This document shows, piece by piece, positions 1-64,000 of a DNA stretch of 64,000 nt; the stretch's first letter is position 1, and every line of letters begins with the position of its first letter. The stretch is taken from the NCBI GenBank assembly GCA_965218295.1, contig CBDCKN010000009.1:64001-128000 (forward strand), in the 5' to 3' direction. The notes under the pieces were generated by a model, which made no database searches, had not been told where the DNA came from, and saw nothing but the letters and a program-made list of their open reading frames with translations. The DNA comes from Longimicrobiales bacterium (GTDB lineage Bacteria > Gemmatimonadota > Gemmatimonadetes > Longimicrobiales > Gaopeijiaceae). Both the position numbers and the translations under genes were made by a program.

Positions 1-1
1 G

Positions 2-727
<726 letters not shown>

Positions 728-794
728 AGCAGTCGCGGATGACGCTCCTTGGGAGCGCCACCACACATCTATGAGATTCTAGCGGAGACCGGTT

Positions 795-1121
795 TTGTCT
801 GAGGCCGCGTTGGCAGTGTTGATGGCTCCCCGGCAAGGGGCGGACGGCACGTTCGTGTTCTTCCTGAACATGACGGCGGTGATTCTCATCTTCTACTTCC
901 TCCTCATCCGCCCGCAGCGCAAGGAGCGGGAGCACCACAAGGAGATGATCGCCGCCATCGCGAAGGGCGACGAGGTGGTGACGACGGGTGGGATCATCGG
1001 CACGGTGATCCGGGCGGAGGAGGATCGCCTGATCATCAAGACGGGCGGCGAGACCAAGATCACCATCGAGCGGAGCCGGATCGCCAGGAAAGTCACCGCG
1101 AACACCGGGGCAGGCTCCTGA
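795..1121 (+). CDS. yajC: preprotein translocase subunit YajC
   Basis: single TM followed by IFYFLLIRPQRK and GDEVVTTGGIIG; tgt-yajC synteny. Confidence 0.93.
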   Translation: MSEAALAVLMAPRQGADGTFVFFLNMTAVILIFYFLLIRPQRKEREHHKEMIAAIAKGDEVVTTGGIIGTVIRAEEDRLIIKTGGETKITIERSRIARKVTANTGAGS

Positions 1122-1123
1122 GC

Positions 1124-1636
1124 GTGGCCATTCGGGACATCGTCCTTCTGGGCGAGGAGGTGCTCCGCACTCCCGGCGAGGAGATCGCCGACTTCGACGA
1201 CGACCTCCATGCGTTGGTGGAGGACATGTTCGAGACGATGTACCACGCCGAAGGAATCGGCCTGGCCGCTCCCCAGATCGGGGTGTCCCTGCGCCTGTGT
1301 GTCCTCGACGTCCCTCACGAGGACGCCCCCGAGTCGGGCCCGCTGGCCCTGGTGAACCCCGTCGTCTCGGAGGCCAGCAAGGAGACGGATAAGGCCCCCG
1401 AGGGCTGCTTGAGCATCCCGGGTCTCGAGGAGGTCGTCAGCCGTGCCGCGCAGGTGACGGTTAAGGGCTTCGATCCCCACGGCGAGCCCGTGGAGGTGCG
1501 GGCGGAGGGGCTCCTGGGACGGGCTCTCCAGCACGAGATCGATCACCTGAGCGGGATCCTCTTCATCGATCGTGTGAGCCCGCTCAAGCGCAAGATACTC
1601 CTCAAGAAGTGGAAGAAGATCCAGGAGGAGGAATAG
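1124..1636 (+). CDS. def: peptide deformylase
   Basis: GIGLAAPQIG, EGCLS, QHEIDHL motifs. Confidence 0.97.
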   Translation: MAIRDIVLLGEEVLRTPGEEIADFDDDLHALVEDMFETMYHAEGIGLAAPQIGVSLRLCVLDVPHEDAPESGPLALVNPVVSEASKETDKAPEGCLSIPGLEEVVSRAAQVTVKGFDPHGEPVEVRAEGLLGRALQHEIDHLSGILFIDRVSPLKRKILLKKWKKIQEEE

Positions 1637-1659
1637 AGGCCTGTGAGGACTAGCGGCCT

Positions 1660-2595
1660 GTGAAGATCCTCTTTTGGGGGACGCCGGCCTTCGCTGTCCC
1701 CTCGCTCCTCGCCTTGAGCGATGAAGGACACGACATCGTGGGGGTCGTCACCCAGCCCGACCGGCCGGCGGGTCGCGGTAGGCAGCTCAAGGCCTCGGCG
1801 GTGAAGGAGGCCGCCCTGGAGGAGGTCCTCACCGTTCTGGAGCCCGAATCGCCCAAGGTGGACGCCTTTCTGGAAGAGATATCCGGTCTGGGGGCGGATC
1901 TCTCGGTGGTGGTGGCCTACGGGCAGATCCTCGAGCGCGAGGTCCTGGACGTGCCCCCCATGGGCTCCCTGAACCTTCACGCCTCGCTGCTTCCGGCCCT
2001 CCGCGGCGCCGCGCCTATCAATTGGTCCATCGTGCGCGGCGGCACCGTCACGGGCGTGACCGTCATGCGCATGGTGGAGAAGATGGACACCGGCCCCATC
2101 CTCTTTCAGACCGAGGAGCCTATCGACCCCAGGGAGACCGCCTCGGAGCTCACGACGCGCCTCTCTGAGATCGGCGCCGCAGCCTTGGTGGAGGCGCTGG
2201 CCCTCCTGGAGGCCGGCGTCGTCGAGGAGGTGGAGCAGGAGGAGTCGGCGGCTACTTACGCGCCCAAGGTGGACCGGCAGACGGCCCGGATCGACTGGAC
2301 CGCATCGTGCTCGGACGTGGCCAATCTGATCCGGGGGATGGACGCCGTGCCGGGAGCCTGGTCCGAGCTCGGCGGAGGCCCAGTGAAGCTGTTCCGGCCC
2401 GAGGCCGAGCCGGATGTCACCGCCGAGGGGTCGCCGGGGACCATCGTGGACGCAGACCGGACTACGGGCTTGCTGGTGGCGGCCGGGGAGGGCGCCGTCC
2501 GGATCGGCGAGGTTCAGCCGGCGGGGAAGAGCCGCATGAAGGCCGGCGACTGGGTGCTGGGCCGGGGAGCGAGCGCCGGCCAGCGATTCGGGTGA
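1660..2595 (+). CDS. fmt: methionyl-tRNA formyltransferase
   Basis: FWGTPAFA, VVTQPDRPAGRG, NLHASLLP..RGAAPI; follows def. Confidence 0.97.
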   Translation: MKILFWGTPAFAVPSLLALSDEGHDIVGVVTQPDRPAGRGRQLKASAVKEAALEEVLTVLEPESPKVDAFLEEISGLGADLSVVVAYGQILEREVLDVPPMGSLNLHASLLPALRGAAPINWSIVRGGTVTGVTVMRMVEKMDTGPILFQTEEPIDPRETASELTTRLSEIGAAALVEALALLEAGVVEEVEQEESAATYAPKVDRQTARIDWTASCSDVANLIRGMDAVPGAWSELGGGPVKLFRPEAEPDVTAEGSPGTIVDADRTTGLLVAAGEGAVRIGEVQPAGKSRMKAGDWVLGRGASAGQRFG

Positions 2596-3206
2596 TCCCC
2601 AGGCTTCACGTCGTCACCGACGACGGGGTGATTGCTCGGGAGGACTTTCGAGCCCGGGCGCTGGAGGTCCTGGAGGCCGGCGGTCCCATCGCCTTCCATG
2701 TTCGGGGACCCCACGCCACGGGCCGCCGTCTCGTGGAACTGGCCCAGGTGCTGCAGGATCCGGCCGCCTCCGCAGGCGCCACGCTCCTCGTGAACGACCG
2801 GGTCGACGTGGCCCTCTGTCTGGGGCTGGACGGTGCCCACCTGGGCCGCCGCTCCTTGCCACCTGCCGAGACGCGGGGGCTGCTGGGACCGGATCGCCTG
2901 ATGGGGGCCTCGGTGCACGGTCTGGAGGAGGCGGCGGAGGCCGCTCGAGGCGGTGCGGACTTCCTCTTCGTAGGAGCCCTTTGGGCGACTCCGTCCCACC
3001 CCGACGAAACTCCGGCGGGGCTGCAGCTGATCCGCGACGTGGGAGTGGCCGTCTCCGTGCCACTTCTGGGGATCGGGGGAGTAACGCCCGAGCGGGTGCC
3101 GCCGATCCTCGAGGCTGGAGGGCACGGCGCGGCCGTCATCAGCGGAATCTGGAATGCCCCCTCTTCAGGCGACGCGGTGCAGGCTTATCTTCAGGCCCTG
3201 GGGTAG
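2592..3206 (+). CDS. thiE: thiamine phosphate synthase
   Basis: GTG at 2592 overlaps the fmt stop (GTGA); VNDRVDVA, GAHLG, GASVH, IGGVT motifs; precedes thiS-thiG. Confidence 0.88.
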   Translation: MIPRLHVVTDDGVIAREDFRARALEVLEAGGPIAFHVRGPHATGRRLVELAQVLQDPAASAGATLLVNDRVDVALCLGLDGAHLGRRSLPPAETRGLLGPDRLMGASVHGLEEAAEAARGGADFLFVGALWATPSHPDETPAGLQLIRDVGVAVSVPLLGIGGVTPERVPPILEAGGHGAAVISGIWNAPSSGDAVQAYLQALG

Positions 3207-3272
3207 CAAGAAACCGGTGGGGTAGCAAAAAACGACGCCAGGGCGAAAGCGACCGTAACCAGCGAGCAGACC

Positions 3273-3491
3273 ATGAGTGAAGGGCAGACCATCCAAGTGC
3301 GCCTCAACGGCAAGGACCGGGAGATCGATTCGGGCCTCTCCGTTCAGGAGCTCGTCGAGTCCCTGGAGCTCAACCCCAGGCTCATCGTCGTGGAGCTGAA
3401 TAGGGAGATCCTCAGCCGGGACTGTTTCGGCGAGATTCAGGTCTCCGAGGGAGATCAGGTGGAGCTGGTCCACTTCGTGGGCGGAGGCTAG
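3273..3491 (+). CDS. thiS: sulfur carrier protein ThiS
   Basis: 72 aa ubiquitin-like protein ending in FVGGG. Confidence 0.95.
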   Translation: MSEGQTIQVRLNGKDREIDSGLSVQELVESLELNPRLIVVELNREILSRDCFGEIQVSEGDQVELVHFVGGG

Positions 3492-3500
3492 AGGAACGAG

Positions 3501-4316
3501 ATGATACCGACCGATACAGAGGCACAGGCGGAGGCCGCGGCGATCGACGATCCGCTGCGCATGGCGGATCAGGAGTTCGACTCCCGCCTGATTGTCGGGA
3601 CTGGGAAATACCCCGACAACGACACCATGGTGAAGGCCATCCGGGCGTCGGGGACGGCCATGGTCACCGTGGCGGTTCGCCGCGTCGACCTGGACCGCAC
3701 CAAGGAGGAGGGCATCCTCTTTCACCTGGATCCGGACGAGTTCTTCCTCCTCCCCAACACCGCCGGGTGCTACACGGCCGAGGACGCCATCCGCTACGCC
3801 CGACTGGCCCGGGCAGCGGGCTTCAACGAGTGGCTGAAGCTCGAGGTGATCGGAGACCAGGAGACGCTTCTGCCCGACACGCAGGCCACGCTGGAAGCCG
3901 CCAAGACACTGGTGGACGAAGGCTTCAAGGTCATGGCCTACACCAACGACGACGTGGTCACGGCACTCCGGCTGGAGGATGCCGGCTGCGTATCGGTCAT
4001 GCCCCTTGCCAGTCCCATCGGCAGCGGGTTGGGCGTGGTGAACCTGTACTTCATCCGTGAGATCAAGCGGCGCTGCGACGTTCCCATCATCGTCGACGCC
4101 GGCGTAGGCACCGCGTCCGATGCCTGCGTCACCATGGAGCAGGGGGTGGACGGGGTCCTGATGAACACGGCCATCGCCACGGCCGACCATCCAGTCGCCA
4201 TGGCCCACGCCATGAGGCTGGCCATCCAGGCGGGCCGGCTGGCGTATCTCGCGGGCCGTATGGAGGCCAAGGAGATCGCCATTCCGTCGTCGCCGACCCG
4301 GGGGATGCTGGACTGA
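3501..4316 (+). CDS. thiG: thiazole synthase
   Basis: SRLIVGTGKY, LPNTAGC, KLEVIGD, MPLASPIGSG, VDAGVG. Confidence 0.97.
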   Translation: MIPTDTEAQAEAAAIDDPLRMADQEFDSRLIVGTGKYPDNDTMVKAIRASGTAMVTVAVRRVDLDRTKEEGILFHLDPDEFFLLPNTAGCYTAEDAIRYARLARAAGFNEWLKLEVIGDQETLLPDTQATLEAAKTLVDEGFKVMAYTNDDVVTALRLEDAGCVSVMPLASPIGSGLGVVNLYFIREIKRRCDVPIIVDAGVGTASDACVTMEQGVDGVLMNTAIATADHPVAMAHAMRLAIQAGRLAYLAGRMEAKEIAIPSSPTRGMLD

Positions 4317-4324
4317 GCTCGCCC

Positions 4325-4365
4325 TCCGACGCCCAGACCGCTTCCGACACCCAGACCGCTTCCGA
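4325..4365 (+). repeat. 18-bp intergenic tandem repeat (about 2.3 copies)
   Basis: tccgacgcccagaccgct / tccgacacccagaccgct / tccga. Confidence 0.85.
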
Positions 4366-4368
4366 GCC

Positions 4369-6561
4369 GTGACGTCCCCCAGATCCGGGGCAGGGGTGAC
4401 GCTGGGCCGGCGGGCCGCCCTGGAGATCCTCGGAGCGGTCGAGCGCGGTCAACGGTTGGACCGGGCCTTCGCCGCTTCGTCCCGCGCCCTCGACCCCCGG
4501 GAGCGCGGCTGGTGCCGCGAGCTGGCGTACGGTGTTCAGAGGCTTCGCGGCCGTCTAGATCATCTGCTGGACCGGAAGGTTCAGAGGGGCCTCGATTCCG
4601 TGGATCCCGCCGTGCGGGACGCCCTCCGCCTGGGTCTGTATCAGATCCTCTACATGGACGGCGTGCCGGAGTACGCCGCCGTGTCGCAGGCGGTGGACTT
4701 GGCCCGCTCGGCTGGGGGCAAGGGTGTGGCGGGCTTCGTGAATGCCGTCCTTCGGGCCGCCGCCGGCGAGGGTGGGGGCGAAGAGCACTTCCCGGATGCG
4801 GAAGCCGATCCGGCGGGGTTCCTGTCCACCTGGGGATCCCACCCCCGGTGGCTCGTGGAGCGCTGGCTCGGGCGGTGGTCCCCGGCAGAGGTCTGGCGCC
4901 TCGTCCAAGCGAACAACGCGGTGCCCCCCATCTATCTGCGGTGTCTCCGGGACACTCCCGAGGAGGCCGTGGAACTCCTGGCCGGTGCCGGTATCGAGGC
5001 CGAGCCGGTGGGTTCTGGCACGGGATGTGTAGTGCTCCTCGGGGAATCCCCCCCCGTGGAGGCCATGGCAGCGGTCCCGTCGGTGGTGCAGGATCCGGCG
5101 GCCGCCCTGGTGGCACCGTACGCGGATCCGGAGCCCGGAGATCTGGTGGCCGACCTGTGCGCGGCGCCCGGCGGGAAGGCCATGGCCCTGGCCGCCCGGG
5201 GGAATGTGGTGCTGGCGGCGGACCGGTCCCTGGAGCGCCTGCGGTTGGTACGGGAGAATGCGGAAAGGCTCGCCGAAGGGCCTTGGGAGAGTCTCGGCTT
5301 CAGGGTGTCCGTCGTGCAGGCGGACGCCCTGGCCCCCATTGTGGAGGGTGCCGACATGGCTCTGCTCGACGTGCCGTGTACAGGGACCGGCACGCTCCGG
5401 AGGAATCCGGACGCACGCTGGAAGCTCACTCCCGAGCGGCTGAAGGAGCTGGTGGCGCTTCAGGAGCACATCCTGGAGGCGTGCACGAGCGTAGTACCGA
5501 GCGGGGGCTGTCTGGTGTACTCAACGTGCAGCCTGGAGCCGGAGGAGAACGAAGATCGGATTTCCGCTTTTCTGGAGCGGCATCCGGAGTTCGAACTGGA
5601 GCCGAGCTCGGGCGTGAGCGAGTCGTATCTGGACGAGCGAGGACAGCTTTACGTCCTGCCCCAGGACTCCGGGTTCGACGGCGCGTTCGCGGCCCGACTG
5701 AGAAAGCGTAGCGGCAGCGATGAGGCTAGACCGGCAGGAATGAGACTAGGCAGCTCCATTCGACGAAGACGCCTTCGGGCGACCCTCGAGACGTGGTGGC
5801 ACAACGTGCGGAGCTACAGACCTTCGCGCGGCACGTGGGGCGTGGTGGCCTCCACGCTGCTCGTGGGATTCGGGCTCGGCTACGTCATGGCCACGCGGGT
5901 CCTCTTCCCGGTCCCCCCGCGCCCCCGGGACCTCTTCGAGATCCCCGACGTGCGTGGCGTCGATCGCGCGGCCGCCCTGCAGACGGTTCAGGCCGGGGGG
6001 CTACACATGGCGGTGGTGGACTCGTTCAGCCACCCCACGGCGGTCAGAGGCCAAGTTCTTGGCCAGAGCCCTCTGGCCGGTCAGCTCTCCCTGGCCGGAG
6101 ACACCGTCAACCTCACGCTGAGCCTGGGCCCCGTGCGGCGACCGGTGCCCGACGTCGTCCGTCTCAGGGAGGGCTCGGCCCGCAACGTGCTGGAGGCGAG
6201 TGGGTTCACGGTGGCGGTGGACAGCCTGGAGGCCGATCTGCCGGCCGGCCGGGTCGTGGAAGTTCTCCCCGAGCCGGGCACGGAAGTGGATCTGCCCATG
6301 GAGGTCAGGATCGCGGTGAGCACCGGGCCACCCCTGGTGGCCATGCCTCTGCTCCTGGGAATCGAGCAGACCACGGCCGAAGCGATGCTGGACTCGTTGG
6401 GGTTCGTGGTGTCGGAGATACTCACCCGATTCCGCTTCGGCCGCGACAGGGGGCGGGTCGTCGAGCAGGACCCCCAGGCGGACAGCCTGCTGCCCCCGGG
6501 AAGCCCCGTTCGTCTGGTCATCGGGCGGCGCTCCAACAGGCGCAGGAACCGTAGGAACTAA
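4369..6561 (+). CDS. rsmB: 16S rRNA m5C967 methyltransferase RsmB, in one open frame with a TM + 3x PASTA-domain protein (internal ATG at 5740)
   Basis: NusB-like N-terminus, DLCAAPGGK, DVPCTGTG, YSTCS; after about aa 457 a TM helix and PASTA repeats (IPDVRG, VPDVVRL, MPLLLG). Confidence 0.88.
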   Translation: MTSPRSGAGVTLGRRAALEILGAVERGQRLDRAFAASSRALDPRERGWCRELAYGVQRLRGRLDHLLDRKVQRGLDSVDPAVRDALRLGLYQILYMDGVPEYAAVSQAVDLARSAGGKGVAGFVNAVLRAAAGEGGGEEHFPDAEADPAGFLSTWGSHPRWLVERWLGRWSPAEVWRLVQANNAVPPIYLRCLRDTPEEAVELLAGAGIEAEPVGSGTGCVVLLGESPPVEAMAAVPSVVQDPAAALVAPYADPEPGDLVADLCAAPGGKAMALAARGNVVLAADRSLERLRLVRENAERLAEGPWESLGFRVSVVQADALAPIVEGADMALLDVPCTGTGTLRRNPDARWKLTPERLKELVALQEHILEACTSVVPSGGCLVYSTCSLEPEENEDRISAFLERHPEFELEPSSGVSESYLDERGQLYVLPQDSGFDGAFAARLRKRSGSDEARPAGMRLGSSIRRRRLRATLETWWHNVRSYRPSRGTWGVVASTLLVGFGLGYVMATRVLFPVPPRPRDLFEIPDVRGVDRAAALQTVQAGGLHMAVVDSFSHPTAVRGQVLGQSPLAGQLSLAGDTVNLTLSLGPVRRPVPDVVRLREGSARNVLEASGFTVAVDSLEADLPAGRVVEVLPEPGTEVDLPMEVRIAVSTGPPLVAMPLLLGIEQTTAEAMLDSLGFVVSEILTRFRFGRDRGRVVEQDPQADSLLPPGSPVRLVIGRRSNRRRNRRN

Positions 6562-6608
6562 TTAGATTCACTGCCGTAGCAGATGACAGACCTCAGGCCA
6601 GTGATGAC

Positions 6609-7190
6609 ATGACCTCGGACGACACTCGAAAGCCGAGATACTCCCGCCTCCCTTACGCTTTCGCCCTTTTGGGCGTGGCTCTCGTGGTGCTCGTAGCGTG
6701 GGTCAATCGGGATCGGCTCCAACCCGTGATCCCCGGCACTCCTGCACCCGAGTTCGCGGTGGCCGATCTGGACGGCGATATCGTCCGCCTGAGCGACCAT
6801 CGAGGCCACGTCGTCATGGTGAGCATCTGGGCGACCTGGTGCGGTCCCTGCCGGTACGAGATGCCCTCCATGGAGCGCCTCTACAACGAGTTCGCCGACG
6901 AGGGCTTGGAGATCCTGGCCGTGAGCATCGACGCCGAGACCGGGACCTTCGATCTGTTCGGACGCCCCGGGGGCGACATTCAGGCGTTCGCCGATTCTTT
7001 GGGTCTGACGTTCCCATTGCTCCACGATCCCTCTGGTGGCATCCAGCAGGTGTACCAGACCACCGGAGTGCCCGAGACCTTCCTGGTCGGCAGGGACGGG
7101 ATCATCTACAAGAAAGTGGCCGGTGGGACCGAATGGGATGCGCCCGATCATCAGGAGCTGATCCGGCGGCTCTTGGCGGCAACGGAGTGA
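6609..7190 (+). CDS. TlpA/ResA-family membrane-anchored thiol-disulfide reductase
   Basis: N-terminal TM, WATWCGPC, GVPETFLV. Confidence 0.9.
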   Translation: MTSDDTRKPRYSRLPYAFALLGVALVVLVAWVNRDRLQPVIPGTPAPEFAVADLDGDIVRLSDHRGHVVMVSIWATWCGPCRYEMPSMERLYNEFADEGLEILAVSIDAETGTFDLFGRPGGDIQAFADSLGLTFPLLHDPSGGIQQVYQTTGVPETFLVGRDGIIYKKVAGGTEWDAPDHQELIRRLLAATE

Positions 7191-7222
7191 CTCACCGCCC
7201 AACTCCGACGATCGGCTAGGTC

Positions 7223-8194
7223 GTGAGATCCCGTTCCTTCGACAGATCACTCGCCAGCAACTGGCGGCTCAAGGTGGCGGCTCTTGCCATGGCTCTCTTC
7301 CTTTGGGCTCTGGTTCGCGTGGGAGCGCCCGACCAGCGGGCTGTCTCCATCCCGATCAACGTCAGGCTGAACGATCCCGATTGGATCCTCATGGACGATC
7401 CGGTACCCTCAAGCGTCCAGGTGCGATTCAGCGGTCCGCCGACGGAGGTCTTTCGCCTCACGGCCCTCGACGGCGTCTCCATCACCGTGCCCGTCACCGA
7501 GGTCGCTGGCGAGGAGATGGTCATCGCTCTTCAGAACGGGTGGATTCCCGTAGACGGCTACCCAGGTGTCACGGTGGAGGAGATACTCCCGAGCACGGTG
7601 CACCTACACCTCGATCACGTCGAGACGGCTTCGGTTCCGGTTCGCATCACCACCCGAGGCAGCCTTCCGGAGCATCTGGCTTTGATCCGGTCCTTATCCG
7701 TCACGCCGAGCGCGGTGCGGGTCAGCGGGCCCGCAAGTCTGGTGCGGCAGCTGGATTCGCTGGACATCGTTCCCGTGGATCTGGGTCAGGTGGACGAGCG
7801 GGGTGCCGTTCAGACTACCGTCGACACCACGGGGCTGGCCCGCCTGACGGTGATCCCTGTGGGAATCACCCTGAGGATACCCGTCGAGGAGTCCATCGAC
7901 CGGGTGCTGACGTCCGTTCCCGTGTTGGCCGACATCGGGGCCGAGTTCGAAGAGGCGGGCGGTACGGTGGAAATCCTTCCCGCCACGGTACGACTCACAC
8001 TCAGGGGCGCGCGGACGCAGGTCACGAATCTGGACCCACGTCGCCTGCGGGTCATCGTGCCGTCTTCCGAGCTTCTGGGCTTGGGCGAGACCGAGGAGCG
8101 GAGGGTGCCCATCGTCGTGGAGGGCCTCCCCTCGTATATGTCCGTCTCGTCGGCGGTGGACACCGTGGTGGTCCGCCGGCAGACGGAGCCATGA
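7223..8194 (+). CDS. YbbR/CdaR-like domain protein
   Basis: NWRLKVAALAMALFLW N-terminal anchor and repeated P..V.V.GP beta modules. Confidence 0.75.
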   Translation: MRSRSFDRSLASNWRLKVAALAMALFLWALVRVGAPDQRAVSIPINVRLNDPDWILMDDPVPSSVQVRFSGPPTEVFRLTALDGVSITVPVTEVAGEEMVIALQNGWIPVDGYPGVTVEEILPSTVHLHLDHVETASVPVRITTRGSLPEHLALIRSLSVTPSAVRVSGPASLVRQLDSLDIVPVDLGQVDERGAVQTTVDTTGLARLTVIPVGITLRIPVEESIDRVLTSVPVLADIGAEFEEAGGTVEILPATVRLTLRGARTQVTNLDPRRLRVIVPSSELLGLGETEERRVPIVVEGLPSYMSVSSAVDTVVVRRQTEP

Positions 8195-9243
8195 GCGGAC
8201 GGCTCATCCTGGGCCTCGAGACGAGCTGTGACGAGACGGCGGCGGCCCTCCTCGAGGCGCCCACCACCCTCCGCGGCCACGTGATCCTTTCCCAGGACGA
8301 GCACGCCCTGTATGGGGGCGTCGTCCCCGAGATAGCCGCCCGGGTCCACCTCCAGCGGATCGACGACGTGGTGGGGGAGACCCTCAGGGAAGCGGGGTGC
8401 GGCTTCGAGGACCTGGACGCGGTGGCCGTCACGGCAGGACCGGGCCTCATCGGGGCGCTTCTGGTGGGCGTCTCCTGGGCGAAGGCTCTGGCCTTCGGGC
8501 TCGGCAAGCCCCTGGCTGCCGTCCACCACATGGAGGCCCACCTCTTCGCCCCCTCGCTGGAGAATCCCGACGCGGAGCCGCCCTTCGTGGCGCTCCTGGT
8601 CTCGGGTGGTCACACCATCCTGCTCCACGCGCCGGCCTGGGGTGAGTACCACCTCCTGGGAGAGACGCGGGACGACGCGGCGGGCGAGGCATTCGACAAG
8701 GTGGCCAAGCTGCTCGGGCTTCCCTATCCGGGGGGCCCTGCCATCCAGGCCCTCGGCTCCGAAGGGGACGAGACCCGCCACCGGTTGCCGCGGCCCATGT
8801 TGCGCTCGAACCAGCGACCCGGCGATGCCGACTTCTACGACTTCTCCTTCAGCGGGCTCAAGACAGCCGTGGCGACGCTCGTTTCGAAGCTCGACAGCCT
8901 CGGCACACTGGACGACGAGCGGGAGCACGTGGCGGCGTCCTTCCAGGCGACAGTGGTGGAGGTTCTGACGAGCAAGACGCTCCGGGCCGTGGAGGAGACC
9001 GGCTGCTCGCGAGTGCTCCTGGGGGGTGGAGTCTCGGCCAACGCACGGTTGCGAGACGAGCTGGGCCGACGGCTGGGTGTCGAGGGGACTCTGTTCCACG
9101 CGTCGCCTCGGCTCTCGCTGGACAACGGAGCCATGGTGGCCCGCGCTGGAGCCTATCGATTGGAGCGCGGAGACGTCGCGCCCCTGAACGCGTCCGCGGA
9201 CCCGAACCTCCCGTTTCTGGGGCTGGTGAGGGCCTCGGCATGA
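8191..9243 (+). CDS. tsaD: tRNA N6-threonylcarbamoyltransferase TsaD
   Basis: ILGLETSCDETA, GGVVPE, HHMEAH, VSGGHT, GEAFDK, FSFSGLKT, DNGAM; ATG at 8191 overlaps the upstream stop. Confidence 0.96.
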   Translation: MSGRLILGLETSCDETAAALLEAPTTLRGHVILSQDEHALYGGVVPEIAARVHLQRIDDVVGETLREAGCGFEDLDAVAVTAGPGLIGALLVGVSWAKALAFGLGKPLAAVHHMEAHLFAPSLENPDAEPPFVALLVSGGHTILLHAPAWGEYHLLGETRDDAAGEAFDKVAKLLGLPYPGGPAIQALGSEGDETRHRLPRPMLRSNQRPGDADFYDFSFSGLKTAVATLVSKLDSLGTLDDEREHVAASFQATVVEVLTSKTLRAVEETGCSRVLLGGGVSANARLRDELGRRLGVEGTLFHASPRLSLDNGAMVARAGAYRLERGDVAPLNASADPNLPFLGLVRASA

Positions 9244-9256
9244 GAGGACACTGAGC

Positions 9257-10114
9257 GTGTACCCCATCTTCTTCCGTCTTCCCGAGTGGTTGCCCTTCAT
9301 GGGCGGTGAGCCCATCACGTCCTTCGGGGTGTTCATGTTCCTTTCGTTCCTCACCGCCGGGGTGCTGTTGCGGCCGGAGATGGATCGGGCGGGGATGGAT
9401 CCCGAGAAGGCGTGGGACCTGCTCTTCATGGCGGTCCTGGGGGGCATAGTGGGTGCGAAGCTCTACTACGTGCTCCTGAACTACCCCCGGCTCTTCGAGG
9501 ATCCCGTGCGGGCGATCTTCTCCCGGGGAGGGATGGTCTGGTACGGAGGCTTCGGAGGCGCCGTCGCGCTTATCGTCTGGGAGATCAAGAGGAGTAAGCT
9601 GCCGCTCGCCAGGACGGCCGACATAATAGCCCCTACCCTGGCCATCGGATACGCCGTGGGCCGCGTGGGTTGCTTCCTGGTGGGGGACGACTACGGGCGT
9701 CCCACGGGCTCGTGGGTCGGCATCCGCTTCCCACAGGGGACACCGCCCACCCGTGTCGACGCGCTCGAGAGCCAGTTCGGGATCCAGGTCGATCCCACCC
9801 TCGTCGAGCAGTTCGGGCAGGTGGTTCCGGTCCACCCCACCCAGCTCTACGAGATCACCCTGGCCAGCCTGATCTTCGTGGTCCTCTGGCGACTACGCAT
9901 CCGCGAGCACGGGGCGGGGTGGCTCTGGTGGATCTGCCTGGCCATGCTCAGCTTCGAGCGGTTCCTCGTGGAGTTCGTGCGGGTCAAGGATGATCGCTTC
10001 CTAGGACCGTTCACCCTCGCGCAGCTCATCGCAATGTCGCTCATCATCCTCAGCGTGTGGGGAGTGAATCGCGCTGTGGCTTCGGGAAGGAAGCCAGCGG
10101 AGGCGCCGGCCTGA
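9257..10114 (+). CDS. lgt: prolipoprotein diacylglyceryl transferase
   Basis: GGMVWYGG, GRVGCFLVGDDYG, HPTQLYE, RFLVEFVR. Confidence 0.93.
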   Translation: MYPIFFRLPEWLPFMGGEPITSFGVFMFLSFLTAGVLLRPEMDRAGMDPEKAWDLLFMAVLGGIVGAKLYYVLLNYPRLFEDPVRAIFSRGGMVWYGGFGGAVALIVWEIKRSKLPLARTADIIAPTLAIGYAVGRVGCFLVGDDYGRPTGSWVGIRFPQGTPPTRVDALESQFGIQVDPTLVEQFGQVVPVHPTQLYEITLASLIFVVLWRLRIREHGAGWLWWICLAMLSFERFLVEFVRVKDDRFLGPFTLAQLIAMSLIILSVWGVNRAVASGRKPAEAPA

Positions 10115-10132
10115 CGGGCCCGCTGAGCTGAG

Positions 10133-10990
10133 GTGAGGATGCTCACGATCCTTCAGGGGTCGGACCTCCACTACGGGAAACCGCATCTAGCGCGTGTCGC
10201 CGCCGCCTTCCACGAGGCGGTGCGCCGGGCCGAGCCCGACGTCATCGTCCTCGCCGGCGACTTCACGCAACGGGCCAAGGTCCGGGAGTACCGGCAGGCC
10301 CGCGAGTGCCTGGATACACTGCCGGACGTTCCGGTCATCGTCACCCCGGGGAATCACGACATTCCCCTCTACCGGGTGCATGAGCGGCTTATCAACCCGC
10401 TGCGCAATTACCGCACGTACATCTCGTCCGATCTGGACAGCGTAACCCGCGTGGAGGGGGCGGTTTTCGTGGCTTTGTGCTCGGCCGAGCCGCACCGGGC
10501 TATCGTCAATGGACGGCTCAGGGGCAGGCAACTCGAGTTCGCGGCACGTATCTTCCAGGAGTGTGCCCCGGAGGACGTTCGCATCTTGGTGACGCACCAT
10601 CCGCTCGCTCGCCCGCGGGATGGTGGATCGGACAACATCCTCCCGGGAAGTGGCACGCTGCTTGACGGTTTCCGGGAGATGGGGGTCGAGCTGATCCTGA
10701 GCGGGCACCTCCACAGAAGCTACGTCGTGAGATCGTCGGGCGGGGGCTCGGTCGGCGGAGCCGTGTCGGGTGCGGAATCGGCCACTACCGACGGGGCTCA
10801 CGGAGACGTGGCTATCGTCCACAGTGGCACGGCCACATCGGACCGCGGCCGCATGGCCGAAAGGGGGAGAAACAGCTTGAACGTGCTGAAGATCGATGCC
10901 CACGAGATCGTGGTGACCCCGCATTGGTTCGAGGAGGACCAGGACCGCTTCGTCGCCCGTGCGCCCACGTACATCCCGCGGCGCTCGTGA
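10133..10990 (+). CDS. calcineurin-like metallophosphoesterase
   Basis: complete motif set SDLH, GDFT, GNHD, HHP, SGHLH. Confidence 0.9.
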   Translation: MRMLTILQGSDLHYGKPHLARVAAAFHEAVRRAEPDVIVLAGDFTQRAKVREYRQARECLDTLPDVPVIVTPGNHDIPLYRVHERLINPLRNYRTYISSDLDSVTRVEGAVFVALCSAEPHRAIVNGRLRGRQLEFAARIFQECAPEDVRILVTHHPLARPRDGGSDNILPGSGTLLDGFREMGVELILSGHLHRSYVVRSSGGGSVGGAVSGAESATTDGAHGDVAIVHSGTATSDRGRMAERGRNSLNVLKIDAHEIVVTPHWFEEDQDRFVARAPTYIPRRS

Positions 10991-11184
10991 CCCGGTTCTA
11001 CGTCCGCCGAGAACCGGGCCCGCGGGAGACCCTGGGTGCTCTGGCAGTTGCTCTGGGCGTGGGCGCCGTGTCGTTCTACTTCGTGCGCATGCTCCTGGCA
11101 CGGGAGGGCCTCGAAAGGGAGGCCCCGAAGCGGCTTCCGAAGACCGGGGCCGACCTGTCTCTCGCGGGGGACACGGACGGCTAG
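10987..11184 (+). CDS. small hypothetical single-TM protein
   Basis: GTG overlaps the upstream stop and its TAG overlaps the tamA GTG; hydrophobic segment LGALAVALGVGAVSFYFV. Confidence 0.55.
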   Translation: MTRFYVRREPGPRETLGALAVALGVGAVSFYFVRMLLAREGLEREAPKRLPKTGADLSLAGDTDG

Positions 11185-13436
11185 TGTTCCGCGCCACCCA
11201 CTTCGCGCTCGCGGCCCTGCTGGCGCTCGCAGGCTCGGGCTCCGGCACCCTGGCTGCCCAGGCCTCACAGGTGGAGCTCAGCAGCATCGAATTCAGGGGC
11301 AACGTGGCGTTCCCGGACGACTCCCTGTTCCGGGCCATCTTCAATCGCGAGACACGGTGCCGCTCGTTCGTCTTGGCTCCGTTCTGCGCTTTCGGCGCGG
11401 GGTTCAGCATCAGCCATCAGTCGCTCAATGAGCGCGAGCTTCCCGGAGACATCCTCAGGTTGCGGAGCTACTACGGCAGCCGCGGCTTCAAGGAGGCACA
11501 GGTCGATACGGTCATCACGCGGCCGGACGACGACCGGGTGTCGATCCTCTTCCAGATAGAGGAGGGACGCCCCGTTCGCGTCTCGACGCTGGACGTCGTG
11601 GGGATCGAAGGGCTGGAGGAACTGGACCTCGCCGCTGATCTGCCCATCCGGGAGGGCGACCTTCTCAGCTCCATCGACCTCGACGCGGCCCGGGACACGT
11701 TGATCCAGCGGCTCCAGAACCGCGGATATCCCCGCGCGGACGTGATGCGCACGTCTCTGGTCCCGGCCAACACGCCCTACGAAGCCCACGTGACCTTCGA
11801 TGTGGACGCGGGGCCCCGGGCCGTCTTCGGCCCGGTCACCGTCGTGGGCAGTCAGAAGCTCTCCGAGGGAGTGATCCGGCGCATGCTGCCCTTCCAGGAG
11901 GGCCAGGAGTACTCGCGGGCCCGCAGGCTCGAGGCGCAGCGCAACCTCTACTCCATCGAGATGATCCAGCACGCCTCCATAGACGAGACGGTGGATCCGG
12001 CGGGGTCGCTTCCCGATACGGTCGTGCCCCTTCAGGTCAGGGTGACCGAGGGCAACGTACACCGGGTGCGGACGGGAGCGGGGTGGAGCACCTCGGACTG
12101 CGTGAACACCGAGGGCCGGTGGACGAGCCGGAATTTCTTTGGCGGGGCGCGCCGTCTTCGGGTTCGGGCACGTCTGTCCAACCTCATGACCGAAGAGCTC
12201 CACGACGAGATCTGTGGGCAGTCGGGCGTCGGCGACTTCGGGGGCCTCAACTGGCTGGTGTCGGTCGACTTCAGCCAACCGTGGATCTTCAGCCAGCGCT
12301 TCGCCATTGGCGCGAGCTTGTTCTTCGAGCGCCAGAGCCTCCAGGACGTGTTCGTTCGCCAGGCCGTGGGTCTCGACCTGTCGTTGTCTCGTGCCGTAGG
12401 TCCGTACACGTCTCTCAGCTTCGCCTATCGGCCCCAGCTCACCCAGCTCGAGGCGGCAGAGGTCTTCTTCTGCATTACCTTCCTCGTTTGTACTCCAGAA
12501 GACATCTCCGGCCTTCAGGATCCCAACTGGCTGGCGCCGCTGGCCTTCAACGTCGTCCGTGACCGCACCAACAGCCTCCTGAACCCCAGCCAGGGCTATC
12601 ACGTGTTCTTGAATGTGGAGCACGCCTCGAGCGTCACGGGATCGGATTTCGAGTACAACCGGGTCTTCGCCGGCGTGACGAGGTATCAGCAAGCGAGCCA
12701 CGGCCAGGTTCTGGCGGTGCGCCTGCAGGGCGGCTGGATCGGTGCCGGCGCCTTCAGCCTTCTGGGCGGGCGCGCCGACATCATTCACCCGCAGAAGCGC
12801 TTCTATGCGGGAGGAGCCAACAGCGTCCGGGGCTTCGCCCAGAACCAGCTCGGACCGCGGGTCCTCACTGTGGACGTCACCGAGCTCCTCTCCTCGGTGT
12901 CGGAGACCGTGGGGCCGCCTTGCACACCCGGGCAGATCCTCGACCTCACTTGCGACGCGAATCCGCTGGATGATGGGGCCTTCGGGACTCCCCGGCCCAC
13001 CGGCGGCCGCGTGGTCGTCGAGGGAGGGCTAGAGTACCGGGTGCCTTTGGGGCCCCGGGTAGAGGCCGCCGTGTTCGCCGACTTCGGTCGGATCTGGGCC
13101 GAGGCAGAGTCCGAGGCCGTAAGCAGGTTCGAGGTGGCGCCGGGCGTGGGCGTCCGCTACATGAGCCCCATTGGGCCCATTCGCATCGACTTGGGTTACC
13201 GCTTCCGTGGGATCGAAGATCTCCAGGTCGTGACATCCCAGATCCGCCCGTTCGACCCCACGCGTGACGACGAATCGGACAGGATCACCCGCTTCGTGAA
13301 CGGCACGGAGGAGACCCTCGACTTCGTGCTCGTGGACGAGCTGGCCGTTCTGGGGCCCCCCGTGGCCTTCGGCCCCACCGGCCGATTCTCCCTGAACCGC
13401 CTTCAGCTCCACCTGAGCATCGGGCAGGCGTTCTGA
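11184..13436 (+). CDS. BamA/TamA (Omp85) family outer membrane protein
   Basis: signal peptide, POTRA-like segments, RFYAGGANSVRGF, C-terminal HLSIGQAF; adjacent to tamB. Confidence 0.9.
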   Translation: MFRATHFALAALLALAGSGSGTLAAQASQVELSSIEFRGNVAFPDDSLFRAIFNRETRCRSFVLAPFCAFGAGFSISHQSLNERELPGDILRLRSYYGSRGFKEAQVDTVITRPDDDRVSILFQIEEGRPVRVSTLDVVGIEGLEELDLAADLPIREGDLLSSIDLDAARDTLIQRLQNRGYPRADVMRTSLVPANTPYEAHVTFDVDAGPRAVFGPVTVVGSQKLSEGVIRRMLPFQEGQEYSRARRLEAQRNLYSIEMIQHASIDETVDPAGSLPDTVVPLQVRVTEGNVHRVRTGAGWSTSDCVNTEGRWTSRNFFGGARRLRVRARLSNLMTEELHDEICGQSGVGDFGGLNWLVSVDFSQPWIFSQRFAIGASLFFERQSLQDVFVRQAVGLDLSLSRAVGPYTSLSFAYRPQLTQLEAAEVFFCITFLVCTPEDISGLQDPNWLAPLAFNVVRDRTNSLLNPSQGYHVFLNVEHASSVTGSDFEYNRVFAGVTRYQQASHGQVLAVRLQGGWIGAGAFSLLGGRADIIHPQKRFYAGGANSVRGFAQNQLGPRVLTVDVTELLSSVSETVGPPCTPGQILDLTCDANPLDDGAFGTPRPTGGRVVVEGGLEYRVPLGPRVEAAVFADFGRIWAEAESEAVSRFEVAPGVGVRYMSPIGPIRIDLGYRFRGIEDLQVVTSQIRPFDPTRDDESDRITRFVNGTEETLDFVLVDELAVLGPPVAFGPTGRFSLNRLQLHLSIGQAF

Positions 13437-13437
13437 G

Positions 13438-16400
13438 ATGGGACGGGCGCGGAAGTCCGTGAGGCTCGCTGCCATCGTCCTGTTGGCCACAGGGGCCGGT
13501 GCCTTGTCGACGTTCTTTCTCCTGACGCGCACGACCGTCGGCCAAGCCCTCGTTGTCGAGGCGGTGCTGAAGCGGGTGGAGGGCGTGGTGAACGGTGAGA
13601 TCCTGGTGTCGGGGATCCGCTCCACGGGCCTCCATAGGGGGGCGAAGCTGGTGGGGGTCCAGGTCAACGCGCCCGACGGCAGTCCCCTGCTCGTGGTGGA
13701 CTCGCTGGAGGCGGAGTACTCGATCGGCAATATCCTCAAGGGTGACGTCGTCCTGGCGGGCGTCACGCTTTGGCGACCGACCTTTACGATCACGCGTTCC
13801 CGCCAGGGCGAGCGCTTCAACATTTCGGCGTTCCTGGCGGGCAGACAGGCCGGAAGCGTGGAAGCCCCATCCCATGAGCCCACCGGCGACGAGGGGGCAA
13901 CCGAAGGGGGGGCAACCGAGGACGCGGCAACCGAAGAGCGGGCCGGCGGGGAGCGGGTCGCCGTGGAGGCGGAGCCCGAAGGCGGCAGGCGGTTGGTGCT
14001 GGAAGACGTGACCATCTACGAGGGCAGTCTCGACGTGCGCTACCCTCTCTCGTCGGCACCCGGTCCTGAGTCGCGCATCGTCACGGTGCCCGCATCCGAC
14101 GGCGAGGGGCTCATGCGGAGCCTCGGATTCCGCGGGATCGACGCCCATCTGGATCGGCTCACCATCGTAGATCCCGAAGTGGAGGGCCTGCGAGTGGATG
14201 TGGGCGGGTTCGCCATGGAGGGCGAGGTCTTCCGGGATCCGGTCCGGGTCCAGGAGTTCGTTGGACGGGTGGAGTGGCTGGATGACCGCATCACGGTCAC
14301 CACCGACCGCATCAGGCTTCCGGGGACGGACGCCAGCGGGCTTGCCATCGTCGATCTCATCGAGGGGTCGCCGCCCGAGCTGACACTGGACTTTGTGGCC
14401 ACCCGCTTCGACATGGCGGACCTGCGGTGGCTGCAGCCGACCCTTCCGGACGCGCAGGGGAGTGCGGGGATCGGGGTGAACCTGGGCCCGGAGGGGCTCC
14501 AGGTCCGCTGGTCCGGGGCACACTTCGATGTGGCGGGTGGCGAGTTCGTCGGCGACGGTGTGTTCAGCCGGCCCCGTGCAGGGGAGCCGTCCCTCGAGGA
14601 CGTGTCGGTAGAGGTCTCGGGGATCCCGGTCTCCTTCCTGGCCGACTATCTCCCGTGGATGCCGCCGCTGGACGGGAAGATCCACGGGTACCTGGGCCTT
14701 TCCGGTACCCTGGACGCCCTGGCCGTGGCGGGGCGGGTGGCCCTCTTGGAGCCGGGTGCGGGACCCTCGGGTGGCGAGATCGAAGGTGTCCTGCACCTCC
14801 GCGGACCCGTGGGCGCCACGAACCTGCACGCGCGGTTCACGCCCATCGACCTCAGCCTGGTGAACCACTTCGCGAAGGGACTTCGCCTGGCCGGGGCCAT
14901 GAGCCTCGACCTCAGGGCCCACGGTCGCCTGGACGAGGGCGTGCGGATAGCGCTCGATGCCACCTATCCCGACCCCGAGTCGGAGGAGTCTCACATCTCC
15001 GTCGAGGGCAGCCTGACGGACGTGGAGGGCGAGGTGTTCGTGTTCTTGGACGGAGATCTGGAGCCGCTCTCCATCAGTGGACTGTTCGGGGAGGAGTCGC
15101 CCCTTTCCCGGCTGGGTGTGGTGCGGGGGACCGTCCACGCCGAGGGTCCCCTCTCGGCCGTGGCCCTGAGGACGGACCTTGTAACGGGCGGAGGCGAGCT
15201 CACGCTCGAGAGTCGTTTCGACGTACGATCGCCCCTGACGTCCTATCGCCTCCTGGGCGAAGCCCGTGACTTCGACGTTCGGGAAGTGCTGCCCGCACTT
15301 CCGGAAGGCACGGTCTTCTCCGGGTTCCTCGATCTCCGTGGGGAGGGAGGCGATCTCAGAACCGCCGAGCTGTCGGGTGAAGTGCAGCTGACCGCCTCTC
15401 GCTTCGCCGACCTCGATGTCGACACGGCGGCGGTCCAGCTCCGGATCTCCGGAGGCGTCCTCACGGTGGACACCGTCCAGAGCGTCATCGGTGGGGTAGC
15501 GGTGGAGGGAGCTGGGCGGCTCGCCCTGGCCGGCAGCGGATCCACCGAGGAACTCCACGTCCGATTCGAGACCGAGAACCTGGAGGGACTTCGGCCCCTG
15601 CTCCTGGGACCCAACGTCATCGCCAGGGACACCCTCTCGGCTCTCGAGCTCACCATCCTGGCTCTTGAGGACATCGATCCCGACACCCTGCCCACGCTGG
15701 CGCAGGTCTTCGTGTCGGGGCGCCTGGACGGGGGCCTCACGCTGGCCGGTTCCCTGGAGGACCTCGACGTCTCGGGGCAGGCTCGTCTGGAGGACGGCCG
15801 CTATGGGGACAGCCGGGTGGGAGACGCCGCCGTTTCGTTCTCGGCCACCGGCCTGTTCTCGCAGGCGCGGGAAATCGAGGCGCAGATAGACGGGGGCGAG
15901 GTGCGCTTCCTCGACCGGGCCTTCGACTCCATTTCCGTGCGCCTGGAGTACCAGGAGCCCCGGGGCCGCGTGAACCTGTTCGTCGTTCGGTCCGAAGAGG
16001 AGAGCTACCAGGCCCGGGTGGCGTTCGAGCTGGAAGACGCGGTACGGACCCTCCACCTCGACGAGCTGGTCCTGCGCTTCCCCGACGAGCGGTGGAACCT
16101 GGGAGGTCCGGCCACGATCTCGTGGGATCCGGACGGGCTCACCTTCCGGGACCTGCGGGTGATCCGCCCAGGTGTCGGCGGTATGCGCCTCGGGGCCGAG
16201 GGCCGCCTGCCGTTCGAGGGTGAAGCAGACCTCGACCTGAGCGTTCAGGGTCTCGACGTCAGCCGCATCGCACACGTGCTGCAGATGAGCGAGCGCCTGG
16301 AGGGAGTGGTGGACGTGGAGCTCGAGGTCACCGGAAGCGACGTCGAGCCGGTCATGTCCGGGACGCTCTCCGCGGCGGACTTCCGCTTCCGGGAGTTCGA

Positions 16401-18003
16401 GTTCGACCTCCTAGTGGGGGCCTGGGACTACGAGAACCGGACCGCCACGGGCGGGATCGAGCTCTGGAAGGACACGGTGCAGGTCCTTACCGTGAGCGGG
16501 AAGCTGCCCCTGGATCTGGCCTTCCACGCCGTGCTGGATCGGATCCCCGACGAGCCCATCGATCTCGTGGTCGCCTCACGGCAGCTGCCGCTCTCTCTGC
16601 TCATGGCGCCGTTCGAGAGCTACCAGGAAGTGGAGGGCACCCTGTCCGGGCGCGTCGAACTGGGAGGCACGACGGAGAGCCTGGCCCCCATCGGCCAACT
16701 CACCTTGTCCGAGGCCGGTGCCTTCCTACGGGGCCTCGGGGTCCGTTACCAGGATCTGAACGGGACGCTGGACTGGTTCCCCGACGGTCGGGTGGAGGTG
16801 GACGGCAGCGTCCGGGCTTTGGGAACGGCCAGCGTGCAGGGGACCGTGACCCTGGCACCGGCTTCCGATCCGGGCTTCGACCTGTCGGTGAATCTCGACG
16901 CCTTCCAGGGGATCGACCGTCGAGACGTCACCGGCCGCCTGAGCGGGGACTTCCGGGTGGGTGGGTCGTACCGGCGCCCCGTGGTCTCCGGCGATCTCCG
17001 GGTGGACGAGGGGACGCTGTTCGTGGAGGAGTTCCAGCGCGCCGCCGAGATCGTGGACCTTTCGGATCCCGCCTTCTACGAGGTGGTGGATACGTCGGTA
17101 GTGGATCTCCGTCCGCTCCTGGCCGGACAGAATGCCTTCCTGCGGAACATCCGCATGGAGAACATGACCCTGACGGTGCAGCGCAACAGCTGGATCCGCA
17201 GCGACCGCATGGACGTGGAGCTCGACGGCGAGCTCCAGGTGCTCTACGACCGCCTCACGCAAGACCTGGCCATGGTGGGCACGCTGGAGGCGGTGCGCGG
17301 ATCGTACGGGGCCTTCGGGAGACAGTTCCAGGTGGACGGGGGCACCCTGCGCTTCCTCGGGACACCCGGCATCAACCCCGATCTGAACATCCAGGCGAGC
17401 AATCGCGTCCGCTCCGCCCAGGGAGATCGCTTCACCATCACGGCCGCCGTAACGGGTACTCTGGTCTCGCCTCGGATCGGCCTCACCAGCGACCAGGCGG
17501 GCGTCACCGAGGACGACCTCCTCAGCTACCTCTACTTCGGCCGGCCCACCTACGCCTTGACCTCGGGCCAGACTCAGGCTCTGGGGGCCGCCGGTGCCCT
17601 GCTGGGCTCGGGTGTGACACTGGGTCTCAGCACGTTCAGCAACCGCCTCGGATCGGCGGTCGCCCAGGAGCTGGGCGTGGACTACCTGTCCATCACGCAG
17701 CAGGACCTCGGAGCTCTGGGTGACGCCAGCCTGCGAGGAACGCTGGGCACGACCGTCGTGGAAACGGGCTTCTACCTGGCCGACGACTTCTTCGTCACTC
17801 TGCTCCTCAGGCTGCTGGCCAACCAGGGCGCGGGGAGCCAGTTCGCGGGCATCCGCTTCGAGTGGGTGGCCTCCAACGCCTACACCATCGAGTCCTTCTT
17901 CGAGGACCGCTTCTTCCGGGGGCGGGTGGTGGGCTTCAACGAGTTGGGCATCCAGAACGAGAAGGGGGTCGGCCTGTTCATCTTCCGCGAGTGGGCGTAC
18001 TAG
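13438..18003 (+). CDS. translocation/assembly module TamB-like protein
   Basis: 1521 aa, N-terminal anchor, beta-rich AsmA-like body, C-terminal TamB-like segment (NPDLNIQA, GTLVSPRIGLTSD). Confidence 0.88.
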   Translation: MGRARKSVRLAAIVLLATGAGALSTFFLLTRTTVGQALVVEAVLKRVEGVVNGEILVSGIRSTGLHRGAKLVGVQVNAPDGSPLLVVDSLEAEYSIGNILKGDVVLAGVTLWRPTFTITRSRQGERFNISAFLAGRQAGSVEAPSHEPTGDEGATEGGATEDAATEERAGGERVAVEAEPEGGRRLVLEDVTIYEGSLDVRYPLSSAPGPESRIVTVPASDGEGLMRSLGFRGIDAHLDRLTIVDPEVEGLRVDVGGFAMEGEVFRDPVRVQEFVGRVEWLDDRITVTTDRIRLPGTDASGLAIVDLIEGSPPELTLDFVATRFDMADLRWLQPTLPDAQGSAGIGVNLGPEGLQVRWSGAHFDVAGGEFVGDGVFSRPRAGEPSLEDVSVEVSGIPVSFLADYLPWMPPLDGKIHGYLGLSGTLDALAVAGRVALLEPGAGPSGGEIEGVLHLRGPVGATNLHARFTPIDLSLVNHFAKGLRLAGAMSLDLRAHGRLDEGVRIALDATYPDPESEESHISVEGSLTDVEGEVFVFLDGDLEPLSISGLFGEESPLSRLGVVRGTVHAEGPLSAVALRTDLVTGGGELTLESRFDVRSPLTSYRLLGEARDFDVREVLPALPEGTVFSGFLDLRGEGGDLRTAELSGEVQLTASRFADLDVDTAAVQLRISGGVLTVDTVQSVIGGVAVEGAGRLALAGSGSTEELHVRFETENLEGLRPLLLGPNVIARDTLSALELTILALEDIDPDTLPTLAQVFVSGRLDGGLTLAGSLEDLDVSGQARLEDGRYGDSRVGDAAVSFSATGLFSQAREIEAQIDGGEVRFLDRAFDSISVRLEYQEPRGRVNLFVVRSEEESYQARVAFELEDAVRTLHLDELVLRFPDERWNLGGPATISWDPDGLTFRDLRVIRPGVGGMRLGAEGRLPFEGEADLDLSVQGLDVSRIAHVLQMSERLEGVVDVELEVTGSDVEPVMSGTLSAADFRFREFEFDLLVGAWDYENRTATGGIELWKDTVQVLTVSGKLPLDLAFHAVLDRIPDEPIDLVVASRQLPLSLLMAPFESYQEVEGTLSGRVELGGTTESLAPIGQLTLSEAGAFLRGLGVRYQDLNGTLDWFPDGRVEVDGSVRALGTASVQGTVTLAPASDPGFDLSVNLDAFQGIDRRDVTGRLSGDFRVGGSYRRPVVSGDLRVDEGTLFVEEFQRAAEIVDLSDPAFYEVVDTSVVDLRPLLAGQNAFLRNIRMENMTLTVQRNSWIRSDRMDVELDGELQVLYDRLTQDLAMVGTLEAVRGSYGAFGRQFQVDGGTLRFLGTPGINPDLNIQASNRVRSAQGDRFTITAAVTGTLVSPRIGLTSDQAGVTEDDLLSYLYFGRPTYALTSGQTQALGAAGALLGSGVTLGLSTFSNRLGSAVAQELGVDYLSITQQDLGALGDASLRGTLGTTVVETGFYLADDFFVTLLLRLLANQGAGSQFAGIRFEWVASNAYTIESFFEDRFFRGRVVGFNELGIQNEKGVGLFIFREWAY

Positions 18004-18025
18004 GTGCTCCAAGGAGGTAACCGTG

Positions 18026-19261
18026 ATGGGCAAGACAGAATCACGAGGTCAAGGCGGGTCGGGCCAGCACGCCCACCGGGTCCAAGGCCCTGAACCGGAA
18101 GGCCTGGAGCGGCATCCGGAAATCCCGTCGAACCTGAAGGAGGCGCTTCAATGGTATAAGTCCATGGTCACCGCTACCAGCGATCTCACGGTGTTTGTTG
18201 ATTCTACGTATACATATCGGGCGGTGAACCAAGCCTACTGCGATGAACACGGGCGGACTGAGGAGGAGATTCTCGGACACACCGTAGCCGAAGTGTTTGG
18301 AGAGAAGGCTTTTGAGACCACGCTGAAGCCCCACTTCGATCGCTGTCTATCGGGTGAGCAGGTGACGTTCGAGTTCTGGTGGAACTCGCCAGGTCGGGGC
18401 CGTCGGCACATCGATGCGCGGTACCACCCGTTCTTCGAGGCCGATGGCTCAGTGTCGGGGGTTGTGGTGGATGCGCGCGATACGACCGATCGGAAGGAAA
18501 TTGAGGAACAGCTTGAACAGTCGGTCGTGGCACTCGAAGTGGCGAATCGGGAGCTAGAGACGTTTAGCGACGCCCTAGCGCACGATCTGAAGAACCCGTT
18601 GCTGACCGTGACCCAGTTCAGCGAGTACCTCGACGAAGCCCTCGGCAACTCGCTCGATGAACAGCTGGCGGACTACCTACAGCGCATTCGGGCCGCGGGC
18701 CGGCACATGATGCACATCATCGACGACTTTCGCGACCTCGCTGACGTGAACCGAGTCGAGATCAGTCGAGAGGAAATCGACTTATCATCGTTGGGTCGAG
18801 AGATCATCGACGATTTGAGTGCGCTGGTCCCGGATCGCAACGTGAGGTTCGAGGCGGAGCCTGGAATCACGGCCGTTGGGGACAAGACGCTTTTGAGGAT
18901 TCTCCTGACCAACCTGCTCCAAAACGCATGGAAGTACACCGGTCCTAGCGATGACGCTCGGATCGAGCTGGGCGTCGACGAGGACGAGAGTGATGTCCCG
19001 ACCTACCACGTTCGGGACAATGGGATCGGCTTCGACAACGCCGACCGTGAGCGAATCTTCCGAGCCTTCGAGCGGCTCCATAGCAAGGGGGAGTTCGCAG
19101 GGAGCGGACTCGGGCTGGCCACCGTGGAGCGAGTCGTGCGTCGCCACAGCGGACGAGTGTGGGCCGAGGGCATCCTAGGAGAGGGGGCGATCTTCCGTTT
19201 CACTCTTGAACCTGAATCGATAGACGCGCACAGGGCGGACCACCAGCCCTTGGACGGGTAG
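18026..19261 (+). CDS. PAS-domain sensor histidine kinase (soluble, orphan)
   Basis: SD AAGGAGGT at 18011; PAS region, AHDLKNPL H-box, NLLQNAWKY N-box, DNGIGF, GSGLGLA. Confidence 0.92.
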   Translation: MGKTESRGQGGSGQHAHRVQGPEPEGLERHPEIPSNLKEALQWYKSMVTATSDLTVFVDSTYTYRAVNQAYCDEHGRTEEEILGHTVAEVFGEKAFETTLKPHFDRCLSGEQVTFEFWWNSPGRGRRHIDARYHPFFEADGSVSGVVVDARDTTDRKEIEEQLEQSVVALEVANRELETFSDALAHDLKNPLLTVTQFSEYLDEALGNSLDEQLADYLQRIRAAGRHMMHIIDDFRDLADVNRVEISREEIDLSSLGREIIDDLSALVPDRNVRFEAEPGITAVGDKTLLRILLTNLLQNAWKYTGPSDDARIELGVDEDESDVPTYHVRDNGIGFDNADRERIFRAFERLHSKGEFAGSGLGLATVERVVRRHSGRVWAEGILGEGAIFRFTLEPESIDAHRADHQPLDG

Positions 19262-19431
19262 CGAGGAGATGTCTCAGGAGCCCGTCTATCGTGAGATCCG
19301 ACCTCAGTTCGAGCCCTTGGTCACGCGACACGAGCGCCGCTTCTCCCGTGTGCCGGAGTTGGAGGTGATCGGCTACGCGTAGCGGCGCGCAGGACGGTCA
19401 GGCGGAACTCCCACCTCGTGTCACCCCCCCT

Positions 19432-19460
19432 TTGAACCGAAGCCGCGTCTTCGGTATCCT
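19432..19460 (+). promoter_or_regulatory. putative sigma70 promoter of uvrA with a palindrome in the spacer
   Basis: TTGAAC-N17-TATCCT ending 8 nt before the ATG; CCGAAG-N6-CTTCGG at 19437-19454. Confidence 0.5.
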
Positions 19461-19468
19461 AAAAGGCT

Positions 19469-22354
<2,886 letters not shown>

Positions 22355-22585
22355 CGTCGGTGAGGACCGTGGTTTTGCGGCACACGGGAAACGGAGGAGT
22401 CGCGGCGGGATGGCCGTTCGTGTTAGACTAGCAATCTCGCCTCATGCGACCCTTTTGACCGCTTTGAGCGTCTAAGAAACCGCGGCATCCGATAGACCGT
22501 AGGGATAACCGCCCCTCGTCGGAGGGGTCCAGCTACAGTTTGCCGGCGGCCGGTGCTCCGGTCGCCCTGAACCACGGAGTCGATC

Positions 22586-23017
22586 ATGGTAACCCGAGAG
22601 GATCTCGAGAGCTTCCTCATTCGGATGGACCTGGAGTACGAAGAGGTGGATGAGGGGATGTTTCTCGTGCGAGGCGGGAACGGGGCGGTGGTGGTCCACC
22701 ACTCGGAGCCTGTCCTTCTGCTCCGCCTCAACGTCATGGACCTTCCTGGCGAAGGGGATCTGACGGACTTGTATCGGGCGCTCCTCGAATGGAACGCTAC
22801 GGACATGGTTCACGGGGCGTACGGCATCGAGGAAGGGGAGATCATCCTCAGCGATACCCTCGAGCTGCAGACGCTGGACTACGAGGAGGTACAGGCGTCG
22901 GTCGAGAGTCTCCAATACGCCGCCTCGAGCCACCTCGGCAAGATCAAATCTCTCGCCGGGGTTGATGGTGGCGGTTCAGATGCGTCCGATGATAGCGGTT
23001 CGGAAGGAGAGGGCTGA
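22586..23017 (+). CDS. CesT/YbjN-like chaperone-fold protein
   Basis: small acidic protein with LLEWNATDMVHGAYGI; 5 nt upstream of pspA. Confidence 0.65.
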   Translation: MVTREDLESFLIRMDLEYEEVDEGMFLVRGGNGAVVVHHSEPVLLLRLNVMDLPGEGDLTDLYRALLEWNATDMVHGAYGIEEGEIILSDTLELQTLDYEEVQASVESLQYAASSHLGKIKSLAGVDGGGSDASDDSGSEGEG

Positions 23018-23022
23018 GGCAA

Positions 23023-23910
23023 ATGAGCATCTTCACCAAGCTTTCGACGGTCATCAAGTCGAACATCAACGACCTCATCTCCCGGGCCGAAAACCCGGAG
23101 AAGATGCTGAACCAGATCATTCTGGACATGCGGGATCAGCTCGCGAAGGCCAAGCGCGAAGTCGCGGCGGCCATCGCGGACGAGCGCAAGCTCCGCTCTC
23201 AACTCGACGATGAGGTGAAGCAGACCCGGCAGTGGGAGCACCGCGCCATGCTGGCCGTGAAGGAGGGTCGGGACGAGCTGGCCAAGCAGGCCCTCATGAG
23301 GCAGGGAGAGCACGCGGAGCGTGCAGCGGCGCTGGACACCACATGGCAGGCACAGGCCAGCGAGACCGAGAAGCTCAAAGGATCCCTCCGGCAGCTCAAC
23401 GACAAGATCGAAGAGGCCAAGCGGAAGCGGAATCTCCTGGTCGCCAAGCAGCGGCGGGCCCAGGCGCAGAGGCGGATCCACGAGACCATGTCCGGTCTCT
23501 CCAACACGTCCGCTTTCGATGCCTTCAACCGGATGGCCGAGAAGATCGAGGAGCAGGAGCGCCAGAGCCTGGCCGCCGTCGAGGTGACCGAGGCCCTCGG
23601 GCCCGGCACGCTGGAGGAGGAGTTCAAGGTGCTCGAGTCCGGCGGCGGCACGGGCGACGTCGAGGATCGGCTCATGGCCCTAAAGCACGAGATGGGCTTG
23701 ATCGCCGCGCCCGAGTCCGAGGCTCCCAGGCAGTTGGAGTCCGGCGACGAGGATGAGGAGGCTCCCACCGAGGCGGCAGCTGTGGACGCCGGCGACGACG
23801 TGCCCGGCAGCGCGGATGGGGTTGTCGAGGCGGAGGCCGTCGAGGCGGAGCCGCAGATCCAGGAAGCCCAGCTCATCGAGGAGTTCGACAAGCTGAAGCA
23901 GGAGAGCTAG
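23023..23910 (+). CDS. pspA: PspA/IM30 (bacterial ESCRT-III-like) family protein with an acidic C-terminal extension
   Basis: MSIFTKLSTVIKSNINDLISRAENPEKML, AFDAFNRMAEKIE, coiled coils. Confidence 0.92.
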   Translation: MSIFTKLSTVIKSNINDLISRAENPEKMLNQIILDMRDQLAKAKREVAAAIADERKLRSQLDDEVKQTRQWEHRAMLAVKEGRDELAKQALMRQGEHAERAAALDTTWQAQASETEKLKGSLRQLNDKIEEAKRKRNLLVAKQRRAQAQRRIHETMSGLSNTSAFDAFNRMAEKIEEQERQSLAAVEVTEALGPGTLEEEFKVLESGGGTGDVEDRLMALKHEMGLIAAPESEAPRQLESGDEDEEAPTEAAAVDAGDDVPGSADGVVEAEAVEAEPQIQEAQLIEEFDKLKQES

Positions 23911-23941
23911 GAAGGGACTCCCGCGGCCGGAATCCTTCGGC

Positions 23942-24187
23942 CTATCTCGTGAACGCGTTGAACGTATCGATGGTGAAGGTGTCGCGGAGGTGCGGTGTCA
24001 CCTGGAGCCGATCGCAGATGAAGTGACCCACGTCGTCCTGCTCGCGCACGTGGAACTTTACCAGAAGGTCGTACTTTCCCGACACCGAATAGACCTCCGC
24101 GGTCTCCTCGATGTTGTCCACGATGTAGTCGGCCACCTCGTAGGACTTGCCGAGCTCACACTTGATCATCACGAAAACCGCGTGCAT
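23942..24187 (-). CDS. stand-alone Lrp/AsnC ligand-binding domain protein
   Basis: 81 aa MHAVFVMIKCELG...EVYSVSGKYDLLVKF; no HTH. Confidence 0.85.
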   Translation of the reverse strand: MHAVFVMIKCELGKSYEVADYIVDNIEETAEVYSVSGKYDLLVKFHVREQDDVGHFICDRLQVTPHLRDTFTIDTFNAFTR

Positions 24188-24230
24188 GCTCCGACCCTCT
24201 TGGTGGCTCGCGAACTTCGGAAACGGAACG

Positions 24231-24899
24231 CTAGAATCCGACGGAGATGGAGAGCGCGAAGACCGGATAGAACTTGAAGTACTCCGGAATGTCGTTCTCG
24301 ATGTCCAAAACCTCGGCCTGGACGTCGGCCCGGAACTGAGCTCCGACAATCGGGTCGTTGGCAAGGGGACCCTGGGGCGTCACGGTTACGGTGGGCTTTT
24401 CACCGAACCCTAGGCCTACGTCGAGGTTGATGCCGATGAGCTTGCCGATTCCGTTTCCGAAGCCGATACCCGCGTACGGTTGGAAGCTCTTCAGCTTGAA
24501 CGTGCTCACGAGCTTGTCTTCAGCGGTGAGGGTGTAGTCCGTCCCTCCGAATTCTTCGGTGCGTCCTGCTGCCGTGCCCACCGCGGCGATGTCGCCGCCC
24601 TTGGAGATGATCAGCCCGCCCGCGCTGAGGTGGAAGCCGCTCATGGGGTAGAAGTCCACGGTAGTAAGGATGAACGTGGGGAGGTCGAAGGCCCAATCGA
24701 CGCCCTCGATCTCAACCTCGGGGTCTCCCGGAATGAACCCCAACATGCCTCGGAGATTGAGCTTGGGAGCGACCCCGATGATGACACCGCCTCCGACGCC
24801 AATGGTGCCGGCGTGGCCCGAGATGGCGAAGCCCTGCGCCTGACCGGGTGCCGGGGCGAGAATGAGGAATGCGACGGCGGCGGCACAGAGCTTTCTCAT
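24231..24899 (-). CDS. putative small outer-membrane beta-barrel protein
   Basis: signal peptide ending AQG, amphipathic strands (PYAGIGFG), C-terminal Phe (SISVGF). Confidence 0.7.
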   Translation of the reverse strand: MRKLCAAAVAFLILAPAPGQAQGFAISGHAGTIGVGGGVIIGVAPKLNLRGMLGFIPGDPEVEIEGVDWAFDLPTFILTTVDFYPMSGFHLSAGGLIISKGGDIAAVGTAAGRTEEFGGTDYTLTAEDKLVSTFKLKSFQPYAGIGFGNGIGKLIGINLDVGLGFGEKPTVTVTPQGPLANDPIVGAQFRADVQAEVLDIENDIPEYFKFYPVFALSISVGF

Positions 24900-25092
24900 G
24901 GGATATGGGCTCCTTCTGTCATGTCCAAGGGCATTGGGCGCGGGGCTGGGCCCCTCACCGAGGTGGGTGCTTCTTAAATGAAGCACCGTGCGAGCGCGTG
25001 TGCAATCTCTTGGTCGCTGACGGGGCTGGCGGAGTCGAGCGCCGAAGCCATCTTTTCCAACATCGTCAATTGCCCCCAACTCCAGGATCGAC

Positions 25093-25953
25093 ATGAGCAC
25101 GGTATACTTGAACGGCGAGTACCTGCCAAAGGAGCGGGCCACGGTTTCGGTGGACGACCGGGGCTTTCTACTCTCGGACGGCCTCTATGAGGTGACGCCG
25201 GCATACAAGGGCCGCCTCTTCCGCCTGGAGCAGCACATGAGGCGTCTCAGGCACGGCCTGGACGCCTTGCGGATCGGCTGCGACACTGCGGGGCTCCCGG
25301 AGATGCATCTGCGCCTCCTGACCGAGAACGGTCTCGAGGACGAGGACGTCTCCATCGTCTATCTCCAGATCACGCGGGGAGTGGCCCCCCGGACTCATCA
25401 CTTCCCCCCCGAGGGCACCCTGCCCACGGTTTATTCCTTTGGGAAGGCTTTCCATCGGCCCGATCCGGAGCGCTGGGAACAGGGATATTCGGCCATCATG
25501 GTGCCGGATCGCCGCTGGGCCAGGGTCGACATCAAGACCATCGGGCTCCTTCCGAACGTGCTGGCGCAGCAGGCAGCCGTGGATGCGGGGGCGGCGGACG
25601 CACTCCTTGTCAAGGACGGTGTGGCTCTCGAGGGGTCCCACAACAATGTCTTCGGCGTGTTCGACGGGGTGGTCACCACTCATCCGGCCACCCATGAGAT
25701 CCTCCACGGAGTCGGGAGAGGGTTCGTCATGGAGCTGGCGCGGGGGATGGGCATGACGGTGGTCGAGCGGGCGATTCCGGTGGAGGAGATGCGGGGCGCG
25801 GACGAGATCTTCTTCACGGGGACGACCACCGAGATACGACCCACGGTCGAGCTCGACGATCGGCCGGTGGGTGACGGGACGGTGGGGCCGGTGGCCAAGG
25901 CGCTTTACGAGGCGTTCAAGGTGGGGGTGGTGGAGGAAGTAGCGGTCGGGTAA
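25093..25953 (+). CDS. class IV PLP aminotransferase (D-amino acid transaminase-like)
   Basis: DDRGFLLSDGLYE, YLQITRG, IKTIGLLPNVLA, EIFFTGT. Confidence 0.9.
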   Translation: MSTVYLNGEYLPKERATVSVDDRGFLLSDGLYEVTPAYKGRLFRLEQHMRRLRHGLDALRIGCDTAGLPEMHLRLLTENGLEDEDVSIVYLQITRGVAPRTHHFPPEGTLPTVYSFGKAFHRPDPERWEQGYSAIMVPDRRWARVDIKTIGLLPNVLAQQAAVDAGAADALLVKDGVALEGSHNNVFGVFDGVVTTHPATHEILHGVGRGFVMELARGMGMTVVERAIPVEEMRGADEIFFTGTTTEIRPTVELDDRPVGDGTVGPVAKALYEAFKVGVVEEVAVG

Positions 25954-26002
25954 GCGGCCCTCCGGCCCTCCAACCCTTAGGCGGCGGGACAACGCCAGGG
26001 GT

Positions 26003-27301
26003 CTACCGATAGATCAGGTACGGCTCCCGCACCCGCCTGAACTCGGCCAGCGCCTCGTCCCACCCGTCTCGGATCTCTTCCACTCCGGCTCCCGCCTCGA
26101 TGGCCTCACGAAGCCGATCGGTCCCAGCCAGACGATCGAAGTGGGACGCGAGCCATCGCCAATCATCCCCGGACATCCTGCGGGTCTCCACCAGGAGTGC
26201 CACGGCGGCCTCCGTGGGATCGTAGTCGGCCGAGGTGGCGATCAGGCGCACGCCCGAGACCTCTACCCCGTCGAACTTGCCGTCGCCGGGGGACCGGGGC
26301 GTGAACCGGGTGGCCTCGAAGCGGACGCCGGTCAAGCCGGACCCGTTCATGGTTCGGGCCAGCGCCTCTCCGTCCAGCCAGGGTGCTCCGACGTGCTGGA
26401 AGGCGATATCCGTGCCGCGACCCACGGAGAGATTGGTCCCCTCGAAGAGGCAGGTGCCGGGATAGTGCGTGGCGCTCTCGATGCTGGGCATGTTCGGGGA
26501 CGGCTGGACCCACGGCAGGCCGGTTTCCGCGAAGGACATGTCACGTCGCCACCCCTCCGCAGGCGCCACGTGCAGCTCCACTTCGATGCCGAGCTCGCCA
26601 CTGGAGTAGCGGGCCAGCTCGCCGGGAGTCATACCGTGGCGCATGGGCACCGGGTGCCGCCCCACGAACGTCGCGAACGCCGGCTCCAGGATGTTGCCCT
26701 GGGTCGCTCCACCGATCGGGTTGGGACGGTCCAGGACCACCACCGGAATCCCCTCCTCGGCGGCCGCCTCCATCGCCAGGGTCATCGTGGAGACATAGGT
26801 CCAGTACCGGGCGCCGATGTCCTGGTAGTCCGCCAAGATGACGTCGATCCCTTCCAGCATCTCCGGGGTCGGCTTCCGAACCGTCCCGTAGAGCGAGTAG
26901 ATCGGCAGCCCTGTCTTGGAATCGACTTCGTCGTTCACCCGCTCGCCGGCTTCGGCCGTGCCCCGGATACCGTGCTCCGGCGAGAAAAGCGCCACGAGCT
27001 CCACGTCCGGATGTTCGTAGAGCCGGTCGATGGAGGAGCGTCCCGAGGAGTCCACACCCGTCTGGTTGGTGATGAGTCCGACCCGCTTTCCGGCCACGAG
27101 ATGCAGGGAGTCCTTGAGCAGCACCTCGATGCCCGGGCGCACTGGACCGAACTCGCCATCGGTACTTCGGTATAAGGAATCGGCGGCCCGGGCGCCCGTG
27201 CGGGTTCCCTCGAGGCTACCGGCGTCGGCATCCGAGCTGCAGGCCATGCATGTCAGGAGCGCGAGTATGAGCCAGGATTGTGGCACTCTCGGCAACTCCA
27301 T
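26003..27301 (-). CDS. DUF1343 / NamZ-family exo-beta-N-acetylmuramidase, lipoprotein-like
   Basis: GLITNQTG, FSPEHG, SLYG, QDIGARYWTY, LDRPNP, RHGMT.GE, SPNMP, SVGRGT; start codon uncertain. Confidence 0.88.
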   Translation of the reverse strand: MELPRVPQSWLILALLTCMACSSDADAGSLEGTRTGARAADSLYRSTDGEFGPVRPGIEVLLKDSLHLVAGKRVGLITNQTGVDSSGRSSIDRLYEHPDVELVALFSPEHGIRGTAEAGERVNDEVDSKTGLPIYSLYGTVRKPTPEMLEGIDVILADYQDIGARYWTYVSTMTLAMEAAAEEGIPVVVLDRPNPIGGATQGNILEPAFATFVGRHPVPMRHGMTPGELARYSSGELGIEVELHVAPAEGWRRDMSFAETGLPWVQPSPNMPSIESATHYPGTCLFEGTNLSVGRGTDIAFQHVGAPWLDGEALARTMNGSGLTGVRFEATRFTPRSPGDGKFDGVEVSGVRLIATSADYDPTEAAVALLVETRRMSGDDWRWLASHFDRLAGTDRLREAIEAGAGVEEIRDGWDEALAEFRRVREPYLIYR

Positions 27302-27365
27302 AGCTTGCTCTCCGATCTGCACTTCGGCTGCTCTTTCTGCCCAACATCGAGGTTGCTGAGCTCGC

Positions 27366-29276
27366 TTGATGCCCATCCGGAGCACGCCCCGACACACCCT
27401 GAGTAACCCGGCGGGAAGCCTCTGGATCCTGGCGATTCTCGTTTCGTCGTGCTCCACGTTGAGCTCCGGGCCCGCTCAGAACCCCACCTCCACCGAGGAC
27501 CGGCCGGTCGCCTCTGTCGAGGGCGAGACCCCACGCGAAACATCTCCGAGACCGACCCGCGCTCAAACGGCTCGGCCCACGCGGCCCACTCTCCCCTGGC
27601 CTCAGCGCGTCCTCGACGAGATGACGCTCCGGGAGAAGATCGCCCAGATGATCATGCCGTTCGTTCTGGGCAACTTCGCTCCCGAGGGCACGGAGAGCCA
27701 CGACCGGATCGTGGACGTCATCGAGAGGGAGGGCGTGGGCGGCGTGATCATGTCGGTGGGCGTTCCCACAGACGTGGCGGTGAAGCTCAACGATCTGCAG
27801 CGCCACTCCAAGTATCCGCTCCTCGTGGGGGCCGATCTGGAGACCGGCGCTGGCTTCCGATTCTGGGGGGCAGTGCACGTTCCTACGAACATCGTGTTGG
27901 GTGGCGCTACGACCTTCCCGTCGCTGATGGCGTTCGGGGCGACGGGTGACCCGGACTACGCCTATCAGATGGGGCGCATCACGGCGTTGGAGGCCCGGGC
28001 CATGGGGGTCCACCTACCCTTCGCGCCCGTCCTGGACGTCAACAACAACCCCGAGAACCCGATCATCAACATCCGCTCCTTCGGCGAGGATCCCGAAGCG
28101 GTGGCGACCATGGGTGTGTCCTTCGTCCGCGGGCTCCAGGAGCACGGGGTGGGGGCCACGGGCAAGCACTTCCCGGGTCACGGCGACACCGAGGTGGACT
28201 CCCACCTGGCTCTGCCCATTATCCGCGCTCAGCGAGAGCGCATGGACTCGGTGGAGCTGGTGCCGTTCCGGGCGGCCATCGATGCGGGAATCCGGGGCAT
28301 GATGTCGGCCCACATCGCCGTCCCGGAGGTCAGCGGGGGGTATCTGCCATCCACCCTGTCCGGTCGGGTGCTCGAAGATCTTTTGCGCTCGGACCTGGGG
28401 TTCGACGGGATCGTCTTCACCGATGCCATGGACATGAACGCGGTGAACCGGCTGTATCCGCGGGGAGGGGCCTCCATGATGGCCGTGCTGGCCGGGGCCG
28501 ACGTGATTCTGATGCCCCCCGACGTGACGCAGGCCATCGACGCCATCCTTCGGGCGGTTCGCAACGGGCGGATCCCCGAGTCCCGCATCGACCAGTCGGT
28601 CACGAAGCTGCTCCGGCTGAAGGAGGAGAAGGGGCTCCACGAAGAGCGCGAGGTGCCCCTCGATGTTGTCCCCCAGGTGGTGGGCATCCCGAAGCACACG
28701 CGCATCGCCCAGGAGGTCGCCGAGCGCTCCATCACGCTCCTCCGGAACCAGCGGAACCTCCTGCCCCTCTTGGGAACCCGGACGGCCCGTGTCATGTCGG
28801 TGACGTTCCGTAGCCGCACCGACGTGCTGGCGAGCCGCTACTTCGACGCTCGCCTCCGCGAGACCTATCCTCGCCTCGTCACGACCCGGGTGGACGAGCA
28901 GACCAACTCCGCTGCCTACGAAGATCTGGAGCGGCGGTCGCATCGCTCGAATCTGGTGGTGGTCTCGGTCTACTCGAACTTCGCGGGCCGCGTCGAGCTC
29001 CCCGACGAGATGGTGGAGTTCGTGAACGAGCTCGCCCGCGCGAGGATCACCCATGTCGTGGTGTCCTTCGGGAACCCCTACCTGATCTCGGAATTCCCGG
29101 ATGCCCAGGCGTACGTCCTGGCGTGGAGCTCGGCTTCGGTGAGCCAGCGTGCCGCAGCTGCGGCCCTCCTTGGCGGCATCGAGATCAGTGGCCGGACCCC
29201 CACGGGCATGCCGCCCTACTTCGAGCTGGGTGACGGGATACACGTCCCGCTGAAGGTCACTGACAGTGGGCGGTAG
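27366..29276 (+). CDS. GH3 beta-N-acetylglucosaminidase (NagZ-type) lipoprotein
   Basis: lipobox VSSC, APVLDVN, RSFGEDP, KHFPGHGD..DSH, TDAMDM. Confidence 0.9.
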   Translation: MMPIRSTPRHTLSNPAGSLWILAILVSSCSTLSSGPAQNPTSTEDRPVASVEGETPRETSPRPTRAQTARPTRPTLPWPQRVLDEMTLREKIAQMIMPFVLGNFAPEGTESHDRIVDVIEREGVGGVIMSVGVPTDVAVKLNDLQRHSKYPLLVGADLETGAGFRFWGAVHVPTNIVLGGATTFPSLMAFGATGDPDYAYQMGRITALEARAMGVHLPFAPVLDVNNNPENPIINIRSFGEDPEAVATMGVSFVRGLQEHGVGATGKHFPGHGDTEVDSHLALPIIRAQRERMDSVELVPFRAAIDAGIRGMMSAHIAVPEVSGGYLPSTLSGRVLEDLLRSDLGFDGIVFTDAMDMNAVNRLYPRGGASMMAVLAGADVILMPPDVTQAIDAILRAVRNGRIPESRIDQSVTKLLRLKEEKGLHEEREVPLDVVPQVVGIPKHTRIAQEVAERSITLLRNQRNLLPLLGTRTARVMSVTFRSRTDVLASRYFDARLRETYPRLVTTRVDEQTNSAAYEDLERRSHRSNLVVVSVYSNFAGRVELPDEMVEFVNELARARITHVVVSFGNPYLISEFPDAQAYVLAWSSASVSQRAAAAALLGGIEISGRTPTGMPPYFELGDGIHVPLKVTDSGR

Positions 29277-32200
29277 TCCACTTCGTCTCTCGGCCGTACT
29301 GGCCATCCTGTGGGTCGGCGGCTGCACGTCGCTGGGACCGGGGGAGGGGTCGGCGTCGTCCTCGCCACGCCCGGCCGCCGGGGCGTTCACTCCCGGCACG
29401 AGGCCGCTGGATGGTGAGGCACGGGCGTGGGTGCACGGGACCCTGGCCTCCCTCACGCTGCGGCAGCAGGTGGCGCAGCTCGTCATCCAGTGGTTGCCCG
29501 GCTCGTACGCGTCGACCAGCAGCCCCGAGTTCCTCGAGTGGGCCGGTTGGGTGGAAGACGACGAGATCGGGGGCATCTATCTGTCCATCGGGCTGCCCCA
29601 CTCGTACGCGGCGAAGATCAACGAGCTCCAGGCTCGGGCCCGGATCCCCCTCCTGGTCACTTCGGACTTCGAGAACGGCGGGCCGGGGATGCGGATCAAC
29701 CACTCCTACGCTCTGCCGTCTATGCTCCCGCAGGGCGGCGGCACCAGCTTTCCGCCGACCATGGCCTTCGGAGCTATCGGGGACGAGCGCTTCGTTCGGG
29801 AGTACGGGCGCATCACTGCGGTCGAGGCGAGAGCGGTCGGCGTCCACCTGAACTTTGCTCCCGTGCTGGACGTCAACTCGAACCCCGACAACCCCATCAT
29901 CAACACGCGCTCCTTCGGTGAGGACCCGGCTACCGTAGCCCGGCTGGGGGCCGCGTACATCCAGGGGGCGCACCAGGGCGGCGTGCTCGCCACGGCGAAG
30001 CACTTCCCGGGACACGGGGACACCCGGACGGATTCTCACCTTGATCTTCCGGTGGTTCCGGCGGACTGGGACCGGCTCAACGCCGTGGAGCTGGTGCCGT
30101 TCCGGGAGGCGGTAGAGTCGGGTGTGGACGCAGTCATGACGGCCCACGTCATGGTGTCCGGGGTCCAGGGCACGGACGGGCCTCCGGCCACGCTTGATCC
30201 ACGCTTCATGACCGAGCTCCTCCGGGAGGAGATGGGCTTCGGCGGCCTTCTCCTCACGGACGCCCTGGTCATGGCGGCCCTCGCCGATCGCTACGGAACC
30301 GGTGAGCTGGCGGTGCTGGCACTGGAAGCAGGAAGCGACGTCCTGCTTATGCCGACGGACGTGACAGAAGCCATCGCGGCCGTCGTCGCCGCCGTGGACG
30401 CGGGCCGCGTGGATCCGGGCCACATCCGGGCCTCGGCCCGCCGGGTGCTCGAGACCAAGGCCCGGGCCGGGCTCCACCGCGGGCGGATGGTGGATCTGGA
30501 CGCCGTGGACGACGTGGTGGGGAGCGCGGCTCACTTGGCGTTCGCCGACACGGCGGCGGCCCGCTCCATGACCCTCCTCCGGGACCGCGCGGGTGCTGTG
30601 CCGGTGGACTCCACAGTGACCCGGAGGATCCTGAGCGTGACCTATGCTCGAGCCGACAACCTGGTGGCAGGCACGGCCTTCGATCCGGCTTTGGCCGGCA
30701 GGGTCGCGTCGCTGCGCGGGGCTCGGGTCGACCCGGACACCCCGGCCGAGACGTACGACTCCCTGCGCCTGCGGGCCCAAGACGTCGACCTGGTACTGGT
30801 GAGCGCCTACGTGCCGCCCCGGGCGGGAGCCGGTGAGGTCGCCGCCCCGGACGCCTTGGCCGATTTCATCCACGAAGTCGGGCAGGAGCGTCCGCTGCTG
30901 GTCACCTCGTTCGGGAATCCGTATCTGCTGGTGGCCCTGCCCAACGCACCCGCCTACCTGATCGCCTGGGGAGACCGGGAGGTGTCGCAGGCGGCTGCGG
31001 TCCGCGCCCTCTTCGGCGAGATGGCCATCGGCGGACGGCTGCCCATATCCATCCCGCCCTTCCACACCATGGGGGACGGGCTTACCAGGGCCGTCGGCGA
31101 CGCAACCACTCGTACGCAGACCCCGTCCTCCGGCGCTGTCACGCCTGGCGCGGCGGCCGTCGCCGTGTCGATCTCAGAGCTCGAGGCAGACGCCGGTTCC
31201 GCCGGGATGAGCTCCCGGCGTCTCTGGGCCGTGGATTACCTGGTGACCGAGGCCATCGGCGACGGAGCGACGCCCGGCGCGGTGGTGGCCATGGGGCGCG
31301 GCGGAAAGCTGATCCGGCTCCGGGGCTACGGCCGGCTGGATTGGGACGCGTCGGCCGGACCCGCCGACGCGAGCTCGATCTACGATCTGGCCTCTCTCAC
31401 CAAGGTGGTGGGCACGACCACCGCGGCCATGATCCTGGTGGACGAAGGCCGGCTCGATCTGGATGCGGCCGTAGTGGACTATCTCCCGTGGTGGGGCAGG
31501 GGAGACCCGTCCAAGGCCGGCGTCACCGTCCGACACCTCCTGCTCCACCGTGCAGGGCTGCCACCCTTCCGTCGCTTCTATCTGGAGATGGAGGGGCGGA
31601 GCGCCTACGAGGACGCCATCGGCGATCTCCCGCTCGAGTACACGCCGGGAGACCGCACCGTCTACTCCGATATCGGACTCATGACGGTGGCGTTCATCAT
31701 CGAGGAGGTGACTGGCCAAGGCCTCGACGCGTTCCTCGAAGAGCGGGTGTGGGACCCGTTGGGGATGGCAGACACGGAGTTCCGTCCCGGATCCGAGCTG
31801 CGAGGACGGATCGCGCCCACCGAGGTGGACACGATCTTCAGGGACGTCCACGTGCACGGCGTGGTCCATGACGAGAACGCGTACGCCATCGGGGGGGTGG
31901 CCGGCCACGCAGGCCTCTTCTCCACGGCGTCCGACCTATCGGTCCTGGCGCAGGCCCTCCTGAACGGGGGCCGCATCGAGGGCTGCGAGCGGGGGGACGA
32001 GCCCGCCGCTGGAAACGAGCCCGGCGCTGGAAACGAGCCCGCTCCTGGAAACGAGCCCGCTCCTGGAAACGATCCGAGCCCGCGAGCCGGCATGATCTGC
32101 GCCCCCAGAGCCTCCGGGGACGTTCGTCTCGTCTCCGAGGCCACCTTGCGACTCTTCACCGAGCGCCATGACGCCTCGGCCAGTCGCGCGCTGGGCTGGG

Positions 32201-32439
32201 ACACCCCCAGCGGGGGATCCTCGGCCGGGAGCTACTTCACCTCCAGCGCCTTCGGGCACACCGGGTTCACGGGGACATCCATCTGGATCGACTCCGAGCT
32301 CGACCTGTTCGTCGTGCTGCTGACCAACCGGGTGAACCCGACGCGGGACAACTCGAAGCACGTTCCGCTCCGATGGGCAGTGCACGACGCCGCGGCCGTG
32401 GCGATCACAGACCGGGACGTGAGACGACGTGAGCCGTAG
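29266..32439 (+). CDS. GH3 NagZ-type glycosidase fused to a beta-lactamase-fold serine hydrolase (AmiE-like)
   Basis: lipobox VGGC; KHFPGHGDT..DSH; C-terminal ASLTK (SxxK), YSD, GHAGLFS, FGHTGFTG. Confidence 0.88.
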   Translation: MGGSPLRLSAVLAILWVGGCTSLGPGEGSASSSPRPAAGAFTPGTRPLDGEARAWVHGTLASLTLRQQVAQLVIQWLPGSYASTSSPEFLEWAGWVEDDEIGGIYLSIGLPHSYAAKINELQARARIPLLVTSDFENGGPGMRINHSYALPSMLPQGGGTSFPPTMAFGAIGDERFVREYGRITAVEARAVGVHLNFAPVLDVNSNPDNPIINTRSFGEDPATVARLGAAYIQGAHQGGVLATAKHFPGHGDTRTDSHLDLPVVPADWDRLNAVELVPFREAVESGVDAVMTAHVMVSGVQGTDGPPATLDPRFMTELLREEMGFGGLLLTDALVMAALADRYGTGELAVLALEAGSDVLLMPTDVTEAIAAVVAAVDAGRVDPGHIRASARRVLETKARAGLHRGRMVDLDAVDDVVGSAAHLAFADTAAARSMTLLRDRAGAVPVDSTVTRRILSVTYARADNLVAGTAFDPALAGRVASLRGARVDPDTPAETYDSLRLRAQDVDLVLVSAYVPPRAGAGEVAAPDALADFIHEVGQERPLLVTSFGNPYLLVALPNAPAYLIAWGDREVSQAAAVRALFGEMAIGGRLPISIPPFHTMGDGLTRAVGDATTRTQTPSSGAVTPGAAAVAVSISELEADAGSAGMSSRRLWAVDYLVTEAIGDGATPGAVVAMGRGGKLIRLRGYGRLDWDASAGPADASSIYDLASLTKVVGTTTAAMILVDEGRLDLDAAVVDYLPWWGRGDPSKAGVTVRHLLLHRAGLPPFRRFYLEMEGRSAYEDAIGDLPLEYTPGDRTVYSDIGLMTVAFIIEEVTGQGLDAFLEERVWDPLGMADTEFRPGSELRGRIAPTEVDTIFRDVHVHGVVHDENAYAIGGVAGHAGLFSTASDLSVLAQALLNGGRIEGCERGDEPAAGNEPGAGNEPAPGNEPAPGNDPSPRAGMICAPRASGDVRLVSEATLRLFTERHDASASRALGWDTPSGGSSAGSYFTSSAFGHTGFTGTSIWIDSELDLFVVLLTNRVNPTRDNSKHVPLRWAVHDAAAVAITDRDVRRREP
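31999..32070 (+). repeat. 18-bp in-frame tandem repeat x4 (EPxxGN)
   Basis: gagcccgccgctggaaac-type units. Confidence 0.9.
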
Positions 32440-32469
32440 GTCGACTGGACTCCTTGGGAGCGCCGGTCG

Positions 32470-34005
32470 GTGAGCGCCTTCACGTCTCTCGATCTCTCCG
32501 TACTCCTGGTCTACCTCGTCGGGATCACCGCCTGGGGCGCGTGGCTGGGGCGGGGGCAGACCGGCGGCCGCGATTACTTCCTGGGGAATAGGGAGCTACC
32601 GTGGGTGGCCGTCATGCTTTCCGTCGTCGCCACGGAGACCAGCACCCTCACCTTCCTCAGCATTCCCGGCGTGTCCTACCTGGGAACCCTGGGCTTCCTG
32701 CAGCTCACCTTCGGATATCTCGCGGGGAAGGTGGTGGTGTCGGCGCTCCTGCTGCCGTCCTACTACCGGGGGGAGCTGAGCACGGCGTACGCGCTCCTCG
32801 AGGGTCGTTTCGGCCAGCGGGCCCGCCGCTTCGCCTCGGCAGTCTTCATGGTCACCCGCCTCCTGGCCGACTCGGTGAGGCTCTTCGCCACGGCCATCCC
32901 CCTGGCCCTGGTCACCGGCTGGGATTATCCCGTGTCCATTGTCGTCATCGGTGTGATGACGGTGGTCTACACGTACTTCGGGGGGATCAAGGCGGTGATC
33001 TGGGTGGACGCCGTCCAGATGGGCCTCTATCTGCTGGGAGCGCTGGTGGCCATGGTGGTCCTCCAGGAGCTCGTCCCGGGCGGATGGGCCGGCATCTTCG
33101 CCAGCGCGGGTGAAGCCGGGAAGATGGCCGTCTTCGACCTGTCCCTCGACTTCGCCATCCCGTACACGCTCTGGGCCGGCGTCCTGGGCGGAGGCTTCCT
33201 CACCATGGCCTCCCACGGCACCGATCAGCTCATCGTCCAGCGCCTTCTCACCTGCCGGGACCTGGACTCCAGCCAGAAGGCGCTCGTGGGGAGTGGCGTG
33301 GTCGTCATGATCCAGTTCGCCGTCTTCCTTCTGGTGGGACTCGGCCTGTGGGCGTATTACGGCGGTCAGGAGTTCAGCCGGGGAGACGAGATCTTCGCCA
33401 GCTTCGTGGTGAACGTGCTCCCCGCCGGGATAACGGGACTACTCATCGCCGGAGTGTTCGCCGCGGCCATGTCGTCGCTGTCCTCATCCATCAACTCGTT
33501 GGCGTCGGCCACGGCATACGACTTCTGGGCGCCCCTGGTCGGCGCCGAGGATGACGAGGCCCGGATCCTCCGGGCAGGGAAGCTCTTCACGCTCGCTTGG
33601 GCCGCACTGCTCATCGGTGGAGCCGTGCTCTTCATCCCCCTCAGCGAGGGAACCACTGCGGTGGAGGTGGCGCTGGCCGTCGCGTCCATGGTTTACGGCG
33701 GCCTCCTCGGAGCGTTCGTTCTGGCGGTTCGGTCGAGCCGCGCCGACCAGCGGAGCGTCATCCTGGGGATGATCGCCGGGATCGCCGTGGTCACGTCCAT
33801 CTGGCTCTTCGCTCGCACCGTCGTGGCATGGCCCTGGTTCGTCCCCATCGGCACGGCGGTGACGGTAGTGGTCGGCTGGACGCTGGGCGGCGGGCGTCCC
33901 GCCGATGCCCGTTCCGCTGATGCCCGTTCCGCTGATGCCCGTTTCGCCGATGCGCGTCCCGCCGATTCACCCAGCGCCGATTCGCCTACCCCGGAGGCCG
34001 TATGA
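32470..34005 (+). CDS. sodium:solute symporter (SSS family)
   Basis: DYFLG, SVVATETS, GGIKAVIWVD, TDQLIVQR, AAMSSLSSSINS; many TMs. Confidence 0.93.
   Translation: MSAFTSLDLSVLLVYLVGITAWGAWLGRGQTGGRDYFLGNRELPWVAVMLSVVATETSTLTFLSIPGVSYLGTLGFLQLTFGYLAGKVVVSALLLPSYYRGELSTAYALLEGRFGQRARRFASAVFMVTRLLADSVRLFATAIPLALVTGWDYPVSIVVIGVMTVVYTYFGGIKAVIWVDAVQMGLYLLGALVAMVVLQELVPGGWAGIFASAGEAGKMAVFDLSLDFAIPYTLWAGVLGGGFLTMASHGTDQLIVQRLLTCRDLDSSQKALVGSGVVVMIQFAVFLLVGLGLWAYYGGQEFSRGDEIFASFVVNVLPAGITGLLIAGVFAAAMSSLSSSINSLASATAYDFWAPLVGAEDDEARILRAGKLFTLAWAALLIGGAVLFIPLSEGTTAVEVALAVASMVYGGLLGAFVLAVRSSRADQRSVILGMIAGIAVVTSIWLFARTVVAWPWFVPIGTAVTVVVGWTLGGGRPADARSADARSADARFADARPADSPSADSPTPEAV
33901..33990 (+). repeat. 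15-bp in-frame tandem repeat x6 (ADARS-like) in the SSS C-terminal tail
   Basis: gccgatgcccgttcc / gctgatgcccgttcc / gctgatgcccgtttc ... Confidence 0.85.
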
Positions 34006-34919
34006 ACCTCTTCGTCGGTGTGGACGGAGGAGGCACCCGCACCCGGGCAGTGGTAATGGACGCAGAGGGCCAGGAGCTGGCTCGGGCCGAGGGACCGCCC
34101 ACCCTGATCGATCAGGCGAACCCGCGAGCCACCATAGGTGTGATCACCCACGTATGTCGCCAGGCCGTGGGTGATGCGGGTGCCACACTTCCGGCAAGGG
34201 TACTTTGGGCCGGCATCGCCGGGGCGGGGAACGATCCGGCCCGGAGCGTGGTCCAGGAGGCGCTTCAGGAGGCGGGGATCGCCGAGACCGTCCACGTCGG
34301 CAGAGACGCCAGGGCCGCGTTCCACGACGCGTTCGGATTGGAGCCGGGGATCCTCCTCATCTCGGGGACGGGCTCCATCGCGCTGGGCCGAGGGGTCGAT
34401 GGGTCCATGGTCCGTATCGGGGGCTGGGGAGTTCTACTCGGTGACGAGGGAAGCGGCTACGCCATGGGCATGGCGGCTCTTCGGGCGGTGGTGCGGGGAG
34501 AGGACGGCCGCAGCATGAAGACGCGACTCCGCGATCCGATCCTCGCGAAGCTCGGTGCGGACCGTCCTGAAGACCTGATCGCCTGGATCGCCATGGCCAG
34601 CAAGGCGGACGTCGCCGCGCTGGTCCCCATCGTGTGCGACCAGGCCGAGGCCGGCGACAAGGTGGCGGGGATCATCGTAGAGAACGCCGTGGAGGATCTG
34701 GTGGCCCATGTCCTCACCGTGGTGAAGCGCCTGGGTCCCTGGCCCGGGCGTCCTGCGGTGGCGCTAGCCGGTGGCCTCATCGACGAGGACGGGCCGCTAC
34801 GGCAGCGCGTGTCGGTGGCCATAGGGGGTCTGCTCTGCCAGGCACGTGACCGCGTAGTGGATGCCGCCCGGGGGGCGGCCCACCTGGCCATCGAGTCCGT
34901 GGAGGGTGAGTCGGGCTAG
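34002..34919 (+). CDS. BadF/BadG/BcrA/BcrD-family sugar kinase (GlcNAc/MurNAc kinase-like)
   Basis: GVDGGGTRT, ISGTGS, GGWGVLLGDEGSG; located in an amino-sugar cluster. Confidence 0.88.
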   Translation: MNLFVGVDGGGTRTRAVVMDAEGQELARAEGPPTLIDQANPRATIGVITHVCRQAVGDAGATLPARVLWAGIAGAGNDPARSVVQEALQEAGIAETVHVGRDARAAFHDAFGLEPGILLISGTGSIALGRGVDGSMVRIGGWGVLLGDEGSGYAMGMAALRAVVRGEDGRSMKTRLRDPILAKLGADRPEDLIAWIAMASKADVAALVPIVCDQAEAGDKVAGIIVENAVEDLVAHVLTVVKRLGPWPGRPAVALAGGLIDEDGPLRQRVSVAIGGLLCQARDRVVDAARGAAHLAIESVEGESG

Positions 34920-34935
34920 TGGAGCGGCGCCCCCT

Positions 34936-35781
34936 TCAGCGGAGCGCGTCCTCCAGGGCTGTGGCCGCGTCCGTAGACGCATCGCGGTACTTCACGATGA
35001 CGGATGCGTACAGATGGACTCCCTGCTCCCGTGCGAAGTCGCTGTTCACCGCTCGTGAGCCGGGGACAACCACGGCGCCGGGAGGGATGGTCAGGGGGCG
35101 GTCGGGGGCGCCCCGGTACGTCTCCTCCCGAACCAGGTCGTATACGGTGGTGGAAGAAGTGAGCTGAACGCCGGGCGCCAGCACCGCTCTCTCTCCCACC
35201 AGGGTCCCCTCGAAGACGCCCACGTTGCCGCCGATCATGGCGTCGTCCTCTACGATCACCGGCCGCAACCCCACGGGCTCGAGCACGCCGCCCAGCTGGG
35301 CTCCGGCGCTCAGGTGCACCCGCTCACCGACCTGGGCACACGAGCCCACCAGTGCATGGGAGTCGATCATCGTGTCCCGGCCCACGTACGCTCCGACGTT
35401 CACGAAGGCCGGCGGCATGATGATAACGTTCTCGCCGAGGAACGCGCCTGAGCGCACCGAGCTGCCCCCCGGAACGATCCGGATGTTCTCCTCGACGCCG
35501 CGCGTATCCCGGAGCGGGAGCGTGTCCTTGTCGTAGTAGGACGCCGGGCTGGCGGGGAACTCCCGGGTTCGCCCGACGCGGAACACCAGGAGAATCCCGG
35601 TCTTCACCCACTCCACGGCCCGCCACTCGCCCTCCTCCTTCATGGCCGAGCGCACCTCGCCTCGGGTGAGGGCGTCCAGGAGTCGGGTGACGGCGATCCG
35701 GGCCTCTTCGGTGCTCTCGCCGAGATCCGACTCGGCCAAACAGACGATGGTGGCTCTCAGCGCCTCTGTATCCACCGTCAA
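34936..35781 (-). CDS. dapD: tetrahydrodipicolinate N-succinyltransferase
   Basis: WVKTGILL, VNVGAYVG, DSHALVGSCAQVG, GGVLEP. Confidence 0.95.
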   Translation of the reverse strand: MTVDTEALRATIVCLAESDLGESTEEARIAVTRLLDALTRGEVRSAMKEEGEWRAVEWVKTGILLVFRVGRTREFPASPASYYDKDTLPLRDTRGVEENIRIVPGGSSVRSGAFLGENVIIMPPAFVNVGAYVGRDTMIDSHALVGSCAQVGERVHLSAGAQLGGVLEPVGLRPVIVEDDAMIGGNVGVFEGTLVGERAVLAPGVQLTSSTTVYDLVREETYRGAPDRPLTIPPGAVVVPGSRAVNSDFAREQGVHLYASVIVKYRDASTDAATALEDALR

Positions 35782-36683
35782 CCGACCGTCTCGGCTTCCA
35801 GCAGCCCGGCCTCGGCCAGGGCGTGACGGAGGTGGGGCTCGTTCGCGGCATCCAGGGGCACCAGCGGCAGGCGGTATCTGGCCTCCAGACGCCCCATCAT
35901 CGCCAGGGCCGCCTTCACCGGTACCGGATTCGTCTCGACGAAGTTGGCCTGCATGAGGGGCAGCAGCCGGTAGTGGAGCGTGCGCGCCTCATCGTAGTGC
36001 CCACGGAGTGCGGCCCCCACCATGCGGGACATGAGGCTAGGCGCCTCGTTGGCCACCACCGAGATCACTCCGTCGGCCCCGGCGGCGATGAGGGACAGGG
36101 TAAGACTGTCGTCTCCCGAGAGCACCAGAAACCCCTCGGGCCGCTCTCTCACGATGGTCATGATCTGATTCACGTCCCCCGAGGCCTCTTTGACGCCCAC
36201 GATGTTGTCCACTTTGGCGAGCGCCAACAGGGTCGCGGGAAGGACGTTCGACGAGGTGCGCTCAGGCACGTTGTACACGACGACGGGGCAGTCGACGGCT
36301 CCGGCCACTGCACGATAGTGCTCCACGAGTCCCCGCTGGCTGGGCTTGTTGTAGGCGGGGCTCACGCAGATGATGCCGTCGGCACCGGCATCCCGTGCCG
36401 CCCCCGCCCGACGCACCACGTCGGCCGTGTCGCTGCCGCCCGCCCCCGCCAGGACCACCACCCGCCCCTGTGCGGCGCTCACGGTCTCGCGCACGACGAG
36501 GGCCTGCTCGTCGGCCGACAGGGTGGCGCTCTCGCCGGTGGTGCCGCACGGCACCATCACCCCGACACCGCCGTCGATCTGGAAGTTCACGTGGCGACGG
36601 AGGGCGTCCGAGTCTACGGATCCGTCCTCGCGGAAGGGTGTGACCAGGGCCACACCCACCCCTCTTAAACGGTCGGCGTCCAT
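35778..36683 (-). CDS. dapA: 4-hydroxy-tetrahydrodipicolinate synthase
   Basis: ALVTPF, GTTGES, YNVP, GVKEASG, LSGDD, ETNPVPVK. Confidence 0.95.
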   Translation of the reverse strand: MDADRLRGVGVALVTPFREDGSVDSDALRRHVNFQIDGGVGVMVPCGTTGESATLSADEQALVVRETVSAAQGRVVVLAGAGGSDTADVVRRAGAARDAGADGIICVSPAYNKPSQRGLVEHYRAVAGAVDCPVVVYNVPERTSSNVLPATLLALAKVDNIVGVKEASGDVNQIMTIVRERPEGFLVLSGDDSLTLSLIAAGADGVISVVANEAPSLMSRMVGAALRGHYDEARTLHYRLLPLMQANFVETNPVPVKAALAMMGRLEARYRLPLVPLDAANEPHLRHALAEAGLLEAETVG

Positions 36684-36738
36684 GTTCCTCTCCTTCTCTT
36701 GTCCAACACTTGCCCCTCGATGCTCGGCAGGGCGTCCC

Positions 36739-37479
36739 CTAGCCGAAGCGCTCGGCGAGCATGTCGTCGAGGGTGAATACACCGGGACGGCCCCGAATCC
36801 ACTCGGCTGCCTCCACCGCGCCCCGGGCGAAGCCGGCCCGGCCTCGGGCCTCGTGGCGCAGCTCGATACGGTCGTCGGGTCCCTCGAGCCCGACCACGTG
36901 GGTCCCGGGCGTCTCGCCGACCCGCTGGCTGGCCACGTACAGGACCTGTGCGTCGGGGGCGCCGCCCGGAGGCGCTTCGGACCAGCGTCCTTTGCGGGCG
37001 AGCTCCTCTATCAACAGGTCCGCCAGATGGATGGCCGTCCCGCTGGGGTGATCGATCTTGTGCCGGTGGTGCGCCTCCCACACGTGCACGTCGTACTCCT
37101 CGAGGGCATTCACCAGTGTTGCCGCGCTCCGGGCGAGCCGCAGGAAGAGTTGCACACCGAGGGAGAAGTTGGGCGCGTAGATCAGACCGATGCCGCCCGC
37201 CTCGACCGCGGCCAGCGCTTTGTCCATCCCCCCCGAGTGCCAGCCCGTGGTCCCGACGACGGCGTCCACGCCGGCTTCGGCGATGGCGCCGATGTTGCCG
37301 GTCACGGCACCGGGCACGCTGAATTCGATGGCCACCTCGGCATCGTCCAGGGACTCGGGCGTGACCTCACGCGAGTCCAGGACGGGATCGACGCGGGCCA
37401 CGATCTCGTGACCCCTCTCCAGGGCCACCTCCTCCACGGCGTGGCCCATCCGGCCGTACCCCACTAGGGCGATCTTCAT
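36739..37479 (-). CDS. dapB: 4-hydroxy-tetrahydrodipicolinate reductase
   Basis: GYGRMG, VGTTG, NFSLG, EAHHRHKIDHPSGTA. Confidence 0.95.
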   Translation of the reverse strand: MKIALVGYGRMGHAVEEVALERGHEIVARVDPVLDSREVTPESLDDAEVAIEFSVPGAVTGNIGAIAEAGVDAVVGTTGWHSGGMDKALAAVEAGGIGLIYAPNFSLGVQLFLRLARSAATLVNALEEYDVHVWEAHHRHKIDHPSGTAIHLADLLIEELARKGRWSEAPPGGAPDAQVLYVASQRVGETPGTHVVGLEGPDDRIELRHEARGRAGFARGAVEAAEWIRGRPGVFTLDDMLAERFG

Positions 37480-37504
37480 GGTGCTAGTGTCCCGTTACCA
37501 AAGT

Positions 37505-38959
37505 CTAGGTCCTTCTGAGCTCGATGAGCGACCGGTGGAGCTTGCGGACCAACTCGGGCGCCTCGACCTCGTCCACCACGAAGCTGATGCTGACGTCGGA
37601 AGCCTGGGAGATCAGGTACACCGGTGTCTTCTCCACGGCCCAGAACACCAGGGCGTCGAGTCCCGGCTCCCGCAGGAGTCCGCGGCCGACGACCGTGACG
37701 GTGGCGACGTTCTCTATCACGTCCACTTCGGAGAACACCGAGAGGGCCCGCCGCACCTCCGTCAGCTCCTCGTCCCGGTCTACGGTGAAGGCCGTGCTGC
37801 TGTGGGACGTGGCCACCAGGTCCACGGGCACTCGATGGCGTGCCAGCACCGCGAATACTCGGGCGAGGAAGCCGTAGGCCATGGCCGTGGGAAACGCCCG
37901 TACCTCGATGAGGGCGACGTCGGTCTTGTTTGCCACCGCGGCGAAGGCCGCCGTGTCCCGCCGGTCGAAGTGGATGAGCGTTCCTTCCCGCTCGGGCGCG
38001 AACGCGTTTTTGATCCGCAGGAGCACATCCCGGGCGATGGCGTGCTTGACGGCCGACGGGTGGACGACGCGCGCCCCGAAGTAGGCGAGCTCCACCGCCT
38101 CGCCGAAGCCCACCTCGGGCAGGACCTCGGCGGCCCGAACCAGATTGGGGTCTCCCGAGTACATGCCGTCCACGTCGGTCCAGATCACCACTTCCGATGC
38201 GTCCAGGGCGGCTCCGAGAAGTGCCGCGGTGAAGTCGGATCCCCCCCGGCCCAGCGTGGTGGTGCTCCCGCCCGCCTCGCTCCCGATGAAGCCCTGGACC
38301 ACGGGCACCGTGCCCGCGTCGAGAAGGGGCCGGATGCGCTCGGGAGCCAGCCGTCCAATGGCGTCGACGTCCGGGATGGCGGCGCCGAATCCGGCGTCCG
38401 TCCAGACGATACTCCGGGCGTCCTTGCCGGTGGCCGACACGCCCTCGGCCGTCAGCGCCGTCACGGTCAGCTCGACCGTAAGGTCCTCGCCGGCCGCCAT
38501 CAGCTGGTCCCCCAGGTGTAGCGGATCCGTGCCAGGCGCAGGCGGCAGGAGCGCAGACACGCCGTCCAGGATCTGGTCGATTCGGGCAGCCACGGCGGCG
38601 CGCTCCGGGCCTTCGTCGATCAGCTCCAGCAGCGCGTCGTGGTGCCGCCGGCGCAGACCCTCGACGACGCGTGAGGGATCGGACGCCCGCGAGGCGTCGT
38701 CCGGCCCCCCCACCAGCCCGCCCAGCTCGTCGCTGACGCCGGCCATGGCCGAGACCACGACCACGGCGGGATCGTTCTGATCCCGAATGATATGGGCGAG
38801 GGCTCTCAGCCGTTCGGCCCCGTCCACCGAAGTCCCTCCGAACTTGTGGATGCGGGGGACCGCGGTCGTCGGGCCGCCCGCGAGCTCGTGGGCCGAACCT
38901 ACCCGCTCCGAGGTCTCGCCGCGGAGGTCGGTGTCCGTGAGGGTCGGTCGGTCCGTCAT
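37505..38959 (-). CDS. lysC: aspartate kinase
   Basis: KFGGTSV, VVSAM, TLGRGGSD, WTDVDG, C-terminal ACT domains. Confidence 0.93.
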   Translation of the reverse strand: MTDRPTLTDTDLRGETSERVGSAHELAGGPTTAVPRIHKFGGTSVDGAERLRALAHIIRDQNDPAVVVVSAMAGVSDELGGLVGGPDDASRASDPSRVVEGLRRRHHDALLELIDEGPERAAVAARIDQILDGVSALLPPAPGTDPLHLGDQLMAAGEDLTVELTVTALTAEGVSATGKDARSIVWTDAGFGAAIPDVDAIGRLAPERIRPLLDAGTVPVVQGFIGSEAGGSTTTLGRGGSDFTAALLGAALDASEVVIWTDVDGMYSGDPNLVRAAEVLPEVGFGEAVELAYFGARVVHPSAVKHAIARDVLLRIKNAFAPEREGTLIHFDRRDTAAFAAVANKTDVALIEVRAFPTAMAYGFLARVFAVLARHRVPVDLVATSHSSTAFTVDRDEELTEVRRALSVFSEVDVIENVATVTVVGRGLLREPGLDALVFWAVEKTPVYLISQASDVSISFVVDEVEAPELVRKLHRSLIELRRT

Positions 38960-39996
38960 CGTACTCCCTCGGCGATCCCCTCCGCCCGGCACAGCTCGGC
39001 GTTCAGGAGCGCCGCGCCGGCCGCGCCGCGTACCAGGTTGTTGGCCAAGACGAAGAACTTAACATCCAGGACCTCGCACGGCCGGACGCGACCCACGGTG
39101 ACGGTCATCCCGTGACCCAGATCACGGTCGAGTCGCGGCTGTGGTCGATCCTCCTCGGCCAGGACCCGGATGGCATGCTCCGGCGAGGTGGGCAGCCCCC
39201 TGGTAGCCTCCGGAGTCTGAAAGTTCTGAATGACCTCCGTGACCCGTTCGGGCGAGGGTCCGCCGGCGAGAGCGACCGAGACCGAGAGCAGATGACCGTC
39301 GGACACCGACACCCGGGTGCATGACGCGCTCACGGCGAAGTCGGCCTCGGCCAGCACCCCTCCGCTTACGCTCCCCAGGATCTTCTGGGGCTCCTGCGCC
39401 AGCTTCTCCTCTTCTCCCTCGATGAGGGGCAGGACGTTGTCCAGAAGGCTTCCGGCCGGGGGTCCCGGCGTGCCAGCCCCGGATATGGCCTGGAGGGACG
39501 TGGTGACCACACGCTCGATGCCGAAGGCGTCGTTCAGGGGCGCCAGCGCCAGCGCCAGGCCGACCACGGCGCAGTTGGGGTTGGTGACCAAGGCGCCGTC
39601 CCACGGCTGGCTCTCCACCATCTCGAGATGATCGGCGTTGACCTCGGGGATCAGGAGTGGCACGTCGTGGCGCATCCGGTGGGCCGATGCGTTGCTCACG
39701 ACCAGATGCCCGGCTTCGACCAGGCGGATCTCCATGTCGCGGGCTACCCCCGACGGAAGCGCAGAAAGGAGGATGGGGGACTCCCACTCCGAGTCCGGGG
39801 CGCCCAGGGGAAGGGCGGCCGCCTTGGCGGGAAGGCCGCCTCCGGGCACCCGCTCGCCGAGGGTCTGCCCGGCCGACGAGGCCGATGCGCTCACCTCGGC
39901 CAGACGGAACCAGGGGTGGCCGTCCAGGAGCTGGACGAGCTTCTGACCCACCGTTCCCGTCGCGCCAAGGACGCCTACCGCGATGCGATCATCCAC
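38956..39996 (-). CDS. asd: aspartate-semialdehyde dehydrogenase
   Basis: GATGTVG, SNASAHR, TNPNC, QAISGAG, NNLVRGAAG; GTG at 39996 with GGAG SD. Confidence 0.94.
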   Translation of the reverse strand: MDDRIAVGVLGATGTVGQKLVQLLDGHPWFRLAEVSASASSAGQTLGERVPGGGLPAKAAALPLGAPDSEWESPILLSALPSGVARDMEIRLVEAGHLVVSNASAHRMRHDVPLLIPEVNADHLEMVESQPWDGALVTNPNCAVVGLALALAPLNDAFGIERVVTTSLQAISGAGTPGPPAGSLLDNVLPLIEGEEEKLAQEPQKILGSVSGGVLAEADFAVSASCTRVSVSDGHLLSVSVALAGGPSPERVTEVIQNFQTPEATRGLPTSPEHAIRVLAEEDRPQPRLDRDLGHGMTVTVGRVRPCEVLDVKFFVLANNLVRGAAGAALLNAELCRAEGIAEGVR

Positions 39997-40010
39997 CTTC
40001 TGGTCTCCAT

Positions 40011-40168
40011 GTTGCCCGTTCGACGGGGCCGCCACCCGGCCCCCGCGAGCGGCGGTGCTGCCCTCTCGGTCCGCCCCCATCAAGCCCCGGCGCAAGGAGC
40101 GGGCCGGTCTCGGAGCCTGGGGTTCCCAGGACTGCCCAAACGGCAGACCAGGGAACCGGCAACGGGTC
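40011..40168 (-). promoter_or_regulatory. candidate structured 5' leader RNA of the asd-lysC-dapB-dapA-dapD operon
   Basis: closing helix CCCGTT/AACGGG enclosing four hairpins, ending just upstream of the asd SD. Confidence 0.4.
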
Positions 40169-40238
40169 ATTACGGCACCCAAGCGTCGTTGTAAGTCGTT
40201 GGCACATGTACATTTGGCAGACTTCACTCTCGTGATCG

Positions 40239-40254
40239 TGGCACGGCTCATGCA
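40239..40254 (+). promoter_or_regulatory. putative sigma54 (-24/-12) promoter of hsp20
   Basis: TGGCACGGCTCATGCA: GG-N10-GC with a TGGCAC -24 box. Confidence 0.6.
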
Positions 40255-40357
40255 ACCGTCGGTGCTTGGCGAGTCGGAGGTCCCACGTACTCGGTTCGAG
40301 AGGTTCAGGACCGCCGCCCGCCTCATGTCGCACCAATCCAATCAAGGAGTTACTCCG

Positions 40358-40816
40358 ATGGCAATCATGAGATACACCCCCCGGCGAATCTTCTCGCCCT
40401 GGCCCGAGCTCACGGGCTTCGCGAATCGCCTTCCGCGGCTCTTCGACGAGGCCTGGGACACGGCGGAGCCCACAGGCTCATGGCTCCCGGCGGTCAACGT
40501 CGAAGAGGGACCGGATGAGCTTCTCCTCACAGCCGAGCTCCCGGGCATGGCCGAGGAGGACGTCCACCTCGAGATCGAGAACAACATTCTAACGGTCCGC
40601 GGTGAGAAGCGGGAGGAGCGCGAGGAGGGGGACGACAAGAGCAGCTACCACGTTTGGGAGCGTCGCTATGGGAGCTTCCAGAGGGCCTTCACACTACCCA
40701 AGTCGGTCGCGGTCGATGGGGTCAAGGCCGACTTCGACAACGGGATCCTGACCGTGCGCCTGCCCAAGGCCGCGGAGGCCAAGAGCCGCACCATCGAGAT
40801 CAAGGGCAGCAAGTAA
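40358..40816 (+). CDS. Hsp20/alpha-crystallin small heat shock protein
   Basis: SD AAGGAG; AELPG, ERRYGSFQRAFTLP, FDNGILTVRLPK. Confidence 0.95.
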   Translation: MAIMRYTPRRIFSPWPELTGFANRLPRLFDEAWDTAEPTGSWLPAVNVEEGPDELLLTAELPGMAEEDVHLEIENNILTVRGEKREEREEGDDKSSYHVWERRYGSFQRAFTLPKSVAVDGVKADFDNGILTVRLPKAAEAKSRTIEIKGSK

Positions 40817-40852
40817 GGCTCCCGTTCGACGCGGAAGTCTGAAGCGGACGTG

Positions 40853-40881
40853 GCGGGTCCGGAGACATCCGGGCCCGCTTT
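40853..40881 (+). terminator. hairpin terminator after hsp20
   Basis: GCGGGTCCGGA-gaca-TCCGGGCCCGC followed by TTT, between convergent genes. Confidence 0.6.
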
Positions 40882-40896
40882 CGTTCTTAGGTCGAC

Positions 40897-41748
40897 CTAC
40901 TCGGGTCGACCCATTGGGGTGGGCCGATGGGGAGCGGCGCCAGCCCGCCCTGACTCCAGGAGCCCCGAGATCGCCTCGAGCATGACCGACGAGTTGGCGC
41001 CCATGACGCTTCCCGGGGACAGGGCGAGGGACCCACCCCCTACCCGGCTCGTGACCCCTCCCGCCTCCTCGATGATCACCCACCCCGCCGCGAAATCCCA
41101 CGGATTCAGGAAGAGCTCCCAGAAGGCTTCGAACCTCCCCTCAGCCAGATAGCAGAGGTCCAGTGCGGCGGAGCCACCCCGGCGCACGCCTCCGGTGGCT
41201 TCCAGCACACGGACGAGCTGGGCCGCGTACTCTTGGAGCAGGTGCTCGCTCTTGAAGGGGAAGCCGGTTCCGATGAGAGCATGGTCGCGCTCAGCGATGG
41301 ACGATACCGCTATGGATTGTCCATTCTTCCAGGCCCCGTACCCACGGGCGGCCCACCAACGCTCGTCGGTGGGCGCGCACGATACCGCTCCAACGGCGGG
41401 AGTCCCGTCGATGGCGAGCGCCACCGAGGCCGCGTGCATGGGATGGTCGTGGAGGAAGTTCGCGGTGCCGAGGGGGTCCACCACCCACACTAGGCCGTCG
41501 GGAAGCGCGACTTCCAGGCTTTCCCCGGTGTCCTCTTCGGCCAGGATCGCGTGCTCGGGATGCCGCTCCCGGATGACGGCGACACACGCTTCCTGCGCCT
41601 CCAGGTCGGTTGCGGACACGTAGTCCGCGCGGCCCTTCTGGGTCGCGTCGCCCACCGAGACGGAGGTGCCATGGGCTCGGTGGACCGCCGCGGCGGCGTC
41701 CGCGGCCAGACGGGCGGTCTCCAGGGCTGTCTCGAGAAGATCGGTCAT
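40897..41748 (-). CDS. inositol monophosphatase family (SuhB-like) lacking the second Asp of DPxDGT
   Basis: ILAEE, WVVDPLGTANF, GSAALDLCY.A.G, PWDFAAG. Confidence 0.88.
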   Translation of the reverse strand: MTDLLETALETARLAADAAAAVHRAHGTSVSVGDATQKGRADYVSATDLEAQEACVAVIRERHPEHAILAEEDTGESLEVALPDGLVWVVDPLGTANFLHDHPMHAASVALAIDGTPAVGAVSCAPTDERWWAARGYGAWKNGQSIAVSSIAERDHALIGTGFPFKSEHLLQEYAAQLVRVLEATGGVRRGGSAALDLCYLAEGRFEAFWELFLNPWDFAAGWVIIEEAGGVTSRVGGGSLALSPGSVMGANSSVMLEAISGLLESGRAGAAPHRPTPMGRPE

Positions 41749-41822
41749 CGGCTTCCGGTCGGTGTGGGGAGCGCACGGTGGCGTAAGATTCACATATTCT
41801 CGGACCGTACGTAAGTTACGCG

Positions 41823-42836
41823 ATGAGCGATCTCGACACGGCCACACGGCGTAAGCGCGTACTCAGCGGCATTCAGCCCACGGGCGAGGTACACCTGGGC
41901 AACTACCTGGGGGCTCTCCGGCAGTGGGTCCACATGCAGGAGGAGTACGAGTGCTTCTACACCATCGTGGACCAGCACGCCATCCTCGGCGACGGGGACC
42001 CCGCGGACCTACCCGCCCGAACGATCGACGCGGCCATCAGCCTGCTGGCCGTGGGCCTCGACCCCGAGAGGTGCACGATCTTCGTCCAGTCCGACGTCCC
42101 GGAGCACCTGGAGCTCCAGTGGCTTTTCAACACGGTGGCTCCCGTGGGCGACCTGGAGCGGATGACGCAGTACAAGGACAAATCGGCCAGACACGAGTCC
42201 ATCCCGGTAGGGTTGCTCAACTATCCCGTCCTTCAGGCGGCCGACATCCTCATCTACCGGGCGGACGCGGTACCCGTGGGAGAGGATCAGCGACAGCATC
42301 TGGAGCTGACCCGCGACATCGCCCGGAAGTGGAATGCCCGCTACGGCGAGTACTTTCCAGAGCCCGAGGCCATCATCCCCGAGGTGGGGCGGATCATCGG
42401 TCTCGACGGCGGGACCAAGATGAGCAAGTCGCTGGGGAACACAGTGGGGATCCTGGCCGATGAGGACGAGATCTGGGATCGGGTCAAGCGCGCCGTGACG
42501 GACCCCCAGCGCGTCCGGCGCGAGGATCCAGGCCGGCCCGAGGTCTGCAACGTATTCTCGCTCCACAAGCTGCTCACGGACGCGGACATGATTCCCGACA
42601 TCGACGAGCAGTGCCGGACCGCCCAGCGGGGCTGTGTGGACTGCAAGCGTATCCTGGCCGACAGCATCGTGAAGGCGTTTGCACCCATCCGGGAGAAGGC
42701 CCTTTACTACCGTGAGCACACGGACGAGGTGCGTGACGTTCTCGAGGCGGGAGCCGCCCACGCCCGATCCATCGCCAGCGAGACCTTGTCCGAAGCCCGC
42801 CACCGAATGGGCCTCGACTGGCCCTCGGCCCTATGA
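41823..42836 (+). CDS. trpS: tryptophanyl-tRNA synthetase
   Basis: SGIQPTGEVHLGNY, YPVLQAADIL, VPVGEDQ, KMSKS. Confidence 0.97.
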   Translation: MSDLDTATRRKRVLSGIQPTGEVHLGNYLGALRQWVHMQEEYECFYTIVDQHAILGDGDPADLPARTIDAAISLLAVGLDPERCTIFVQSDVPEHLELQWLFNTVAPVGDLERMTQYKDKSARHESIPVGLLNYPVLQAADILIYRADAVPVGEDQRQHLELTRDIARKWNARYGEYFPEPEAIIPEVGRIIGLDGGTKMSKSLGNTVGILADEDEIWDRVKRAVTDPQRVRREDPGRPEVCNVFSLHKLLTDADMIPDIDEQCRTAQRGCVDCKRILADSIVKAFAPIREKALYYREHTDEVRDVLEAGAAHARSIASETLSEARHRMGLDWPSAL

Positions 42837-42912
42837 GGGCACGGGGAGGCGGATTTCGCCCGTGGTGGAACGTCGGTACTTTGCGATGCACCCTATCTAA
42901 AGGAATTCGAAC

Positions 42913-44055
42913 GTGATCGCGATGAATGAGATGTTCAAGAGGGCGATCCAGGATGGAGTCAGCGACATCCACATCAAGGCCGGTGACTATGTGAGGGCCC
43001 GCCTTCACGGAGCGCTCGTCCCCCTCACCGATCAGAAGATCTCCCACTCCCAGGTCCGGGAGCTCGCCGTAAAGCTGATCCCCCACGAGAAAGACCGGGA
43101 CCGCATCGACGAGCTCATGGACTACGACTGCTCCTGGGGCCTTCCCGGGCTGGGTCGCTTCCGTGTGAACATCAGTAGGCAGCGGGGCGTCTTCTCCATC
43201 GTCATGCGGATCATCCCCATCGAGATCCCGACCTTCGCGGATCTCAGGATGCCCAAGGTTCTCGAGGAAATCTCCCAGACGGAGCGCGGGCTGGTCCTGG
43301 TGACGGGCGTCACGGGGAGCGGGAAGAGCTCCACCATGGCGGCCATGATCGGCTACATCAACCGCTACATGAAGAAGCACATCGTCACGCTGGAGAACCC
43401 CATCGAGTTCCTCCACCGGGACCTCAACTCCTCCGTCACACAGCGGGACGTGGGCTCCGATACGGAGTCCTTCCCGACCGGGCTGCGGGCCGCCCTTCGC
43501 CAAGACCCCGACGTTCTGCTCATCGGTGAGATGCGCGACAAAGAGACTATTGATACGGGGCTCCTGGCCGCCGAGACCGGTCACCTGGTCATCTCGACGG
43601 TCCACACCAAGAACGCGGTCCAGACCCTGTCCCGCCTGATCGCTGTGTTCTCGCACGATGAGCAGGACATGATCCGCGTACGTCTGGCGGACTCGATTCA
43701 GTCCGTGATCAGCCAGCGGCTGGTGCCCATGGTCGACGGCCAGGGACGGGTCGTAGCGGCAGAGGTCATGCGCGTCACGGGGACCATCCGAGACTGCATC
43801 ATGGATACCGAGCGGATCGATGAGATTCACGACCTGATCGCCGAGGGGAGGGAGCACTACGGATCCCAGACCTTCGATCAGCACCTCATGGAGCTCGTGA
43901 CCCAGGGGTTGATCACCTTCGAGGTCGGAAAGGCGGCGTCCAACAGCCCCAGCGACTTCGATCTGAAGATGAATATCCTCGGCGGGCCGGGAAGCGGCCA
44001 TGCGGGTGGGGTGCCGGGTGGTGATCCGAGCGGCGCGAGCGTGCTCGGCTCGTGA
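42913..44055 (+). CDS. PilT/PilU-family type IV pilus ATPase
   Basis: SDIH, GVTGSGKS, ENPIEF, ALRQDPD, AAETGHLV.ST.H. Confidence 0.9.
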   Translation: MIAMNEMFKRAIQDGVSDIHIKAGDYVRARLHGALVPLTDQKISHSQVRELAVKLIPHEKDRDRIDELMDYDCSWGLPGLGRFRVNISRQRGVFSIVMRIIPIEIPTFADLRMPKVLEEISQTERGLVLVTGVTGSGKSSTMAAMIGYINRYMKKHIVTLENPIEFLHRDLNSSVTQRDVGSDTESFPTGLRAALRQDPDVLLIGEMRDKETIDTGLLAAETGHLVISTVHTKNAVQTLSRLIAVFSHDEQDMIRVRLADSIQSVISQRLVPMVDGQGRVVAAEVMRVTGTIRDCIMDTERIDEIHDLIAEGREHYGSQTFDQHLMELVTQGLITFEVGKAASNSPSDFDLKMNILGGPGSGHAGGVPGGDPSGASVLGS

Positions 44056-44969
44056 GCGTGGATCTGTCCGGAGTACTCATCCCCTGCACCACCCCCTTCG
44101 ACCCCGTCACCGGCGAGGTCGATCTCGTCGGCCTCCGTGCGAACTTCAGGAGCTGGCTGGCCCACCCGATCCGGGGGATCGTGGTCGGCGGCTCCACGGG
44201 AGAGGCGCTCCTGCTCGATGAGGACGAGCGTGCCGCCGTCCTGGATGGCGCTCGGGATCTGATCTCGGACGACCGGCTGTTGGTGGCGGGCGCCGGAGCC
44301 GAGTCCACCCGCGCAACGATCCGGCGCTGCGACGTAGCCGCTGAGTCGGGCGCCGACGCGGTATTGGTCCAGCCCCCAGCGTTCTACCGCGGGGCCATGA
44401 CCGACTCCGCCCTCCTGGATCACTACCGAGCGGTGGCCAAGGCCTCTCCGATCCCGGTCATCGTCTACCAGGTGCCGCTCCGGCTGAGCACCCTCGAGCT
44501 CTCCATTAGCCTCCTGGCCGATCTGTCCAAGGTGGACAACATCATTGGAATGAAGGACTCGCGGGGCAGCCTCGAACTAGTGGGTGAGGTGGTGTCGCGT
44601 ACCCGTCACGACTTTCAGGTCGTGGTGGGGAGTGGAGCGATCTTCTATGGCGGGCTCGAGCTGGGTGCCGTGGGTGGCATCTTGGCGGTGGCCTGCTTGG
44701 CGCCGGGGCGCTCGGCGGCCATTCACCAGGCCTTCGTCGAAGGAGACTCTGCCGAGGCCGGGCGCCTCCAGGAGGTGATCGGACCGGCCCACCAGGAGAT
44801 CGTGGGCGGCATGGGTGTTCCCGGGGTGAAGGTGGCCATGGACTTCCTCGGGCTCCGGGGCGGCGATCCGCGCCCGCCTCTCCGGCCGCTGCCGGACCAT
44901 CGCAGGGACGATGTGGCCAAGGTGCTGGATCGTGCGGAGCTCACCGTAACGGCGGGCTCCTCCACGTAG
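44052..44969 (+). CDS. DHDPS/NAL-family class I aldolase (DapA paralog)
   Basis: TPF, GSTGE, YQVP, GMKDS; substrate unknown. Confidence 0.85.
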   Translation: MSVDLSGVLIPCTTPFDPVTGEVDLVGLRANFRSWLAHPIRGIVVGGSTGEALLLDEDERAAVLDGARDLISDDRLLVAGAGAESTRATIRRCDVAAESGADAVLVQPPAFYRGAMTDSALLDHYRAVAKASPIPVIVYQVPLRLSTLELSISLLADLSKVDNIIGMKDSRGSLELVGEVVSRTRHDFQVVVGSGAIFYGGLELGAVGGILAVACLAPGRSAAIHQAFVEGDSAEAGRLQEVIGPAHQEIVGGMGVPGVKVAMDFLGLRGGDPRPPLRPLPDHRRDDVAKVLDRAELTVTAGSST

Positions 44970-44981
44970 GTTACCCCCGTT

Positions 44982-47252
44982 TTGGCGTTTCCCTCATCTC
45001 GGGCTTCAGTCCTCAGATCACGAGCCTCGGCCCTCCTGACTGTGATCGTCGCGGCGGGGGTTCCCACCACCGCCTTCGCCCAGCGGCCGGGCCTGTCCGA
45101 CAGTTCCGGAGCGGATACCTCCCGCCCCAAGGTCGGTCTCGTGCTCGGCGGTGGCGGGGCGAAGGGAGGGGCCCACGTAGGCGTCCTCGAGGTTCTCGAG
45201 GAGCTCCGGATTCCCGTGGACTACATCGCGGGAACGAGCATCGGGTCGGCCATCGGGGGGCTCTATGCATCGGGCATGAGCGTCCAGGAACTGAAGGCTC
45301 TCCTGGAGTCGCTGGACTGGCAGGACCTCCTCTCCGACCGTCCGCCCAGACGCTACCAGCCGTTCCGTCTCAAGAGCACCGACCGGCGGGTCCCCTCCCG
45401 ACTCGAGGTCGGCTTCAACGGGGGGAAATTCCGACTTCCTACGGGGATCGTCACCGGCCAGAACGTGGAGCTCACGCTCCGTTCGGCAACACTTCCAGTG
45501 GCACACATTCGATCGTTCGAGGAGCTGCCCACGCCCTTCGTCGCCGTAGCCATGGATCTCGTGAGCGGCGAGATGGTGGTCCTGGACAGGGGGGATCTCT
45601 CCACGGCGATCCGTGCCAGCATGTCGCTCCCCGGGGCGTTCTCTCCGGTAGAGCTCCAGGGGCGCGTCCTCGTCGATGGCGGGCCGGTGCGCAATCTGCC
45701 GGTGGACGTGGTCCGGGCCATGGGTGCCGACGTGGTGATCGCTGTGGACCTGACGCCTCCCCTCTACCAGGCCGACGAGTTGAAGAGCGCCATCGAGGTC
45801 ACGGCCCAGACGCTCCGCATCTCCACGCTCCGGAACACCGTGCCACAAAGAGAGGCTCTGGTACTGGGACGCGACGTTCTCCTCCGCCCCGACGTCGCCG
45901 ATGTGCCGATCACGGAATTCCGCTCGCTCACCGCCACCTTCGATGCGGGGGCCGAGGTCGCCCGGGCTGCGGGCGAGGATCTCGCACAGTGGAGCTTGAG
46001 CCCCGAAGCCTACCGGGCATTCAGTGAAAGCCGCCGCCGTGAGGAGGCACGGCCCCAGACCATCGACTTCGTCCGCATCGAGGGGACCCAGCGCATGAGC
46101 TCCGCCGTGCTGCGCGCCCGGCTGGGGCTCTCCGTGGGGCAGCCGCTGACAGCCGAGACGCTCGAGCGTGCCCTCAACCGGGTCTTCGCCATGGGGCTCT
46201 ACCAGGGAGTGGACTACAGCCTCGTGCAAGAGGGCGATGCCAACGGACTGCTGGTCCAGGTGACCGAGAAGCCGTGGGGTCCGGGTCTCATGCGCTTCGG
46301 GGTGGCGTTCGGAAACGACATGGAACGGGGCCGGAGCAGCTTCACGATTCTCGCGACCCACACCCAGACCCAGCTCAACCGTCGCGGAGGAGAGCTTCTC
46401 ACGGAGATTCGTCTCGGAGACGCCCAGGGGGCCGAGGTTGAGCTCTACCAGCCCCTCGACATCGAAGGCCGTTTCTTCATCGCGCCGCGCCTCGACTACC
46501 GGGAGGAGTCCCTGGAGGTTGCCGTCCTCGGGGCCGGCGAGGTGAACCGCGGTATTCGTGAGCTCAACGCGGCGATCGCCTTCGGAGCTCAGTGGCAGGA
46601 CTGGGGCGAGTTCCGCGTCGAGCTCATCCGGGGAAAGGTGGAGCGGAGGGGCTCGGGGGCCGAGGCGACCGGGGAGGAGCTCAGCGCCGATGTGGGGGCG
46701 ATCCTGGCTCGCCTCTCGGTGGATCTCCTGGACGACGCGTCGTTCCCCAGGAGCGGGATCTGGGCTCGCATCGAGGCGTACCGCTCCGCGCGGTCACTGG
46801 GGGCCGATCCTACGTACACCCGCCTGGAAAGCGCCTTTCTGACGGCTCTCTCGAGGGGGAGCAACACGATGCTCGTGGAGTTACGGTTCGGGACTGGGTT
46901 GACGTCGAAGCTGCCCTTGCACCACGACTTCGCTCTGGGTGGCTTCCAGCAGCTCTCCGGACTCCGGCCACGGCAGGTCGTCGGCAGCAAATACGGTTTC
47001 GCCCGCGCCACCTTCCGAAGGAACGTGACCACGCTGAATACCACGCCCCAGGGCGGGGATCTACACGTGGGGTTTTCCGTGGAGGCGGGCAGCGCGTGGC
47101 CGGAAGCGGGCGGTGTGCGGCTCGACGAGCTCAAGGGTGGAGCGAGCGTCTTCGTGGGCATGGAGACGCTGTTGGGGCCCCTGTACCTGGTGTACGGGCG
47201 GGCCACTTCCGGAGGTGACACCCTCTACCTGTTCGTAGGGCGCACCTTCTGA
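44982..47252 (+). CDS. patatin-POTRA-beta-barrel protein (PlpD-like, type Vd)
   Basis: signal peptide, GGGGAKG, GTSIG, DGG, POTRA-like linker, C-terminal LFVGRTF. Confidence 0.88.
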   Translation: MAFPSSRASVLRSRASALLTVIVAAGVPTTAFAQRPGLSDSSGADTSRPKVGLVLGGGGAKGGAHVGVLEVLEELRIPVDYIAGTSIGSAIGGLYASGMSVQELKALLESLDWQDLLSDRPPRRYQPFRLKSTDRRVPSRLEVGFNGGKFRLPTGIVTGQNVELTLRSATLPVAHIRSFEELPTPFVAVAMDLVSGEMVVLDRGDLSTAIRASMSLPGAFSPVELQGRVLVDGGPVRNLPVDVVRAMGADVVIAVDLTPPLYQADELKSAIEVTAQTLRISTLRNTVPQREALVLGRDVLLRPDVADVPITEFRSLTATFDAGAEVARAAGEDLAQWSLSPEAYRAFSESRRREEARPQTIDFVRIEGTQRMSSAVLRARLGLSVGQPLTAETLERALNRVFAMGLYQGVDYSLVQEGDANGLLVQVTEKPWGPGLMRFGVAFGNDMERGRSSFTILATHTQTQLNRRGGELLTEIRLGDAQGAEVELYQPLDIEGRFFIAPRLDYREESLEVAVLGAGEVNRGIRELNAAIAFGAQWQDWGEFRVELIRGKVERRGSGAEATGEELSADVGAILARLSVDLLDDASFPRSGIWARIEAYRSARSLGADPTYTRLESAFLTALSRGSNTMLVELRFGTGLTSKLPLHHDFALGGFQQLSGLRPRQVVGSKYGFARATFRRNVTTLNTTPQGGDLHVGFSVEAGSAWPEAGGVRLDELKGGASVFVGMETLLGPLYLVYGRATSGGDTLYLFVGRTF

Positions 47253-47320
47253 TTCGTCAGAGGGGATTTCCCGATGCATCGGAGGGGACCTCCGGATCGC
47301 CGAGAGAGGGGGCCACTCGA

Positions 47321-47349
47321 TTGACTCGCTCCTCCTGGCGATCTAACTT
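47321..47349 (+). promoter_or_regulatory. putative sigma70 promoter upstream of purA
   Basis: TTGACT-N17-TAACTT. Confidence 0.55.
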
Positions 47350-47372
47350 CCACCAAAGGATCCACCGCCCAG

Positions 47373-47401
47373 AGCCCATTCCCCGACGAATGGGCTTTTT
47401 T
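47373..47401 (+). terminator. intrinsic terminator-like hairpin in the purA leader
   Basis: AGCCCATTC-cccgac-GAATGGGCT followed by a T run. Confidence 0.75.
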
Positions 47402-47479
47402 CGTGTCCAATAGGGTCCATAGGAGGTCTGTTTATGGAGTACACAGACCTCTAGACCCCTCCAAACAAAGAAGCGCACC

Positions 47480-48781
47480 GTGTCCGAAGGTGGTATCGAC
47501 GGCAAATGCTTGGTGGTGGTCGGCTGTCAGTGGGGCGACGAGGGAAAGGGCAAGATCGTAGACGTCCTGGCCGAGGACGCGCACCTGGTGGCTCGCTACC
47601 AGGGTGGTGCGAACGCCGGTCACACCGTCCACGTGGGCGACGACGAGTTCGTCCTGCATCAGATTCCGTCCGGCATCCTGCATCCGGAGAAGCGATGCCT
47701 GCTGGGGAACGGTGTGGTCCTCGACATTCTCGACTTCTTCGAAGAGTACGACGGCCTGATCGCACGGGGCATCGACCTCGACGGAAGGGTCGGGGTGAGC
47801 CAGCGCGCTCATCTCCTCATGCCGTACCACCGGGTTCTCGATCGGGTCTCGGAGGACAAGGCGAAGCAGAAGATCGGAACCACGGGCCGCGGCATCGGGC
47901 CCGCGTATGAGGAAAAGGCGGGCCGGCGGGGTCTACGGGTTGCCGACCTGGCGAACGGCGAGCGGGCCCGGGCCCGGGCGGAAGAAGGAGTCCAGCGGGC
48001 TCGAGCGCGCATCGCGGCCATGGGGGGCGGCGGCGACGAGCAGCTGGAGCAGCTTGAGTCGGACGTGGAGGCCGCCCTCGCTGCCGGCGAGCGCCTTCGC
48101 GGTCTGGCCATTGACACCGGCCTGGAGATCATGCAGGCGATTCGAGGCGGGAAGCGGGTCCTTTTGGAGGGCGCCCAAGGCACGGCCCTCGACCTTGACC
48201 ACGGGACGTACCCGTTCGTCACCTCGTCGAACACCACTGCCGGTGGGGCCGCCACCGGCTCGGGCATCGGGCCCACGGCCATCGACATGGTCATCGGAGT
48301 GGTCAAGGCCTACACGACCCGCGTGGGGAACGGACCGCTGCCCACCGCATTCGCTGAGGACATGGACGAGAAAATCCGCGCACTGGGCGATGAATTCGGG
48401 GCCACCACGGGACGGCCCCGCCGCTGCGGCTGGTTCGATGCGGTGCTGGCCCGCTTCTCGGCCAGGGTGAACGGGCTGACGGGGTTGGCCGTGACCAAGC
48501 TCGATGTGCTGGACACGTTGCCCGAGCTGTCCATCGCCACTTCCTACCGGATGCCTGACGGCGTCGTCGAGGAGTTCCCGGCCGATACCTGGCAACTCGG
48601 GAGCGTGGAGCCCGTCTACGAGACCCTTCCCGGGTGGCAGGAGTCCACCGATGGGGCCCGTGCCCTCGAAGATCTCCCGGCGGCGGCCCGCCGCTACCTG
48701 GATCGTATCGAGGAGCTCACGGGAGCGCCTGTGAAGATGGTCTCGGTGGGAACGCGTCGCAGGCAGATCATCCGGGTGTAA
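47480..48781 (+). CDS. purA: adenylosuccinate synthetase
   Basis: QWGDEGKGK, GGANAGHT, IGTTGRGIGP, EGAQG, GATTGRPRRCGW. Confidence 0.98.
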   Translation: MSEGGIDGKCLVVVGCQWGDEGKGKIVDVLAEDAHLVARYQGGANAGHTVHVGDDEFVLHQIPSGILHPEKRCLLGNGVVLDILDFFEEYDGLIARGIDLDGRVGVSQRAHLLMPYHRVLDRVSEDKAKQKIGTTGRGIGPAYEEKAGRRGLRVADLANGERARARAEEGVQRARARIAAMGGGGDEQLEQLESDVEAALAAGERLRGLAIDTGLEIMQAIRGGKRVLLEGAQGTALDLDHGTYPFVTSSNTTAGGAATGSGIGPTAIDMVIGVVKAYTTRVGNGPLPTAFAEDMDEKIRALGDEFGATTGRPRRCGWFDAVLARFSARVNGLTGLAVTKLDVLDTLPELSIATSYRMPDGVVEEFPADTWQLGSVEPVYETLPGWQESTDGARALEDLPAAARRYLDRIEELTGAPVKMVSVGTRRRQIIRV

Positions 48782-48834
48782 CGTCCCGGGCGGCCTAGCC
48801 GTCCACCGGGGCGACATCCGGTCCCGGACCCCCG

Positions 48835-48863
48835 TTGAGGGCATCCCGCGAAATTCATATCTT
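48835..48863 (+). promoter_or_regulatory. putative sigma70 promoter for ffh
   Basis: TTGAGG-N17-TATCTT in an AT-rich patch. Confidence 0.4.
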
Positions 48864-48945
48864 ATAAAGCTTTGTCGCATCCACCTCGTCCGCACAGGTC
48901 GTGACGTGAGCGGGTGGGGTCGCCAACGGGGAGGATCGGTCGCCG

Positions 48946-50244
48946 ATGTTCGATGAACTCGGCAAGAAGCTAGACAGCGCTCTCGGCAAGTTCCGGCAGC
49001 GGGGCATCCTGACCGAGCCCATGATCCGGGACGGGCTCCGCGAGGTACGGCGGGTCCTGCTCGAGGCCGACGTCAACTACAAGGTGACGCGGGAGTTCCT
49101 CCAGCGCGTGCAGGAGCGCGCCCTCGGGGAGCAGGTCGTGAAGTCCGTGTCGCCGGGGCAGCAGATCGTCAAGATCGTCCATGACGAGCTGGCGAATCTG
49201 CTGGGCGAGGGCCGGCCCACGCTTCACTGGGCTTCGTCGGTGCCCACCGTCTTCATGGTGGTGGGCCTTCAGGGGTCGGGCAAGACGACCACCGCGGCGA
49301 AGCTGGCGAAGCGTCTGGCCAAGGAGGGCCGAGCGCCGTTGTTGGCGGCCTGCGACCTGTATCGGCCCGCTGCGGTGGACCAACTGGCCACCCTGGGCGA
49401 GCAGATCGGCGTGCCGGTCCACAAGGGCGAGCCGAGAGGCGACCCGGTTCTGGTGGCGAAGGCGGCCGTCGAAGTCGCCAGACGGGACCTCAGGTCGGTC
49501 CTCATCGTCGATACGGCCGGAAGGCTGCAGATCGACGAGCCGATGATGGACGAGCTGCGCCGGTTGAAGGCGGACCTCGAGCCGCAGGAGATCCTCCTCG
49601 TGGCCGACGCCATGACCGGGCAGGAGGCGGTGAAGATCGCCGAAGGGTTCGACGAGGCGTTGGGCCTGACGGGGGTGATCCTCACCAAGATGGACGGTGA
49701 TGCCCGGGGGGGAGCGGCGCTCTCCATCCGTGGCGTGGTCGGGAAGCCCATCAAATTTGTGGGTGTGGGCGAGACGGTGGACGATCTGGAGTTGGCCGAC
49801 CCGGAGCGGTTGGCCGGGCGGATCCTTCAGATGGGCGACGTGGTGGGTCTGGTTGAAAGGGCCGAGCAGGCCATGGACAGCGAGGCCCAGGAGAAGCTCC
49901 AGGAGCAGATGCTCCGGGGCCGCTTCACGCTCGAGGACTTCTTGACCGCCATGCGGCAGGTCCAGAAGATGGGGCCTCTGGAGTCGTTGTTGAAGATGAT
50001 TCCCGGCGCCGCAAAGGCGATTCCCGCAGGGGGAGTCGATCCGAAGAGGATGAAGCACGTAGAGGCCATCATCCTCTCGATGACGCCGGATGAGCGGCGT
50101 AAGCCGGGAATCCTGGACGGGTCCCGGAGGGCGAGGATCGCCAAGGGAAGTGGGCGGCCGGTCGCGGAAGTGAACCGGCTGCTGAAGCAGTTCAAGGAGA
50201 CGCAGAAGTTCATGAAGCAGATGAAGGGCGTGATGCCCTTCTGA
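48946..50244 (+). CDS. ffh: signal recognition particle protein
   Basis: GLQGSGKTT, DTAGR, TKMDGDARGG, Met-rich M domain. Confidence 0.98.
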   Translation: MFDELGKKLDSALGKFRQRGILTEPMIRDGLREVRRVLLEADVNYKVTREFLQRVQERALGEQVVKSVSPGQQIVKIVHDELANLLGEGRPTLHWASSVPTVFMVVGLQGSGKTTTAAKLAKRLAKEGRAPLLAACDLYRPAAVDQLATLGEQIGVPVHKGEPRGDPVLVAKAAVEVARRDLRSVLIVDTAGRLQIDEPMMDELRRLKADLEPQEILLVADAMTGQEAVKIAEGFDEALGLTGVILTKMDGDARGGAALSIRGVVGKPIKFVGVGETVDDLELADPERLAGRILQMGDVVGLVERAEQAMDSEAQEKLQEQMLRGRFTLEDFLTAMRQVQKMGPLESLLKMIPGAAKAIPAGGVDPKRMKHVEAIILSMTPDERRKPGILDGSRRARIAKGSGRPVAEVNRLLKQFKETQKFMKQMKGVMPF

Positions 50245-50301
50245 TCATCGAGGGAGACGCCGGGTAAGCCGGCTACGTAAGGGACCGACTGGAAAGCGCA
50301 G

Positions 50302-51480
50302 ATGGCCGTAAAAATCCGACTTCGTCGCATGGGCCGTAAGAAGCAGGCCCATTTCCGCATCGTGGTGGCCGACTCCGCAGCTCCGCGAGATGGCCGCTTC
50401 GTCGAGACGCTTGGGTACTACAAGCCTCTGACGAGCCCGGCCCGCCTCGTGGTGGACATCGACAAGGCCGACGCGTGGATCGCCAAGGGTGCCGAGCCCA
50501 CCGACACCGTCCGAACGCTGCTGAACAAGGCCCGCAAGGGTGGTGATACTTCCGTGGCTCTCGGCGAGCTCGATCCGGAGGAGGCGAAGGCTCTGAAGAC
50601 CGCTGCCCTTGCGGAGCGCCGGAAAGCAGAGGCGAAGGCCCGCGAGGAGGCGGCGGCAGCCGAGGTGGCCCAGGAGGCCGCGACTGCGGCGGCTGCCGAG
50701 CTCGACGCCGCCGAGGCCGACGTCGAGGCTGCTGAAGACGACGCACCCGAGGCCGAAGCTGCCGAAGAGGAGGCTCCCGAGGCGGAAGCCGAGGAGGAGC
50801 CCGCCGCCGAGGAGGAGTCGGAGCCCGAGGCTGAGGCAACCGAAGAGGAAGCCCCCGAGGCGGAAGCCGAGGAGGAGCCCGCCACCGAGGAGGAGTCGGA
50901 GCCCGAGGCCGAGGCTACCGAAGAGGAAGCCCCCGAGGCGGAAGCCGAGGAAGAGCCGGTCGCCGAAGAGGAGTCGGAGCCCGAGGCTGAGGCAACCGAA
51001 GAGGAAGCCCCCGAGGCCGAAGCCGAGGAGGAGCCCGCTGCCGAAGAGGAGTCGGAGCCCGAGGCCGAGGCTGGCGAAGAGGAAGCCCCCGAGGCCGAAG
51101 CCGAGGAAGAGCCCGCCGCCGAAGAGGAGTCGGAGCCCGAGGCCGAGGCTGCCGAAGAGGAAGCCCCCGAGGCGGAAGCCGAGGAAGAGCCGGTCGCCGA
51201 AGAGGAGTCGGAGCCCGAGGTCGAGGCAACCGAAGAGGAAGCCCCCGAGGCGGAAGCCGAGGAGGAGCCCACGGCCGAAGAGGAGTCGGAGCCCGAGGCC
51301 GAGGCTGCCGAAGAGGAAGCCCCCGAGGCGGAAGCCGAGGAAGAGCCGGTCGCCGAAGAGGAGTCGGAGCCCGAGGTCGAGGCAACCGAAGAGGAAGCCC
51401 CCGAGGCGGAAGCCGAGGAGGAGCCCACGGCCGAGGCCGACACCGAGGCCGAAGAGGACGAGGAGAAGAAGTCGGAGTGA
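50302..51480 (+). CDS. rpsP: 30S ribosomal protein S16 with a long acidic repeat tail
   Basis: MAVKIRLRRMG...PRDGRFVETLGYY...GAEPTDTV; ffh-rpsP-rimM-trmD-rplS synteny. Confidence 0.96.
   Translation: MAVKIRLRRMGRKKQAHFRIVVADSAAPRDGRFVETLGYYKPLTSPARLVVDIDKADAWIAKGAEPTDTVRTLLNKARKGGDTSVALGELDPEEAKALKTAALAERRKAEAKAREEAAAAEVAQEAATAAAAELDAAEADVEAAEDDAPEAEAAEEEAPEAEAEEEPAAEEESEPEAEATEEEAPEAEAEEEPATEEESEPEAEATEEEAPEAEAEEEPVAEEESEPEAEATEEEAPEAEAEEEPAAEEESEPEAEAGEEEAPEAEAEEEPAAEEESEPEAEAAEEEAPEAEAEEEPVAEEESEPEVEATEEEAPEAEAEEEPTAEEESEPEAEAAEEEAPEAEAEEEPVAEEESEPEVEATEEEAPEAEAEEEPTAEADTEAEEDEEKKSE
50746..51435 (+). repeat. 78-bp (26-aa) tandem repeat, 8 full copies plus 1 partial
   Basis: unit PEAEAxEEEAPEAEAEEEPxAEEESE. 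Confidence 0.95.
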
Positions 51481-51498
51481 CCCTCCGAACCCACGACT

Positions 51499-52041
51499 AT
51501 GGGTAAGACGGACGCCCCTGGGCACCTCGTGGTGGGGCACCTCAACAAGGCACACGGTACCAAGGGAGAGGTCTTCATCTGGCCGCTCACCGACCACCCC
51601 GAGAGCACGTTCGCTCCCGGGGTGGTTCTGTATCTGGGAGATGCCGAAGGCGTGCTGTCACCCGACCTGTCCACGTGCCGGATCGAGACAAGCCGCGCGT
51701 ACCGCTCTGGCTTCCTGGTCCGTTTCGAGGGAGTGTACGATCGGACCGGCGCGGAGGCTCTCTGTGACCGTTACGTATTGCGCGCCCTGGACGATGTCGG
51801 CGAGCTCGAGGAGGGTGAGGTCTTCTACCACGACCTGCTGGGCATGGAGGTGGTGACGGTGGATGGCGACAGCATCGGCGAGGTCTCGGAGGTCTATGAG
51901 CTCCGGCCCGCCGATCTCCTCGAGGTCAGGGGCCCCGAGAAGAGCATACTGATCCCGTATATCTCCCAGGTGGTTCATTCGGTGAGCGTGGATGAGAATC
52001 GCATCGTCCTCGATCCTCCCGACGGCCTGTTGGATGTCTGA
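51499..52041 (+). CDS. rimM: ribosome maturation factor RimM
   Basis: VG..KAHGTKGEV, FYHDLLGMEV, LIPY, PPDGLL. Confidence 0.95.
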   Translation: MGKTDAPGHLVVGHLNKAHGTKGEVFIWPLTDHPESTFAPGVVLYLGDAEGVLSPDLSTCRIETSRAYRSGFLVRFEGVYDRTGAEALCDRYVLRALDDVGELEEGEVFYHDLLGMEVVTVDGDSIGEVSEVYELRPADLLEVRGPEKSILIPYISQVVHSVSVDENRIVLDPPDGLLDV

Positions 52042-52720
52042 CGTGACCGATCGAGAACCCCTGACGATCAACTTCGTCACGATCTTTCCCGACTTCTTCC
52101 GGGAGCCTCTGGCGACGAGCATTCCCGGACGGGCTGAGCAGGTCGGACTGGTGCGCTATCGCATCGTCGACCTGAGGGATTTCGCCCACGACCGGCACCG
52201 GACTGTGGACGACACTCCCTACGGCGGTGGGGCCGGCATGGTGATGAAGCCCGAGCCTTTCTTCGAGGCGGTGGACAATCTCGAGCCGGCCGGACCCGTT
52301 GTGCTTCTGTCCGCTCGCGGCAAGCTGTTCGAGCACTCGGACGCGGTCCGCTACTCAGTGCAGCCCGAGCTGACGCTCCTGTGCGGCCATTACAAGGACA
52401 TGGATCAGCGGGTGGCCGACCATCTGGCCACCGAAGAGATCTCCCTCGGCCGCTTCGTGCTGTCGGGTGGCGAGATCGGGGCTCTGGCCGTCACGGATGC
52501 CGTGGTGAGGCTCCTCCCGGGCGCCATGGGAGATCACGACTCGGCGTCGACGGACTCGTTCTATGATGAAGGACTGCTGAGCGCCCCGTCCTATACGCGG
52601 CCACCCGAGTACCGCGGGCACCGTGTCCCCGAGGTGCTGCGGACCGGGGATCATGCCAGGATCGAGGCCTGGCGCGAGGCGGAGGCGGCTCGCCTCTCCC
52701 GGGAGCGCGAGGAGGCGTAG
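52034..52720 (+). CDS. trmD: tRNA (guanine-N1)-methyltransferase
   Basis: [34 protein letters not shown]. Confidence 0.96.
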
Positions 52721-52836
52721 CGCGCCTCCGAAGCGGCCTCGGGAGCTTGTTCCCCCGACTCTTCACCCCCGCCCGGCCCTGCATTATTTTTAGGTCTGTG
52801 ACGAACGAGAAGTTCGCCCGGACCAAGAGGACCGAT

Positions 52837-53187
52837 ATGTCTGATCTGATACAAGAGCTCGAGAAGGAGGAGCTGCGGGACGACGATCCGGACTTCGCCC
52901 CCGGTGACACGGTTCGGGTGCTCTACAACGTCCGTGAAGGGGTCAAGGAGCGGATCCAGGTCTTCGAGGGCGTTTGTATCGGGCGCCGTGGCGCCGGTAC
53001 CGGAGCGACCTTCACGGTTCGGAAGATCTCCAGCGGTGTGGGTGTCGAGCGGGTGTTTCCCCTCCACGCTCCCACCGTCACGGGTATAGAGGTCGTCCGG
53101 CGCGGACGCGTACGCCGGGCCAAGCTCTACTACCTGAGAGGCCTGCGCGGCAAGGCAGCCCGGATCCGGGAGAAGCGGACCAACTAG
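52837..53187 (+). CDS. rplS: 50S ribosomal protein L19
   Basis: [35 protein letters not shown]. Confidence 0.97.
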
Positions 53188-53205
53188 TGTGGTGTCCACA
53201 CTAGC

Positions 53206-53862
53206 ATGAGCTCGCCGGCGAAGTCGCCGGACGATTCTGGAAGCGATCGGCTCCAGGACCCCCTCGACTACGAGAGGCGGTTCTGGAGCTGCGGTCTTTC
53301 CGGGGTGGCCGGGGTGGATGAGGTCGGGCGGGGCCCTCTTGCGGGACCCGTCGTGGCGGCCGCGGTGATCCTTCCCGAAGGGACCGTCATCGACGGGGCC
53401 ACGGACTCCAAGGAGCTCGACGCCGAGGCCCGGGAGGAGCTGGCTGATGTGATCCGTGATCGTGCTCAAGCGGTGGCCTTGGGCGCGGCCTCCGTCCGTG
53501 AGATCGATCGCGCGAACATCCTGGTGGCGACGGCGTGGGCCATGAACCGGGCTCTGCGCAGGCTACCCGTCAAACCCGATCATGTGGTCGTGGACGGCCT
53601 CCCCATGAAGTCGCTCCGCTGGAAGCACGACGCCGTGGTGGGCGGCGACGGACTAGTGCACTCGGTCTCGTGCGCCTCCATCGTGGCGAAGGTCTGCCGG
53701 GATTGCCTCATGACCAAGCTGGCGAAGCGTTATCCCGGCTATGGGTGGGACCACAACGTGGGCTATGCCACCCAGGAGCACCGCGACGCCCTGGATCGGC
53801 TGGGCTCCACGCCGCACCATCGCCAGAGCTTTCTGGGACTGCAGTACGGGCTGGAGCTGTGA
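53206..53862 (+). CDS. rnhB: ribonuclease HII
   Basis: GVDEVGRGPLAGPV, DSK, VDG, ASIVAKV.RD. Confidence 0.96.
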   Translation: MSSPAKSPDDSGSDRLQDPLDYERRFWSCGLSGVAGVDEVGRGPLAGPVVAAAVILPEGTVIDGATDSKELDAEAREELADVIRDRAQAVALGAASVREIDRANILVATAWAMNRALRRLPVKPDHVVVDGLPMKSLRWKHDAVVGGDGLVHSVSCASIVAKVCRDCLMTKLAKRYPGYGWDHNVGYATQEHRDALDRLGSTPHHRQSFLGLQYGLEL

Positions 53863-54071
53863 TGGGGTGGCCTCCAGTGGAGGCCGACACCGTCTTCGTT
53901 GGATGGACCGAGGCTCCCAGGAGCTGGACCGGGGCGGCGCCGGAGGGGAAGATGTCGTCCTGGCTATCCCTTCCCGTTGATCCCTGTGGTGACCTTGACC
54001 AGGCCCTGTCAATTTGCCTTTACGACGACAGGCTACTTCGCCGCCAATTCTTCGCCCGCCATGATCTCCTT

Positions 54072-55665
54072 CTAGGGCGACGGGTCCACGTCAAGGGGTT
54101 CCGAGGAGGAGATCGGCTCAGGAGCATCCGTGAAGAGAGTCAGCGACCCCTCGCAGACGTCGTCGGCGTCCAAGATCTCGATTTCTACCTCCGGCAGGGA
54201 CGACGAGGAGAACCCGTCCAACCTTGTCACGGATAGGACCTCAAACGCCACCGTTCCCAGGTTGTCTCCCTTGAGACTCCCGTCCAGTGGGTCGTAGTTG
54301 ATGGAGACGTCGCCTTTGTAGACCACAGCGCAGACCCGCTGTCCCACCAACTGCTTGAGCCCCGTCGCCCGCAAGGGAGTGACGTCCGGAATCTTGTCCA
54401 GCAGGGCCTCTGGATCACCCCCAGAGCCCAAGCCTGGACCGGCATCGAGGTAATTGCGCAGGCCATCATCAGGTGTCGAACCCCAGGAGTCCGGGATCGT
54501 CTTTACCGCAAACCATCCCTCATCGCCGACTTCGCCCGTATGCAGGGTGATCGTCAGACCAACGTTAGCTCCAGCGAAGAAGGGGAGCGGGGTCCGCAAC
54601 CCGATGTCGGTCATGTCTTCGTTCACGTCCGCCTCGTCGAAGGAGTTCGGCGGGCTGCCCTTGCCGATGCTCTCCTCGTCGATGATCAGGAACGTGGACG
54701 CCGCGCTCGACGGGCAGGCCTCGAGCGTCACGGAGGTTGTTCCGGAAGCTCCGGCCGTGGGCAGTTCGACCACCGTGCCCGATAGGCCAGGATCTCCGCC
54801 ACCGACATCGAGGGTCGTCGGATCGAATATCCCGCAGCCGAATACCTTGATCCGGCCGCCGCCGCCGCCGCCACCACCGGTGCCAAACGTTACGAAGAAG
54901 GGAGGACCGCCAGGACCGTCCAGGCCCGATCCGGCCGCGCCACCCTTCGCCTCGATGACCCCAGTGACGTTGAGCGAGCCATCCAGCAAGATGCCTCCAC
55001 CGGATCCGCCGCCGCCGCCGCCACCGGGGGTGCCGTCAGCGCCGACCACTCCGGACGCTCTAATAGTTCCGCTCACGGCGATGGCGTTCGCGATGATCGT
55101 TATGGCCCCACCTCCGGCTCCGCCAACTCCAGGTCCGGACCTGGCGCTACCGCCAGCCGAGCCCATTCGGATGTCTTTCGAGACGGGGTCGCCATAGGGC
55201 ATCCCTCCATCTGCCACCTCCGCGAAGACCTTTCCGCCCTTGCCCCCGAGTCCTCCATACCCTCCGCCGCCGCCTCCCAGGCTGGTGAAAACCTCTGACG
55301 GGCCGTCGTCGCCGACACCGTCAAGGGCACCGCCAGCACCAGTGGCGTCTAACATACCCGCGATGATCACCTCATCAGCCTCAATAACCAAGGGAACGCC
55401 GGGATCGACGAAGACAGTTGCAGTGCTGGGAATTCGTGAACGTACGCACCCCGGTAAAGCTGCCGCTCAAGATATCACCATCCGTAGGCGTGAGGTCCAC
55501 CCCTCCCAGGTCGCCACCGGAGATTAGCGCTAGTAGCGGTGCCGTGATAGAGGGATGGTTTGCGTCAACCGTCCAATCGACGACGTCCGTAACGGTCTGC
55601 TCACACCCCAATACCGCTAGGGCGAGTACGATGGAAACGGCTTGAACCCGGTACTTCCGGGGCAT
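54072..55665 (-). pseudogene. Gly-rich secreted/lipoprotein gene interrupted by a +1 frameshift at about 55433
   Basis: SD AGGAGG, ATG at 55665 and lipobox AVLGC; removing one A from ACG-A-ATT joins ORF 55381-55665 to ORF 54072-55391. Confidence 0.7.
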
Positions 55666-55756
55666 TGATGCCTCCTGAAGAAGCCTGAGGTCTGCAATCT
55701 GTTTTCGTCGGCCGACCTACCCCGCCGACCTGGGGAGCGGAGGCATACTCCCCATT

Positions 55757-55786
55757 CTTAACGCTACCAACCTTAACGCTACCAAC
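55757..55786 (+). repeat. perfect 15-bp tandem duplication
   Basis: cttaacgctaccaac x2. Confidence 0.9.
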
Positions 55787-56180
55787 GTTCTCTCGGCCCC
55801 GCAAGAATTTCTTTGCGGGCGTTCCCCGCCGGGCTACTCCCTTCGCAGGAGCCGCGTGAGGGACATCTGCCTCACGGACCGACACCCCGCGGAAACACTG
55901 GAATCTCCGTGCGATTTCTTCATTTCTTCTTGTCTGATGGTGTTCGGATACAAGAATCACGCCGCCTTGGCGCGGCAGTACCATTCCACGTGTGTTAAAC
56001 CGTTGCAGTGCAGTGGCTTGTGGGATCAGGGTGGGCCCGCGGCTCTCTGGACCCGGGGGTCGGCCTTTCCAGAAGTTTTTACCTAAGATCGGAAAAGTTT
56101 GTTCAACATTGCGGGGCATTAATGCGTTCTATGGGGAGCCCGCGACCCGGAATGCCGACGTAGCAGATACGCTGTGCCGT

Positions 56181-57431
56181 TCAGCGTTCGGCCAGCAGCC
56201 CGAAGACCTCGTCCACCTGCTCCCAGCCCACCCTCATGAGGAAGTCGCTCCGCCGTCCGTAGGACTTGATTCCGAGGATGAAGATCCCGGGCTCGGGGTG
56301 CACGAGGGTCTCGGCTCCCAGGCTTGTCTGATCCAGGCAGTCTCCGCTACCGCCGCTTTGGGCCAGGAGGGCGGCCGCGAGCTTCATGGGACCCTGCGTG
56401 GCATAGCACTCGTGCACCTGGAGCTGCCGGTACAGGAGGTGATCTCCGACCTTCCCCGTGAGCGCCAGGATACGGTCGACGTCGAAGCACTCCACCTGGC
56501 CGTCGAGGGACCGCAGCTTGGCGCCGACTCGGGGAGACCCGTCGGGCGTGGCAGTGTCGATCGCCTCTCTCGCGGCCCGAGCCTCCCGCACCTTCAAGGC
56601 GTCGACCACGACCCCGGTGCGAACCCGGAGGCACGTTGGGGGATGGGTGGCCAGCGCGGCCCCCTCCTCGAGAAGAGCGGCCCGCTCCTCCAGCGGATCG
56701 TCCACATCGGGCTCCGGGACTTCGTGTCGCACGGCCCAGACGACTTCGGTCCCGGGGTACTTTTCGGCCAGCTTCACGAGGTCCACGACGGCCGTGGTAG
56801 CGGAGTGTCCTGAGCCCACCACCAGCACCGTGCGTCCCGCCCAGTTCTCAGGGTCGCCCGACACGTCCGGTATCTCACGGCTGATGGCTTCCGACGCGTG
56901 CCCTTCACCCGGAGCGGGGATGCCCCCGTCGCCCAGAGCGTTGGGCTCGGTGTTGCCGGTGCAGTCGATCACCACGTCGGCCTCCTCGGTCCACTCCCGG
57001 CCGGAGTCGTCCCGGAGGAGGAGTCGGAAGGCGTGTCGGCCCCGCTCGCCGGTGCCGATCTCCTCATGCTTGAGCAGGCCGGTGCGGCCCAGGCGCTCTA
57101 CGCGAACCCCGTATTTGATGTGCCCCGAGAGGGCCGAGAGAGCGCTGACGGGATCGAGTACCTTCTCTACCAGCTCCGCTCCCGTAGGGTACTCGGTCCC
57201 TTCGGGGACAGACTCGCCGGCCTCGTCCAGCGCCTGGCGCATCCGGGCCGAGACGTTGAGGTCCCAGGAGGTGAAGAGCCGGACGTGGCCCCAGTCGCGA
57301 ACGTGGCCCGCCGCCTGCGCCGCCGCCTCGTAGACGGTGAAGGGGTATCGGGCGACGGCTGCGGCCAGGGCGGCCTCGAGGCCGATGGGACCGCTCCCCA
57401 GGATCGCTATCCGTGGCTTGGATGTGGTCAT
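56181..57431 (-). CDS. FAD/NAD(P)-dependent oxidoreductase (flavin monooxygenase-like, resembles ars-associated flavoproteins)
   Basis: ILGSGPIG (FAD), WGHVRLF, DCTG, VVGSGHSA (NADPH), HPEPG..ILG.KSYGR. Confidence 0.8.
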   Translation of the reverse strand: MTTSKPRIAILGSGPIGLEAALAAAVARYPFTVYEAAAQAAGHVRDWGHVRLFTSWDLNVSARMRQALDEAGESVPEGTEYPTGAELVEKVLDPVSALSALSGHIKYGVRVERLGRTGLLKHEEIGTGERGRHAFRLLLRDDSGREWTEEADVVIDCTGNTEPNALGDGGIPAPGEGHASEAISREIPDVSGDPENWAGRTVLVVGSGHSATTAVVDLVKLAEKYPGTEVVWAVRHEVPEPDVDDPLEERAALLEEGAALATHPPTCLRVRTGVVVDALKVREARAAREAIDTATPDGSPRVGAKLRSLDGQVECFDVDRILALTGKVGDHLLYRQLQVHECYATQGPMKLAAALLAQSGGSGDCLDQTSLGAETLVHPEPGIFILGIKSYGRRSDFLMRVGWEQVDEVFGLLAER

Positions 57432-57442
57432 GATCGTGGGTC

Positions 57443-58432
57443 CTAGAACCTCGAGGCCGCCCGCTCCTTGGCCGGTAGAATCTCGAGGCAGGTGGTCCAC
57501 CATCCGCTGAGGATCGTCTCGACGAACTCCTCCGGAAGCTCCTCTCGGCGCATCTCGGCTGCGAGGGACTCATGATCGTACCTGAGGGGGATCGGCTCGA
57601 CGCCGAGTCCGCCGCCTTTCGCCAAACCGCCGCCGTCCGGTGATCCACCGTTCTCCGCCGAAAGGATGGCGTACCAGACGTTGGTGCGCCCGTCGTTGGC
57701 CGGTCGTCCGATGACGCCCACGTTCACCACGTCCCGACCCGAAGGGAGGCGCCGGTGCCACTGAAGACCTGTGTGGGTGCAGAGAATCCCGTCGCAGCGG
57801 TTCTCGCCACACAATATCTCCAGGTAGGGCGTGGACGAGGTCGACGCGAAGAGGAACTCGTTGACCTGCCTTGGAGACCCGTGGACGAGGAGTAGCTCTG
57901 CCTCCCCGACCGCGACCCGGCGCCTGTTGGGGAGCTCCCCCATGTACGCTTTGAACTCGGGAGAGCAGCGACGCTCGGTGTAGCCGTACGAAAGGGCGGC
58001 GAAGTGGTTGTCCCGCGGGTCGGTGTATCCACAGTTGCAGTCCCCCCGGTCGGCGGCCAGGGACTGCTCGTAGTTCCCCTGGATGGACCGCACACCGCCT
58101 GATTCCAGGAGAGGCCAGATCGCTTCCGGGTTCGGCCCGAAGCCCCCGAGATCCCCGAGACAATACACGGCCTCGGCCCCACGTCGGCGGGCGTCCTCCA
58201 ATAGGGCTTCAAGGCCGAAGTGGTTGTTGTAGACCCCTCCGAAGACGGCGATCCGCCCGTATGGACCCTCCACGGGGGTCGCATCGTCGGCCGGGGTCAG
58301 GTACTCCTCCACGGCAGACCGACGGCCCTCCTCGGAGAGGGTCCGACCGAAGCGCGTGGTCGCGGCTCGGAAGTCCTCCAGGGGAACCAGACGCTCACCC
58401 CAGGTGGCCATTCCCTTCTGGGCGTTGGTCAT
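57443..58432 (-). CDS. calcineurin-like metallophosphoesterase-fold protein with degenerate metal motifs
   Basis: FGGVYNN, CLGDLGG, QGNYE, VHGSP, CTHTG, NVGVIG; DCNCGY motif. Confidence 0.8.
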   Translation of the reverse strand: MTNAQKGMATWGERLVPLEDFRAATTRFGRTLSEEGRRSAVEEYLTPADDATPVEGPYGRIAVFGGVYNNHFGLEALLEDARRRGAEAVYCLGDLGGFGPNPEAIWPLLESGGVRSIQGNYEQSLAADRGDCNCGYTDPRDNHFAALSYGYTERRCSPEFKAYMGELPNRRRVAVGEAELLLVHGSPRQVNEFLFASTSSTPYLEILCGENRCDGILCTHTGLQWHRRLPSGRDVVNVGVIGRPANDGRTNVWYAILSAENGGSPDGGGLAKGGGLGVEPIPLRYDHESLAAEMRREELPEEFVETILSGWWTTCLEILPAKERAASRF

Positions 58433-59328
58433 GTCCGGCAGCTCACCCCGTAGACGTGGCAGGTCCAGCACGCCTGGTGGTCGAGGGGAAAGTCACCGAG
58501 GGTGTCGGCCAGGCGCTCCCCCATCCGACCCGAGGGCTCGTTTACCAGGATGGGGCATACCCAGACGCCCTGGTCGGTGACCATGCGACACGAGGAGCAC
58601 TGAAGGTGGCTCCACCCGTCCTCTGGAGTGTCCGCCGCCGAGAGCCTCTGCCAGCTCTCGTACGCGCCGGACCGCTCGGCCTCCGCTCCGAGGCGGAAGA
58701 CCGGCAGGACCTTGAGCCTGGGCCGTCTGATGCCTCGCCCGGCCAGGAGCTCCAGGAAGCGGGTGCGCCCCTGGTCGCTGGAGTTACCCTCGTGGACGTC
58801 GGTGACGGTGATAACCGGGTTGAGCCCGGCCTCCTCCGCGTTGAGGGCGCCCTCGAGAATCCGCTCGAACGTCCCCTCGCCCCGGATGGGATCGTTCGTC
58901 TCGGCGGTGTAGCCATCGAGGGAGATGCGGAGATCGAGGGAGTACTCGGAAGCGTCGGCCAACGCGGCCAGCCGACGGCAACGTTTCCCATCGAGGAGCA
59001 GGCCGTTGGTCAGGACCGTAGCGGGACCGACCTCGAGCGTCGCGGCGAGGATGGCCTCCATGTCACGGTTGATGAAGGGCTCTCCCCCCGTGAAGTAATA
59101 CTCCTTCACGCCCAACTCCACGGCCTCGTCGAGGTACGAGCGAACCGTCTCCAGGCTCAGGAGCTCGTGGGTGTGGTTCGTGGGGGAGCAGGAGATGAAA
59201 CAGTGGCTGCACGTGAGGTTGCAGAGGGTCCCGCCCACCTGGAACCACAGGGTGTCCAGAGACCGGAGGGCAACGGACGGGCTCACGGGGCCACCGGATT
59301 TAGCGTTAGCAGCAGTCGCCTGGCTCAC
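58429..59328 (-). CDS. radical SAM enzyme with a Cys-rich C-terminal (SPASM/twitch-like) region
   Basis: CNLTCSHC, FTGGEP, LTNG, ISLDG; C-terminal CSSC..CP..CWTC..C; alternative start GTG at 59286. Confidence 0.92.
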   Translation of the reverse strand: MSQATAANAKSGGPVSPSVALRSLDTLWFQVGGTLCNLTCSHCFISCSPTNHTHELLSLETVRSYLDEAVELGVKEYYFTGGEPFINRDMEAILAATLEVGPATVLTNGLLLDGKRCRRLAALADASEYSLDLRISLDGYTAETNDPIRGEGTFERILEGALNAEEAGLNPVITVTDVHEGNSSDQGRTRFLELLAGRGIRRPRLKVLPVFRLGAEAERSGAYESWQRLSAADTPEDGWSHLQCSSCRMVTDQGVWVCPILVNEPSGRMGERLADTLGDFPLDHQACWTCHVYGVSCRT

Positions 59329-60493
59329 AGCACGCCCCCTGAGGGTCCGTGGTCACGTCGTAGTCCATCCCCTTGGACTCCCTGGGATGCCGCGCCGTCG
59401 TGCGGGTGCAGTCGAAGGGCTCCGCCTCTTCCAACGGGATCTCGACCAACGGCTCGATGAAGTCGAAGTACTCCCTGTACGGCTCCCGGCCGTAGATGCG
59501 GAAGGTCTTGTCGCACACCGCGTATCGCTTCCCTCGTTCCATGCGGTGATCGTCGTCGTCGAGCACTTCCTTGAAGGGGCCCCGGTAGACCACCGCCGGC
59601 ATCCTCTCCCAGCAGGGGCCCTCCTTGCCCTTGAAGGCCTCGACGGTCACCGAGCGGAACTCGATTCCGTTCACCGTCTGCCAGGGCTCGGCCTGGCGCT
59701 CCCGGACGCGGATCCCGTAGAAGCCGACTTCTTCGAACGCCTCGAGGAATCCCTCCTCGGTGAGGGCCCCCGAGACACACCCGCTCCAGAGCTCCGCGTC
59801 CATCTGGAGCTCCTCAGGGACCGGCTCGTCGGAGGCGATGTCCGAGATGACCGCCCGTCCGCCCGTCCTCAGAACGCGGTGGATCTCCCTGAAGAGGTTC
59901 TGCTTCTGATCCGTCGCCACGAGGTTCAGGACGCAGTTCGAGACGACGACGTCGACCGACTCGTCGAGGACCAGGGGCTCCAGGAGCCGGAGGTCCGACA
60001 TCATCCGCTCGAGCTCGAGATAGTCCTCGGTGGTCGACACCGGATGCTCGCCCAGGCGCTCCTCCAGCCGCTCCAGATCGAGGGCGAGATCCTGGATGCG
60101 GCCCCGCCGGAACTCCACGTTGGCGTAGCCGATCCGCTCAGCGACGACAGGAGCGTTTCGACGGGCGACCTCCAGCATCTCGGGGGTCATGTCGACGCCG
60201 ATGACCTTGCCCGTCTGTCCCACCACCTGCGATGCGATGAAGCAGATCTTGCCTGTGCCGCTGCCCAGGTCGAGGACGGTCTCACCGGCCTTCAGATAGC
60301 GGCTGGGATCGCCGCAGCCGTAGTCCCGTTCGATGACCTCGTCCGGGATTGCCTCCAGGTACTTCGGATCGTAGTCCACGGGACAACAGAGGGCCGCGGC
60401 CTGGCCCTGTGCGGCGTCGGCGTAGCGATCCTGGACTGCGGTCTCCTGGGCGCCGGCGCTGGTCCTCTGCATCTGGCTGTCAGTCTCGATCAC
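59306..60493 (-). CDS. ArsM/AS3MT-like SAM-dependent methyltransferase with a Cys-rich C-terminal extension
   Basis: LCCP, YGCGDP, VLDLGSGTG, GVDMT, VSNCVLNL, WSGCVSGA; ends CCEPGDCC; GTG at 60493 with SD GAGGAG. Confidence 0.85.
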   Translation of the reverse strand: MIETDSQMQRTSAGAQETAVQDRYADAAQGQAAALCCPVDYDPKYLEAIPDEVIERDYGCGDPSRYLKAGETVLDLGSGTGKICFIASQVVGQTGKVIGVDMTPEMLEVARRNAPVVAERIGYANVEFRRGRIQDLALDLERLEERLGEHPVSTTEDYLELERMMSDLRLLEPLVLDESVDVVVSNCVLNLVATDQKQNLFREIHRVLRTGGRAVISDIASDEPVPEELQMDAELWSGCVSGALTEEGFLEAFEEVGFYGIRVRERQAEPWQTVNGIEFRSVTVEAFKGKEGPCWERMPAVVYRGPFKEVLDDDDHRMERGKRYAVCDKTFRIYGREPYREYFDFIEPLVEIPLEEAEPFDCTRTTARHPRESKGMDYDVTTDPQGACCEPGDCC

Positions 60494-60747
60494 TGTGCTC
60501 TCCTCGTGGACGATGACGCCCGCCGGGTACTGAGCCCCTCGGGAGGATATGGGATACGCATTGGTAATGGAGGGATTGGAGTGGCTCCGCAACCGGGCTC
60601 TGGGTTCGGCGGTGAGCCCGGGAGCTTTGGCTACAGGCCGAATACACGAGAACGCCTGGAGGTTCACGCCACTCTGGAGCTCCGCATGTTCTGAGGAACG
60701 TGTCGCGGCCGTGGAGGTTCGCCTGGCTACCGGCTAGTTTACCGGCG

Positions 60748-60820
60748 GAGCCGGTAGCTCAGCTGGTAGAGCAACGGACTTTTAATTCGTAGGTCGCGGG
60801 TTCGAGACCCGCCCGGCTCA
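60748..60820 (+). tRNA. tRNA-Lys (anticodon UUU)
   Basis: acceptor stem GAGCCGG/CCGGCTC, D-arm TAGCTCAGCTGGTAGAGC, anticodon loop CT-TTT-AA, T-loop GGTTCGAG; no encoded CCA. Confidence 0.95.
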
Positions 60821-61016
60821 CTGCGAATATGTTGTAACATAAGGGATTTTCTCTGATGAGCGCCCGCTTGCCCCCCGTACGCTGGCGGGAGCCCCCAAGT
60901 TGACTGGTTTGGCCCTGCCCCTCACGTTATCCCAACCCGTCAAAGGGCCTTTGTTTTTCCTTCTATGAGGCCAGCGGTCACCACCGCACGCTTCCCGCAC
61001 GCATTAACATATCTGC

Positions 61017-62723
61017 ATGAAGACCATCGCCTCCCATCTGGCCACGCTGCTCACGGGGGAAACCAAATTGCGCCGGCAGCTCGCGCCGTTCGTGAAATAC
61101 GTGGTCCTCGTCGTCGCGGTCGTTTTGCTCTACGGCTGGCTGTTCCACGCGATCATGGCGCGGGAAGGTCAGGACCACTCGTGGTTCACGGGAGTCTATT
61201 GGGCGCTCACCGTGATGAGCACCCTCGGCTTCGGTGATATCACGTTCGAGAGCGACCTGGGCCGCGCCTTCAGCACCATCGTGCTGCTAACCGGCATGGT
61301 GCTGCTCCTCATCATCCTCCCGTTCCTCTTCATCCGAGTTGTATACGCCCCGTGGCTCGAGCAGCGGAGCCGCGGCCGCATCCGCTCGCTCCAGTCGGTG
61401 CCGGAAGGCCTCGCGGGTCACGTGCTGATTTGCGCCAACGATCCCATTGCACTCGGGCTCATCCGCCGCCTTCAACTGGCGGACGTGCCGGTCTATGTGA
61501 TCGAGCCCGACGCCGACCTTGCGATGCACATGCAGGATGTCGGCACGCCGGTCTTCATGGGCGAAATCGACTCCGTCGAGACCTACCGAGCCGCCCGCGC
61601 GGCGCAGGCTCGCCTCGTCCTGGCCAACGCGTCGGACACGGTCAACTCCAACATTGTCCTCACCGTACGCGAGCTGTCCGAATCGGTGCCGGTCGTTGCG
61701 CTGGCCGAAGTGGAAGACTCGATCGATGTGCTGGAGCTCAGCGGCGCCACGCACGTGCTGCCCCTCACGCACCAACTCGGCGAGCACCTCGCCAATCGGG
61801 TGAGCTCGGGGACGACGCACGCCAACCTGATCGGCAAGTTCCATGACCTGCTGCTCGCCGAGTTCCCAGTGCACAACACGCCGTTCCAGGGCCGGACCAT
61901 CCGGGACACACGGTTGCGCGAGTTTACCGGGGTCACAATCGTCGGGGTGTGGGAGCGTGGGCGGTTCCTGCCCGCGAGGCCGGATCTCGAGCTGTCGTCG
62001 CTCACCGTGCCGGTCGCTATCGGCACGTCCGAGCAGATCGCGGCGCTGGACGAAGTGCTCGCGATATACGACGCCAATCCGAATCCGGTGCTCATCCTCG
62101 GCGGTGGCAAGGTGGGGCGGGCCGCCGCTGCGGCCCTCAAGCGGCGGAAGATCCCCGTGCATATGGTGGAACGGAACCCGGAACTGGAGCCGCAAATCGC
62201 GAGCATTCCCGACCGGTTGTTTCTAGGCGACGCCGCCGACCGGCGCATACTTGACGCGGCGGGGATTGCCGAGACACCGTGCGTCCTGCTCACGACGCAC
62301 GACGATGCGATGAACGTCTACCTGACGGTGTACTGCCGGCGGCTCAATCCCGAAGCGCGTATCCTCACCCGGGTCACGCACGAACGGAACGTCGAGGCCA
62401 TCCAGCGCGCCGGCGCCGACTTCGTCTTGAGCTACGCGTCATTAGGGGTGCAGACGGTATACTCGATCGTGCAGGGACGGGAGCTCGTCGTGCTGGGTGG
62501 GGACGTTGGTCTCTTCTACGTGCCGCTCCCGCCGTCGCTCGCGGACAAGACGCTCGCCGACGCGGGGATCGGCGCGCATACTGGCCTGAACGTGATCGGC
62601 GTCCAGAAGGACGGGCAGATCGTCACGAATCTGCCGCCCGACCAGCGGTTAGTTAAGGGCTCAACGCTCGTCGCCCTGGGCAGCACGGAGCAGCGGGAGC
62701 GCTTCGGCGCCGTCTACGACTAG
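61017..62723 (+). CDS. 2-TM potassium channel with tandem RCK (TrkA-N/C) domains
   Basis: pore TVMSTLGFGD; ILGGGKVG; two TrkA-like modules. Confidence 0.9.
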   Translation: MKTIASHLATLLTGETKLRRQLAPFVKYVVLVVAVVLLYGWLFHAIMAREGQDHSWFTGVYWALTVMSTLGFGDITFESDLGRAFSTIVLLTGMVLLLIILPFLFIRVVYAPWLEQRSRGRIRSLQSVPEGLAGHVLICANDPIALGLIRRLQLADVPVYVIEPDADLAMHMQDVGTPVFMGEIDSVETYRAARAAQARLVLANASDTVNSNIVLTVRELSESVPVVALAEVEDSIDVLELSGATHVLPLTHQLGEHLANRVSSGTTHANLIGKFHDLLLAEFPVHNTPFQGRTIRDTRLREFTGVTIVGVWERGRFLPARPDLELSSLTVPVAIGTSEQIAALDEVLAIYDANPNPVLILGGGKVGRAAAAALKRRKIPVHMVERNPELEPQIASIPDRLFLGDAADRRILDAAGIAETPCVLLTTHDDAMNVYLTVYCRRLNPEARILTRVTHERNVEAIQRAGADFVLSYASLGVQTVYSIVQGRELVVLGGDVGLFYVPLPPSLADKTLADAGIGAHTGLNVIGVQKDGQIVTNLPPDQRLVKGSTLVALGSTEQRERFGAVYD

Positions 62724-62940
62724 CCGCAGGCGGCGGCGGGTGCGCCACGCGGTTCTCGAGGGGAATTCACAACCTATCTCGTCCAAGCTGTGCCAGAAGG
62801 GGAGAGGCCCGCGTCCGCTCTGTGCGCACTGGGTCTCCACAAAGGCGAACCCACGAAGGTGACCTCCGGGCAACGAAGTGGGTCCGGATGCCACTGGCGC
62901 TTGGAAGCCGGCGCGTCCACCCATGTCCCTTCAGTATGTG

Positions 62941-63474
62941 TCACCCATGTTGTTTCCTGTTCAACGACTTGGCTGACTCAGCTTCAGCGAATCCTGCGAT
63001 GACCACCACCATTACAGCTGCGACAAGGGACTTCAGCATCCCACCCATAACAAATGGGGCGACCCCCTGCCAGAATGCGGGGATCGCCCCCAGCATCCAG
63101 GCGAGCCTCAACCACCCAAGAGCTAGAATCAGCGCATGACCGCAGATCATGACGGCAATGGCAGGGCCGAACCGGCGGAGCAGGCCGCGGTCGGCTAGTC
63201 GACCGGCCGCTGCAGCTGCCGCGACAAAGCCCAGTAGATACCCGGCGGTCGGCCCTACGAAGTGCGCCCACCCCGACCCACCTTCGGCAAAGACTGGGAC
63301 GCCGATTCCGCCGACAATGAGGTAGGCGGTCAGTGTCAGGGCGCCGTCCCGAGCGCCGAGGAGGGAGCCGACGACCAGAACGGCCAGTGATTGCGCACTC
63401 TGGGGGACGTCCGCGCCTGGGATCGTCGCAGTCGCTCTCGCAGAGAGTGCAACCACCACAACACCAACGGTCAT
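62941..63474 (-). CDS. bioY: biotin transporter BioY
   Basis: VPQSAQSLAV, G.PVFA.G, GPTAGYLLGF, GVAPFV; N-terminus may be short. Confidence 0.85.
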   Translation of the reverse strand: MTVGVVVVALSARATATIPGADVPQSAQSLAVLVVGSLLGARDGALTLTAYLIVGGIGVPVFAEGGSGWAHFVGPTAGYLLGFVAAAAAAGRLADRGLLRRFGPAIAVMICGHALILALGWLRLAWMLGAIPAFWQGVAPFVMGGMLKSLVAAVMVVVIAGFAEAESAKSLNRKQHG

Positions 63475-63622
63475 CAGCGAGAGACGCCGGAGCCATCCGG
63501 TGTTCGGTGCGGTGGTGTGTGGTGGTGTTTCGATGCTCCCCCCTCAGCCCAGCAGCGGTTGGTGGGTGGCAGCCTAGTCCCAGTCCTCGGGTCGATCAAG
63601 TGGGCAAGAAAAGAGCTGAGGA

Positions 63623-63669
63623 GGACTTTTAATCCGTAGGTCGTGGGTTCGACACCCACCCGGCTCACT
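63623..63669 (+). repeat. attR-like duplicate of the tRNA-Lys 3' half
   Basis: ggacttttaatccgtaggtcgtgggttcgacacccacccggctcact; no 5' tRNA half upstream. Confidence 0.9.
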
Positions 63670-64000
63670 ACATCGCACTTCGCTGCAGCTCGGGAAAGAC
63701 CTTCGAGACCTTGCCCAGGACGTAGTCCCCGTAGGTGCCTTCGAACTCGTGCACGCTGGTATGGTCCCAGCGCTCGTCCCTATCGTCCTCCGGAAGGGGC
63801 ACACCACTCAGATCGATGGCCTCGACGTGCGTGTCGAAGCCGGGGTCGAAGAAGAAGGGGAACGAGAGCCGGCTTCGTCCGGACACGTTCTGCACCCGGT
63901 GGGGCGTGGACCGGTAGAGCCCGCGGGTCAGGCGGTCCAGCATGTCGCCAATGTTGCACACGAACGAGTTGGGCACGGGAGGGGCGTCGATCCACCGTGA
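63668..64000 (-). CDS. 2OG-Fe(II) oxygenase, isopenicillin N synthase-like (C-terminal part; 5' end outside window)
   Basis: CNIGDML, STPHRV, RLSFPFF (distal His and RxS). Confidence 0.88.

Follow-up and report, generated by a model that had tools for sequence, protein, structure and literature searches.

The 64,000-nt stretch of a Longimicrobiales genome analysed here (hereafter the window) carries an operon for a methyltransferase (MT), a radical SAM enzyme (RS), a phosphoesterase-like protein (PE) and a flavoprotein (FMO), which, at roughly even odds (about 0.5), supplies the early part of a pathway of the arsenosugar type, with RS in place of ArsS. The quartet is real and conserved, and numerous uncultured bacteria of soil and sea carry it. 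RS was twice as common as ArsS in the phylum sample (53 vs. 26 of 301 genomes), so that surveys for arsS only would miss many likely organoarsenical producers, both in soil and in the sea.

An earlier note had proposed an organoarsenical operon with a self-contained pathway in which PE performs a tailoring step. The arsenic link was borne out independently for MT, PE and FMO, and for RS through gene fusions and the genome profile; self-containment and tailoring were not upheld. According to the accessible part of PMC13598754, ArsS adenosylates DMAs(III) to DDMAA. In that part and in the accessible part of PMC12159101, only ArsS and ArsL are named as radical SAM enzymes that form C–As bonds.

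The four genes and their products

The four genes were found as open reading frames packed on the minus strand, with an ATGA overlap between RS and PE and an 11-nt gap between PE and FMO, all as previously described. The profile search of the window likewise agreed with the reported lack of arsR, arsC, arsB/acr3 and arsP: ArsR-type HTH_5, ArsC (PF03960, PF01451), ArsB, Acr3 and ArsP gave no match inside it, and neither Acr3 nor ArsP was found genome-wide in this 90.7%-complete genome. A promoter and terminator scan returned nothing exceeding chance.

MT (60493–59306, minus strand, 395 aa) is predicted to act as a long-form ArsM-like As(III) S-adenosylmethionine methyltransferase, with an insertion of ~40 aa and a Cys-rich tail. 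Its best NCBIfam match was arsinothricin ArsM (NF040538; 355 bits vs. a cut-off of 500), and it scored 210 against 263 for PRK11873 and 127 against 400 for arsenosugar ArsM (NF038099); the cut-off of none of these curated ArsM models was reached, and the insertion splits the match. The comparison with arsenic methyltransferases in the PDB gave an E-value of 7e-36, with YGCG, SNC and the fourth cysteine aligned to a solved enzyme. Cysteines 36/60/187/239 (C36/37 at the first site) have the same 24-127-52 spacing as 30/54/181/233 of the ArsM encoded in the arsinothricin operon arsQML of Burkholderia gladioli GSRB05 (PMC8552651). The motifs LCCP, YGCG, SNCV and SGCV and the tail CCEPGDCC, which had been pointed out earlier, were all located, and are conserved in 23–29 orthologues, out of as many as 29 that have a residue in the column concerned. 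The four-Cys signature of ArsM was thus recovered by alignment, spacing and orthologue conservation.

RS (59328–58429, minus strand, 299 aa, PF04055) starts at GTG 59328, which overlaps the end of MT, or at GTG 59286. On its profile scores, it is an unnamed radical SAM family: no NCBIfam model reached its cut-off among the matches listed, and several unrelated radical SAM models scored higher than ArsS. Assignment to ArsS was rejected at 52.8 bits against a TIGR04167 cut-off of 300, the best of 36 RS family members giving an E-value of 2.6e-22. Assignment to ArsL was rejected as well, as the 299-residue chain ends in CWTCHVYGVSCRT and lacks the C-terminal As-binding RCCLKC motif; no ArsL model was among the listed NCBIfam matches. 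These searches support the earlier view of a radical SAM enzyme distinct from ArsS and ArsL. The cysteines comprise CxxxCxxC at 36–43 plus C244, C258, C287, C290 and C297, a pattern conserved in 77/77 and 19/19 sequences, and the latter five align with the five C-terminal cysteines of ArsS. A full-length profile match to an ArsS was obtained with a probability of 98% over 268 columns at ~22% identity. In a quick tree, a branch with an SH-aLRT of 92 had RS and ArsS on the same side, with the long branch of ArsS flagged as unreliable. The AlphaFold model has a pLDDT of 93.6, and its nearest folds are SkfB and BlsE. Compared with arsQML, MT best matches the ArsM of that operon, but RS is shorter than its radical SAM enzyme (299 vs. 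428 aa), and the quartet lacks the ArsQ exporter and lies outside an ars resistance operon.

PE (58432–57443, minus strand, 329 aa, PF12850) is a remodelled metallophosphoesterase-fold protein with a predicted role as a Car1-like reductase of As(V) or methyl-As(V). Car1 is binuclear, and its As(V) reduction is thioredoxin-coupled. The fold of PE resembles SapH (3rqz), with DxH replaced by G66-x-Y68 (74 of 85 relatives match the new motif) and GHxH by H220-x-G222 (at least 77 of 85). Across 26 sequences, D94, N120, H184 and H220 do not vary. Three metal ligands are lost, leaving incomplete the binuclear site of DxH, GD, GN, H and GHxH. The CxC and WWTTC motifs occur in all 85 relatives. The CxC pair, C132/C134, follows the GN motif and aligns with C74/C76 of a Pedobacter (Bacteroidota) ars-operon homologue (~30% identity), through which the Cys74/Cys76 numbering of Car1 was applied; Car1 is the arsenate reductase of Rufibacter tibetensis reported by Shen et al. 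2024, as described in PMC12124457. PE shares the fold and the CxC pair with Car1 and differs in the replacement of DxH and the last GHxH histidine, in having an N-terminal extension and an additional, invariant WWTTC motif, and in its tie to RS rather than to arsR/acr3. All four plasmid homologues opened lie in ars operons. With its CxC pair, PE looks more like an upstream Car1-type As(V) reductase than the tailoring enzyme of the earlier note. We know of no methylarsenate or dimethylarsenate reductase identified in bacteria, a point on which a literature search yielded no paper; PE is a concrete candidate.

FMO (57431–56181, minus strand, 416 aa, weak Pyr_redox_2) is an FAD/NAD(P)H flavoprotein, predicted to be an ArsV-like oxidase of trivalent methylarsenicals. 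The gene layout of ArsV is arsR-arsV-arsK, and Zhang et al. 2022 are said to have described it as a flavin monooxygenase. At least 80% of the FMO query was covered by 107 plasmid records, the best 30 of 107 at 31–35% identity, and the four opened were each part of an ars operon, with arsK, arsN1 or an MFS gene next to them. FMO aligns full-length with these flavoproteins of arsR-flavoprotein-arsK/MFS and arsN1 operons, likened to ArsV by context, but lacks their Cys-rich tail. No ArsV-named NCBIfam model matched FMO or two of these homologues. Among solved structures, no close match was found for RS, PE or FMO.

Conservation and genome profile

Conservation was counted over the 80 closest RS loci, mostly from acidobacterial genomes. 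PE was present in 78, FMO in 70, MT in 31 and all four genes in 28; this wide co-occurrence, proposed earlier as a check, removes an objection based on the four genes not occurring together elsewhere. MT is dispensable to the cassette, as 49 of the 80 loci are without it and 47 of the 49 genomes concerned lack it altogether. The idea that MT-less loci come from ArsM-free genomes proved wrong for close relatives, as an ordinary short ArsM exceeded the cut-off in 39 of the 47 genomes without the long form. An MT orthologue (59%) adjoins a true ArsS in genome G066. PE orthologues were always accompanied by RS (34/34). DUF2064 was matched in 29 of the 80 loci, of which 22 also have MT; 11 loci contain a PstSCAB-like importer. 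The RS domain was further found in 30 long proteins (P0394–P0423), fused to an intact four-Cys ArsM (21), the flavoprotein (7) or PE (2). In the cultured Roseomonas haemaphysalidis, a single cluster holds a related RS (38%), a remodelled PE (34%), TIGR04282, a GT2 gene and a PhnD/E/C-type importer. With this carrier of a related cluster in culture and all four proteins small and predicted to be soluble, the question is directly testable. No paper on the cassette was found in a literature search that lay outside most subscription journals and supplements, where neighbourhood surveys may exist.

The phylum sample of 301 genomes contained RS in 53, ArsS in 26, a PqqD-radical SAM-ArsM fusion in 21 and TIGR04283 in 105. 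RS was accompanied by TIGR04283 in 53/53 genomes and by ArsS in 0/53. Of the 105 TIGR04283 genomes, 96 had RS, ArsS or the fusion, vs. 2 of the 196 without TIGR04283, a co-occurrence whose significance is overstated by a Fisher test, since related genomes are not independent. In the family to which the window belongs, RS and TIGR04283 were both present in 32 genomes and both absent from 13, and both genomes with TIGR04283 but without RS (n = 2) had ArsS or the fusion; in one genus (g3), the corresponding numbers were 17 and 2. Of the 80 closest genomes, which are mostly acidobacterial, 72 had TIGR04283 and three had ArsS, the latter three holding RS and ArsS together. The mutual exclusion shows an interchangeable role of RS and ArsS, not the same reaction. 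The present genome has no ArsS, and its TIGR04283-DUF2064 cluster lies on another contig (C17), unlinked to the operon. As 49 of 80 loci are without MT and every phylum carrier has an unlinked TIGR04283, the four genes do not make up a self-contained four-step pathway, as had been proposed. Since RS is found almost exclusively in genomes without ArsS, sugar-linked organic arsenic made by a variant route is likely. The arsenosugar label of TIGR04282 and TIGR04283 is NCBI's name, and our literature search found no paper testing this function.

Among 52 phylum genomes with RS, 26 had PE without ArsM, 15 ArsM without PE, seven both and four neither, a split mostly carried by three genera; 48 thus had at least one of the two, and 30 had no ArsM match.

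Proposed pathway and alternatives

The anatomy and conservation of the genes, their cysteine patterns, the fusions, the genome profile and the ars-operon context of homologues are observations; all substrates and products of the arsenosugar-type pathway and the order of its steps are inferred. The CxC pair of PE would reduce arsenate, or scavenged methyl- or dimethylarsenate, to the trivalent form, and DMAs(III) would arise through methylation of As(III) by the long ArsM. RS would then add a 5'-deoxyadenosyl radical to DMAs(III) to give DDMAA, like ArsS, and the TIGR04283/DUF2064 transferases of contig C17 would turn DDMAA into a dimethylarsinoyl-riboside. The role of FMO would be to re-oxidise toxic MAs(III) or DMAs(III) that escapes, or the trivalent product.

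The ArsM + ArsS arsenosugar pathway (Synechocystis PCC 6803; TIGR04167 with TIGR04282/TIGR04283) has in common with this scheme an ArsM plus a radical SAM enzyme, linked or unlinked transferase partners, the five aligned C-terminal cysteines and the full-length profile match. It differs in that RS reaches only 53 of 300 bits at ~22% identity and is almost never found with ArsS in one genome, that a remodelled PE and a flavoprotein accompany RS, and that MT is of the long, arsinothricin type. The PqqD-radical SAM-ArsM fusions (~840 aa) are a third radical SAM type in the same slot beside TIGR04283/DUF2064, but form a separate clade without the C-terminal cysteine pattern of RS and ArsS in the aligned region. 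Replacement of ArsS is weighed against by the low RS/ArsS identity and by MT being closest to arsinothricin ArsM, a methylase acting after C–As bond formation; a Car1-like PE is weighed against by the loss of one metal site relative to binuclear Car1.

A rather unlikely alternative is an arsinothricin-like order, in which RS would act first, using an adenosyl or other SAM-derived radical to alkylate As(III) or MAs(III); methylation of the bulky product by the long ArsM and oxidation by FMO would follow, giving an undescribed pentavalent compound. MT, with its insertion and identical Cys spacing, matches arsinothricin ArsM best, and the B. gladioli ArsM acts on AST-OH; three further C-terminal cysteines of RS could hold As(III), as in the ArsL tail, and the ArsS loci opened showed neither of its partners PE and FMO next to ArsS. 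However, RS lacks the RCCLKC tail, its tie to TIGR04283 and exclusion of ArsS argue for one shared pathway slot, and MT is dispensable, with short ArsM in 39 of 47 genomes without it and an orthologue paired with ArsS. An order of this kind is close to the idea of the earlier note. Salvage or breakdown is quite improbable: PE would reduce imported organoarsenicals (methylarsenates, arsenosugars or their phosphates), RS would cleave the C–As bond and FMO would detoxify the trivalent fragment, consistent with Pst- or Phn-type importers within the cluster and the 30 of 52 RS genomes without an ArsM match. Yet the 21 fusions join RS to intact four-Cys ArsM, a biosynthetic partner, and RS occupies the slot of ArsS, which forms bonds.

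The four-Cys ArsM signature, the Car1-type CxC and the ars-operon context of 8/8 PE and FMO homologues opened argue against a cassette that recruited ars-like parts to handle antimony, selenium or a reduced-phosphorus compound. This reading, which we consider just as improbable as breakdown, draws on the lack of ArsR, Acr3 and ArsP beside the operon and of Acr3 and ArsP in the genome, on selenoprotein labels of ArsS and related ArsM models, and on the phosphate/phosphonate-like importers. Resistance-type relatives exist for each of PE, MT and FMO, which would suit a resistance cassette of reductase, methylase and oxidase with RS as an unrelated or maturation neighbour; but RS is the constant member, without which the PE orthologue never occurs, it is fused to all three partners, and the operon lacks an efflux pump and ArsR, which makes this reading very improbable. 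An unlikely reading combines two proposals, namely that the single-metal PE is a dedicated methyl/dimethylarsenate reductase letting ArsM-less bacteria harvest environmental DMAs(V) via Pst/Phn-type importers, and that RS is a third C–As-bond-forming family, making something other than the known arsenosugars. The split of PE and ArsM over the 52 RS genomes, mostly carried by three genera, fits this idea.

Genomic setting

The operon had been placed in an accessory region at a tRNA integration site. The divergent tRNA-Lys(ttt) (60748–60821, plus strand, ARAGORN) is indeed such a site: an att-like repeat of its 3' part (63623–63669, plus strand; blastn 91.5% over 47 bp) delimits a K-channel/BioY segment on the 3' side of the tRNA. 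This segment leaves out the operon, which is on the 5' side of the tRNA. Its GC content matches core genes, its GC3 of 0.82–0.89 is core-like, as in purA, ffh, trmD and rnhB, and its tRNA-adjacent position is kept in three relatives (L031, L032 and L033; 73–94% nucleotide identity). Island cargo was rejected on these grounds.

A type III PKS/FAAL lipid cluster neighbours RS in 62 of the 80 closest loci. A functional link was set aside as Thermoanaerobaculia synteny, as the cluster lies on the opposite strand and is absent beside Gemmatimonadota loci; its PKS was not found in the present genome. Through this cluster, there may be a link to arsenolipids. In the quick tree, RS groups with Thermoanaerobaculia and not with the copies of its own family (support 99), which makes an older transfer likely.

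Conservation and genomic setting of the cassette

The four open reading frames reported in the earlier note, together with their ATGA overlap, 11-nt gap and cysteine motifs, were all recovered on reading the sequence. They encode an ArsM-like methyltransferase (MT, 60493–59306), a radical SAM enzyme (RS, 59328–58429), a phosphoesterase-like protein (PE, 58432–57443) and a flavoprotein (FMO, 57431–56181), all on the minus strand. The claimed absence of ars genes also held, with no ArsR-type, ArsC, ArsB, Acr3 or ArsP match within the window (G000:C9:64001–128000; source genome G000 of 3.57 Mb, 90.7% complete). The cassette is real and conserved. Among the best 80 of 125 confirmed relatives, PE was present in 78 loci, FMO in 70 (three of the ten misses lie at contig ends) and MT in 31, adjacent in 21 and separated in 10, nine of these by a PstSCAB-like importer. 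An MT orthologue was found elsewhere in the genome for two of the 49 MT-less loci, and an ordinary short ArsM above cut-off occurred in 39 of the other 47 genomes. The conserved core is thus RS–PE(–FMO), with the long MT optional. In the neighbourhood survey called for by the earlier note, the genes co-occurred widely, with all four in 28/80 loci. A DUF2064 match was present in 29/80 loci.

The operon has core-like GC3 and occupies the same position in three relatives (L031, L032 and L033), and the same genes were found at 87–95% identity in the closest named relative, a Longimicrobiales (Gemmatimonadota) genome. The neighbouring tRNA-Lys was upheld as an integration site; the operon proved to lie outside that island, since the att-like repeat at 63623–63669 encloses a K-channel/BioY segment on the tRNA-Lys side away from the operon. 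This small att-bounded segment (60822–63669), at the tRNA-Lys 3' end, carries a TrkA-type K+ channel gene (61017–62723) and BioY (62941–63474); in L031, the same repeat occurs 8 kb away with different cargo. Elsewhere in the window, a 439-residue minus-strand ORF (54072–55391; GC3 0.73) with a Gly-rich N-terminal part had no match in Pfam or NCBIfam and lies in a stretch that differs among relatives. A plus-strand gene at 50302–51480, named by inspection as ribosomal protein S16-like, has a very long acidic repeat tail, as does one in L031. In the related loci L039–L110, genes for a type III PKS, an ICMT-like methyltransferase, an ACP-like protein, an AMP-binding ligase and an FAD monooxygenase lie on the opposite strand, upstream of the cassette. 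PKS matches were found in 62/80 loci, with the cluster beside the cassette in most Thermoanaerobaculia loci, which was treated as synteny.

The radical SAM enzyme and its genome profile

The main result is the genome profile across 301 genomes of the phylum, in which RS was found in 53, ArsS in 26, a PqqD–radical SAM–ArsM fusion in 21 (inferred from a two-piece match pattern and read out in five loci) and TIGR04283 in 105. TIGR04283 was present in 53/53 RS genomes and ArsS in 0/53. One of the three radical SAM types occurred in 96/105 TIGR04283 genomes versus 2/196 without it. Eight of the nine remaining TIGR04283 genomes were searched further, leaving out G157, which carries an unpublished flag and is a single count among the 105 on which no conclusion depends; another related radical SAM lay approximately 3 kb from the transferase in four and elsewhere in two, and the last two (G152 and G212) had weak matches only. 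The pattern was upheld at lower ranks: within one family, RS and TIGR04283 were both present in 32 genomes and both absent from 13, with an alternative enzyme in two, and within one genus the counts were 17 and two, kin not being independent in either case. Among the best 80 of 125 relatives, TIGR04283 was found in 72/80 genomes and ArsS in 3/80. The transferase cluster of the source genome is on contig C17, and no ArsS was found in that 90.7% complete assembly. PE orthologues were detected in 34 genomes, all of which (34/34) carry RS. PE and ArsM were distributed among 52 RS genomes as PE only in 26, ArsM only in 15, both in seven and neither in four. On a Roseomonas haemaphysalidis plasmid, related RS and PE genes share one cluster with TIGR04282, a GT2 gene and a phosphonate-type importer.

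None of the NCBIfam models listed scored RS above its threshold. Membership of ArsS was rejected, as the model scored 53 bits, far under its cut-off of 300, and ArsL was rejected for lack of its RCCLKC tail, which binds arsenic in ArsL according to two preprints (bioRxiv 10.1101/2024.02.01.577332; bioRxiv 10.64898/2026.04.29.721666). A profile of RS from 36 relatives matched an ArsS along its full length (probability 98%, 268 columns, 22% identity), and five C-terminal cysteines are among the aligned positions. The family is large, with 116 clusters at 50% identity (E up to 1e-30), and the confidently predicted structure (pLDDT 93.6) had SkfB and BlsE as nearest folds. In a quick tree of 60 rows that carried a long-branch warning, RS and ArsS fell on one side of a branch with support 92, and the window's RS was nested among Thermoanaerobaculia sequences with support 99, apart from the usual copy of its own bacterial family. 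Of 33 long proteins retrieved, three more distant radical SAM proteins were left out of the count; the 30 with an RS domain (P0394–P0423) comprised 21 fusions to ArsM, seven to FMO and two to PE.

The accompanying enzymes

Profile placement of MT, as proposed earlier, gave arsinothricin ArsM as the best NCBIfam model (355 bits, cut-off 500), with the cut-off of every curated ArsM model left unreached. MT matched solved arsenic methyltransferases at E 7e-36, and its four cysteines have exactly the 24-127-52 spacing of the arsinothricin ArsM from B. gladioli, four conserved cysteines being required for catalysis in most ArsM enzymes (PMC8552651).

PE has its DxH ligands and the last His of GHxH replaced, the remaining ligands being invariant. 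In this fold, such a loss presumably removes one of two metals. The DxH ligands of the fold bind metal (PMC9807832), and phosphoesterase genes of this kind have been reported next to arsM (PMC12124457). Car1, an As(V) reductase cited in the latter work, requires Cys74 and Cys76; a Pedobacter ars protein also has Cys74 and Cys76, and these align with C132 and C134 of PE, a pair kept in 85/85 relatives. The four plasmid homologues opened among the 30 matches listed (H2, H4, H11 and H21; 27–32% identity) all lie within ars operons. We infer that PE may be a redox enzyme with space for a methylated arsenate.

FMO aligned over its whole length with four plasmid homologues picked from the 30 matches listed (H32, H33, H43 and H46), all within ars operons next to arsK, arsN1 or an MFS gene. 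This layout resembles that known for ArsV. The name ArsV occurs in PMC11719878.

Reading of the cassette and related clusters

The simplest reading places RS in the ArsS slot, the radical SAM step of the pathway, with presumed substrates and products throughout. Such a placement would fit a reductase and a methylase upstream of the RS step, as well as an oxidase serving as a safety valve. The main rival, in which a new product is made in the arsinothricin order, is favoured by the type of ArsM in the operon. We consider salvage, a non-arsenic substrate and simple resistance less probable, and the chemistry of the cassette is likely that of arsenic. Our verdict is that the cassette belongs to the ArsM/ArsS type as a variant whose radical SAM family is uncharacterised. 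A literature search, which included PMC12159101 and had most subscription journals outside its coverage, found no publication on the four-gene cassette.

Separate from the operon, the source genome holds a cluster without ArsS (G000:C17:63125–67330). It encodes an oxidoreductase similar to dihydrolipoamide dehydrogenase, a membrane protein that by inspection looks like a TVP38/DUF547 fusion, and a TIGR04283–DUF2064 fusion, and it probably makes up the second, downstream half of this pathway. At C15:218070–219459, a MarR-like regulator gene precedes a short arsM that a frameshift interrupts, through either an assembly error or pseudogene formation. Another methyltransferase fragment, also broken, is at C3:31337–31585. 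The PqqD–radical SAM–ArsM fusions of approximately 840 residues in loci L166–L173 (e.g. L168:8151–10682) are the third type of enzyme to occupy the ArsS slot; near that of L168 are genes resembling, by inspection, methylthioadenosine phosphorylase and adenine phosphoribosyltransferase, which could remove adenine from DDMAA, the adenosylated dimethylarsenic product of ArsS. A fourth radical SAM type adjoins TIGR04283 and DUF2064 in L220–L222, along with acyl-CoA-dehydrogenase-like and binding-protein-like genes (named by inspection). A second radical SAM of approximately 460 residues recurs in clusters of this kind (L236:8547–9926 and L227:3906–5279), the former with a weak TrsS/Tes-like match.
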